47,035 bases of DNA. It comes from an archaeon. Lineage in GTDB: Archaea; Nanobdellota; Nanobdellia; SCGC-AAA011-G17; VGLX01. The stretch covers positions 1 to 47,035 of the forward strand of contig JBDRNX010000022.1 of assembly GCA_043810595.1 (NCBI GenBank), in the 5' to 3' direction. The notes under the pieces are model-generated. The model did no database searches, was not told the origin of the DNA, and saw nothing but the letters and a program-made list of their open reading frames with translations. A program made the position numbers and the translations under genes. Below, in pieces: positions 1 through 47,035 of this stretch; position 1 is the stretch's first letter, and the number at the start of each line of letters is the position of its first letter.

Positions 1-225
1 AACAACTGCGAATTCTACCCCTGCCCGGAACTACCGCCAGCAACCCAACCACCACCCGGAGCGCAATACTGCGATGCAACAATAAAATGCTCCGAGGGCA
101 TGGAATGCTATGACTTCCCGGACCAAGACAAACCAATATGCTACCCGGGAGATCCCTGCAACTGGTGCCCAACTGGCAAATGCATCCTGCTAGAATCTTA
201 TCCCCCACAAGTCAGATGCGAATGA
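1..225 (+). CDS. C-terminal part of a Cys-rich, probably extracellular protein (5' truncated)
   Basis: Frame 1 is open from base 1 to TGA at 223-225: NNCEFYPCPELPPATQPPPGAQYCDATIKC...CPTGKCILLESYPPQVRCE. Pro-rich linker plus Cys clusters. Not in the ORF track because there is no start codon. Confidence 0.75.
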   Translation, partial: NNCEFYPCPELPPATQPPPGAQYCDATIKCSEGMECYDFPDQDKPICYPGDPCNWCPTGKCILLESYPPQVRCE

Positions 226-270
226 ATTCTCTAGGTAAAAATTTATAAACTAACGGGGAATAAAAAGAAT

Positions 271-1074
271 ATGGACGGGAAAGTAATTGATATTCTGAAA
301 AAATTCACCAGACACGATCATATAAGAATAACAGACAGGGGAAACTCTGCCATATTCGTAGCCATGCACATAGCCAAAAAAATGAACCCCAAAAAATACA
401 TACTCATACCAGACCAGGGCGGCTGGCTGTCGTACAGAACATACCCCAAAATGATGAACTTCCCGATAAGGGAAGTGCCAACAGACAGAGGAATAATAAG
501 GCTGGACAAACTAAGGAAATACACAAAGAAAGGATCGGCACTCATACTATCATCATTCGCAGGCTACTTTGCAGAACAACCCATGGAGGACATAGCAAAG
601 ATATGCCAAGAAAAGAAATGCCTGCTGATAGAAGACGCCTGCGGCTCCATAGGAGACAAAAAACTCTGCAACGGACAGATAAGCGACATAATAATAGGCA
701 GCTTCGGAAGATGGAAACCGATCAACTTAGGGTATGGCGGCTTCATATCGTGCAACAAAAAAGAATACTTCCAAAACGCAAAAGAACCTTTATCGCTGAT
801 AAAAGTGCATGACAAGTTTTATGAAGAAATAATACCATACCTGAACACGAGAAGGCTATACAAGCTGATGAGGCTTGCAGAACAGGTCAAGGAAGATTTA
901 TCAAAATACCAGATATTCCACAAAGACAAAAGGGGGCTGAACGTGATAACAGAGTTCAAAAACGAAATAATGAAATACTGCGAAGAGAAAAAATACCCCT
1001 ACATCTTATGCCCAACGTACATAAGAGTCAATGAAAAAGCAATATCCATAGAACTCAAGAGGCTGGAAGTATGA
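271..1074 (+). CDS. PLP-dependent DegT/DnrJ/EryC1/StrS-like aminotransferase family protein
   Basis: IEDACGSIG (PLP-binding Asp) and GSFGRWKPINLGYGG (Schiff-base Lys motif). TATA-like tttataaa at about 242-249. Confidence 0.75.
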   Translation: MDGKVIDILKKFTRHDHIRITDRGNSAIFVAMHIAKKMNPKKYILIPDQGGWLSYRTYPKMMNFPIREVPTDRGIIRLDKLRKYTKKGSALILSSFAGYFAEQPMEDIAKICQEKKCLLIEDACGSIGDKKLCNGQISDIIIGSFGRWKPINLGYGGFISCNKKEYFQNAKEPLSLIKVHDKFYEEIIPYLNTRRLYKLMRLAEQVKEDLSKYQIFHKDKRGLNVITEFKNEIMKYCEEKKYPYILCPTYIRVNEKAISIELKRLEV

Positions 1075-1739
1075 ACTACATCAAAAAAATATTCGAAAAC
1101 AAAATAGATGAAGCGGTACACCAAAGACTGGTCAGGTATTGTAAAGGGGAATACGAACGCGCGATAATGGAAGTAAAGAATGGAAAAAGCATAAAGGTGA
1201 AAGGAACGTTCGACTGGTGCAACGACCTCTTTGGAACCATAGCCGAAAACATAAAAGAAGAAGCAGAAGTGGAGGGAAGCCTGATTGCAGCAAGAGGTTT
1301 TGAAAACGAATTCGAGTTCACAAGCTACAAGAAAAAGAAAGGTGCAAACACAGGAGAGATAGAAGCAACACTAAAACCTGAACAGATGAGAGAAATGTAC
1401 GAGAAATTCAAGGACAACTTCATACTACTAAATATCGAATCAGGCAGCTTTTCCCTGAAAGTGGGGAAGAAACTGCCAAAACCAGGGGGGAAGGTAAAAG
1501 AAGGCTTCTGCAAAGCAACACTGCCAAAAGAGCTACTGAACGAGTTTGTTTGGGAGACAAAAGACTTCTCAAATGCAAAAATAAGACACATATTCATAAT
1601 AAATGAACTGATAGTGCCAAAAGAATACGAAAACGATTATGCACAAGCAAGAATAATGGCAAAAAGAAAAGGAATTCTAAAAAGAATACTAGAGCTTGAC
1701 GGAAAAATAATAGAGAAAGAGACAGAACTTACAGCTTAG
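1071..1739 (+). CDS. conserved hypothetical protein (222 aa)
   Basis: ATGA overlap with the upstream gene; typical plus-strand codon usage; no recognised motif. Confidence 0.8.
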   Translation: MNYIKKIFENKIDEAVHQRLVRYCKGEYERAIMEVKNGKSIKVKGTFDWCNDLFGTIAENIKEEAEVEGSLIAARGFENEFEFTSYKKKKGANTGEIEATLKPEQMREMYEKFKDNFILLNIESGSFSLKVGKKLPKPGGKVKEGFCKATLPKELLNEFVWETKDFSNAKIRHIFIINELIVPKEYENDYAQARIMAKRKGILKRILELDGKIIEKETELTA

Positions 1740-2125
1740 TAAGAAGCGTTATCAATCAGACCCCTAAGATACTCAGCCCTCTTGGGATCCTTAAAACTTT
1801 CCCTCTCTATATCCTCATAGGGAATACCCTTCATAATCTCTTCTTTATCCGTAACAAACAACAACTTCGGAGCATCATACTTACCTTCCCCAAGGTTCCT
1901 CCTAAAGAAAACAAAATACCTCCTCAGCGTAACCTGAGACTTCTCCACAGGAATACTCTTAGCATCGCTCACAGCAAAAACTATGTCTGGCCTGCGATCG
2001 CCGTCAACATCCACCATATTCTCAAGAATGCTTTTGGGTTCAGGCTTAGAGAAAAGTAAGGAATTAACGTCGCAACCATAACCAAAAGCAGCCGTGAGCA
2101 AAACCACAGCTAATGTTCTTTTCAT
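1736..2125 (-). CDS. small secreted or lipoprotein-like protein with one DxDGD Ca-binding-type motif
   Basis: Start moved to the ATG at 2125. MKRTLAVVLLTAAFGYGC is a signal peptide ending in Cys; DVDGDRRPDIV is FG-GAP/VCBS-like. Confidence 0.6.
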   Translation of the reverse strand: MKRTLAVVLLTAAFGYGCDVNSLLFSKPEPKSILENMVDVDGDRRPDIVFAVSDAKSIPVEKSQVTLRRYFVFFRRNLGEGKYDAPKLLFVTDKEEIMKGIPYEDIERESFKDPKRAEYLRGLIDNASY

Positions 2126-2203
2126 GAGGAGCTTGAATAACACTATGTTTATTTAAGGTTTTATGTAGGGAAATAACTATAAAACAAACAAAAAATTAAA
2201 GAG

Positions 2204-2413
2204 TTATGCACGAGCAGCTTCCTTAACGTCAGCCTTCTTAACAGTCTTCCTACCTGAGTGCTTAGCCAGCCTTGCCGCCTTATCACCAATCTTTTCAGCT
2301 TCTTCCTCAAGAACCTCACGCAGAGCTTCCTTGGCGTCAGCAGAAACTCTGGGAGCGCCAGCCTTCTTAAGAAGCTTTTCCATAGCCGCCAGAGGCAAAA
2401 TAGCCTTAGTCAT
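2204..2413 (-). CDS. archaeal histone (HMf/HPhA family)
   Basis: LPLAAMEKLLKKAGAPRVS...A(K)HSGRKTVKKADV histone-fold signature. ATG at 2413 has a GGGGG SD-like sequence upstream. Confidence 0.95.
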   Translation of the reverse strand: MTKAILPLAAMEKLLKKAGAPRVSADAKEALREVLEEEAEKIGDKAARLAKHSGRKTVKKADVKEAARA

Positions 2414-2608
2414 TTTCAAAAACCCCCTTAAAACTTAAAATAATGAACAGAAATGAAAAACAAGGGAAATATATAAATTTTTCTATCAACAAAAAAGAAA
2501 ATCATAAAGGATTATAAAAAAGAGGGCAGAAAAAACGAGATTTTCAAGGATTAATCCTTTGAATCGTCAGATTCGTCAGAAGAACCCTTGTGAGCAGGCT
2601 TGATATAC

Positions 2609-3040
2609 CTAGGGGGCAGTGAAAGCAACCTCGTGATAAAGCCTAGGCAAACTTGGAAGGATAGACTCTATGAAATGACGATACGAAACAACCTGGTCAC
2701 CTTCCTTGCTGAGCTTTAAAGTGAGCGTGTTTTCATTAAGGATGAAGTTTTTCAGGACCTGACGATGACGATCCTTATCAGTCGGAAGAAACTCCACAGT
2801 AGGCTTTTCTTTTTCAACCCTAGTCCTTATCTTCTCTTCAAGCTTTTCTTGATTAGAAAAAAGAATGGTGTGGGGAAGCAAGATGTAAGGCGTGTTGAAC
2901 CCAAACTTCGGTTCTTTCAGAAGAAGTCTTGAAAGAGAGCTTGGAAGGATGAACTTAGCATCCTTAGCTTTATAGATACTCCAAAATTTTTTTTTAGTAA
3001 TACCAAAAATAGCCTTTGCATGTTCATCAGTGTATATCAT
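2609..3040 (-). CDS. hypothetical protein (143 aa)
   Basis: GGAG SD-like sequence upstream of the ATG, minus-strand TATA-like box at about 3099-3107; fills the gap between genes; no motif recognised. Confidence 0.55.
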   Translation of the reverse strand: MIYTDEHAKAIFGITKKKFWSIYKAKDAKFILPSSLSRLLLKEPKFGFNTPYILLPHTILFSNQEKLEEKIRTRVEKEKPTVEFLPTDKDRHRQVLKNFILNENTLTLKLSKEGDQVVSYRHFIESILPSLPRLYHEVAFTAP

Positions 3041-3203
3041 TTTAACACTCCTAATTTTTCATAAAGAACACCCCTACCGCTTTTAAGTATGGGGGGGGAT
3101 TTAAAAAGGTTTCTATTTACCCATTGATGTTGCGCTAATTTGGGTTTCTTGCAATTAAAAATGAGAATTTATAAAAAAACATGCTGCAAAAGTTAACCCA
3201 CAC

Positions 3204-3218
3204 CGCAAACTTTATAAA
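3204..3218 (+). promoter_or_regulatory. BRE/TATA promoter of the ribosomal protein superoperon
   Basis: cgcaaac-TTTATAAA about 150 nt upstream of the rpl3 ATG. Confidence 0.6.
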
Positions 3219-3258
3219 TCCCCCAAAACGATTAAAAAAATACCCTACTGATAAATCA

Positions 3259-3356
3259 AAATGAATTTGGCTAAAATTCATTTAATACAGCCGCTGATTC
3301 TAAAAGGCGAGTGCAGATTGATGTCTTTAATCTGCTGGTTCATGAAGAACCATGTA
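3259..3356 (+). promoter_or_regulatory. structured 5' leader of the rpl3 operon (candidate r-leader)
   Basis: Stems aaatgaattt/aaattcattt (3259-3283), gcagattga/ttaatctgc (3313-3335) and tggttc/gaacca (3336-3352); possible closing stem taca/tgta (3286-3289/3353-3356). Confidence 0.5.
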
Positions 3357-3366
3357 AGCAAGAAAA

Positions 3367-4329
3367 ATGCCAGACATACATTCACCAAGAAAAGGAAGCA
3401 TGCAGTTCTGGCCGAGAAAGAGAGCCAGACGAGGTTACGCTAGAATAAAATCTAAACCAAAAACAAAAGACGTAAAACTAGTCGGATTTGCAGGATACAA
3501 AGCAGGGATGACACACATAATGATAGAAGACACAAGACCAACGTCGATGACAAAAAACGAAACCATAACATGGCCGGCAACAGTAATAGAATGCCCACCG
3601 ATGAAAGTACACTCAATAAGATTATACAAAAACACAACAAATGGATTAAAACTAACTTCTGAATTATTCTCAAAAACATACACAAAAGAATTCTCAAGAA
3701 AAGTGAAACCAAGCAAAAAAGAGGGGAAAGAAGAAGAATTCGATGAAATAAGAGCTGCTGTATACACACAGCCAAAAAACATCAAACTCAAGAAAAAACC
3801 AGAACTCTTCGAACTGATAGTAGGCGGACAAGACAAAAAACAAAAGTTAGACTACTCAAAAAGCCTCTTAGACAAAGAAATAAGAATAAACGACATATTC
3901 AAACCCGGACAATTCCTGGACTTACACGCAATAACAAGAGGAAAAGGATTCCAAGGAACAGTAAAAAGACACGGGGTAAGGATAAGACAACACAAAGCAG
4001 AAAAAACAAAGAGAGGGATAGCAACCCTGGGAAGCTGGAAACCAAAAAGGGTGGACTTCAGGGTAGCACAAGCAGGAAAAATGGGATTCAACCAAAGGAC
4101 AGAATACAACAAACTACTCCTAAAAATAGGGAAAGAAGTCAAAGAAATAAACCCGAAAGGAGGCTTCAAAAAATATGGAATAATAAAAGATGACTACATA
4201 CTCATAAAAGGCTCAGTAGCAGGACCACAAAAAAGACTCGTAATAATGACGGAACCATCAAGACCAAAACTGAGCCCGCAACAACTAGAAATAAGCTACA
4301 CAAGCCTGGAAAGCAAACAAGGCAAATGA
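3367..4329 (+). CDS. rpl3: 50S ribosomal protein uL3
   Basis: HSPRKGSMQFWPRKRA, FAGYKAGMTH, TRGKGFQG, AGKMGFNQRTEYNK. Confidence 0.98.
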   Translation: MPDIHSPRKGSMQFWPRKRARRGYARIKSKPKTKDVKLVGFAGYKAGMTHIMIEDTRPTSMTKNETITWPATVIECPPMKVHSIRLYKNTTNGLKLTSELFSKTYTKEFSRKVKPSKKEGKEEEFDEIRAAVYTQPKNIKLKKKPELFELIVGGQDKKQKLDYSKSLLDKEIRINDIFKPGQFLDLHAITRGKGFQGTVKRHGVRIRQHKAEKTKRGIATLGSWKPKRVDFRVAQAGKMGFNQRTEYNKLLLKIGKEVKEINPKGGFKKYGIIKDDYILIKGSVAGPQKRLVIMTEPSRPKLSPQQLEISYTSLESKQGK

Positions 4330-5180
4330 AAGCAGAAATAAAAAACCTGGAAGGAGAAAAAACAAAAACCATAGAACTGCCAAAACAGTTCGAAGAAGAG
4401 TACAGAGAAGACTTGATAAGAAAAGCAGTCCAGGTAATACAAAGCCACAAAAGACAACCATACGGAAGTAAATACGATGCGGGAAAAAGAGCATCAGCCG
4501 TGGTGTCAAGAAGAAGAAGGGCCTACAGAACATCATACGGACACGGAATATCAAGAGTTCCGAGAAAAGTAATGACAAAACGGGGAAGACAACTCTTCTG
4601 GGTAGGAGCATTCGCGCCTGGAACAGTAGGCGGAAGAAGAGCGCACCCACCAAAATCAACCAAAGAATGGGAACTGAAGATTAATGTCAAGGAAAGAAGA
4701 AAAGCAATCAGAAGCGCAATAGCAGCAACAGCAAACAAGGAAATAGTAACAAGAAGAGGGCACAGAACAAAGGAAGCGCCAATTATAATCACAAATGAAA
4801 TAGAACAAATCAAAAAAACAAAAGAACTGAGAAAAATACTAGAAAAGATAGGGCTGAAAGAAGAACTCAAAAGGATAGAGCAAAAGAAGATAAGGCCTGG
4901 CAAAGGAAAAAACAGAGGGAGGAAATACAAAATAAAAAAAGGACCACTCATAGTAACAGGGGGAAAATGCGAACTCGAAAAGGCTGCAAGGAACATACAG
5001 GGAATGGATATAACAGAAGTGAAATCGCTAAATGTAGAACTACTAGCACCCGGCACACAACCTGGAAGACTGACAATCTACACAGAAAAAGCCATAGAAC
5101 AACTACAGAAAGAAAACCTGTTTTTTGAAAAACCGCAGATAGAAGTAAAAATAGAAGCTCCAAAGAGGAGTAAGAAATGA
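4326..5180 (+). CDS. rpl4: 50S ribosomal protein uL4
   Basis: RQPYG, GHGISRVPR, GAFAPGTVGGRRAHPPK, LLAPGTQPGRLTIYT. Confidence 0.98.
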   Translation: MKAEIKNLEGEKTKTIELPKQFEEEYREDLIRKAVQVIQSHKRQPYGSKYDAGKRASAVVSRRRRAYRTSYGHGISRVPRKVMTKRGRQLFWVGAFAPGTVGGRRAHPPKSTKEWELKINVKERRKAIRSAIAATANKEIVTRRGHRTKEAPIIITNEIEQIKKTKELRKILEKIGLKEELKRIEQKKIRPGKGKNRGRKYKIKKGPLIVTGGKCELEKAARNIQGMDITEVKSLNVELLAPGTQPGRLTIYTEKAIEQLQKENLFFEKPQIEVKIEAPKRSKK

Positions 5181-5440
5181 AAGACCCGTACACGATCATA
5201 AAACACCCGATAGCCACGGAAAAAGCAGTAAGGCTGATGGAAGCAGAAAACAAGCTCGTGTTCATGGTAGACCTGAAAACAAACAAAACTGAAATCAAGA
5301 AAGCCATAGAACAAATATTCAAAGCAAAAGTACTCAAAGTAACTACCATGATAACATCAGAAGGAAAAAAGAAAGCATACGTAAAACTATCGCCGGAAAC
5401 CCCGGCGATAGACATAGCAACACAGATGGGGATAATGTAA
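5177..5440 (+). CDS. rpl23: 50S ribosomal protein uL23
   Basis: IIKHPIATEKA...NKLVFMVD...KKAYVKL; operon position. Confidence 0.97.
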   Translation: MKDPYTIIKHPIATEKAVRLMEAENKLVFMVDLKTNKTEIKKAIEQIFKAKVLKVTTMITSEGKKKAYVKLSPETPAIDIATQMGIM

Positions 5441-5441
5441 G

Positions 5442-6167
<726 letters not shown>

Positions 6168-6168
6168 A

Positions 6169-6567
6169 ATGGTACAGAAAGAACTCACATATAGGGGAAA
6201 AACAGCCAAGGAATTGGAAAGAATGACAACAGAAGAATTCATGAAATTAGTTCCTGCGAGACAAAGAAGAAGCCTCAAAAGAGGATTCACGACAGCACAA
6301 AAAAGACTGCTCGAAAAGATAAGAAAAGCAAAACAAGGGATATGGAAGAAACCAATCAAAACACAATGCAGAAACATGATCATAATACCGGAAATGTTAG
6401 GAGTTACGATACACATACATAGGGGAAGGGATTATGTTCCGGTAGCAATCACACAAGAAATGCTCGGACATTATTTGAGCGAGATGACCCTGACAAGACA
6501 AAAGGTAACACACTCAGCTCCGGGAATAGGCGCAACAAAATCAAGCGCAGCAATATCCGTAAAGTAA
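6169..6567 (+). CDS. rps19: 30S ribosomal protein uS19
   Basis: PARQRRSLKRG, EMLGHYLSE, HSAPGIGATKSS. Confidence 0.97.
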   Translation: MVQKELTYRGKTAKELERMTTEEFMKLVPARQRRSLKRGFTTAQKRLLEKIRKAKQGIWKKPIKTQCRNMIIIPEMLGVTIHIHRGRDYVPVAITQEMLGHYLSEMTLTRQKVTHSAPGIGATKSSAAISVK

Positions 6568-6568
6568 G

Positions 6569-7075
6569 ATGACAAACGAAAACCAAGCAAAAGTAGTTGG
6601 AAGGAACCTGCAAATATCAACAAAGCAGACCATCGAAATAGCCAACCACATAAGAGGAAAGAACCTGATGAAAGCAAAAGATATACTGACAAAAGTGATA
6701 GCACAAAAACAAGCAGTACCCTACAGAAGATTCAACATGGACACGGGGCACAGAAAAGGAAAAATCGGAGCCGGAAGATACCCTATAAAGGCTTCAAAAG
6801 AAATACTGATGCTGCTTGAATCATTAGAGGCAAACGCACAGAACAAGGGACTAGACATGGACTCTTTGTACATAAAAATAATAATACCAAACGTAGGACC
6901 GACATCGTGGCGCTACGGAAGACACAGAAGAAGACAAGCAAAGAGAACCCACCTTGAAATAATCGCAGAAGAAAAAGAAGAAGACAAGAAAAAGAGAAGA
7001 GCAGAAAAGAAAGAGAAACCAAAAGAAGAAGCTAAAGAAACAAAAACCGAAGAGAAAAAGGAAGAGGAAAAATGA
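6569..7075 (+). CDS. rpl22: 50S ribosomal protein uL22 with Lys/Glu-rich C-terminal tail
   Basis: AVPYRRFN..GHRKG...GRYPIKAS...ANAQNKGLD. Confidence 0.97.
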   Translation: MTNENQAKVVGRNLQISTKQTIEIANHIRGKNLMKAKDILTKVIAQKQAVPYRRFNMDTGHRKGKIGAGRYPIKASKEILMLLESLEANAQNKGLDMDSLYIKIIIPNVGPTSWRYGRHRRRQAKRTHLEIIAEEKEEDKKKRRAEKKEKPKEEAKETKTEEKKEEEK

Positions 7076-7815
7076 TCGAGAGAAAATTCGTGGCACAAAA
7101 ACTGAAGGAAAGACAAGTACAAGAATACGTAGCACAGAGCCTGATGAAGGCAGGCCACTGCAAAGTTGAAATAAAAAGAACGCCGATGGGAGAAAAAATA
7201 ATAGTTTACACAACAAGACCTGGACTCATAGTAGGGAGAAAAGGAGAGAACATAAAAAGACTAACACAAACGCTGAAAAAGAGATTCAATTTAGAGAACC
7301 CACAAATAGAAATCGGAGAAATAGACAACCCATTACTCGACGCGGGAGCGGTAGCAGACCAAATCGCTTACACCTTTGAAAGATTCGGACCAAAAAGATT
7401 CAAATTCATGGGCTACGACATGCTAACAAAAATCATAGGTGCCGGCGCGATAGGAGCAGAAATAGTAATAGGCGGAAGGGGCGTGCCTGGAAGCAGAGCA
7501 AAAAGCTGGAGATTCTCAGCAGGCTACCTGAAAAAATCAGGAAGCGTGGCAGAAGAACAAGTGGACAAAGCATCCGTCGTAGCTTTGCTGAAAACAGGGG
7601 CAATAGGAGTAAAAGTAATGATAATGCACCCAGACATATCACTACCAGACAGAATCAAACTCAAAGAAGACAAAAAAGTTCAGATAGAACAAATAAAAGA
7701 ACCAGTTGAAGAAGCGAAAGAAGAAGTAAAAGAAGAAAAACCCAAGAAAAAAGAAAGAAAACCGAGAAAAAAAGCAGAAAAGGTAAAGGAAAATGTCGAT
7801 AATAAAGAAGAATGA
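7072..7815 (+). CDS. rps3: 30S ribosomal protein uS3
   Basis: KH motif RPGLIVGRKGENIK; GYLKKSG; GAIGVKV. Confidence 0.97.
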   Translation: MIERKFVAQKLKERQVQEYVAQSLMKAGHCKVEIKRTPMGEKIIVYTTRPGLIVGRKGENIKRLTQTLKKRFNLENPQIEIGEIDNPLLDAGAVADQIAYTFERFGPKRFKFMGYDMLTKIIGAGAIGAEIVIGGRGVPGSRAKSWRFSAGYLKKSGSVAEEQVDKASVVALLKTGAIGVKVMIMHPDISLPDRIKLKEDKKVQIEQIKEPVEEAKEEVKEEKPKKKERKPRKKAEKVKENVDNKEE

Positions 7816-8020
7816 ATTCACAAAAATGACAGAACCTCAGCTGAAGGACAAGTTAACAGAACTGAGAAAGGAGCTGATGAAAATACACACACAAAAATCC
7901 AGCGGAGCAGCACTTGAAAACCCTGGAAAACCAAAAGCAATCAAAAAAACCATCGCAAGAATAATCATGTTACTTAATGAGAAATCAAAACCAACCAAGG
8001 AGGAAATGAAAAAGATATGA
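7793..8020 (+). CDS. rpl29: 50S ribosomal protein uL29
   Basis: LTELRKEL...[16 protein letters not shown]; position after uS3. Confidence 0.93.
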
Positions 8021-8325
8021 CCGACGTGTGTCCGAAATGCGGACTAAACAAAGAACTTTGCGTCTGTGAAACAATAGCTAAAAGGGAACAGCAAATACGA
8101 ATCAAGGTGCGAAAAATCAAATTTGGAAAGCTGGTCACGACGATAGAAGGACTCGACACAAAGGACATCGACATCAAAGACCTTGCGAAGAAACTAAAAA
8201 ACGCCCTGGCGTGCGGAGGCACAGCCAAAGAAGGGAAGATAGAACTGCAAGGAGACCACGCAAACAAAGCAAAACAAGCCCTGATCAGAATGGGCTTTTC
8301 AGCAGATGCGATAAAGACAAATTAA
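8017..8325 (+). CDS. translation initiation factor aIF1/SUI1
   Basis: [35 protein letters not shown]. Confidence 0.95.
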
Positions 8326-8329
8326 AAAT

Positions 8330-8599
8330 ATGAACCCAAAGGAAATAGCAAAACACGAGCTCATCGGGCTCGAAATAGAGATAGTAGAGTCGAAAAACAA
8401 GGCCCTAAAAGGGCTCAAAGGTAAAATAATCGACGAAACAAAAAACACGATAACGATACAAGACGACAAGGAAAAGAAAATCATGAAATCACAAATCATA
8501 ATGAAAACGAAAATAGGAAACAAGGAATATGAGATAGATGGAAGAATACTCGTTGGCAGGCCCGAGGACAGGATAAAGAAAACGAGGAAAATAAGATGA
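8330..8599 (+). CDS. rnp1: ribonuclease P protein subunit Rpp29 (Rnp1)
   Basis: HELIGLEIEIV...GKIIDETKNT...IDGRILVGRPEDRIK. Confidence 0.93.
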   Translation: MNPKEIAKHELIGLEIEIVESKNKALKGLKGKIIDETKNTITIQDDKEKKIMKSQIIMKTKIGNKEYEIDGRILVGRPEDRIKKTRKIR

Positions 8600-8934
8600 A
8601 AACCAAAAACATAGGAATACAAACAAACATGCCGAAGAAGGAATGCGAAGACAAACACTGCCCATACCACGGGAGGGTAAAAGTGAGAGGAAAAATATTC
8701 ACAGGAACGATCATAAAGATACCAACACACAGAACAGCGACGGTAGAATGGCCGAGACAGTTCTTCCTACCAAAATACGAGAGATTCGAAAAGAGAAGAA
8801 CGAGAATAAAAGTACATTTACCAGACTGCATAGAAGCGAAAGTGGGAGACAAGGTAAGACTCATAGAAACAAAACCGATAAGCAAAACCAAAAACTTTGT
8901 AATAATTGAGGTAATAGAACATGCAAGCGATTAA
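8596..8934 (+). CDS. rps17: 30S ribosomal protein uS17
   Basis: CEDKHCPYHG, PKYERFEKR, ETKPISKTKNF. Confidence 0.97.
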   Translation: MKTKNIGIQTNMPKKECEDKHCPYHGRVKVRGKIFTGTIIKIPTHRTATVEWPRQFFLPKYERFEKRRTRIKVHLPDCIEAKVGDKVRLIETKPISKTKNFVIIEVIEHASD

Positions 8935-9325
8935 AGCAAGAAAAACAAAGGGAGTCCAACACGGAACGAAAATAGAAACCTGCGATAATTCGGGAGCCAA
9001 GATAGTCAAGGTAATATCAATCAAAGGAGCAAAGACAGTAAAGAACAGAATCCCGTCAGGAGGAATAGCAGATTTAATGTTAGTTTCAGTGGTATCAGGA
9101 AGACCTGACATGAGAAAACAGGTAGTACCTGCAATCTTAGTGAGACAGAAAAAAGAGTACAGAAGACTTGACGGAATGAGAATAAAATTTGAAGATAATG
9201 CCGTCGTCATACTGAAAGATGACAAGACAGGAACCCCAAAAGGGACCATATTCAAAGGAGCAATTGCAAAAGAGGCTACATCAAGATGGCCAGGACTGGC
9301 AAAAGTAGCAAAGATAGTGGTGTAA
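8921..9325 (+). CDS. rpl14: 50S ribosomal protein uL14
   Basis: CDNSGAK, RQKKEYRR, KFEDNAVV, PKGT. Confidence 0.97.
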   Translation: MQAIKARKTKGVQHGTKIETCDNSGAKIVKVISIKGAKTVKNRIPSGGIADLMLVSVVSGRPDMRKQVVPAILVRQKKEYRRLDGMRIKFEDNAVVILKDDKTGTPKGTIFKGAIAKEATSRWPGLAKVAKIVV

Positions 9326-9326
9326 C

Positions 9327-9719
9327 ATGAAAAAATGGTCAGGATCGTGGAAAGGAAGCAAGAAAAGAAGAAAACAAATCAAATACGTGAAAAACGCGCC
9401 TTTACACATAAAAATAAAGTTCATGACAGCGCCCCTCTCAAAAGAATTGAGAAAGAAATACAACAGAAGAAACATAGGAGTGATAGAAGGGGACAAAGTG
9501 AAGATAATAAGAGGGCAATTCAAAAAAACATCAGGCAAAGTGGCAAAAGTGAATACAAAAAGACAGAGGATATACATAGAAGGAGCAGAGCTGGTGAAGA
9601 AAGACGGAAGCAAAACACAATACCCGATACACCCATCAAACGTAATGATCACAGAAATGAAGATAGAAGACAAAAAAAGAAAGAAAATACTAGACAGAAA
9701 AGCCAAAGGAGCAAAATAA
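9327..9719 (+). CDS. rpl24: 50S ribosomal protein uL24
   Basis: RKQ...APLH...LSKELRKKY, GDKVKIIRGQFK, PIHPSNVMI. Confidence 0.96.
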   Translation: MKKWSGSWKGSKKRRKQIKYVKNAPLHIKIKFMTAPLSKELRKKYNRRNIGVIEGDKVKIIRGQFKKTSGKVAKVNTKRQRIYIEGAELVKKDGSKTQYPIHPSNVMITEMKIEDKKRKKILDRKAKGAK

Positions 9720-9720
9720 A

Positions 9721-10428
9721 ATGGTAAAAAGACACCTCAAAAGACTGATGGCACCCAAAACGTGGCCCATAAAGAGAAAAGAACACAAATGGATAACAAG
9801 ACCAAACTCAGGACCACACCCACTGAAGAAGTGCCTGCCGCTTAACATAGTAATCAAGAACCTGCTGAAATATGCAAAAACATCAAGAGAAGTTAAACTC
9901 ATACTCAACCAAGGAAAAATCCTGATAAATAACGTAGCAAGAAAAGACCCAAAATTCCCTATAGGGCTGATGGACGTAATACAAGTACCAGAACTAAAGG
10001 GACAGTACAGGATTGTTTACAACCCACAAGGAAAACTAAAGCTGATAGCAATAAGCGCTGACGAAGCAAAGCTCAAACCATGTAAGATAGTCAACAAAAA
10101 AACACTCAAAGGGAAGAAAACACAACTAAACTTCAAGGACGGCAGCAACAGGATAGTGGACAAAGACAGCTACAAAGTAAATGATACACTGATAATAGAC
10201 CTGACAAAAGAAAAGAAAGACGGCATAAAGAAACACCTAAAATTCGAGAAAGGGGCAACAATATACCTGACCGACGGAAAACACGTAGGAACCACAGGAA
10301 TGATAGAGGAGATACAAAACACCTTCCAAAACCAAACAATCATATTCAAAACTGAAAAAGAGACGTACAAAACATCAAAAGATTTCGCACTCGTGATTGA
10401 TGAGAGCATAACAACAGGAGAGAAATGA
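9721..10428 (+). CDS. rps4e: 30S ribosomal protein eS4
   Basis: HLKRLMAPKTWPIKRK, PNSGPH, FPIGLMDVI, GKHVG. Confidence 0.97.
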   Translation: MVKRHLKRLMAPKTWPIKRKEHKWITRPNSGPHPLKKCLPLNIVIKNLLKYAKTSREVKLILNQGKILINNVARKDPKFPIGLMDVIQVPELKGQYRIVYNPQGKLKLIAISADEAKLKPCKIVNKKTLKGKKTQLNFKDGSNRIVDKDSYKVNDTLIIDLTKEKKDGIKKHLKFEKGATIYLTDGKHVGTTGMIEEIQNTFQNQTIIFKTEKETYKTSKDFALVIDESITTGEK

Positions 10429-10925
10429 GAGAGATAAAAATAGAAAAGGTCACCCTGAATATGGGAACGGGAGAACCGGGAGAAAAACTAGACAAAGCAG
10501 TAAAGCTCCTCAAATCAATCAGCGGAGAAAACCCTGTCAAGACAGTAACCCAGAAAAGGATACCAATGTGGAAAATAAGACCCGGCCTGAACATAGGGAC
10601 AAAAGTAACATTACGGAAAGAAAAGGCACAAAAACTGCTTAAAAGATTATTGCAAGCAAAGAACAACCAACTAAAAGCATCAAACTTCGATGAAAACGGT
10701 AACTTCTCATTCGGAATAAAAGAATACCTGGACATACCAGAAGCAAAATACGACGCAGAAGTTGGGATCATAGGCCTGGAAGTTGCAGTAACGCTGCAAA
10801 GACCTGGATTCAGGATAAAGAGAAGAAGGGTCAAAACCAAAAAAATACCAAAAAAACACAGAATACCAAAACAAGAAGCCATAGAATTCATGAAAAAGAA
10901 CTATGGCATCGAGGTGGAACAATGA
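10425..10925 (+). CDS. rpl5: 50S ribosomal protein uL5
   Basis: [45 protein letters not shown]. Confidence 0.97.
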
Positions 10926-11152
10926 CAACAAGCAGCTATACCAAAATGCTCAAACAACTGAAAAACAAGCCAACAAAGATGAAAAAATACCTGAAGCACA
11001 ATACCCCAAATGAAAGGAAATTCGGAAAGCAGACAAAGAGATGCGTAAGATGCGGCAACCCAAGAGGGCACATAGCAATGTATGGACTGCACCTATGCAG
11101 GAGATGCTTCAGAGAAAACGCAAAGAACCTGGGGTTCAAAAAATACCGCTGA
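10922..11152 (+). CDS. rps14: 30S ribosomal protein uS14 (zinc-binding, N-terminally extended)
   Basis: RCVRCG...[18 protein letters not shown]. Confidence 0.95.
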
Positions 11153-11162
11153 GGAGAAAAAA

Positions 11163-11552
11163 ATGCTAAACGACCCACTATCAAACACATTATCAAACAT
11201 GCAGAATGCCGAGAAGGTAGGAAAGATGGTATGCATAACAAAACCATCATCCAAGATAATCAGGGAAGTCCTAAAAATAATGCAAGAAAAGGGATACATA
11301 AAAGGATTCCAGGAAATAGAAGACGGCAAGGGAAAGATGGTGAAAGTAGACCTGATGGGGAAGATAAACAGATGCAACGTCATAAAACCAAGATTCTCAA
11401 TAAAGAAGGGAGAATACGAAAAATTCGAAAAGAGGTATCTGCCTGCCAGCGGATTCGGATTCATAATCGTATCAACACCAAAAGGGATAATGACACATGA
11501 CGAGGCTAAAAAGAAAGGACTGGGAGGAAGACTGATCAGCTACGTATACTAA
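11163..11552 (+). CDS. rps8: 30S ribosomal protein uS8
   Basis: True start [11 protein letters not shown] at ATG 11163, after a GAGGAG SD; [27 protein letters not shown]. Confidence 0.97.
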
Positions 11553-11553
11553 A

Positions 11554-12090
11554 ATGCTACCAGACATAAACCAAAAAATCAAGATACCGGAAAACATAAC
11601 CGTTGAAATAGTAAACGGACTGATAAAAATCAAAGGCAAAAACGGAGAAGTTGAAAGAACCCTATCAGACAGGAACGTCAAGATAGCGGTAGAAGAAGGG
11701 AACATAGTACTGAGCTCAAAAAAACCAACAAAAAGAGAAAAGAGAATGATAGGAACATTCAAGGCGCACATAAAAAATATGATCAAAGGAGTGGAAGAAG
11801 GTTACACATATAAACTGAAGGTAGCCTCATCACACTTTCCAATCACCGTAAACCTAGAAGGGAAAGAGCTGGTAGTAAAGAACTTCCTCGGGGAAAAAAT
11901 CCCGAGAAGATGCAAAATACCAGAAGGAGTAAACGTGAAGGTTGACGGAAGCATAATCACGGTAGAAAGCCTAGACATAGAGAAAGCAGGAAGAACAGCT
12001 TCGCTAATTGAGCTGGCAACAAGAATAACAAAGCGGGACAGGAGAGTATTCCAAGACGGGGTATACATAACACAAAAACCAGGAAGATGA
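11554..12090 (+). CDS. rpl6: 50S ribosomal protein uL6
   Basis: AHIKNMIKGV, SHFP, NFLGEK, RDRRVFQDGVYI. Confidence 0.97.
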   Translation: MLPDINQKIKIPENITVEIVNGLIKIKGKNGEVERTLSDRNVKIAVEEGNIVLSSKKPTKREKRMIGTFKAHIKNMIKGVEEGYTYKLKVASSHFPITVNLEGKELVVKNFLGEKIPRRCKIPEGVNVKVDGSIITVESLDIEKAGRTASLIELATRITKRDRRVFQDGVYITQKPGR

Positions 12091-12677
12091 AAGAACTAAT
12101 AGAACTGAGAAGGAAACTGAAGAAGAAAAAACCCAAATTTTTGAGGCAGGACGCTCACAAAGTCAAAAAACTAGAAAAAAAGTGGAGAGCGCCAAGGGGG
12201 AGGCACTCAAAAATGAGGTTCAAGCTGAGAAGTTACAGAAAACAACCTTCAATAGGCTATTCATCACCAAGAAAAGTGAGGGGACTGGACAGCAAAGGAA
12301 GAAAAGAAATCAAAGTAGAAAGGGTACAAGACCTTGAAAAAGTAAAACAAGACGAAATCATAATCATAGGAGCAACTGTAGGAACAAAAAAGAAAGTAGA
12401 GATATTCAAAAAGATAATTGAAAAGAAACTGCAAGTGAAGAACATTAGAAACATAGAAGAGTTCATCAAACAAGCGGAAGAAAAAATCAAGAAGAAAAAA
12501 GAAGAAGTAGAGAAAAAGGAAACAAAGAAAAAGAAAGCGAAAGAGGAAGCGCTGAAAAAAGCAGAAGAGAAGAAGAAAGAAGAAGAAAAGAAAACAGAGG
12601 AAGAGAAACAGAAAGAAAAAGAGGAAAAAGAAAAGAAAGAAGCAAGGGAGAGGGCCATGCAACAGCCCATGACATAA
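12087..12677 (+). CDS. rpl32e: 50S ribosomal protein eL32 with long Glu/Lys C-terminal tail
   Basis: KPKFLRQD, WRAPRGRHSKMR, IGYSSP; about 70 C-terminal residues almost entirely E/K. Confidence 0.95.
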   Translation: MKELIELRRKLKKKKPKFLRQDAHKVKKLEKKWRAPRGRHSKMRFKLRSYRKQPSIGYSSPRKVRGLDSKGRKEIKVERVQDLEKVKQDEIIIIGATVGTKKKVEIFKKIIEKKLQVKNIRNIEEFIKQAEEKIKKKKEEVEKKETKKKKAKEEALKKAEEKKKEEEKKTEEEKQKEKEEKEKKEARERAMQQPMT

Positions 12678-12678
12678 G

Positions 12679-13209
12679 ATGAACCTGAGCACACAAAAAA
12701 GGATAGCAGCACAAGTAATGAAAGTCGGCCGCAACAGGGTATGGTTTGACCCGAACAGGCTGGATGAGATAAAAGAAGCCATCACAAAAGCAGACATACG
12801 ATCACTAGTCCATGACAGGGCAATACAAGCAAGGCCCGAAACTGGAATATCACAATACAGGGCAAGGAAAAACAAGCTACAAAAAAGAAAAGGAAGAAGA
12901 AAGGGACCGGGATCAAGACAGGGAAAAAGAAGATCAAGACTACCAAGAAAGAAAGAATGGATGGAAAAAATAAGATCGCAAAGATACCTGCTAAAAAAAC
13001 TGAGAGACGGGGGAATAATAACAAAACAAACATACGGGAAAATAAGAAGAAAGGCAAAAGGAGGGTACTTCAGAAGCAGAAGACACATCCAACTACACTT
13101 GGAAGGCAATAACCTTCTGCTAAAACCCATTGAAAAACCAAAGGAGAAACCAAAGGAAAATGCTAGTACAGTTCAGAAGAAAGAGACAGGGAAAAACAAA
13201 CTACAATAG
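12679..13209 (+). CDS. rpl19e: 50S ribosomal protein eL19
   Basis: QKRIAAQVMKVGRNRVWFDP, GRRKGPGSRQG, WMEKIR. Confidence 0.96.
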   Translation: MNLSTQKRIAAQVMKVGRNRVWFDPNRLDEIKEAITKADIRSLVHDRAIQARPETGISQYRARKNKLQKRKGRRKGPGSRQGKRRSRLPRKKEWMEKIRSQRYLLKKLRDGGIITKQTYGKIRRKAKGGYFRSRRHIQLHLEGNNLLLKPIEKPKEKPKENASTVQKKETGKNKLQ

Positions 13210-13672
13210 AAGAAGGAAACTACTGGGAGCGAGGGAACTCAGGGTAATAATCAGAAAGAGCAACACGAACGTATACTTACAAATAGCAAAATACGAAGAA
13301 CAAGGAGACAAAATAATCACGAGCGCCAACTCAAGGGAACTACTAAAAATAGGATGGAAAGGCGCAAGAAAAAACCTTCCGGCAGCATACCTCACCGGAC
13401 TGCTGCTCGCCAGCAAGGCAAAAAAACAAAACATAAAGAAAGCAATACTGGATGTGGGAATGCACACACCCACACCTGGCGGGATTATATACGCAGCCCT
13501 AAAAGGGATGATTGACGGAGGGATACAGGTGCCACACTCAGAAGACGTAATACCAAAACAGGAAAGAATAGAAGGCAAACACATCATGCTCAACACAAAA
13601 ACAAAATCACCAAACAAAGAGAAAATAACAGAACAATTCAACGAAACAAAAAACAAGATACTAAAGGAGTAA
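13160..13672 (+). CDS. rpl18: 50S ribosomal protein uL18
   Basis: Start at ATG 13160 (MLVQFRRKRQGKTNY); NLPAAYLTG, AILDVG, GGIQVPH; overlaps eL19 by 50 nt. Confidence 0.95.
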   Translation: MLVQFRRKRQGKTNYNRRRKLLGARELRVIIRKSNTNVYLQIAKYEEQGDKIITSANSRELLKIGWKGARKNLPAAYLTGLLLASKAKKQNIKKAILDVGMHTPTPGGIIYAALKGMIDGGIQVPHSEDVIPKQERIEGKHIMLNTKTKSPNKEKITEQFNETKNKILKE

Positions 13673-13673
13673 A

Positions 13674-14441
13674 ATGGCAGAGAGAAAACGAGAAAAAATT
13701 CAAAGGGAAAGAACGGCAGGAGGGTTCGTAGCAGAGGAAAAGAGAAAAACAAACCTAGACCTCTGGATACCGAAGACGGAAATAGGGAGAAAAGTAAAAA
13801 ACGGCGAGATAAAAGACATAAATGAGATAATAGAGAGAGGAATAAAGATTCTGGAACCTGAAATAGTGGACATGCTCATACCCAACCTCGAACTAAGCAT
13901 AATAGGGGTTGGACAATCAAAAGGAAAATTCGGTGGCGGAAAGAGAAGTATATGGAGACAGACACAGAAAAAAACAAGCGAAGGAAACAAGCCTAAATTC
14001 GCAATCGTAATAGCAGTGGGAAACAGGGATGGTTACGTAGGAATAGGCAAGGGAAAAGCAAAGGAAACAGTACCAGCAAGAGGGAAAGCCACAAGAAATG
14101 CAAAACTAAATATCATAACAGTAAGAAGGGGGTGCGGATCTTGGGAATGCGAATGCGGCGAAAGCCACAGCGTACCATTCAAGGTTGAAGGAAAGAGCGG
14201 AAGCGTGAGAATGCAACTGCTACCAGCACCCAAGGGGACAGGACTCTGCGTTGAAAAAGAATGCAAAAAGATACTGGAGCTGGCAGGGTTCAAAGACCTA
14301 TACTCAAGAACGGTAGGACAAACAAGAACAAAACTCAACCATGTATACGCATGCTTCAACGCACTAAAGAAACTGGGAGAGATGAGAATAACAGAAGAAT
14401 ACAGAAAGAAAGCAGGGATAAGGGAAGGCAGAAATGAATAG
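13674..14441 (+). CDS. rps5: 30S ribosomal protein uS5
   Basis: WIPKTEIGRKV, VGNRDGYVGIG, RRGCGSWECEC, PAPKGTGL. Confidence 0.97.
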   Translation: MAERKREKIQRERTAGGFVAEEKRKTNLDLWIPKTEIGRKVKNGEIKDINEIIERGIKILEPEIVDMLIPNLELSIIGVGQSKGKFGGGKRSIWRQTQKKTSEGNKPKFAIVIAVGNRDGYVGIGKGKAKETVPARGKATRNAKLNIITVRRGCGSWECECGESHSVPFKVEGKSGSVRMQLLPAPKGTGLCVEKECKKILELAGFKDLYSRTVGQTRTKLNHVYACFNALKKLGEMRITEEYRKKAGIREGRNE

Positions 14442-14904
14442 GGTAGCCGTGATAAGGATAAGGGGGAGAGTGCACCTGAGAAAAGAGATAGAAGACACAT
14501 TGAGACTAATGAGGCTGTACAAGAAGAACAGCTGCGTCATAATAAAAAACACAGAACCGCAAATAGGAATGCTCACAAAAGTAAAGGATTACGTAACATG
14601 GGGGGAAATAGACCCAGAAACATTCAAAATGCTGCTAGACAAAAGAGGAAGACTGGCAGGAAACGTAAAACTAACAGAACAATACATGAAAGAAAAACTA
14701 AAAATGGAGTATGACACATTCACAAAAGAATTTTTCGTGATGAAAAAAGAACTGAGAGACATACCAGGGGTGAAACTTTTCTTCAGGCTATGCCCGCCGG
14801 TACAAGGATTCGAGAGAAAAGGAATAAAGAAACCTTACAGCCTAGGCGGCGTCCTGGGCTACAGGAAGGAAAAGATAAATGAACTGCTCAGGAAGATGAT
14901 GTAA
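14434..14904 (+). CDS. rpl30: 50S ribosomal protein uL30
   Basis: AVIRIRG, GMLTKVKDYVTWGE, FRLCPP, GGVLGYRKEKINELL. Confidence 0.96.
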   Translation: MNRVAVIRIRGRVHLRKEIEDTLRLMRLYKKNSCVIIKNTEPQIGMLTKVKDYVTWGEIDPETFKMLLDKRGRLAGNVKLTEQYMKEKLKMEYDTFTKEFFVMKKELRDIPGVKLFFRLCPPVQGFERKGIKKPYSLGGVLGYRKEKINELLRKMM

Positions 14905-14905
14905 G

Positions 14906-15343
14906 ATGACAGCAAGAAGACAAAAGAAAAACAAGAAAATGCGCGGAAGCCACACCCACGGATGGGGAAGCAAAAAGAAGCATCGTGGAGCGGGAAACAG
15001 AGGCGGCAGAGGCATGGCAGGAACAGGAAAAAGAGCAGACCAAAAGAAACCATCCATACTGAAGGAGTACGGAAAGGAATACTTTGGAAGGAGGGGATTC
15101 GTAACACCAACAAGAAAAGAAGACAAAACGATTAACCTGGATTACATAGAAAAACACACAGACCAGTTAACTGCAAAAGGTTTAATAACAAAAGAAAATG
15201 ACTATTACATAATAGATATTAAAAAGCTAGGATACGACAAGCTGCTTGGCAAAGGAAGGATAAAAAACAAATACAAAGTCACAGGAAAAGTATCCAAGAC
15301 AGCTGCAGAAAGAATAAAACAAGCAGGCGGAGAAACACAATAA
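14906..15343 (+). CDS. rpl15: 50S ribosomal protein uL15
   Basis: RGSHTHGWGSKKKHRGAGNRGGRGMAG, KLLGKG, IKQAGG. Confidence 0.97.
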   Translation: MTARRQKKNKKMRGSHTHGWGSKKKHRGAGNRGGRGMAGTGKRADQKKPSILKEYGKEYFGRRGFVTPTRKEDKTINLDYIEKHTDQLTAKGLITKENDYYIIDIKKLGYDKLLGKGRIKNKYKVTGKVSKTAAERIKQAGGETQ

Positions 15344-16749
15344 TGGCACTAGCAAACTTGCTCTCAAACTTACCTGAAGTCAAAGGACCACTTCAAAAAA
15401 GGCTGCCTTTCAAAGAAAAACTAAAATGGACACTCATAATACTAGTAGCATTCTACATACTATCAACAATACCCCTATGGGGACTGGGACATAACGCACT
15501 AGAGCAATTTGACTACCTATCACTAATTTTAGGAGCGAAATTCGGCTCCCTAATATCGCTAGGTATTGGACCGATAGTAACCGCATCAATCGTACTACAA
15601 TTACTTAACGGCTCAGGAATACTGAAGTTCGATACCACAACGCATGAAGGAAGGGTAGCATTCCAGGGACTACAAAAACTTATGGCAATATTCTTCGTAA
15701 TATTCGAAGCACTCATATACGTTTACATGGGAGGACTGGCACCAGCCTCAACACTAGCGCCGGGAATGTACAGGATAGTACAACTCGTACTAGTAGGACA
15801 ACTATTCCTAGGAGGTATGCTGATAATATTCATGGACGAGGTGGTAAGCAAGTGGGGATTCGGACAAGGCGTATCTTTGTTTATTGCGGCAGGAGTGTCA
15901 GCAGAAGTTATAGTGAGGGCTTTCTCACCGCTAAACCAAGCGGGACAAATAGCGTTAGGCTCTGGACTGCCGCCGATAGGAAAAGTATGGGTACTTTTCA
16001 CATCCCTAATAGGAGGAAACCCCATAAGCGCGGCACTGGCATTTGCAGCAATAGCAGCCACGATAATAGTATTCATGCTAGCGGTATACGGACAGGCAAT
16101 GAAAATAGAAATACCCCTAAGCTTCGGAAGAATAAGGGGTCACGGAATAAGATGGCCACTAAACTTCCTATACACATCAGTCCTACCAATAATCCTAGTA
16201 TCGGCGTTAATTGCTAACATACAACTATGGGCACGACTCATGGAAAATTGGGGGCGGCCGATATTAGGAACCTATGTGGGTAATGCGCCCGCAACAGGAC
16301 TAATAGTATGGCTATACCCACCAAACATAGTAGAGGGAATAATAACAGGAAGCTTCGCTTTTATACATCTGGCCCACGCAGCAGCATACATGGGATTCAT
16401 GATAGGCGGAGCAATAATATTCTCAGTATTCTGGGTGCAAACCTCGGGAATGGACGCAAGAAGCCAAGCGAACCAGATGATGGCATCAGGACTACAAATA
16501 CCCGGATTCAGAAGAGACCCAAGAGTACTGGAAGCAATCCTTAAAAGGTACATAACACCACTAACCATAATGGGAGGTGCAGCAATAGGATTCCTAGCAG
16601 CATCAGCAGACTTACTAGGAGCATTAAGCAGAGGAACAGGAATATTACTTGCGGTCATGATCATTTACAGACTATATGAAGAAATAGCAAGGGATCACAT
16701 GGTAGACATGTACCCCGCGCTAAGGAAGATAATAGTGATGGGCAAATGA
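15343..16749 (+). CDS. secY: protein translocase subunit SecY
   Basis: LGIGPIVTASIVLQLL, DEVVSKWGFG.G.SLFI, IPGFRRDP, GTGILLAV; about 10 TM segments. Confidence 0.98.
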   Translation: MALANLLSNLPEVKGPLQKRLPFKEKLKWTLIILVAFYILSTIPLWGLGHNALEQFDYLSLILGAKFGSLISLGIGPIVTASIVLQLLNGSGILKFDTTTHEGRVAFQGLQKLMAIFFVIFEALIYVYMGGLAPASTLAPGMYRIVQLVLVGQLFLGGMLIIFMDEVVSKWGFGQGVSLFIAAGVSAEVIVRAFSPLNQAGQIALGSGLPPIGKVWVLFTSLIGGNPISAALAFAAIAATIIVFMLAVYGQAMKIEIPLSFGRIRGHGIRWPLNFLYTSVLPIILVSALIANIQLWARLMENWGRPILGTYVGNAPATGLIVWLYPPNIVEGIITGSFAFIHLAHAAAYMGFMIGGAIIFSVFWVQTSGMDARSQANQMMASGLQIPGFRRDPRVLEAILKRYITPLTIMGGAAIGFLAASADLLGALSRGTGILLAVMIIYRLYEEIARDHMVDMYPALRKIIVMGK

Positions 16750-17273
16750 AAAAAGGACTATACATAATGATGTTGGTACTGACGGTATCCTTCGTAATAG
16801 CACTGCTATGGGACAAGATACCGATAATAAGCAACAGTGTACACTTCGTTTTAGACCCGACATTTGGCAAACTACTCCAACTGGACAGGATAGGGGGATT
16901 CATAGCAATAATATTCGTAATAACACTAGCGATCACGCTGATACAAAAATTCATGTCCGACCAAGAAGCGCTGAAAGAACTGAGAGAAGAACAGAAAAGA
17001 ATGCAAGGAGAGATGAAGCAATACAAGGACGACCCGAAAAAGATGATGGAAATCCAGAAAAAACAGCTGGAAAGCATACCAAAATCATTCGACCTAACAA
17101 CAAAACCGCTGATATACACATCAATACCAATAATACTGTTCTTCAGATGGTTCAACGACGTGTTCAAAACGATAGGGGATGACAAAATATTGGGACTAAA
17201 CTGGATATGGGCATACCTGATAACATCAATCATACTCAGCATAATACTAAGAAAAATACTGAAGGTATACTAA
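16746..17273 (+). CDS. EMC3/TMCO1 (DUF106) family membrane protein insertase
   Basis: TM - coiled coil (DQEALKELREEQKRMQ) - KPLIYTSIPIILFF - WIWAYL; conserved position after secY. Confidence 0.88.
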   Translation: MKKGLYIMMLVLTVSFVIALLWDKIPIISNSVHFVLDPTFGKLLQLDRIGGFIAIIFVITLAITLIQKFMSDQEALKELREEQKRMQGEMKQYKDDPKKMMEIQKKQLESIPKSFDLTTKPLIYTSIPIILFFRWFNDVFKTIGDDKILGLNWIWAYLITSIILSIILRKILKVY

Positions 17274-17274
17274 A

Positions 17275-17565
17275 ATGAGAGAGCAAAAATCAAAAAAACA
17301 CAGAATGATAAGGGTGAGAACGCCTGGCGGAAAAAACAAAATAATATACAAAAAGAAAAAACCCGCAAAGGCGCAATGTGCAAGATGCGGAGCAATACTG
17401 AAAGGAGTGCCAACATACAGGGTGTACAAAATGAAGAGACTGCCAAAAACAAAAAAGAGACCTGAAAGGCCATACGGAGGCGTGCTCTGCAGCAAGTGCA
17501 CAAGGGAGTTAATGACTGAAAAGGCACTAAGCATGTACAAAGAAGTCAAGGAAGAAGAAAAATGA
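17275..17565 (+). CDS. rpl34e: 50S ribosomal protein eL34
   Basis: VRTPGG, CARCG..LKGVP, RPERPYGGVLCSKC. Confidence 0.97.
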   Translation: MREQKSKKHRMIRVRTPGGKNKIIYKKKKPAKAQCARCGAILKGVPTYRVYKMKRLPKTKKRPERPYGGVLCSKCTRELMTEKALSMYKEVKEEEK

Positions 17566-17849
17566 TAGAAGTAGGAAGAGTATGCATGAAAATAGCAGGA
17601 AGGGATGCCGGAAAGATAGTCGCGATAGTAGACAAAATAGACGATAATTTCGTGATGATAGACGGCAACGTGAAAAGGAAGAGATGCAACATAGCACACC
17701 TAGAACCCCTGCAAGAAGTGCTCAAAATAAAGAAAGGAGCAAGCACGGAAGACGTGAAAGCAGAACTCAAAAAACTAAAAATGCTCAAAGAAAAGGAAAA
17801 AGTAAAAAGAAAACCAAAGGAAAAGAAAGATGCCACAACAAAAAAGTAA
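17562..17849 (+). CDS. rpl14e: 50S ribosomal protein eL14
   Basis: IEVGRVCMKIAGRDAGK, VKRKRCNIAHLEP. Confidence 0.96.
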   Translation: MIEVGRVCMKIAGRDAGKIVAIVDKIDDNFVMIDGNVKRKRCNIAHLEPLQEVLKIKKGASTEDVKAELKKLKMLKEKEKVKRKPKEKKDATTKK

Positions 17850-18255
17850 CGTAAATGAAAAATACCTGGAACTGCAAATCCTAAACCAACAAATAAAACA
17901 GCTGCAACAACAAATAATCAACCTCGAAAACCAAATCATAGAACTGGAAGTTCTCGAAGACAACCTAAACGAACTGAAAAAGGTCAAGGAAGGGACAGAG
18001 ATACTCGTATCCATGGGTGCAGGAATATTCGCAAAAGCACAGCTCAAAGACAACAAAAAAGTGATAGTCAACGTTGGAAGCAGCACCATGGTAAAGAAAG
18101 AAATCGACGAAGCAAAAACACTAGTAACCGACCAAGTAAACCAGATGAAACAGATAATCAACGAAATAACCGAAGAACTGGAAAAAGCGGCCGTAAGAAT
18201 ACAGGGAGCACAGAAAGAAATACAAGAAATGATGGAAAGTAGTAAGAAACCATAA
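17830..18255 (+). CDS. pfdA: prefoldin alpha subunit
   Basis: Coiled coil - EILVSMGAGIFAKA...KVIVNVGS (two beta-hairpins) - coiled coil. Confidence 0.92.
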   Translation: MPQQKSNVNEKYLELQILNQQIKQLQQQIINLENQIIELEVLEDNLNELKKVKEGTEILVSMGAGIFAKAQLKDNKKVIVNVGSSTMVKKEIDEAKTLVTDQVNQMKQIINEITEELEKAAVRIQGAQKEIQEMMESSKKP

Positions 18256-18291
18256 TAATCATTAAATACCTGAAGCTTAAACTACAATTCC

Positions 18292-19791
18292 ATGAACGAG
18301 GTGTTCGAATTCTACTCAAGAAGAGATATACAAAACGAGATACTCAAAATAGCCAAAAACAGGGAAGTGGCAGTAAAGTACGGAGACAAGGGATTCGGAA
18401 AAAGACCGGACATACTACAATTCCCAGGCGACATACTATCAATGGTAAAAGACGGGGCAACATCGTTCCACATATCAGAAGAAAGATGGAGTGATCCATT
18501 ACAACTGAAAGCAGGAATGACAAAAAGACAACTAGACGACCTGAGAACAGGGTGGGATTTGGTTATAGACATAGACTGCAAAGACTTCGAATACTCGAAA
18601 ATAGCAGCCCACCTCGTGATAGAAGCGCTCAAGTACCACAACGTCAAGAACGTAAGCGTAAAATTCAGCGGGAACAAGGGAATGCACATAGCAGTACCCT
18701 TCGAAGCCTTCCCAGAAAAAGTAGAAAACACACCAACAAAACTACGCTTCCCAGACGGACCGAAAGTAATAGCGCTGTACATAGCCAACCTGATAAAAGA
18801 AAAACTAAGCGAAGACTTCCTCAACTACGCGGGAAGCATACAAAAAATAGCAGAAACCTTCGAAAGAAAACCAGAAGACTTGGAGGAATACATCTGCCCA
18901 GAAGACAGAGTACCGCTCATATCAAAACTCAAACAAGACCTAGGCCTGATATGCCCAAAATGCGGAGGACAAGAATACGTTGAATTCAGAGGAGGCATAT
19001 ACCTGTGCAAGAAATGCCCACAGACATTCATGACAAAAACAAGAGACGTAACGCTAGACCTAAAATACATGGAATGCCCTATCTGCAAGAAAAAAAGATA
19101 CGAAAAAAGATTCAACCCATTCAGTATACTAAGCATAGACACTATGCTAATAAGCAACAGACACATGTTCAGAGCACCATACTCTTACCATGAAAAATCA
19201 GGACTGATAAGCATACCCATAAAACCGGAAGATGTTTTGAACTTCAAAAAGGAATGGGCAGAAATAAAAAACGTAAAAATAGAAAACGACTTCCTAAACC
19301 CAGAAAAAGAAAACGATGCGGCAAGATTAATGGTAGAGAGCTTCGACTGGTGGACAAAACAAGAAAAGAAAGAAGAGAAAAAAATGGGAGGAACGTACGA
19401 AGAGGTTAAAGAAGCGATAAGCGAAGAATATTTCCCCCCGTGCATAAAACTGATATCGAAAGGGATACAACATGACGGAAGAAAAAGAGCATTATTTATC
19501 TTGATAAACTTCCTACAAAACGTGGGATGGCCGCACGACAAGGCAAAACAGTACGTAGAAGAATGGAACAAGAAAAACTACGAGCCGCTAAAAGAAGGGT
19601 ATGTGATATCACAACTAAACTACAGGCTTAAGGCACAAAAAATACTCCCGCCAAACTGCGAAAACGTAGCATACTACAAAGACATAGCAGTATGCAACCG
19701 GGACAACTTCTGCGCAACCATAAAAAACCCGGTGAACTATGCGGTAAGGAAGGGAAGGATAAAAAAAACAAAAAACATAGTTAAAAATTAA
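18292..19791 (+). CDS. fused DNA primase PriS-PriL (DPANN type) with Cys-rich insertion
   Basis: AEP motifs WDLVIDID, KFSGNKGMH, IDTML, FRAPYS.H; C-terminal PriL-like FPPCI...GRKRALF...LPPNC...C...C..KNP; insertion with CPED/CPKC/CKKC/CPIC. Confidence 0.9.
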   Translation: MNEVFEFYSRRDIQNEILKIAKNREVAVKYGDKGFGKRPDILQFPGDILSMVKDGATSFHISEERWSDPLQLKAGMTKRQLDDLRTGWDLVIDIDCKDFEYSKIAAHLVIEALKYHNVKNVSVKFSGNKGMHIAVPFEAFPEKVENTPTKLRFPDGPKVIALYIANLIKEKLSEDFLNYAGSIQKIAETFERKPEDLEEYICPEDRVPLISKLKQDLGLICPKCGGQEYVEFRGGIYLCKKCPQTFMTKTRDVTLDLKYMECPICKKKRYEKRFNPFSILSIDTMLISNRHMFRAPYSYHEKSGLISIPIKPEDVLNFKKEWAEIKNVKIENDFLNPEKENDAARLMVESFDWWTKQEKKEEKKMGGTYEEVKEAISEEYFPPCIKLISKGIQHDGRKRALFILINFLQNVGWPHDKAKQYVEEWNKKNYEPLKEGYVISQLNYRLKAQKILPPNCENVAYYKDIAVCNRDNFCATIKNPVNYAVRKGRIKKTKNIVKN

Positions 19792-19798
19792 ACTTGCA

Positions 19799-20737
19799 CT
19801 ATTTTATTAAATCACCAGTCCATACTTCTGAAGATTCTTTACGACTGAATACTCTGAAAAGAGATAAAAATGCGACGTAGTGGAAGGGCCACGCCAGAAA
19901 CATGGTAACTGGTAACCCCATGAAAGTTATTCCTTCAAATGGCCAGTTGATATAAGCCCATAGATTATAAATAAGATTCTGGGATTCCATAAACACTGCG
20001 AGGACAAATGAACAAACAAGTATGGAAATTAGAGGGGTAGGATAGCTATGTACAATATCTTTAATAAGCGAATTCTCTTTAATCCTGTATTCAGCATATT
20101 CTAGTACAAACCAGAGACCGAGAAATATTAATAGGATACTCCCAAAAGGGATAACATAAGTAGAGGTTTTACTATACAGATCTTCAGCTTCGATTAATGC
20201 TGTGCCTTGTTTGGAATAGTCCTGGTATATCCACACCACTGAAACTATCAACAAAAACAATCCTATTAGACCCAATGCTGGGAATAAGGTATGTTCCCAC
20301 CTAAATCTTTTTTTAACATGCTTTTTTCCTTTATGAAAATAATCAAATAAAGCCTTTGTAGCCAAGTAACTTTCACATATTAACAAACAATAAACAAAAA
20401 AGCCAGGTATAAGAAACAGGAAATAGGTTATGTAACCCCAATATGGATATATCCATAATTTACCCAACCAATGAGCAACCAATTCAAGAATAAATACGCT
20501 TACTACTGACAATATTGTAAAAGAAATGACATTCTCCTTACTCTTTATTATTTCATTGATGAGTGATTTATGGCGTAGTTTAAGAGTTATTGCATCGCAT
20601 ATCAGTATAACTCCTATCATAAACATAAAATTGAAGAGAATGAGTGAGAATGAATTAATAAATTGCTTGGGAACAAAAAACTGTAGATAAGAAAGAGCAA
20701 ATAATAAAATACCTAGGAAAACCCTCTTTTTTACCAT
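19799..20737 (-). CDS. multi-pass membrane protein with internal two-fold repeat; atypical composition
   Basis: About 8-9 hydrophobic segments; repeated E-x(6-7)-LWxY..W motif (ELVAHWLGKLWIYPYW / ESQNLIYNLWAYINWP); AT-rich. Confidence 0.8.
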   Translation of the reverse strand: MVKKRVFLGILLFALSYLQFFVPKQFINSFSLILFNFMFMIGVILICDAITLKLRHKSLINEIIKSKENVISFTILSVVSVFILELVAHWLGKLWIYPYWGYITYFLFLIPGFFVYCLLICESYLATKALFDYFHKGKKHVKKRFRWEHTLFPALGLIGLFLLIVSVVWIYQDYSKQGTALIEAEDLYSKTSTYVIPFGSILLIFLGLWFVLEYAEYRIKENSLIKDIVHSYPTPLISILVCSFVLAVFMESQNLIYNLWAYINWPFEGITFMGLPVTMFLAWPFHYVAFLSLFRVFSRKESSEVWTGDLIK

Positions 20738-20907
20738 GCTTATAGTTATAAAGAATGATTTTATAAGTTTATTGGGTTAAATCAATAACTTAGGAATTTT
20801 ACCCCTTTTATTTTTAACGCATATTTTACAAAATATATTTTCTAGGCAATAGACACCCGACATGCACAAAGAAAGAATTTAAAAAAAGCCAAAAAGATAA
20901 AAAGAGC

Positions 20908-21768
20908 ATGATAGCGGTATCAGCCCTGCCAACATACTTATTCTGCCCGAGAAAAATGTACCTGCAGTATGTACTAGAAGTAAAACCCATAGAAGCAGAC
21001 GTAGTCGTAAAAGGAGATGTAAAACACGCGATATTCGACCACATCAACAAAGCAGAGGAAGAAATAGTAAACAGAATAAGCACGGAAAACATACAAGAAG
21101 CGGCGATGATGTACAAACAAGAATACTACAAGGCCATGATGCAGACAATAGAACAAAAACAAGAAGTCATAGAAAAAGTAGGGATAAACAAGATGCAACT
21201 GCTGGAAGAAACATGGCAGAGAATACTGCAAGAAGCAGAAACAAGAGCAAAAAACGTAATAGAGTTTGCACAACAAAACCAGATATTCGGCAAGGAACTG
21301 TGGGACAACTTAAAGCCAAAGTACATCACAGAACTAACGGTAGCATCAAACATACTCAAACTGAGAGGAAGAATAGATAGGGTTGAAGTAGAAGAAGAAA
21401 AATACACACCGATAGAACTCAAAACAGGAAAAATGCCCTTCAACGGAATGTGGCCCGGAGACAGAATACAGTTAGGAGCATACATACTACTGCTGCAAAG
21501 AAAATACAAATCAGAACACGGCTACCTCGAATATGTACAATACGGGGTGAGGAAAAAACTAACAATGGAAGAGCCGCTAAAAAGAGACATAATAACACTT
21601 GTAGGAGAGGTGCATGACACGATAAGAAAAAGAGAACTGCCAAGAAAATGCGACAACCAAAACAAGTGCGCAAGCTGCATAATGAGAAAAGGATGCAGGG
21701 AAATAACTATGAACTACGCACTAGAGAAAGAATCTCCCGAAGATCATGAGAACCCTTATAGCGCTTAG
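20908..21768 (+). CDS. stand-alone Cas4-like PD-(D/E)XK nuclease with 4Fe-4S ligands
   Basis: YLFCPRK, KG..KH, GRIDRV, PIELKTG, DRIQLGAY, C-terminal KCASC...C; no cas1/cas2 or array nearby. Confidence 0.88.
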   Translation: MIAVSALPTYLFCPRKMYLQYVLEVKPIEADVVVKGDVKHAIFDHINKAEEEIVNRISTENIQEAAMMYKQEYYKAMMQTIEQKQEVIEKVGINKMQLLEETWQRILQEAETRAKNVIEFAQQNQIFGKELWDNLKPKYITELTVASNILKLRGRIDRVEVEEEKYTPIELKTGKMPFNGMWPGDRIQLGAYILLLQRKYKSEHGYLEYVQYGVRKKLTMEEPLKRDIITLVGEVHDTIRKRELPRKCDNQNKCASCIMRKGCREITMNYALEKESPEDHENPYSA

Positions 21769-22282
21769 CAGCAGACCTGAACTTTTTCACATCAACCTTT
21801 ATTCTCTTTTTTACTAACAAAGAAGAAACTTTCCTTGAAGTAAGAAACTGAACAAACTGGGTGACATTCTTAGGAGTTTCAGTGTTCCTGCAACGCTCAA
21901 AATCTATCATGACAGGCTTATTTTTCCTAACTATGACATGCTTGTAAGGATTTGTAAGCTCCTCCTTGTTAACACCCAAAGAATCAAGCTTATGACACTG
22001 CAACAAAACATCATTTATAACCTTCAAAATCTGTTTTTTATTTGCAGAAGCAAAAAAATCAAGAACCCTCAAGCCACCAACAAATTCCATAACAATAAAA
22101 TCCTTACCAAAACAAAAAAGCTTCGGACCGATCTTATGCTTATTCAAAACAACAAGCCAGTAAGCCTCATTACGAAGATTCTCAACAAAATTAGGGTTAG
22201 CAACCTTCCTCACAGCCTTCCTACCTTCATAACAATCAAGATAGACTTTAGACCTCTTACCCTTAGCAAAAAAACCATCCAT
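21707..22282 (-). CDS. atypical Ser/Thr protein-kinase-like protein (RIO/Bud32-related fold)
   Basis: Start at ATG 22282: AKGKRSKVY (P-loop), AVRK, NEA, IGPKL, VMEFVGG, MIDFE. The upstream part of the tracked ORF is antisense to the next gene. Confidence 0.8.
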   Translation of the reverse strand: MDGFFAKGKRSKVYLDCYEGRKAVRKVANPNFVENLRNEAYWLVVLNKHKIGPKLFCFGKDFIVMEFVGGLRVLDFFASANKKQILKVINDVLLQCHKLDSLGVNKEELTNPYKHVIVRKNKPVMIDFERCRNTETPKNVTQFVQFLTSRKVSSLLVKKRIKVDVKKFRSAAKRYKGSHDLREILSLVRSS

Positions 22283-22334
22283 AGACAATCTAATAGAAAG
22301 GTATATAAATAAATCTTTCCTCAAATGAAATAAC

Positions 22335-24392
22335 ATGAAAAAGAGGTTAATAGGGCTTCTAATAGCATTTACAATACTAGCAATATCAGCCCAAGCAGCA
22401 GACACAAACTTCAGCATACAAAAATCATACGACTGGCTGCTAGACCAAAAAACCAACGGAAGTTTCGGAAGCATAATAGACAACTCAGCGTCCGTACTTG
22501 CGCTGAAGGCATCAGGATATAATCCGCAGGACACGATAGAATATTTAGCATCGCAAGAAAACACACAACACTGCTGGCCAAAAACAAGCTGCAGAACCAA
22601 AGAAACAACATTCGTAATTCTAGCATATGACATAATGGGAACAGCAACAGAAGACGCAGAAACATGGATGAAAAACGCACAGTCAGCAGCGCTGCAATCA
22701 GGAAACTGGTGGCTGGAAGTAGCAACAACAGACACAGGAACATGCACGGTAAAGTACACAAAAAACAACCAGGAAGTCACAAAAACAATAAAAGTGGACA
22801 ACGGAAGATTCACAGACTGCGGCAACACAACATTCCTAAACATAAACAACTGCATAGAAGCAAACTTCGTAAAAAACTTCCCAACAATAAAAATGTACGT
22901 AGACTGCGGAACATTAAGCAACGCACTAATATCATTAATCTACAACTCAGCAAACTCATACTATATCTTAACAGACTCGCAAAGTAAAGTTGCCGAAATA
23001 ACAATAGAGAACGGATGCTTCGGTGTCGGTTATAAGGACCCGGCATGCAACTACGAGTCAACCCTATACGCAAACTGGGCACTCACTGAAATAGACTCAG
23101 ACACAAGCTCAAAAATTTACCTAACCGACAATTATGACAAAACAAACACACTACACAACGCACTACTATTCCTAACACTAGGAGACAAAAAATACCTAGA
23201 CGAACTACAAGCAAGACAGAGAAGCGACGGAAGCTGGGACAACGACGTATACAGGACAGCAGTAGCCGTACTCGCCATGAAAGAAATGGCAGACTACGGC
23301 AACGAAGTAAACGAAGCCATAGAATGGCTGAAAACAAAACAAAAAACAGACGGATCATTTGGAGACGTAACAACAACAGCAATAGTGCTTTACGCTGCAT
23401 TCACAGAAGGAGAAGTGGAATTCCCATCATGCACCAACGGCAGAAGAGACTCAGGCGAAAGAGGGGTTGACTGCGGAGGAGTATGCCAACAATATGACGA
23501 CTGCTGCAACAACGGAGTAAAAGATGAGGATGAAGAAGGTGTAGACTGCGGAGATATATGCAACATAGACTGTCCAGAAATAGTATGTGACGAAGACGGA
23601 AAATGCGAAGAAGACCAAGGAGAAGACTGCCAGAACTGCCCGGAAGATTGCGAAACTTGTGCTGGAGTGTGCAACAACGACGGATTCTGCGATGAATACG
23701 CAGGGGAAGACTGCAACAACTGCCCTGACGACTGCGGAAGCTGTCAAAAAGAAGTATGCGACAACAACAGAGTATGTGACTATGACCTAGTGAGCAGGGG
23801 CTACGATGAGTACTATGAGAATGAAAACTCGGACAACTGCCCTGACGACTGCTACTGCGGTGACCTAATCTGCGACGACGCAGAAAACTATGCAACCTGC
23901 CCGGGAGATTGCGCAGAATTAGAAGGGTGCGGTGACGGAACTTGTGACGTAACAACAGAGACAGAAGGCAACTGCCCAGAAGACTGCGCAGAACAACCAC
24001 TGGCATGCAACAATGACGGAACATGCGATGAAGAAGAGGGATGCAGCTGCGAAGACTGCAAAGACGAGGAAATATGCAAGACGGGAGGAGGGTTCCCCTG
24101 GTGGATAGTCCTGATATTACTGGTATTGCTGCTGGTTGTGGTAGCATACATATACCTCAAGAAAAAAGGAGGCAAGAAAAAAGGACCAGAACTATTCGGA
24201 TTCGGCAAGCCACTACTAAGGAAACCGGAAATAAAAGAGTTCAAGCCGCTGCCGATGAAAGAAATGAAACCAGAAAAGAAACAGGCAACAGTAACCATAA
24301 CACCAGCAAAAGCCAAGGGAGAATCCAGCAAAGTAGAACAGGAACTTGAAAAATCACTAAGAGAAGCAAAAAAACTGCTAGGAAAGAAATAA
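22335..24392 (+). CDS. membrane-anchored surface protein: prenyltransferase/squalene-cyclase-like helical repeats plus Cys/Asp-rich repeats
   Basis: Signal peptide; QKTNGSFG, QRSDGSW and QKTDGSFG (QxxDGSW/F) repeats; Cys-rich stalk; TM WWIVLILLVLLLVVVAYIYL followed by a basic tail. Confidence 0.85.
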   Translation: MKKRLIGLLIAFTILAISAQAADTNFSIQKSYDWLLDQKTNGSFGSIIDNSASVLALKASGYNPQDTIEYLASQENTQHCWPKTSCRTKETTFVILAYDIMGTATEDAETWMKNAQSAALQSGNWWLEVATTDTGTCTVKYTKNNQEVTKTIKVDNGRFTDCGNTTFLNINNCIEANFVKNFPTIKMYVDCGTLSNALISLIYNSANSYYILTDSQSKVAEITIENGCFGVGYKDPACNYESTLYANWALTEIDSDTSSKIYLTDNYDKTNTLHNALLFLTLGDKKYLDELQARQRSDGSWDNDVYRTAVAVLAMKEMADYGNEVNEAIEWLKTKQKTDGSFGDVTTTAIVLYAAFTEGEVEFPSCTNGRRDSGERGVDCGGVCQQYDDCCNNGVKDEDEEGVDCGDICNIDCPEIVCDEDGKCEEDQGEDCQNCPEDCETCAGVCNNDGFCDEYAGEDCNNCPDDCGSCQKEVCDNNRVCDYDLVSRGYDEYYENENSDNCPDDCYCGDLICDDAENYATCPGDCAELEGCGDGTCDVTTETEGNCPEDCAEQPLACNNDGTCDEEEGCSCEDCKDEEICKTGGGFPWWIVLILLVLLLVVVAYIYLKKKGGKKKGPELFGFGKPLLRKPEIKEFKPLPMKEMKPEKKQATVTITPAKAKGESSKVEQELEKSLREAKKLLGKK
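23430..24077 (+). repeat. protein-level Cys-rich repeats
   Basis: Two CxNGxxDxxExGVDCGxxC units, then several C(G/N/D)xDGxCD...NCPxDC units; 38 Cys counted in about 216 codons. Confidence 0.85.
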
Positions 24393-24809
24393 TCACTTAT
24401 TCTCTTTTTCCTTACCCTTCAAATAAACGTTCTCTGCAGCAAGCTGCTTAGCAGTAAAAGCATAATGGTGCAGCTGTGCAAGCAACTCGTTAAGCAGGTA
24501 AGCATAATCAACACCGGACAACTCAACCTTCTCAGGAGAAATAATCTCGACAGAAGAAGGCATGTAATCAAAGCAGACATCCATAAGCTTCTTCAAAGAA
24601 ACAGCCTCTATATCAACATCAGAAAAACTACTCCACATGGGTTTTATCTTGTCATTCTGCTCAGCAGCATACGTGGCATCCTTAAGAAGCTTCACACCCT
24701 CCTCCTTCTTCAACTTATCAATAACCATCTTCATGGTCTGATCAACATGCTCCTTAGGAGAACCTAGAAGCTCGATAACAAGCTTTGCTCTAATTTTTTG
24801 ATTTTCCAT
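24393..24809 (-). CDS. conserved archaeal hypothetical protein
   Basis: IELLGSPKEHV...S.FS.VDI...FDYMPSSVEII.P pattern; TTTATTAA box 24 nt upstream. Confidence 0.8.
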   Translation of the reverse strand: MENQKIRAKLVIELLGSPKEHVDQTMKMVIDKLKKEEGVKLLKDATYAAEQNDKIKPMWSSFSDVDIEAVSLKKLMDVCFDYMPSSVEIISPEKVELSGVDYAYLLNELLAQLHHYAFTAKQLAAENVYLKGKEKENK

Positions 24810-24926
24810 AACAAAACAACAAAATTAATGGTTTAATAAAGTTTCGATAAAATACACGTTATTACAAAATAGTAATTATTTGACATAAAATCTTATAAAT
24901 AAAAAAGCCTAAAAAAACCAAGCAAA

Positions 24927-25397
24927 ATGGTGACAAAAAAAACAGAGTACAACCTACAAGAAAGACTGAAAGAAGCAACCACAAGCATACTGAATTCTGC
25001 TAGAAGAGAATACAGAAAAAAGATGGACTATGTAATAGACACTATTTTCTCAGAAGATGATATCAAAAAAATACTCACAGGGACACAGAGAATAGACAAG
25101 CTACTAAGCTACGTAAAATCGGCATACGGAAGGGAAGAACCACGCGGGGGGGAACGAGAAAGAAGATGGGAACAAAGACAAGCACTCATAAAAAAACTTG
25201 AAGACTACTCGCTAAGCGACATAATCCCAAAAGAAGAACTAAAAAAGAGGACAGGGCTCAAACTGAGACAACTGTTTGGGTATACTTTGGGAAATGATTC
25301 GGTACTAATCAAAGTAGATCCGCTTCACTACAAGATAAACCCAAAAAACAAGGAACGCCCCAAAGATTTAAAAAAAAAGAAAGGCCGCACTTCATAG
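24927..25397 (+). CDS. hypothetical basic protein; possible -1 frame extension to 25462
   Basis: 156-aa ORF with TATA cttataaa at about 24892-24899. Ends just after an A9 run; the -1 frame is open to TAA at 25460-25462. Confidence 0.7.
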   Translation: MVTKKTEYNLQERLKEATTSILNSARREYRKKMDYVIDTIFSEDDIKKILTGTQRIDKLLSYVKSAYGREEPRGGERERRWEQRQALIKKLEDYSLSDIIPKEELKKRTGLKLRQLFGYTLGNDSVLIKVDPLHYKINPKNKERPKDLKKKKGRTS

Positions 25398-25504
25398 ACC
25401 GCACGGGAGGAGTGCATTTCAAACATAAAGAATTCTTAGATGCAGAAACAGGGCTCAGATAACGACCATAACTTTTAAATAATACTAGATAATCTTTCTA
25501 AATA

Positions 25505-26284
25505 ATGAAAAAGGGGCAGATAACACTTTTTGTCATACTAGGCGCTGTTCTGTTAATACTAATCCTACTTGTATTCACATTCAGGGAGACCCTGATGGAA
25601 CAAGCAACAAAGGTAGGAATACCAACAACGATAGCTATGAGCAAGGAAGCAAAAGAAGTGCAAAATGAGATGACAAGATGCCTGAGAAACAGCGCAGAAA
25701 CGGGGCTGATAACGATGGCATTACAAGGAGGCTATGTCATGTTTGATCCGAAAACACCCTACACAGAAGCAACAACAACGATGTACTACATACCATACGT
25801 TGGAACAGCGTACCTGTACTACAAAGGAAAAAACATGGTTCCAACAAAAGAAACCATGGAAAGACAACTAGAGGGTTACATAACAGCAAATTTAGAGATA
25901 TGCGAAAAAGACTATTCTGGCCTGGAAGTCGAATACGGGGACTATGACACAAGCGTAACCATAGAAGAAAACCAAGTCAGCATCGACATAAACACAAAAG
26001 TAAGCGTAACAAAAGAAGAAACAACAAGCAGCTTCAGAGACATATACATAGAAGTGCCGGTAAGACTTGGGGGACTAAGGGACATAACAAACCAGATAGT
26101 GGAAGAACAGGTAAAGACAGGAAAAGAGGGAATATGCCTAAGCTGCATATCAAGGATAGCAGCCAACAACGACGTGGAAATAAGCATAGACCGGGTAGGG
26201 GAAGACGTATTTTACATGCTAACAGACCAAAAATCAAAACTAGCAGGAGAAAACTACATATTCATAATGGCTAACCAATTTTAG
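25505..26284 (+). CDS. class III signal peptide (archaeal pilin-like) protein
   Basis: MKKG|QITLFVILGAVLLILILLVF prepilin-type N-terminus; ALQGGY motif. Confidence 0.8.
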   Translation: MKKGQITLFVILGAVLLILILLVFTFRETLMEQATKVGIPTTIAMSKEAKEVQNEMTRCLRNSAETGLITMALQGGYVMFDPKTPYTEATTTMYYIPYVGTAYLYYKGKNMVPTKETMERQLEGYITANLEICEKDYSGLEVEYGDYDTSVTIEENQVSIDINTKVSVTKEETTSSFRDIYIEVPVRLGGLRDITNQIVEEQVKTGKEGICLSCISRIAANNDVEISIDRVGEDVFYMLTDQKSKLAGENYIFIMANQF

Positions 26285-26287
26285 AAA

Positions 26288-28354
26288 ATGAAAAACAAAA
26301 CAAAAATCCTGATAACGGCAATCCTAATGACGCTAATCCTAGCCGTCAGCATAAAGGCATCGATATTTGCAACTATAGGAATGAAAGGATTGAGTTTTGC
26401 TAACCCTGAGGCAGCACAGATAGTACAAACTGTGATCAGCCTGCAAGACCCAGCATCTTTCGTAGGAGGATATGTCGTAGGACAGATAAGCGGAGAATTG
26501 GTAGGGGAGATAGCAAAACAGAGTCCAGAAGCAGCACAGGCAATAAGGCAATACAACGAAATACAGGGATGGGTGCAAGAAGGAGCACAGATAGTAGAAG
26601 AAGTAAAACTAAGCGACAAGGGAGAAATGGCAGGAGGGAAAATAGCGATAGGAGAAGAACAAGACGTATCATTCCTACTAAACTCAAAAGCAGAAAGGGG
26701 AAGCACTAAAGTAAGCAACATGGAAATATCAACGGCAGGAGAAGACCAAGACATAACCTTCACAGCCAAAGAAGGAGGAGTTACGGAAATAAATGGGAAA
26801 AGATATGAAAACCTAAAAAAGGGAAGCAAACTAATAGCTGACAGAGAAGGGCAAGTCAAAGAAGCAGACATGACATTCACGAAAGCAACAAACCTCGAGC
26901 TTGGCGGAAGAAAAATACAAGCAGCAGAGGGAATGAGGGTTGTTTACAAAGACGGGGTAATAGACGTTTACGGGAAAGGACAAACAGTAACCGTAGACTC
27001 GCAAAAAATAGGCATAAACAGCGACAACGTAAAAATAGACCAACAAAAAATCACAGGAGAAGACTTCACACTGGACAACAACAGGTTCACAAGCACAAAA
27101 GAAGGGGAACTCGCAGAAGTAACAACAAAAAATGAAGGATACTTACTAGGAAAGAATACGCAAGCTGAAACAAACAACCTCATTGTAAATTCTGAAAACG
27201 GAAACGTCCTACTATCAAAAGGCTGCCAGAATATAGGCGGCTTTTCAAACTACGCAAACCCATGCGGAAAAACACTAACCATGGAAGGAAACGGCTTTAA
27301 CGTGGCACTCAAAGAAGGACAGCAATACGGCCTTGACATAGAAAAGGGAGACACGCTAAAATACGAGATGGCCGGCGGGAAAGTTGTACTAAAAGACGGA
27401 GAAGAAGCAATATCAACCGCAAAAGGAAGGGTCATAGTAACAAACGGAGATGTAAAAATACAGTATAGAAATGCAGACGGGGTAACACAAGCATTTGTGG
27501 ACCCAAATGACGTAGGGGAACATCCAGACGTCAAGGTCGTGACAAAATACGATGAACTAACCACACTAGCAGACTCAGAAACAGGAGCAGAAAACGTCTA
27601 CGCATGCTCAGCAGAGGGAACAGGAGCTATAACAGGGGGAGCAACATTCTGGGAAAGATGCAAATCGCTACTGGGAATGAACACCCAAAAGATAAACGAA
27701 CTAGTAGGACAGCCGCTCTGGGAAGGTGAAACCATAACAGAGGAAAAAGAAACCAAAAAATATGAAACGTCAGACGGCAAAACAGTATACACAAAGATAA
27801 TAAGAACGAAAGATGCGAGCGGAAAGGAGCACAGTTACTCCATGTCAAGCGACGGAACAGTATACGAATGGAACTACCAGAGGAACAGATGGGAAAAACA
27901 GGACTACACGCTAGAAGAAGATTCCCTTACAAGCCTGGGAATACCAAAAACAGAAACTGCACTAGCAAAAGCACCCACAGAAACAATAACACCAAAAAAA
28001 GAACCTAGCATGCTAGGGGCCCACATGCAAAGGGGAGAACAGGAGTGGGAAGCAAGAAGACAATACGCGATGAAACTAAGCGTATGTGGGGATGACGGAA
28101 GAACACAGTGCACACAAAAAGACTACTTCCTACCAACCGGACTTAGCTTAGAGCAACTGGAAAAATCAGGAAGGGGCTACGTAAAAATACAACCAGCACC
28201 GTACAAAGGACTGCAGGGACCGATAACAGCACCCGGTTACATAGTGGAGATACAAAAAGACCCGAGAGGGGGTTACATACTGCAGTCAATAGACTCGCAA
28301 ATCTCATTCAAGCCAGTCGGAAACAAGGGCGTAGTAAAACTAATTTCTCAATAA
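26288..28354 (+). CDS. large secreted protein of unknown function (688 aa)
   Basis: N-terminal signal peptide, Gly/Thr/Glu beta-rich body, internal AITG motif; starts 3 nt after the pilin-like gene. Confidence 0.8.
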   Translation: MKNKTKILITAILMTLILAVSIKASIFATIGMKGLSFANPEAAQIVQTVISLQDPASFVGGYVVGQISGELVGEIAKQSPEAAQAIRQYNEIQGWVQEGAQIVEEVKLSDKGEMAGGKIAIGEEQDVSFLLNSKAERGSTKVSNMEISTAGEDQDITFTAKEGGVTEINGKRYENLKKGSKLIADREGQVKEADMTFTKATNLELGGRKIQAAEGMRVVYKDGVIDVYGKGQTVTVDSQKIGINSDNVKIDQQKITGEDFTLDNNRFTSTKEGELAEVTTKNEGYLLGKNTQAETNNLIVNSENGNVLLSKGCQNIGGFSNYANPCGKTLTMEGNGFNVALKEGQQYGLDIEKGDTLKYEMAGGKVVLKDGEEAISTAKGRVIVTNGDVKIQYRNADGVTQAFVDPNDVGEHPDVKVVTKYDELTTLADSETGAENVYACSAEGTGAITGGATFWERCKSLLGMNTQKINELVGQPLWEGETITEEKETKKYETSDGKTVYTKIIRTKDASGKEHSYSMSSDGTVYEWNYQRNRWEKQDYTLEEDSLTSLGIPKTETALAKAPTETITPKKEPSMLGAHMQRGEQEWEARRQYAMKLSVCGDDGRTQCTQKDYFLPTGLSLEQLEKSGRGYVKIQPAPYKGLQGPITAPGYIVEIQKDPRGGYILQSIDSQISFKPVGNKGVVKLISQ

Positions 28355-28404
28355 AAGAAAAAGTAAGGGCAAAGCTGAAAGAGGTCAAAACAGCTCCACC
28401 CCTA
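28354..28404 (-). terminator. hairpin plus U-tract on the minus strand
   Basis: 5'-UAGGGGUGGAGCUG-[UUUUGACCUCUUU]-CAGCUUUGCCCUUA-CUUUUUCUUUU; fully paired only in the minus-strand sense. Confidence 0.55.
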
Positions 28405-28486
28405 AATGACTAACGCCTTGGAGGTCTAATTGGAGGTAATCAATCAGAATGACAGGCATCATGCATCTGATTGATGCTCTAAGAGC
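28354..28486 (-). ncRNA. candidate small RNA with three anti-SD (ACCUC) motifs
   Basis: Minus-strand TTTATTAA box (28507-28514); 5' mini-hairpin; 10-bp perfect stem; two ACCUCCAA repeats; 14-bp terminal stem with 4 G-U pairs followed by a U-tract. Confidence 0.55.
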
Positions 28487-28617
28487 AAATACAATAGAAA
28501 AAAGGCTTAATAAATAACTTATGAAGACGAGATAAAGAAATTAGTTGCATAAGCTTTAAAAACGAATTTTAAGGCTTCAGCGAAAACTTTAATAATAAAC
28601 AGGCTCACACATAAATC

Positions 28618-28926
28618 ATGCCAAAAACAAAAGAACAGAAGAAGAAAGAAATCGAGAGTGGCGAGGCAGAAGAAAACATCTACAGCGAAGAAGGCAGGGA
28701 AGAGATGTTCGAAGAAGATGATGAATTAACTGACATAGACGAAGGATTCATGAAAGGGTATGAAGAGGGAGCAAAATCAGCAAAATGTCCTGTCTGCGGC
28801 CAAGTCGTAGAATACGACTTCGTGGAAAGAGAGATAGACGATGACGTGTACAGATTCTGCTCAGAAGAACACGCCGACCTCTACATGAAAAAAATAAACA
28901 GAAGAAGAGAACACAGAAGGGTCTAG
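28618..28926 (+). CDS. acidic small protein with C-terminal TRASH/YHS-like metal-binding domain
   Basis: Very acidic N-terminal half; KCPVCG...VYRFCSEEH. Confidence 0.75.
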   Translation: MPKTKEQKKKEIESGEAEENIYSEEGREEMFEEDDELTDIDEGFMKGYEEGAKSAKCPVCGQVVEYDFVEREIDDDVYRFCSEEHADLYMKKINRRREHRRV

Positions 28927-30146
28927 AAGAACCTCGAAAGTTTAACCTGTTTCTTTATATTTTCCAACATTTTACTTGAAGAAAAAATAAAATTCAAATC
29001 ATACTTGAACTTATCCTTCACGAAAATCCTAGCATAGTCTAGCAGGGCCTCCTTAGAATCAAAATTAACAGGAGTCGAGCCCAGAGCCTTCCTGCTGGCT
29101 TCCCTCACAACCCAAACACCCAAAGGAACAGCATACTCCCCTGTTATGAACCTCAACGCAAGCACACTCGCCTGCCTTTTGGATTGGGCTAATCTTTCTA
29201 ATATGGGAAGCCTCGCAGCATAATAACCGCCAGCAGTAGAATCAGCATATCCCTTCCTCCCATCATAAGACTCGTAATCTGTAGAGAATTGAACCTCAGA
29301 AGAAACATTCCAAGAAGCCTTAGGCAAATAAGTCTCAAACAACTCATAAGACCACACATCAGAAAAGAAAAGAATAAGATAATAATTACCCAAGTAACCA
29401 CCAAAATAAGCCTGGTAAGGAGAAAGGGGATAGTTCTTAACCTCAGAAATGAAATTCTTACCAAGAGTATCATCGACAGCAGTAATCGACCACCTTGTCG
29501 GGACAAGCTTACGATTCTTCTTCAGACCAAGGTTACCTATGGATAAAATCCTGGACAAAAAATTCTCATCAAACTCATTACCATAAAGATAGAGCACAGC
29601 ATCAGCAGCCTTAAGATCGGTGTCAGAAACAACCTTCTCAACCTTCTGAGAAACTTTCGGATTCTCAGTAACACGAACTTTTTCCAACTGAGCGTGAGGA
29701 CCCATGGGAGCAACTACATCGTTAACGTTGACAAAAAACTTAGGCTTCTTCTTCAAATTGACCTCGACATCGACAGGCTTCGAAGCCATACCCACCTCCT
29801 GGGCAATGCTAAGAAACTTGCTCTGCTGTTTGACATTGATGTTAAAGCGAGAGTTCACCAGGGAAGAACGCAAATCAACCAATTCTGCAATGCGATAATC
29901 GTTAGAAGACCAAAAACGAGGAGAGTCATAACGCCAGGCATCATCAGCGGTGTAAGGAGGACTCAAAATACCAACGTTAAGAAAAGGATAGCCAACATGA
30001 CCAACAAAAGGAGCAGGAGAAGAACCATAAAAATCCTTCTCAACAAGCTTTTTCACCCTGAACCTAGCCTCAGACTTAGACAAGATAGGACAGAACGACC
30101 TACCACACATCCTCCTACCTTTACACTTAACACAAAGAATATTCAT
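28923..30146 (-). CDS. nreA: Nre family DNA repair protein
   Basis: CVKCKGRRMCGRSFCPI Zn finger, FVGHVGYP, RKLVPTRWSITAVD, GGYYAARL, PLGVWVVRE, C-terminal PIP box QVKLSRFF. Confidence 0.93.
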   Translation of the reverse strand: MNILCVKCKGRRMCGRSFCPILSKSEARFRVKKLVEKDFYGSSPAPFVGHVGYPFLNVGILSPPYTADDAWRYDSPRFWSSNDYRIAELVDLRSSLVNSRFNINVKQQSKFLSIAQEVGMASKPVDVEVNLKKKPKFFVNVNDVVAPMGPHAQLEKVRVTENPKVSQKVEKVVSDTDLKAADAVLYLYGNEFDENFLSRILSIGNLGLKKNRKLVPTRWSITAVDDTLGKNFISEVKNYPLSPYQAYFGGYLGNYYLILFFSDVWSYELFETYLPKASWNVSSEVQFSTDYESYDGRKGYADSTAGGYYAARLPILERLAQSKRQASVLALRFITGEYAVPLGVWVVREASRKALGSTPVNFDSKEALLDYARIFVKDKFKYDLNFIFSSSKMLENIKKQVKLSRFF

Positions 30147-30177
30147 AAAGCTAAGATGTTTTAGAGATATAAAAGTT

Positions 30178-30471
30178 TTATGTTAAAAACAAAGAGAGCT
30201 CAGGACTTTTTTTATGGACCAAAAATCGTTTTTTATAAATAGCCTTAAGCTCAGGGTCACCTAAACTCCTAAAAAACTCAAACTTTCTAGGCAGAGGACG
30301 ACCGCTAAGAACCTTCGCAATCTTTTCAAGCTCACCCCTAGCAACTTCCTCATCCTTATCATCAAGAAGCGATTTAACAGAATCCAGATTCAAATAATAA
30401 CAGAACAGCTTACCATCCCTCCAAGTTGCATACCCCCCCAATGTATTGGTGCCGAACTTGTATCTTATCAT
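30178..30471 (-). CDS. hypothetical protein (97 aa)
   Basis: Likely ATG at 30471 (MIRYKFG), with a TATA-like box about 25 nt upstream on the minus strand; T/G-ending codons typical of minus-strand genes. Confidence 0.55.
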   Translation of the reverse strand: MIRYKFGTNTLGGYATWRDGKLFCYYLNLDSVKSLLDDKDEEVARGELEKIAKVLSGRPLPRKFEFFRSLGDPELKAIYKKRFLVHKKSPELSLFLT

Positions 30472-30561
30472 GGAACAGCAGAAAAACAAGCGGTATTTAA
30501 CCTTTTCGAAAAGAAAAACTTAATAAAAGATACATTCTAAAACAAAACTAGGGTGAATTAG

Positions 30562-32367
30562 TTGAAATTAAGAAACAAGACGTACTACCTCATTTTCATC
30601 TTCCTAATATCCATACTTCTAGTAAATGCAAAATCCTACACCCTGGAAAAAGCGATGGTAGATATGAAGATCAATGATGACTCAAGCATCTCAGTCAAAG
30701 AATACGTAACATTCAACTTTGATGGAGAGTTCACCTATGCCTATAGGGACATACAGTACGGAGACGTACTCGTACAGGACATCATGGTATACGAATACAT
30801 AAACGAGCAGCTAGTACCTTTAAAGTACGAGACATCAAGCTTGGGATCCAATACCATAAGAATAAAGTGGTACTACACGGCAACGAACGAAGTAAAAACC
30901 TTCGTCATGATTTATGACATGAAAAACGCACTAAAAGCATACAAAGACATCGCAGAATTCTACTGGAAGATATGGGGCGAAGGATGGGAGGTGCCGCTAA
31001 AAGAAATTGAAGGGACAGTTGAACTTCCCAAGCCAGCAAAAGACAACATGGAAGTGTACACATGGGGACATCCACAACTGGACGGAAAAATAGCAATACT
31101 AGAAAACCAAAAAATAATATTCCAAGCATTTGACATACCCGCAAAACAATGGGTAGAGCTAAGGATTGTTTTTCCGCTGGACCTTGTGCCAAAAACGACA
31201 TACGCAAAAAGCATAGACAGAGACGGGCTCCAAGAGATAATAGATGAAGAAAACAAATACCAAGGAGCATTCTCAGGATTTTCAAGATTCAATATAATAA
31301 TTTTCATAATACCATCTTTTGCTATAATCTTACTTTTCACGGTACTTTACTTCATGTATGGGAGAGAGCCAAAGACTAAAGTTTATGAGGCCGTCTACGA
31401 GAGAGAACCACCGTACGATTACTCACCAGCTATAGTCAGCTCGCTAATAAAACAAGCCTACAAAAAACCATCAGCAAGAGACTTCACGGCAGTAATGCTG
31501 AGCCTCTGCTTGAAAGGACACCTAAAACTGAAAGTGCTGCCGAAGCAAAAAACACTCGGCATATTTGGTTCTGACAAAGATTACGAAATAATATTCCAGA
31601 AAAAAGACACATCAAAACTCACAACACAAGAAAAGACTGTGCTCGAAATACTAAAACACTACACCGAGGGAGATTCGATAACCTTTTCAGACCTTAAACG
31701 AAAAGTGAGCGGACATCCACTCCAAGGCAGAGCCAGAATACTCTCAAAAGACGTACGATACTTCCAAAAAAAATTCATGGAATGGCAGAAACAAGTAAAA
31801 GAAGAAGCGATAAGCCACGGATTCTTCCAAAAAAACAATACCTCACTATGGTTCAACATAATATGCGCTGCACTCGGATTTACAAGCATAATATTCCTCA
31901 TATTCACAAAAAATCTTTCGTTCCTAGGAGGATTCTTAGGCATGTTCTTAGGCCTCCTCTTCAACGGAGCAATATTCGCCAACGCACTACCGAGAAGAAC
32001 ACAAAAAGGAGCGCTGCACTACAAAAAATGGATGAACCTAAAAAAATTCCTAAAAGACTTTGGAGCGATAAAAGAAAAGCCGCCAGAATCAATTGTGCTC
32101 TGGGAACAGTTCTTAGTTTATGGAGTTACACTAGGAGTCTCAAAAGAAGTCCAGAAGGCAATGAACATGATACTACCAGATCACAACGTGCAATCAGCAA
32201 TCTTCGTGGGAGGAATCAATTACCACACATTCGACGTTAGCGGATTTGCCGGCGCGGCACACAGCTTCAGCTCAGCATTCGCAACTGCCTCAGGAACCGC
32301 GGGATCAGGAGGATTCGGCGGTGGCGGCGGAGGTGGCGGTGGCGGCGGAGGCGGAGGAGCAGGATAG
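30562..32367 (+). CDS. DUF2207 family membrane protein
   Basis: EFYWKIWG..W, VYTWGHP, ELRIVFP, REPP...SPAIV, KKFLKDF...LWEQFLVYG..LGV, poly-Gly C-terminus; TTG start. Confidence 0.9.
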   Translation: MKLRNKTYYLIFIFLISILLVNAKSYTLEKAMVDMKINDDSSISVKEYVTFNFDGEFTYAYRDIQYGDVLVQDIMVYEYINEQLVPLKYETSSLGSNTIRIKWYYTATNEVKTFVMIYDMKNALKAYKDIAEFYWKIWGEGWEVPLKEIEGTVELPKPAKDNMEVYTWGHPQLDGKIAILENQKIIFQAFDIPAKQWVELRIVFPLDLVPKTTYAKSIDRDGLQEIIDEENKYQGAFSGFSRFNIIIFIIPSFAIILLFTVLYFMYGREPKTKVYEAVYEREPPYDYSPAIVSSLIKQAYKKPSARDFTAVMLSLCLKGHLKLKVLPKQKTLGIFGSDKDYEIIFQKKDTSKLTTQEKTVLEILKHYTEGDSITFSDLKRKVSGHPLQGRARILSKDVRYFQKKFMEWQKQVKEEAISHGFFQKNNTSLWFNIICAALGFTSIIFLIFTKNLSFLGGFLGMFLGLLFNGAIFANALPRRTQKGALHYKKWMNLKKFLKDFGAIKEKPPESIVLWEQFLVYGVTLGVSKEVQKAMNMILPDHNVQSAIFVGGINYHTFDVSGFAGAAHSFSSAFATASGTAGSGGFGGGGGGGGGGGGGGAG

Positions 32368-32418
32368 CGCAACCTTAAGCACAAATTATATAAACAAAAC
32401 TACCAAAAAAATTAACAA

Positions 32419-32595
32419 ATGGGATTACGAGGCATAATAAAAGACATACTGATAGTCTACCTATCATTCATGATAATATACGTAGCAGCAAAAGGAAAAG
32501 ATATAAACCCCCCAATGATAATAGTATCAATAATACTACTGATACTGGTGGCTTGGTTCATGCTTGAAAGAATAGGAATACTAGAACAGATGTGA
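32419..32595 (+). CDS. small 2-TM membrane protein (58 aa; not in ORF track)
   Basis: MGLRGIIKDILIVYLSFMIIYVAAKGKDINPPMIIVSIILLILVAWFMLERIGILEQM; TTATATAA box about 28 nt upstream; its stop codon overlaps the tpiA SD. Confidence 0.75.
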   Translation: MGLRGIIKDILIVYLSFMIIYVAAKGKDINPPMIIVSIILLILVAWFMLERIGILEQM

Positions 32596-32603
32596 GGTGG
32601 AAA

Positions 32604-33248
32604 ATGATTCTGATAAACTTCAAAACATACGCGGAATCAACAGGAAAAAAAGCGATCAAACTAGCCAAAGCAGCAGAGAAAATGAGCCGAGAAACAGGAC
32701 AGAAAATAATAGTAATACCACAAGTACTAGACCTGAAAGAAGTGGCAAAAAAAGTAGGCATAGAGGTTTACGCACAGCACGTGGACGAAAATGATTACGG
32801 AGCATTTACAGGGAGCACGCCGATAGAAGCAGCAAAAGAGGCAGGAGCGAAAGGTAGCATAATAAACCACTCAGAGAATCGCATATCCATAGAAAAGATA
32901 CAAAAAACAGTAGAGAAAGCAAAACAACAACAATTCACCATAGTGGTATGCGTACAAAACGTTGAGGAAGCAAAAATAGTCGACGCATTCAGACCGGATT
33001 ACATAGCATATGAGCCGCAAGAACTTATCGGCGGAACAGTATCAGTTTCAACTGCAAGGCCAGAAGTCATACAAGACATAGTGAGCAGCGTGAGCACACC
33101 AGTAATTGTCGGAGCGGGAGTGAAAAACATGCAGGACGTCAAAAAAAGCATAGAGCTCGGAGCAAAAGGAGTGCTCGTAGCATCCGGCGTTGTAAAATCA
33201 AAAAGTGTTAAGAAAGCAATTAAGGAGCTAGCAGAAGGACTAAAATGA
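32604..33248 (+). CDS. tpiA: triosephosphate isomerase (archaeal type)
   Basis: INFKTY, AQHVD, INHSE, AYEP.ELIG, VGAGV, GVLVASGVVK; GAGGTG SD before ATG 32604. Confidence 0.95.
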   Translation: MILINFKTYAESTGKKAIKLAKAAEKMSRETGQKIIVIPQVLDLKEVAKKVGIEVYAQHVDENDYGAFTGSTPIEAAKEAGAKGSIINHSENRISIEKIQKTVEKAKQQQFTIVVCVQNVEEAKIVDAFRPDYIAYEPQELIGGTVSVSTARPEVIQDIVSSVSTPVIVGAGVKNMQDVKKSIELGAKGVLVASGVVKSKSVKKAIKELAEGLK

Positions 33249-35110
33249 AACAAAAAGCATTATTTGTAAACGCAAAGAAAAAAACGTCAAGAGTAGAAGA
33301 CGTGGAAAGCTTCGGACCAGTGGACTTTGCAGTAGAAAACTACGGCAAGGATTTGTTCATGTTCGGAATGGGACCGCTAGCAGGATCCATAGTACCTGGG
33401 ACACACAGACTGATATTCCTAGGCAAGTCTACACTGTGGGAGGGCCTACTAGAATCAACGTCAGGCGGAGCGGCAATACCCATGTACAGCCTCGGCGTGA
33501 ATTACGTCTCCCTATTAGACAAAGGAGACAAATACCAAATTCTTAAGCTGAAAAACCAACAAGCAGAGTTCATAGAAATAGAAGAAAATGAACTTGAAAA
33601 AATATTTGAAGGTTACAAGGATAAAAAAGGAACTCACGCTCTGCAGCATTACGTTTTTGACAAATACTCAAAAGAATACATAAATGAGAATTGCACGTTC
33701 AGAATACTTGCAGTAGGACCAGCAGCACTTAAGACAATATATGGGGGAATATGCAGCACCGTAATAGACAAAGACCACTTCAGGGAAGGAATGGACTCGT
33801 GGGCAGGAAGGGGAGGTTTCGGAAGCGTACTAGCACAGAAACACAAAATAGTGGCAATAATATTCGGCGGAAACTATGAAGACGATGCAAGGCTAAAAGA
33901 CCTGCAAAAAATAAACAAGATATTCAACGAAGAATTCAAAGAAGCGATGGCAAAAGCAATCATGAACGCAGGCAAAAAATACTACTACGATGATACACTA
34001 AAAACAGGAGGAACCTTCGGAAGCAACTACACAACGCTAAAAGACTGGTTCCTAAGCTTCAACTGGAATTCTATTTATTATCCTGATTCGCAAAGACAGG
34101 AAATGTACGACAAACTGATCAAGGGACACTACCTCAAACAGTTCAACGAAGAAATAATAGAGCCGAGAAAATTCACAACATGCGGAGAAAACTGCCCGAT
34201 AATGTGCAAGAAGTGGGACACCAAGAAATACAAAAAAGACTACGAGCCTTACGAAGCCAACGGACCCAACTCAGGAATATTCGACCAGAGAGCAGCAGAA
34301 ATGCTAGTGCACAGGATAGACGAACTTGGTTATGACGCCATAGAAGTAGGAAACATGATAAGCTGGATAATGGACTTGATAGACCAAGAAATAATCAAAG
34401 GAGAAAATTATGGAATAGAAGGGAAGCCAAAATACAAGTACGAAAACTTCGACGTAGTAAACGACTCAAAGCACAACGCAGAACTGGCGATAAAAATAGC
34501 AGAAATGATACTCACGGATAAAGGAAAAACATTCCAGAAAGGAATAAGGGAAGCAAGCAAAAAGCTGGGAAAAATAGCAAGAGACCTGGCACTGTACACG
34601 CCAAACTGCGAAGGCGGAAGCATAGCACCCTGCCAATACTGGGTGCCAGCATTCTTCCTACCAATACCAATACAAGGAAAATTCCTAAGCGACTACGAGG
34701 TAGGATTCAAAACACCGCACGAACTGGGAAAAAGCTCAGCAGACAGGATGATAAAAGAACTGTATTCAAGCAACACAGGAATATGCAGATTCCACAGAAA
34801 ATGGTCAGAAAAACTCATAGAAAAACTTGTGAACGGACTACTCGGACTGAACATGAACTACTACGAACACCACAAACAACTGGTAAGGAAGATAAGGGAT
34901 TTGAACGATAAATGCGAGAAATCAACGATATGGGAAAGCGAAAAAGTAATCGACTCAATACATCTCTACTACGAAAAACTATACAGGGCAGACAAAGAAA
35001 ACAAAGAACTGGAAAACTGGGTTAACAAATTCAGAAACGACAAATGGAAAACAGCACAAGAATACTGGAACGAAGTCATAAAGGGATTCAACGAGGTAGT
35101 TGAGAAGTGA
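33245..35110 (+). CDS. gor: glyceraldehyde-3-phosphate:ferredoxin oxidoreductase (GAPOR; AOR/tungstopterin family)
   Basis: FGMGPLAGS..PGTHRL, WAGRGGFGS, TGGTFGSNY, CGENCPIMC plus GICRFHR (Fe-S Cys), YEPYEANGP; coupled to tpiA by ATGA overlap. Confidence 0.85.
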   Translation: MKQKALFVNAKKKTSRVEDVESFGPVDFAVENYGKDLFMFGMGPLAGSIVPGTHRLIFLGKSTLWEGLLESTSGGAAIPMYSLGVNYVSLLDKGDKYQILKLKNQQAEFIEIEENELEKIFEGYKDKKGTHALQHYVFDKYSKEYINENCTFRILAVGPAALKTIYGGICSTVIDKDHFREGMDSWAGRGGFGSVLAQKHKIVAIIFGGNYEDDARLKDLQKINKIFNEEFKEAMAKAIMNAGKKYYYDDTLKTGGTFGSNYTTLKDWFLSFNWNSIYYPDSQRQEMYDKLIKGHYLKQFNEEIIEPRKFTTCGENCPIMCKKWDTKKYKKDYEPYEANGPNSGIFDQRAAEMLVHRIDELGYDAIEVGNMISWIMDLIDQEIIKGENYGIEGKPKYKYENFDVVNDSKHNAELAIKIAEMILTDKGKTFQKGIREASKKLGKIARDLALYTPNCEGGSIAPCQYWVPAFFLPIPIQGKFLSDYEVGFKTPHELGKSSADRMIKELYSSNTGICRFHRKWSEKLIEKLVNGLLGLNMNYYEHHKQLVRKIRDLNDKCEKSTIWESEKVIDSIHLYYEKLYRADKENKELENWVNKFRNDKWKTAQEYWNEVIKGFNEVVEK

Positions 35111-35736
35111 AAAAAACACACCTGATAATAATAACTGCGATAATACTTTCCTTTGCCATAGGAATCTACTTCTACCCCCAGCTACCGGACAGGCTGGCGT
35201 CACACTGGAACGCAGAGAGCTTAGTTGACGGGTACATGACAAAATTCTGGGGACTATTTTTAATGCCGATAATAGCGCTAGCAGGATTCCTACTGTTCAT
35301 AGCACTGCCAAAAATAGACCCACTCAAAGAAAACATAGAAAAATTCAGAAAACAATACGACATATTCATAGTTATGTTCATACTGTTCCTGTTTTATTTG
35401 TACATACTAACGCTGCTGTTCAACCTCGGATTCTATTTCAACATGATACAGATGCTGGCACCTGCATTCGGAGCCCTCTTCTACTACATAGGAATACTGA
35501 TGGAAAGCGCAAAAAGAAACTGGTTCATAGGGATAAGAACACCTTGGACACTAAGCAGCGACAAGGTATGGGAAAAAACACACAAGCTCGGAGCAAAACT
35601 ATTCAAGGGAGCAGGAATACTCTCTCTTGGAGCAGTAATACTGCCCGACTACGCGATATACTTCATAATGGTGCCAATAATGGCTGTGGCTGCATACACA
35701 ATCATCTATTCCTACCTAGAATACAAAAAACAGTAA
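35107..35736 (+). CDS. SdpI-family membrane protein (DUF1648 + SdpI)
   Basis: YPQLPDRLASHWN...DG, RNWFIGIRTPWTLSSDKVWEKTH; GTG start overlaps the gor stop. Confidence 0.9.
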   Translation: MKKTHLIIITAIILSFAIGIYFYPQLPDRLASHWNAESLVDGYMTKFWGLFLMPIIALAGFLLFIALPKIDPLKENIEKFRKQYDIFIVMFILFLFYLYILTLLFNLGFYFNMIQMLAPAFGALFYYIGILMESAKRNWFIGIRTPWTLSSDKVWEKTHKLGAKLFKGAGILSLGAVILPDYAIYFIMVPIMAVAAYTIIYSYLEYKKQ

Positions 35737-35743
35737 AAAAGAG

Positions 35744-36055
35744 CTAAGGTAGAATTTCATTTTTGGCAGTCAAATACCAAGCTATAATCATTCTACTGCT
35801 TTTGAAAGCTCCCTGCCTAACATAATGCTCGTTTTTCTCAAGATTCGTACCAAAATCCCTAGCCTTTGCAACTTCATTAAAATACATCCTATCTCCATCT
35901 CTTTTGCTTATGTTGAATACTCTGATCTTAAGATTTCCCAAAGCAACGTCCACACCGTATGATGTCTTAATAAAAGAGGGATTAGCTGGACTAACAAGTT
36001 TCAACTGCCTAAAAATGTAATTGGTTATCCCTTCAAGTCTCTCGTCAGGTATCAT
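35744..36055 (-). CDS. hypothetical protein (103 aa)
   Basis: ATG at 36055 preceded by GGGTGA SD; no motif recognised. Confidence 0.55.
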   Translation of the reverse strand: MIPDERLEGITNYIFRQLKLVSPANPSFIKTSYGVDVALGNLKIRVFNISKRDGDRMYFNEVAKARDFGTNLEKNEHYVRQGAFKSSRMIIAWYLTAKNEILP

Positions 36056-36167
36056 TTTGTCACCCAATATCGTAACAGAACTGTTTTTAAATATTTGTAT
36101 ACTCCAATAAATAAGAAACATTTAAATATTTTCTAATTTTGAGTTAGGGTATCAAAGAGGTGAAAAA

Positions 36168-37274
36168 ATGTCAAAAATCACGGTTTCTACAATAAAAGCG
36201 GATGTGGGAGGCTGGCCGGGACACAGCACAGTACATCCAGAGCTGATAAAAGAGGCTGAAAAACAGCTGAAAAGCAAGAAAAAGCTCCTAGTAGACTATC
36301 ATGTCTCACACTGCGGAGACGACCTGGAGCTGATAATGAGCCACACCAAAGGAGTGGACTCAACAGCGATACACAAAATGGCATGGGACACGTTCGTAGC
36401 ATGCACAAAAATAGCAAAAAGACTCAAACTTTACGGTGCAGGACAAGACCTGCTCAAGGATGCTTTCTCAGGAAACATAAAAGGGATGGGGCCGGGAATA
36501 GCAGAAATGGAATTCACAGAAAGACCAGGCGAACCATTAGTGGTTTTCATGCTGGACAAAACAGAGCCGGGAGCGTTCAACTTCCCAATCTACAAAATGT
36601 TTGCAGACCCCTTCAACACAGCCGGACTGATAATAGACCCAAACATGAGACCAGGATTCAGATTCGAAGTCTGGGACGTCCAAGAACACAAAAAAATAAT
36701 ACTGGACTGCCCAGAAGAAGTATATGACTTACTAACACTAATAGGGGCAAGATCAAGGTACGTGATAAAAAGAGTCTACCCAAGAAATGACAAACTACCA
36801 AGAGACGAGCCAGTAGCTGTCATGTCAACAGAAAAATTATTCCAAATAGCACACAAATATGTGGGCAAAGACGACCCATGCGGAATGGTAAGGGCACAGT
36901 CAGGACTGCCAGCACTCGGAGAAGTTCTTGAGGCTTTCGCATTCCCTCACCTGGTTGACGGATGGATGAGAGGAAGCCACAACGGACCCCTGATGCCTGT
37001 TGGCTTAAAAGACGCTAGGTGCACGAGATTCGACGGACCACCACGAGCAGTAGCGCTAGGATTCCAAGTAGCAAACGGAAAACTAGTGGGACCAGTAGAC
37101 CTGTTTGAAGATGTAGCTTTTGACTACACAAGAAAGGAAGCACAAAAAGCAGCAGAATACATGAGAAGACACGGACCGTTCGAACCACACAGACTGCCAC
37201 TAGCAGACATGGAATACACAACACTACCAGACGTCATGAAGAGACTGAAAGACAGATTCCAAAAACTGAAATAG
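36168..37274 (+). CDS. fbp: bifunctional fructose-1,6-bisphosphate aldolase/phosphatase (class V FBPase)
   Basis: IKADVGGWPGH, CGDD, LYGAGQDLL, DKTEPGAFN, YVGKDDP, GWMRGSHNGP, RRHGPFEPHRLP, MEYT. Confidence 0.97.
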   Translation: MSKITVSTIKADVGGWPGHSTVHPELIKEAEKQLKSKKKLLVDYHVSHCGDDLELIMSHTKGVDSTAIHKMAWDTFVACTKIAKRLKLYGAGQDLLKDAFSGNIKGMGPGIAEMEFTERPGEPLVVFMLDKTEPGAFNFPIYKMFADPFNTAGLIIDPNMRPGFRFEVWDVQEHKKIILDCPEEVYDLLTLIGARSRYVIKRVYPRNDKLPRDEPVAVMSTEKLFQIAHKYVGKDDPCGMVRAQSGLPALGEVLEAFAFPHLVDGWMRGSHNGPLMPVGLKDARCTRFDGPPRAVALGFQVANGKLVGPVDLFEDVAFDYTRKEAQKAAEYMRRHGPFEPHRLPLADMEYTTLPDVMKRLKDRFQKLK

Positions 37275-37275
37275 G

Positions 37276-38205
37276 ATGGAAGGCCTTCTACAAAACATAC
37301 CAGAACAGGTAAGGGAAGCAGCAAAACTGGGAAACATAAAAGTAGCAAAAGCAGACAAGATACTAGTATGCGGGATGGGGGCATCCGGAATAACAGGGGA
37401 CATCCTAAGAGACCTGCTTAAAGACAGGATAGTGATAACAAACAAGGACTACAACATACCAAAGTACACGGACAAAAACACACTGGTTTTCATCATCAGC
37501 GCATCGGGAGAGACAGAAGAAACAATAAGCTGCTACAAAGAAGCAAAGAAAAAAACGAAAAACATAGTGATAATAACATCAGGCGGAGAACTAGGACTGG
37601 AAAATAACGCAATAATAATACCTAGGATAACGCCAACAAGATATGCGCTGCACTACCTATTCTTCCCCATGCTGAAAATACTAGAGAATTCTGGCATGGC
37701 AGAAAAACAAAACATAAACGAAGTAGTCAAAGTGATGAAAAGCCTGAACAAAAAACAAGTAAAAAAACTCGCAGAAGAACTCAGAGGGAAGATTCCGATA
37801 ATAGCAGCAGAAAACAGATACAAGTCAGTCGGCCTGAGATGGGTGCAGCAATTCAACGAAAACAGCAAAGTACAGGCGATAACACAAACATTCCCAGAAC
37901 TTGATCATAACGCAATAGAAGGTTATGAAAGACCTGCCGAGAATTTTGAGCTGATAATCATAAGGGACAAAAAAGAAGGAAAAAGGGAAAAGAGAAGGAT
38001 AGAAATCACAGAAAAAATACTGGCAAAGAAAATCAAAGTCAACGAAGTATGGATGAGAGGAAAAACAGACCTGGCCAAGATATTCTACACAATTTATTTC
38101 GGCGATTACCTAACTTATTACTTAGGGCTGATGAACAAAGTCAACCCATACGAAAACAAAATAATACTATTCCTAAAAAAACAGATGAAAAAACACATAG
38201 GATGA
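37276..38205 (+). CDS. bifunctional phosphoglucose/phosphomannose isomerase (SIS fold)
   Basis: CGMGASGITG, ISASGETEET, ITSGG, RW.QQFNENSK, FPELDHN. Confidence 0.9.
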   Translation: MEGLLQNIPEQVREAAKLGNIKVAKADKILVCGMGASGITGDILRDLLKDRIVITNKDYNIPKYTDKNTLVFIISASGETEETISCYKEAKKKTKNIVIITSGGELGLENNAIIIPRITPTRYALHYLFFPMLKILENSGMAEKQNINEVVKVMKSLNKKQVKKLAEELRGKIPIIAAENRYKSVGLRWVQQFNENSKVQAITQTFPELDHNAIEGYERPAENFELIIIRDKKEGKREKRRIEITEKILAKKIKVNEVWMRGKTDLAKIFYTIYFGDYLTYYLGLMNKVNPYENKIILFLKKQMKKHIG

Positions 38206-39047
38206 GAATAGGCATAGACATAGGCGGAACGAAAATAAAAGCAGGACTCGTAGAAGGGAACAAAGTAATTAAGAAAATAGAAATAGACACCAACGGCAAC
38301 GGCGGAAAGCAAGAAGTTCTACAGAACATAACAAAAGCAATACAAACCCTGATGAATGATAAGGTAAAGGAGATAGGAGTAGGTTTCCCAGGCCCGGTTG
38401 ACAAGAACGGGGTAGTGCAAAAAAGCCCGCACTTCGACATGGTGGGAGAGAACATAAAGAAACACATAGAACAAAAATTCAAGAAAAAAGTTTTAGTTGA
38501 CAACGACACAAACTGCATGACAATAGCAGAAGCAAGATACGGAGTGGGAAAGGGGCACAAAAATTTCGTGATGATAAGCATAGGGACAAACATCGGAGGA
38601 GCGATAATAGCTGATGGGAAACTGTACAGGGGAAGGTGGCATGCCGGAGAGGTAGGGCACATGACGATAAACTACGACGGCGTAAAGAGCAGATGCTGCA
38701 ACAACTACGGATGCTTCGGACACTATGTATCCATAGAAGGACTGCAGGAAAACTACGGAAAAGAGATACTACCAGAAGAGATAGCAGAACTGGCAATGAA
38801 AGGAGACAAAAAAGCAAAAGAAGCCTACGAACAACTTGGCAGGCGTCTGGGAATAGGGCTGATGAATCTAGCAAACATACTAGACCCCGAAGTGATAATA
38901 GTAGGAGGGGGGATAGCAAAAAGCTGGAAGCTCTTCGAAAAAGAAATGAAAAAAATCATGGAAGAAAGGGGATTCATAAAAACAAAGGTAGTGAAAGCAG
39001 AACTGAGAGACGGGGGAATAATAGGGGCTACGCTGCTATTCGATTAA
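38202..39047 (+). CDS. ROK family sugar kinase
   Basis: True start ATG 38202: IGIDIGGTKI, GFPGPVD, DND, AGEVGHM, CC..YGC, VIIVGGGI. Confidence 0.9.
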   Translation: MRIGIDIGGTKIKAGLVEGNKVIKKIEIDTNGNGGKQEVLQNITKAIQTLMNDKVKEIGVGFPGPVDKNGVVQKSPHFDMVGENIKKHIEQKFKKKVLVDNDTNCMTIAEARYGVGKGHKNFVMISIGTNIGGAIIADGKLYRGRWHAGEVGHMTINYDGVKSRCCNNYGCFGHYVSIEGLQENYGKEILPEEIAELAMKGDKKAKEAYEQLGRRLGIGLMNLANILDPEVIIVGGGIAKSWKLFEKEMKKIMEERGFIKTKVVKAELRDGGIIGATLLFD

Positions 39048-39066
39048 TTCTAAAAAAATAAAAAAA

Positions 39067-39771
39067 TTATTTGGATTTCTTAAGCGGCAATTCCTTGTAA
39101 ACCTGGCCAAAAATCGTATAGCTTATCACGTTGGCCGTGAAGTACATCACAGCAGGACCAACCCAAGGAATCCAGTTGAAAATCAAAATAGCAACCAAAC
39201 TGATAAGACACACAAGTATCCAAGCCACGAAATACTTGCCCGTGAAAGCCCTCCTGAAAACCTCACCAAAAGCAAAAGCCTTACCAAAGCTGTTGTAGGC
39301 CAAGAAATTCAGGATAGCAGACTGAACAACGTAGGCAGCAAGAACCACAAATAAAACAGCTATAACCAGGAAAGGTACTGCGAACACGAGGTTGGGCATG
39401 ATAGAAGCCACGTTCTGAGAGATTGCCTGAGAGATAGCTGCCTGGTTACCAGTTATGAAATCAGTGAAATTAACCACCCTGAGTATAGCCGCCAAAACAG
39501 AAGCGAAGCCAATCAAGAATATCACTAAGGCAGGCAGGAAATAGATTATCGAAATAGCTACAGTCAGGAAGCCGTTAGCAAACAACTTACCCCAATCAGT
39601 CCAATTCGGAGACTTATTCAGAGGAACCTTCCTCTTGGTCAAACCAGTACACTCCAAAGCGTAACCCAGACTAAACCACTGGATTATCGGGAAAATACTC
39701 AAAAGAACCCCTATAAGCAGATTCTTAATATCCAGAAAAGGCTTCTTAAGAGAAGCAGTATAATCAACCAT
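39067..39771 (-). CDS. DUF4013-like membrane protein
   Basis: LLIGVLL..PII..F.LGY...P.W.DWGKLF..G...I.IIY.LP pattern; AFAFGEV; several TM segments. Confidence 0.75.
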   Translation of the reverse strand: MVDYTASLKKPFLDIKNLLIGVLLSIFPIIQWFSLGYALECTGLTKRKVPLNKSPNWTDWGKLFANGFLTVAISIIYFLPALVIFLIGFASVLAAILRVVNFTDFITGNQAAISQAISQNVASIMPNLVFAVPFLVIAVLFVVLAAYVVQSAILNFLAYNSFGKAFAFGEVFRRAFTGKYFVAWILVCLISLVAILIFNWIPWVGPAVMYFTANVISYTIFGQVYKELPLKKSK

Positions 39772-39888
39772 AACAATACACCCCCTTTTTAATATATAGT
39801 TTATAGAAATAAGAACTATTTAAATTTATTGCTGGAGTGGAAAAAAATATAAACCCTATCCTTCAAAATACATGCTGGAGGTGGTAAG

Positions 39889-40059
39889 ATGGATAAGAAA
39901 ACAAAGAGCATAGGCGGACTGTTGATACCAGCTGGAATATTTGTCGGCCTTGGTGTAGGATTCGCATTCATGCAGGTGTGGATAGTGATGGGAGTTTTCT
40001 TAGGACTAGGTGCTGGCTTCTTAGGGATGTTCATTTACGAAGCATCAAGGAAGAGATAA
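39889..40059 (+). CDS. small Gly-rich 2-TM membrane protein (56 aa; not in ORF track)
   Basis: GGAGGTG SD; MDKKTKSIGGLLIPAGIFVGLGVGFAFMQVWIVMGVFLGLGAGFLGMFIYEASRKR; GxxxG zippers. Confidence 0.75.
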   Translation: MDKKTKSIGGLLIPAGIFVGLGVGFAFMQVWIVMGVFLGLGAGFLGMFIYEASRKR

Positions 40060-40060
40060 T

Positions 40061-40282
40061 ATGAAAACAAAAACAGCACTAAAAACAATAATGGTAATAT
40101 CCATAGCTGGAATGTTGTTTTCCGGTTACTTGAGTTATACAGAACTTATCAAGGACGTGTGCGCACTTGGAGGATGCTCAGCTATAGGAGGGGTACCAAC
40201 ATGCGTGTACGGATTTGCGATGTACCTGCTGGTATTTGTAATATCTCTTATGGGAATAAAGGGGAAGGAACAAATCACTTGA
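40061..40282 (+). CDS. small membrane protein resembling the N-terminal half of VKOR
   Basis: TM-SGYLSY-(C..GGC)-GGVPTCVYG-TM; no CxxC-bearing C-terminal half. Confidence 0.6.
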   Translation: MKTKTALKTIMVISIAGMLFSGYLSYTELIKDVCALGGCSAIGGVPTCVYGFAMYLLVFVISLMGIKGKEQIT

Positions 40283-40696
40283 TCTTATAGAACTCTTTAA
40301 GGTACCTATCAAGGGAATCCCAATCGTAGCCCACAATGACAGGCTGCATGGCAAAACTTCTTCCCTATAACTCAGCATATTATCAACCCTTTTCATAAGA
40401 AAAATAGGAATCTCCCTATAAAATGCGTGACCCATCTCAATCAGAGAACTTCCACCAACATAACCCTCAAGACCCTTTGCATCAAAGTTAGCAACATAAA
40501 TTGCATGGGAATTGTCTATCTTCTTGAAATGGTCACGAATCAGGTTGTGCTGAATTTTAAACAAAGCAGTTTCCTCAAGATGATGGTAATCAACCATGCT
40601 TGGAAGAAGAACCTCATGGCCAACAGATTTTATACCGTCCTCTATGAAATGCAGCCTATCAAAGAACTTGGCTCTGCAACAAAGAGTAATTATCAT
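40275..40696 (-). pseudogene. nucleoside 2-deoxyribosyltransferase-like (NDT) gene with a 1-nt frameshift near the 3' end (or an assembly indel)
   Basis: HFKKID.S.AIYVAN, GYVG.S.LIEMG.AF...IPIFL. After EEV the -1 frame reads AMQPVIVGYDWDSLDRYLKEFYKIK* and stops at 40275. Confidence 0.65.
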
Positions 40697-40733
40697 AAGG
40701 CAGAAAACCTTGAAAGGGTTTATAAGTTTTTAT

Positions 40734-41213
40734 CTATTTTTTTACAACCTTGACCTTACCCCTAAGCTCTGCCAAATAACTTTCACCCTCAAGAACGATA
40801 AACTCATCCTGGAAACAACCATAAGGATCTAAGGCCTCACGCGCCTTATCCCCCATAATCCAAGCAAGAGGCCAACCCTTCCACTGATCCTTGACGTTGT
40901 CAATACAATCCCAATTGAGATTAGAGCACAGAGCTATCGGGTTTTTATTGTAAAACTCAATCAGTCTTTCAATATTCCTCTCATTGAAATCAAAAAGATC
41001 CAGTTTCTGACCGACCTCAGACTCTAACCTCTTAACCAAATCAGACCTGTACTGCCTGTCCAAAAGCCTGTTCTCAGCCTGAAAAACAGCGGCAATATCC
41101 AAATCTTTAGGATTCTCTTTGTCCCTTGCTGCAGAACCGCTAAGAATAACAATCTTAGCTTTTTCCTTAACAAGTTCCCTAGCGATGTAATGCGCAGCTT
41201 CGAGCGTTTGCAT
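40734..41213 (-). CDS. minimal nucleotidyltransferase (Pol-beta/MNT family)
   Basis: VILSGSAAR...KDLDIAAV (GS plus DxD), third acidic residue in KLDL; no HEPN partner adjacent. Confidence 0.8.
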   Translation of the reverse strand: MQTLEAAHYIARELVKEKAKIVILSGSAARDKENPKDLDIAAVFQAENRLLDRQYRSDLVKRLESEVGQKLDLFDFNERNIERLIEFYNKNPIALCSNLNWDCIDNVKDQWKGWPLAWIMGDKAREALDPYGCFQDEFIVLEGESYLAELRGKVKVVKK

Positions 41214-41251
41214 TCATTTTGACAATAGATAAATTATATAAAAAATTATCG

Positions 41252-41527
41252 TCACTTGACTACAACAAAGCCCTTACCTTTATTGAAATTCTTATAAAGG
41301 CCCTCCAACAAGTCGGTGCCAGCATAACCAGCCAACATAGTAACCCTGTAATCATAGTTAAGAAGCACACCGATAAAAACACCGATTATTACAGCAAGGG
41401 CACAGGTAAGGAACCAATAATCCCAACGGACCTTCTTCCTCAACTTCAAAGACTTAAACAAACCAACGGTAGCGCGAACAGCACCACCAAAACCACCAAG
41501 CAAGCCAGCAAACACCAACTCGTTCAT
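41252..41527 (-). CDS. small 3-TM membrane protein
   Basis: AGLLGGFGG...IIG..IG...LAGYAGTDLLE; AGAGGTG SD. Confidence 0.75.
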   Translation of the reverse strand: MNELVFAGLLGGFGGAVRATVGLFKSLKLRKKVRWDYWFLTCALAVIIGVFIGVLLNYDYRVTMLAGYAGTDLLEGLYKNFNKGKGFVVVK

Positions 41528-41629
41528 GATACCACCTCTTTTAACAAATATATGATGAAAAGGTTATTTAAAAATATTTGTGTTGAAAACAAAAAGATAT
41601 TTAAAAGAAGAAATCATAAAAAATAATCG

Positions 41630-42205
41630 ATGGAAAAAAAGGGTGAAAAACTAGACCTAAAAAAAGAGGAAAGAAAACCAGACGAACTCATAATAAGGGA
41701 AGGCAACATAAGCCTGATACTGGACTCTTACGACGACATATTCTCAGACTTCGACCCCAGGCCTTACGAACAGAAATCACTATCAGACGACTTCCTGGCA
41801 GAATGCAAAAGAGCAGCCGAAGACAAGAAAACCGAGGTAGAGCTGAGAGTGCTCATACCACAAAACAAAAGAAACCTGGATTCTGAATCAAAAATAAAGA
41901 AAAGGCTGAGAAACCACTTCCAGAGCCACTACAAACAAAAGCAAGAAGAAAAGAAAAGAATAAGAAAAAAAGGAATCGCGTGGGCGTTCACAGGAGCAAT
42001 ACTCATACTGATGGCAACACTACTGTACACACAAACCTACAGGGGATTCATATTCATCTTATTGTTCACGCTCTTCGAACCGGCAGGATGGTTCACCATA
42101 TGGAACGGGCTTGAAAAAATATTCATAGAATCAAGGGAAAAAGTAAAGTATTACAAATTCTACAGGATAATGTCAAAAACAAAAGTAAACTTCTACGGCT
42201 ACTAA
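41630..42205 (+). CDS. conserved hypothetical membrane protein (soluble N-domain + 2 TM)
   Basis: ISLILDSYDDIFSDFDPRP...LSDDF; two hydrophobic segments; GWF.IW.GLE. Confidence 0.8.
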   Translation: MEKKGEKLDLKKEERKPDELIIREGNISLILDSYDDIFSDFDPRPYEQKSLSDDFLAECKRAAEDKKTEVELRVLIPQNKRNLDSESKIKKRLRNHFQSHYKQKQEEKKRIRKKGIAWAFTGAILILMATLLYTQTYRGFIFILLFTLFEPAGWFTIWNGLEKIFIESREKVKYYKFYRIMSKTKVNFYGY

Positions 42206-42254
42206 AATATTAAACCAAAACTTTTAAAAAGGGAGTTTCAGAACAAAAAGGGAT

Positions 42255-42824
42255 ATGACCATAGGAAAGTACCTAGAGCAGGAATACAGAAATCCGGGCG
42301 AAGAACTAAAAAAGATATGGAGAGAAAGAATAATAGCCTGGAGAAAGGAACCAGCAGTCCTGAGAATAGAAAAACCCACGAGAATAGACAAGGCAAGAGC
42401 TCTAGGCTACAAAGCAAAACAGGGATACCTCATAGTGAGGGTTAAGCTAAAAAGAGGCGGAAGACTGAGAGAACAATTCAAAGGCGGAAGAAGGCCAAAA
42501 ACATCCAGAAGAAAAAAAATAGTAGGAAAAAGCTACAGGTGGATAGCAGAAGAAAGAGCATCAAAAAAATACAAAAACTGCGAAGTCCTGGGAAGTTATG
42601 AAATAGCAAAAGACGGAATACACTACTGGTTCGAAATCATACTAGCAGACAGGGAACAAGTTAGCAGATACGAGGGAATGCAATGGCTGAAAAACGCCAG
42701 GGGAAGAGCATTCAGGGGAATAACATCAGCAGCAAGAAAATCTCGCGGTTTGAGACATAAGGGCAAGGGAGCCGAAAAAATGAGACCCAGCCTAGCAGCA
42801 CACGGAAAACGTGGAAAAAACTAA
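42255..42824 (+). CDS. rpl15e: 50S ribosomal protein eL15
   Basis: WRKEP, KPTRIDKARALGYKAKQG, IAEERA, GRAFRGITSAARKSRGL. Confidence 0.97.
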   Translation: MTIGKYLEQEYRNPGEELKKIWRERIIAWRKEPAVLRIEKPTRIDKARALGYKAKQGYLIVRVKLKRGGRLREQFKGGRRPKTSRRKKIVGKSYRWIAEERASKKYKNCEVLGSYEIAKDGIHYWFEIILADREQVSRYEGMQWLKNARGRAFRGITSAARKSRGLRHKGKGAEKMRPSLAAHGKRGKN

Positions 42825-43102
42825 AGCAACCTTCTCCTTCTAGAATAATAAATCTTAGGCTTAGCAAACAAAAACAAGACAAGAAGCAATATCAAAAACA
42901 AAACAATCAGACCAACAACCAAAACAATAGCAACAGAGCTAAGCAAGATAACAAAAAAACCTATAACAGGAAAGAAAAGGGAGATAACAACCCTTGTAAA
43001 CAAACCAATAACAGGCCGGTTCCTGTACCTTATGCTGCTCAGCCTAATAAAAACAAGCACAGCAATTACAAAAAATGCAGCCAACAAGAACCATTTCCAC
43101 AT
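42821..43102 (-). CDS. small membrane protein
   Basis: 93 aa, three hydrophobic stretches, basic C-terminus; 4-nt convergent overlap with rpl15e. Confidence 0.6.
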   Translation of the reverse strand: MWKWFLLAAFFVIAVLVFIRLSSIRYRNRPVIGLFTRVVISLFFPVIGFFVILLSSVAIVLVVGLIVLFLILLLVLFLFAKPKIYYSRRRRLL

Positions 43103-43184
43103 AAAAACTATAATGGGAAATAATATTTTATAAAACTATCTTTTTTCAAAAAATATTTAAAGCACAGAATAAACAGAAAATAAC

Positions 43185-44963
43185 ATGAAAAAGGGGTTAA
43201 TGCTTATATTATTAATTCTATTAACAGCTATAAGCGTAAAAGCAATGACAGTAACCCTTGGAGGGCCAACAGGAACACAAACAACGAGTACCTTAAATTT
43301 CGGGTGCACGGCAAACGCAGCAGGGGAAGAGCTAAAGACCTTAGCACTCTACACCAACATAGCAGGAGTATTCCAACAAGTACAAACCAACTCAACTGCA
43401 GTAACAGAAGGGACTGAATACACATTCACAGAGACAGGCGTAGCAAACGGAAACTACGAATGGAACTGCGAAGCATCCAACGGAACAAACAGCGTATTTG
43501 CTTCATCGAACAACACATTCACGGTAAACGTGCCAACAAACAACGCCCCACTATACTCAGCCATACCAACACAAACTTGGCCAGAAACAGAATCAAAAAC
43601 CCTAAACCTGAACGACTACTTCTCAGATCCAGATGGTGACCCGTTAACATACACATCAAGCACACCAGCAAACATAGCAGTATCCATAACAGGAGCATCG
43701 GTAACCCTGACACCACAACACTGGCACGGAACCACAACCATAATATTCACGGCAAACGACGGCAAAGGGGGACAGAACAGCACAACAGCAACCCTAGAGG
43801 TAACACACGTAAACTGGCCACCGTACAACAAAACAGAATACATAGGCAACGAAACATGGACACAAAACCAAGAGAGAAGAATAGACCTGGATGACTTCTT
43901 CGCAGACTATGAGGGAGATACGCTAACGTACAGCGTAAGATTCTCATCAGGAGGAACACACCACATAAACATCACGATAGACAACTCAACAGCAGAGGCA
44001 ATAATGACGCCTGAAACGGACTGGAAAGGAATAGAAAGAGTGATATTCACGGCATACGATGGGCAAGGAGGAAGCCTAGATAGCAACGAAGTAACCCTCA
44101 TGGTAAAAGAAGGGGTAAAAATAAACCACCCACCAACCATAGGGAGTAGATCACCACTAATAAACCCCATACTCACGGTGGGGAACTCACAAAAATTCAC
44201 CATAGAACCAGAAGATGAAGATCTAGACGATTTAACAATAAGATGGTACATAGACAGTGAAGAACAAACAATATCGAGAAATAAAGAGAATTACACATTC
44301 TTGGCACTATCAGAAGGAACATACGACATACTTGTAACGGTAAGCGACGGAGAATTCTCAGAAAGCCAAAACTGGACAGTCAACGTACAAGGAATGGGAG
44401 GAACACCCCCCCAACAACCACAAATACCAGAAACACCAGCAGAACCCCCAAATGTTTGCGGAAACGGACAGGTAAATGCAGGAGAGACATGCTCAACATG
44501 CCCACAAGACGTCCCATGCCCTCTGGGTTATGAATGCAAGAACAACAAATGCACCAAGGAAGTAAAAAAATCAAACTTAAAGCTGATACTCATAATAGGA
44601 GGAAGCTTCGCAGTATTCGTAGCACTCACGCTACTCATATACAGATGGTACAAAAAAAGAACGTTGTTCGGGGGATGGAGACCAAAACACACAGGAGACA
44701 CAAAGAACGTGCAGCTAGCAGTAAAACCGAAACAGGAACAACAACCAGCACAAGTGGGGGGAAAGAGAGAAACAATCCCCAAATGGGACTCAAAGAAAAG
44801 AAGCGTGAACGAGATACTTCTAAAACACTACATAGAAAACAACCTCAAACGAGGAGAAACCATAGAAAAGATAAAGGAAAAACTTAAAAAGGTCGGATGG
44901 TCAGACGAAAAGGTAGACGAGGCCTACAAGGCAGCAGAGCTAGAAGAGACATTCAGAAAATAA
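43185..44963 (+). CDS. membrane-anchored surface protein with tandem Ig/cadherin-like domains
   Basis: Signal peptide; repeated NxxP...L.D.F.DxDGDxLTY and F.A.DGxGG motifs; Pro/Gln linker; CGNG...ETCSTCP.D Cys module; TM; cytoplasmic tail ending LKKVGWSDEKVDEA. Confidence 0.85.
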   Translation: MKKGLMLILLILLTAISVKAMTVTLGGPTGTQTTSTLNFGCTANAAGEELKTLALYTNIAGVFQQVQTNSTAVTEGTEYTFTETGVANGNYEWNCEASNGTNSVFASSNNTFTVNVPTNNAPLYSAIPTQTWPETESKTLNLNDYFSDPDGDPLTYTSSTPANIAVSITGASVTLTPQHWHGTTTIIFTANDGKGGQNSTTATLEVTHVNWPPYNKTEYIGNETWTQNQERRIDLDDFFADYEGDTLTYSVRFSSGGTHHINITIDNSTAEAIMTPETDWKGIERVIFTAYDGQGGSLDSNEVTLMVKEGVKINHPPTIGSRSPLINPILTVGNSQKFTIEPEDEDLDDLTIRWYIDSEEQTISRNKENYTFLALSEGTYDILVTVSDGEFSESQNWTVNVQGMGGTPPQQPQIPETPAEPPNVCGNGQVNAGETCSTCPQDVPCPLGYECKNNKCTKEVKKSNLKLILIIGGSFAVFVALTLLIYRWYKKRTLFGGWRPKHTGDTKNVQLAVKPKQEQQPAQVGGKRETIPKWDSKKRSVNEILLKHYIENNLKRGETIEKIKEKLKKVGWSDEKVDEAYKAAELEETFRK

Positions 44964-46012
44964 TGCTATCCGAAAACCAAATCAGGGAAATAAGAGAAAC
45001 TATTGAAAAGTCTGATAATCCACTGTACTTCTTTGACGACGACATAGACGGCCTGTGCTCATTCATACTACTGTACCAAAAATACCAGAAAGGAAAAGGC
45101 GTGCTAATAAAAAGCACACCCACACTCGATGTCGAATACCTCAGGAAAGTAGAAGAATACAACCCCGACCTCATAATAGTCCTTGACAAGCCGATGATAA
45201 GCCAAGAGTTCATAGACAAAGTGCAAGCACCGATATTATGGATAGACCACCACACACCAGTCGAAAGGGAGGGAATAAAACAATACATAAACCCCCGACT
45301 TAAAGAACCAGACATATACTTACCTACATCATCAATAGCTTATGAAATTGTAGGCGGAAACATGTGGATAGCATTCATAGGGACTGTAGGGGATTATGCC
45401 CTGCCTGCATTCACTGAAGAATTCAGAAAAAAATACCCCGACCTGATAGGCAAAGAAAAAGACATAGGGAGAATAGCATACGAGACACCCATAAAAAAAC
45501 TCATAAGAACATACAACTTCGTGCTGAAAGGGAAAACTTCAGAAGTAAAAAAATGCATATACATAATGACAAGAATAGAAGACCCATACGAACTGCTGAA
45601 TGGAGAGACAGCAAGAGCAAAATACGTGATAAAAAGAGCACAAAAAGTAGGAAAAGAGTATGATGAGCTGCTGGCCGAAGCCGAAGAACAAAAAGGAAAA
45701 GACGACTTTTTGGTGTTTACGTACCCAAGCAAAAAACTAAGCCTGACAGCCCTACTGTGCAACGAGCTCTCATACAAGCACCCAGAAAAAATAATAATCG
45801 TGGGAAGGGAAAAAGAAGGAGAAATAAGGATGGGACTGAGGGCAAAGAAAAAAAGAATTGACGAGGCACTGAAAAAAGCCCTAGTGGGCGTCAGGGGTTA
45901 CGGTGGGGGACACGAATTCGCATGCGGAGGCAACGTAGCAAAAGAAGACTTCCCTAAATTCATAGAACAGCTGGGAAAAGCTATTCAAGAACAACCCTTG
46001 CATCAACGATAA
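44963..46012 (+). CDS. DHH/DHHA1 family phosphoesterase (RecJ/NrnA-like)
   Basis: Start ATG 44963 (TAATG coupling); DDDIDG, VLD, IDHH, GTVGD, GGGHEFACG. Confidence 0.9.
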   Translation: MLSENQIREIRETIEKSDNPLYFFDDDIDGLCSFILLYQKYQKGKGVLIKSTPTLDVEYLRKVEEYNPDLIIVLDKPMISQEFIDKVQAPILWIDHHTPVEREGIKQYINPRLKEPDIYLPTSSIAYEIVGGNMWIAFIGTVGDYALPAFTEEFRKKYPDLIGKEKDIGRIAYETPIKKLIRTYNFVLKGKTSEVKKCIYIMTRIEDPYELLNGETARAKYVIKRAQKVGKEYDELLAEAEEQKGKDDFLVFTYPSKKLSLTALLCNELSYKHPEKIIIVGREKEGEIRMGLRAKKKRIDEALKKALVGVRGYGGGHEFACGGNVAKEDFPKFIEQLGKAIQEQPLHQR

Positions 46013-46601
46013 CAGCCTGCTTCCTATTAACAACCAAGGGATTGACATCAAGCTCCAAGATTTCTGGATATTTCTTCGGAAGCCTTGAGACCTTCAACAA
46101 CAAACCCTTAACAGCATTCAAATTATACTTGCGACCACGAGCACCAGAAAGAACCTTAAAAGCCTTTGTTTCTTCTAACATGGAATTAACATCCTTCAGA
46201 GAAACAGGACAAACACGAAAAGAAACATCCTTAAGAACTTCTGTGTAAATACCGCCTGTGCCAAAGGCAAGAACGTGACCAAAACTAGGATCCTTCTTCA
46301 AACCAACCAAAAACCACTCACCCTGAATAAACTTCTGTATTAAGTAACCTTCCCCCCTTATGTGCTTCATAGCCCTGTAAGCCTGCTTCAACTCCTTCTC
46401 GCTTCGAATATCAACCCTGACAGCACCCTTCTCAGTCTTGTGAATTATCTTAGAAGAGAGAACCTTCAAGACCACCGGGAAACCAATCTTTTTAGCTTTG
46501 GAAATAATCTCCCTTTCATTCTTTGCGACAGCACGAGGGGTAACGTTAAGCCTGTTCCTAGCAAGAAAATCCTCAGCCTCCTTTTCCAACAAAACACGCA
46601 T
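45981..46601 (-). CDS. acdB: ADP-forming acetate/acyl-CoA synthetase beta subunit (ATP-grasp)
   Basis: IGFPVVLKV.S..IIHKTEKGAV, DPSFG...FGTGGIYTEVLKDVSFR, ELDVNPL...VDAR. Confidence 0.88.
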   Translation of the reverse strand: MRVLLEKEAEDFLARNRLNVTPRAVAKNEREIISKAKKIGFPVVLKVLSSKIIHKTEKGAVRVDIRSEKELKQAYRAMKHIRGEGYLIQKFIQGEWFLVGLKKDPSFGHVLAFGTGGIYTEVLKDVSFRVCPVSLKDVNSMLEETKAFKVLSGARGRKYNLNAVKGLLLKVSRLPKKYPEILELDVNPLVVNRKQAVIVDARVVLE

Positions 46602-46652
46602 AGAATAAACATAACAAGGAAAGTTTATAAATTTTGTTGGTAGGAAAAGATT

Positions 46653-47035
46653 ATGGACTTGGTAGAAAAAGCAAACAAAGTTTTCATGGAGAACTTTAAG
46701 CCAGAGACTTGGTTTGAAAGGGCAATATTCCTATCATGGTACTGCAGCAAGGGAGACTGCAAATTCTGCTACATGAGCATACAAAAACCGAGAATAAAAA
46801 ACCCTAAGCTGGCAAGGAGGAGGATAGAAGGCATAATCAGAGAAGCAGAAATATGCAAGAGACAAGGATGGAAAATCGAGTTTTTATCAGGAGGATATGA
46901 GAGCTATACAATTGAAGAGCTGGTAGGGATCACAAAAAAAATTTATGAAGTCACGGGACAGAAACAATGGCTCAACATAGGCGTTTTGAAAAAAGAAGAG
47001 ATGAAAAAATTCAAAGCTTACATTGAAGGAGTTGT
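46653..47035 (+). CDS. radical SAM protein, HcgA/HmdB-like (3' truncated)
   Basis: ATG at 46653, open to the window end: FERAIFLSWYCSKGDCKFCYMS...ARRRIE...GWKIEFLSGGY; CX4CX2C cluster motif. Confidence 0.8.
   Translation, partial: MDLVEKANKVFMENFKPETWFERAIFLSWYCSKGDCKFCYMSIQKPRIKNPKLARRRIEGIIREAEICKRQGWKIEFLSGGYESYTIEELVGITKKIYEVTGQKQWLNIGVLKKEEMKKFKAYIEGV

Follow-up and report, generated by a model that had tools for sequence, protein, structure and literature searches.

A structured minus-strand stretch in a reduced archaeal genome as the probable remnant of a small-protein gene

Some bacterial sRNAs carry repeated C/U-rich seeds complementary to the Shine-Dalgarno (SD) sequence, among them the staphylococcal UCCC-motif RNAs (RsaE) and the streptococcal 'cuckoo' csRNAs. 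In dual-function sRNAs such as SgrS/SgrT, RNAIII/hld and SR1/SR1P, the small ORF can be dispensed with in some lineages. To our knowledge no sRNA biology has been established for DPANN-type cells, and nothing pertinent to regulatory RNA in such cells was found among the literature matches listed. An earlier note on the window studied here (the whole 47,035-nt stretch of DNA that was analysed) had proposed a dedicated minus-strand sRNA gene with several anti-SD seeds. That identity does not hold, as the homologous unit encodes a 71-79-aa protein in two of six loci and the window retains that gene's last 12 codons. We consider the structured stretch to be probably what remains of a gene for a small protein of metal-binding type after deletion of its coding part.

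Two plus-strand genes, one of 688 aa (26288-28354) and one encoding a 102-aa TRASH protein from a leaderless start (28618-28926), are separated by 263 nt (28355-28617; given earlier as 260). The whole cassette remnant lies antisense between them, at 28355..28564 on the minus strand. Its edges follow from an alignment of the window with a 688/TRASH spacer that has no cassette, from a genome of the same genus (G003, contig C28). Homologous cassettes are present at G001, G002, G003:C19, L221 and L230, which with the window makes six loci. The host genome (G000) is reduced, mostly leaderless and of nanoarchaeal type.

Reading along the minus strand, the 5' edge carries a TATA-like box (TTTTTAAAG, 28554..28562; box 1) which is kept in the six loci and may act as an alternative promoter or belong to an upstream operator. 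The 17-mer CTTCATAAGTTATTTAT (28510..28526), identical in all six loci, overlaps a second TATA-like box (TTTATTAA, 28507-28514; box 2). The latter sequence also occurs at 24840-24833, 23 nt (24 by the earlier count) upstream of the ATG of a minus-strand leaderless gene starting at 24809. Further downstream are a G at 28486, the GCTC/GAGC arms of a mini-hairpin (28486-28483 and 28479-28476), a perfect 10-bp inverted repeat (28475-28466 with 28448-28439) and two tandem ACCUCCAA motifs (28418..28437). On the plus strand the motifs appear as two copies of TTGGAGGT, 12 nt apart, ie ACCTCCAA at 28437-28430 and 28425-28418 on the minus strand. A 14-bp hairpin (28364..28404), unique in the genome, follows; its stem pairs 28404-28391 with 28377-28364, four of the pairs being G-U, and its 13-nt loop (28378-28390) holds GACCTC (28386-28381; GACCUC in RNA). 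Beyond it a T-run (TTTTTCTTTT, 28353..28362) abuts the stop codon of the convergent 688-aa gene. Transcription termination at oligo-T is established in archaea, and the T-run is likely to act as such a signal here. Every feature described in the earlier note was thus found in its place.

The minus strand from 28354 to 28490 folds at -44.8 kcal/mol, against a mean of -28.7 (sd 3.5) for shuffled sequences (z -4.57), and none of 200 shuffles was as good. The plus strand reaches only -34.0 (z -2.35), a value matched by 4 of 200 shuffles, and there the hairpin forms only at its top. Because the G-U pairs, the fold energies of both strands and the direction of the homologous ORFs all agree, we assign the structured element to the minus strand, the orientation originally put forward. 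The three CCUC(C) motifs are predicted to be unpaired with a probability of 0.80-0.94 from either candidate start (about 0.8 for the two tandem ACCUCCAA motifs), in keeping with the single-stranded seeds that had been proposed. They are complementary to the GGAGG SDs of this genome, which peak at -15 to -9 and are present at 52 of 770 crude ORFs; that peak bears out the mixture of leaderless and SD-led genes on which the sRNA proposal had drawn. The host's own 16S rRNA ends in ...GCUGGAUCACCUCCU (3' end CACCUCCU), and therefore the first motif, GAUUACCUCC, is indeed 9/10 identical to it, as had been claimed. The likeness beyond CCUCC(A) is not conserved in the relatives. Pairs of CCTCC 5-30 nt apart on one strand number 66 in the 815-kb genome, compared to about 30 expected (Poisson), and such a pair is by itself unremarkable; it is the fold and the conservation that are remarkable.

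An intact small gene lies between the same promoter box and the same CCUCC/hairpin 3' end in L230, a close metagenome relative, and in G003. It has its own GGAGGU ribosome site and specifies a Met/His-rich product with a hydrophobic N-terminus. The L230 ORF has 71 codons, and TTGATTACCTCCAATTAGACCTCCAAG stands directly 3' of its stop codon; the G003 homologue has 79 aa, is 58% identical, is preceded by the SD GAGGGAGGT and is followed by CCUCCA, the hairpin and a T-run. In both, the box 2/17-mer block is 54-60 nt upstream of the ATG. In their flanks, L230 and the window differ by 9 mismatches and 2 single-base gaps over 149 positions upstream, and are identical over 30 positions of the 3'UTR. 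Between those flanks, pairwise alignment places 206 nt in L230 (SD, ATG and about 59 codons) opposite a 15-nt scar in the window (GTATTTGCTCTTAGA, 28478..28492), a net loss of 191 nt. After the scar the window keeps the last 12 codons and the stop (28440..28477; TGA at 28442-28440), in register with the end of the L230 ORF. The two tandem ACCUCCAA motifs come immediately 3' of this stop, where the ancestral 3'UTR begins, and are identical in L230. This remnant, ..NQMHDACHSD*, differs from L230 at 6 of 31 positions and matches the conserved C-terminal motif of the family, M-x-x-M-H-x-x-C. With SD, start codon and about 59 codons gone, no protein of this family can be made from the locus. Contigs from two DNA runs, X1 (28315-28702) and X2 (28367-28529), span the scar with 0 differences, and no intact allele was seen in either; because both bridge the scar identically, the deletion allele is not an assembly error. 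A search for RNA runs containing this stretch listed none.

The scar contains most of the GCUC/GAGC mini-hairpin, and both arms of the 10-bp stem fall almost wholly within the codon remnant. Neither structure is present in any of the relatives, so that these two elements drop out of the original proposal. The 10-bp stem owes its perfection to two substitutions derived in the host genome (28473 and 28447), which convert an 8/10 stem.

The protein belongs to an unnamed family (alignment A4) with an N-terminal hydrophobic helix followed by M-D-x-M-H ... D-P-E ... and the C-terminal motif given above. A profile search of 1.84 billion proteins returned 23 representatives at E<=1e-3, 18 of which were aligned with the two queries (20 rows), and matches occur in 12 of the 401 genomes that were sampled from the phylum. 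The host genome, which is 92% complete, has no match to the protein or to the profile anywhere, and in the window the only trace of A4 is the remnant described above, with no intact ORF. The protein P0002 found only itself among 5.8 billion proteins and, among 240 genomes of the order, had a strong match in G003 alone. Pfam gave only sub-threshold Metal_resist matches for 3 of 20 family members, and a PDB sequence search with the family returned nothing below E = 0.1. CCTCC does not occur within 130 nt after the stop codon at any of nine loci of distant family members; the 3'UTR motif is therefore specific to the genus and not a family trait.

The non-coding parts are confined to the same genus among the genomes searched, and the element is single-copy. 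A scan of the genome collection gave 75 stretches with the hairpin pattern and 100 with the 17-mer, but both patterns in only three records, which are the three same-genus genomes; three of the archaea-titled records with a single pattern (L084, L147 and L157) were inspected and taken as chance matches. Two of the 25 stretches found in metagenomes with a 20-mer are true homologues, and a related-locus search with a 3-row alignment returned only G003. A covariance model of the 3' module, run on 101 genomes, recovered strongly its four training genomes, with a next best E of 0.008 and nothing credible outside them. Rfam gave no match in the window at gathering scores (the best at permissive scores being 13.7 bits against a threshold of 50, E = 3), and no tRNA or tmRNA was found in it. 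Archaeal C/D-box sRNAs have C (RUGAUGA) and D (CUGA) boxes flanking guide sequences. The AUGAUGC and CUGA of the window lie in the codon remnant, which is deleted in G001, L221 and G002, while in G002 and G003 the UGAUGA belongs to the stop-codon region and has no D box after it, and that identity was rejected. A coding reading of a 23-29-codon frame in the 5' block was likewise discarded, as no pattern of synonymous substitution could be seen by eye.

These observations suggest the following history. The intact cassette consists of a promoter block, a short leader with a GGAGGU SD, a 71-79-aa ORF, a 3'UTR opening with one or more CCUCC motifs, an ACCUC-loop hairpin and a T-run. In this genome the SD and start codon were lost together with about 59 codons, through one or more deletions. 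The promoter is left, followed by the 15-base scar, the final 12 codons, a 3'UTR bearing the two ACCUCCAA motifs and the terminator hairpin. If the stretch is the remainder of a deleted gene, both the hairpin and the CCUCC motifs come from its 3' untranslated region and would not have evolved as seeds with which to regulate other genes. Most likely they first served in cis, in 3'-end formation or stability, and the CCUCC motifs may perhaps also have masked the gene's own SD. In the L230 mRNA, truncated by the contig end and so folded without the hairpin, the 3'UTR CCUCC is predicted to pair with its own GGAGGU (P 0.96, and also in the MFE and centroid structures); in the complete G003 mRNA this masking is not predicted (P 0.06). 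As promoter box, 3'UTR and terminator are all intact in the window, the relic is possibly still transcribed, and the product would probably be a non-coding minus-strand RNA of about 130-175 nt.

At the level of sequence the unit has its own promoter and terminator, since TTTATTAA sits within the invariant 17-mer block and the 14-bp hairpin and T-run are conserved; the promoter-like box and the terminal hairpin of the earlier note are both kept in the relatives. CCTCCA, GCTGTTT, ACCTC and TTTCAGC are invariant in the five aligned loci, and CCTCCA is present in L230 too, so that the CCUCC motif itself is well preserved. The top and loop of the hairpin do not vary among the five loci long enough to include them. 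As expected of a terminator-type 3' hairpin, pairing is retained and the hairpin is kept with a T-rich run in 5/5 aligned loci. Pairing is seen in 87% of 70 cells of the 14-bp stem, against 41-53% with the partner slid, and this pattern among the relatives supports a hairpin in a minus-strand RNA. Covariation is modest, with four pairs changed on both sides and 10 of 500 shuffles reaching the covariation score. The 3' module is 67-95% identical between loci, compared to 51-69% at third codon positions of the TRASH gene, and is the more conserved in 10/10 pairs, the pairs not being independent. Even between G001 and L221, both without the ORF, only 3 of about 60 module positions are mismatched, whereas the stretch from box 2 to CCUCCA is poorly alignable.

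Such conservation raises the question of a role for the RNA itself. The ORF was lost at least twice within the genus with both ends of the cassette retained, according to a tree of the 309-nt TRASH gene; that gene alone was used because the genes beyond it differ in L230 and G002, making a 940-nt tree unusable. In G003 the 688-like and TRASH genes are about 57 nt apart with no cassette, and the intact cassette is on another contig, which shows the cassette to be autonomous and its ends to be unnecessary to the adjoining genes. Together with the two stem-closing changes, the repeated loss, the conserved ends and the empty site in G003 hint at a function that outlived the ORF. The relic might have been kept because its RNA acts in trans, its three accessible CCUC(C) motifs pairing with the GGAGG(U) sites of SD-led mRNAs, of which this genome makes use, or titrating an RNA-binding protein. 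It would then be a dual-function RNA that has lost its ORF, ie the idea of the earlier note with a different origin. The unpaired CCUC(C) motifs and the better-than-synonymous conservation are in its favour, but we think it unlikely. Only six related loci are available, all close kin; the promoter-to-CCUCCA stretch varies in length and sequence in every ORF-less lineage; and box 2 is altered in G002 (TTTATCAG). In addition, the element is single-copy and genus-restricted, an anti-SD of 5-6 nt lacks target specificity, and the CCUCC motif is found in the intact genes too and therefore did not arise for a trans role. An anti-SD function for the leftover RNA is on present sequences rather unlikely. 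The most specific version, in which selection after ORF loss kept promoter and 3'UTR as an RNA gene whose transcript of about 130-175 nt, exposing three CCUC(C) motifs beside a stable 3' hairpin, would be an anti-SD decoy or repressor for the SD-led genes (roughly 5-20%), is quite unlikely.

Alternatively, the conserved ends could be DNA or cis elements of the adjoining genes, the RNA being irrelevant. In that case the divergent TRASH gene would have co-opted the 5' block as its operator or upstream promoter element, and the hairpin with its T/A-run would terminate the convergent 688-aa gene. The 5' block is 40-110 nt from the leaderless TRASH start and has, by eye, an imperfect inverted repeat (CTTATGCAA ... 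TTCATAAG). A paralogue of this block precedes a 108-aa Cys-rich ORF on contig C27 of the host genome, which suggests a shared regulator site; no similarity was found between the TRASH protein and the 108-aa protein. The hairpin begins 10 nt past the 688-aa stop codon, and L221 has the same convergent gene. Against this, G003 has TRASH and 688-like genes adjacent without either element, the G-U pairs of the hairpin are A-C mismatches on the plus strand, and it is left unexplained why CCUCCA, 15-25 nt 5' of the hairpin, is invariant, so that we regard this account, in both its parts, as improbable. It is very improbable that the plus-strand 22-aa ORF (28449-28517) is the real conserved element, despite a GGAGGT 12 nt before its ATG, as the stretch is antisense to the small-protein gene in L230 and G003, only a different 10-codon frame follows GGAGGT in G001 and no ATG follows it in G002.

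The decayed cassette, then, is mainly a correction, in which a convincing sRNA look-alike, complete with promoter, stems, seed motifs and terminator, is probably the shell of a deleted small-protein gene, and a warning for sRNA calls made from sequence in reduced genomes. It has also brought to light an unnamed family of Met/His-rich proteins 70-110 aa long and hydrophobic at the N-terminus, a mini-cassette that can be relocated and brings its own promoter block, and a 3'UTR module (CCUCCA plus ACCUC-loop hairpin) conserved after ORF loss. Should the module prove functional, it would add a documented case, rare in archaea, of a regulatory RNA derived from an mRNA 3'UTR, and offer a handle on the control of SD-led translation in DPANN-type cells.

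Among known kinds of locus, the window most resembles a gene remnant (unitary pseudogene), here of a small secreted or membrane-anchored Met/His-rich protein, with promoter, last 12 codons, stop, 3'UTR and terminator kept. It differs from a plain decaying pseudogene in that its two ends are conserved beyond neutral sites, also across ORF-less lineages, which is not expected of simple decay. With RsaE and the 'cuckoo' csRNAs it shares several predicted single-stranded CCUC(C) motifs in loops and linkers and an end formed by a hairpin and U-run. Unlike them, it is in an archaeal host, its motifs are the 3'UTR of a protein gene, it is known here from sequence alone, and it matches no Rfam family and was found in one genus only among the genomes searched. 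A functional interplay of 5' and 3' UTRs is reported for haloarchaeal translation (PMC2636863); the CCUCC-GGAGGU pairing predicted for the L230 mRNA may be comparable to it, and such pairing is not predicted for the complete G003 mRNA. As in SgrS/SgrT, RNAIII/hld and SR1/SR1P, a small ORF and a conserved non-coding module form one unit and the ORF is missing in some relatives, although for the cassette module base-pairing is at most predicted.

The structured element described in the earlier note lies in an intergenic gap of 263 nt (28355-28617) between two plus-strand genes, on contig C22 of an assembly (G000) of 815 kb, 40.6% G+C and 45 contigs which is 92% complete. Three consecutive plus-strand proteins on one side, of 688, 259 and 156 aa (26288-28354, 25505-26284 and 24927-25397, respectively), gave no match in a Pfam search at E≤0.01; the first has a 53%-identical homologue in the metagenome locus L221 and a 35%-identical match, to its C-terminal part, in the same-genus genome G003. 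On the other side is a 102-aa acidic protein whose TRASH-domain match falls below threshold (21.9 bits; cut-off, 27), followed by an Nre-family gene on the minus strand. Every coordinate in the earlier note was correct on re-reading the sequence. The minus strand carries the TATA-like TTTATTAA box (28514-28507), a perfect 10-bp inverted-repeat stem, two ACCTCCAA motifs spaced by 12 nt, and a 14-bp stem with four G-U pairs, GACCTC in the loop and a T-run. The minus strand (137 nt) folds at -44.8 kcal/mol (z -4.57, 0/200 shuffles as good) and the plus strand at -34.0 kcal/mol (z -2.35, 4/200); for the entire gap the z values are -3.50 and -2.65. The 16S rRNA of G000 itself has the 3' end GGAUCACCUCCU. 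Close CCTCC pairs are not rare, there being 66 in the genome.

Comparison with relatives indicates that the element is the residue of a small gene. The gap was searched by DNA in 60 related genomes plus G000 itself, and homologues were limited to three same-genus genomes, G001-G003; the invariant box, used as a query on metagenomes, brought in two further loci, L221, which is G001-like, and L230. The latter is the nearest relative, with a TRASH gene 92% identical in DNA compared to 82-84% for the other loci. L230 has the same promoter block, then GGCAGGAGGTGCTTT, an ATG and a 71-codon ORF, the stop TGA and, directly 3' of it, TTGATTACCTCCAATTAGACCTCCAAG, at which the contig ends. G003 encodes a 79-aa homologue (58% identity) with the SD GAGGGAGGT, followed by TGATGATCCTCCAGG, a hairpin and a T-run. 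In the pairwise alignment 15 nt of the window (28492-28478) stand in place of 206 nt of L230, and homology restarts at the last 12 codons, the C-terminus reading I-N-Q-M-H-D-A-C-H-S-D-stop in the window and M-N-Q-M-H-N-A-C-H-Y-D-stop in L230. Some 59 codons of the window's copy have thus been lost, together with its start codon and SD. DNA contigs from sequencing runs X1 and X2 span the scar with 0 differences, so the deletion allele is not an assembly error. The features which the earlier note had assigned to an anti-SD small RNA are all present, but they have another provenance: the GCUC/GAGC mini-hairpin sits in the deletion scar, the 10-bp stem is made up of the remaining codons together with the region of the stop codon, the small gene's 3'UTR begins with the ACCUCCAA pair, and the 14-bp stem is the gene's probable terminator. 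The plus-strand 22-aa ORF, considered there as an alternative conserved element, is not conserved in relatives.

The small protein of the intact cassette is real and belongs to a family. A profile from the two intact proteins matched 23 representatives (E≤1e-3) among 1.84 billion proteins. Eighteen were retrieved for alignment; two giant proteins matched in a hydrophobic stretch alone (P0004, P0018) were left out, as were three that the profile matched in two separate stretches (P0008, P0013, P0016). Common to all aligned members are an N-terminal hydrophobic helix and M-D-x-M-H ... D-P-E ... M-x-x-M-H-x-x-C. Pfam has no name for the family (3/20 members have sub-threshold Metal_resist matches), a PDB search gave no relative, and members were found in 12 of the 401 sampled genomes of the phylum. 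No other copy of the gene was found in G000. In genome G053 (C21, 22271-22515; L239/L252) a family member is broken by an in-frame TAA and has the 3' flank CACCTCTTTTTT; it may be another decaying copy.

The cassette, from promoter block to T-run, is autonomous. On contig C28 of G003 (L191, 379-441) a spacer of about 57 nt, free of any cassette, separates the 688-like gene from TRASH; the G003 copy, which is intact, is on a different contig, C19, beside different genes. Either the cassette can relocate as a unit, then, or its site is a hot spot for insertion and deletion. Comparison with the empty site sets its limits in the window at 28355-28564 (minus strand); no target-site duplication was seen between G003 C28 and window 28355-28617. 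Its 5' block (28507-28564) consists of TTTTTAAAG, then CTTATGCAA, about 18 nt, and TTCATAAG, the two half-sites forming, by eye, an imperfect inverted repeat. The first 75 nt have a 76%-identical paralogue on contig C27 of G000 (L009, 1494-1573), preceding a 108-aa Cys-rich ORF unrelated to TRASH, and the block may serve small metal-type proteins as a common promoter or operator. A frame of 23-29 codons (MQLISLS.LHKLFIKPF...) begins just past TATA-like box 1 (window 28550-28479, minus strand; L230 1012-1101), and its stop in L230 shares bases with the start of the small gene (ATGA). Its substitution pattern in six loci is not coding-like, with GTG and other changes in G001 and L221, and it was rejected as coding.

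The neighbourhood of TRASH is prone to rearrangement. Nre lies beyond it (window 28923-30146) in G000, G001, L221 and G003; L230 (1-638) and G002 (L190) have other ORFs at that place. Among 770 crude ORFs of G000 (called from the first ATG with a 100-aa minimum, excluding shadow ORFs), TATA-like hexamers peak 28-31 nt upstream of the ATG, marking leaderless genes, and GGAGG peaks at -15 to -9; GGAGG occurs in 52 and any SD-like motif in 157. The mixture of leaderless and SD-led genes proposed earlier is thus a fair picture. A TATA-like TTTAATAATAAA (28586-28598, plus strand) is centred about 26 nt upstream of the TRASH ATG (28618), a spacing that fits the genome-wide peak, so TRASH looks leaderless.

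The ORF is also missing in G001, L221 and G002, with other end points. These three cluster in the TRASH tree (support 92/98) while L230, nearest to G000, is intact, so the ORF was lost at least twice. The element is also more conserved than would be expected of a plain deleted gene. CCTCCA, GGG, GCTGTTT, ACCTC and TTTCAGC are invariant in all five loci reaching the 3' end, and pairwise identity of the 3' module (67-95%) exceeds that of TRASH third codon positions (51-69%) in 10/10 (non-independent) pairs. G001 and L221, both ORF-less, share about 92-95% identity over the 5' block and over the 3' module, and hardly align in between. Paired cells make up 87% of the hairpin stem, compared to 41-53% with the partner slid; four pairs have changed on both sides, and 10/500 shuffles reached the covariation score, which amounts to modest support from five kin loci. 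Between window and L230, 6/31 remnant positions differ and 0/30 in the 3'UTR. At 28473 and 28447 the window has derived bases, G003 having those of L230; the two changes repair both mismatches in the 10-bp stem, to which a rough, post hoc estimate gives a chance of a few per cent.

In the intact gene the CCUCC just past the stop codon and the GGAGGU that serves as the SD are complementary. The two pair in the predicted L230 fold (P 0.96, also MFE and centroid), from an RNA cut by the contig end and missing the hairpin, but not in that of the complete G003 mRNA (P 0.06); the CCUCC may therefore mask the SD in cis. That the hairpin and T-run serve 3'-end formation or stabilisation is the safer inference.

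For the window we lean towards an inherited shell without a dedicated trans function. Exaptation as a functional RNA, anti-SD action included, would account for the conserved 3' module but seems unlikely: G000 has a single copy of the element, conservation is lacking in the middle of the RNA, TATA-like box 2 (28507-28514) is changed in G002, and CCTCC follows the stop codon in 0/9 distant family members. Covariance-model matches came from four genomes of the genus alone, among 101 (next best E 0.008), and the 21 nt of hairpin top and loop had no second copy in G000 at up to 3 mismatches, two other matches having 4. Retention of the cassette ends as cis or DNA elements serving neighbouring genes is more doubtful still. 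The structure is thus real and was well described, and its origin is the ordinary one of a deleted gene. In the relic RNA all three CCUC motifs are predicted to be unpaired (0.80-0.94) from a start at either 28486 or about 28528, and the relic, provided that it is transcribed, would indeed resemble a decoy of the sort that the earlier note proposed.
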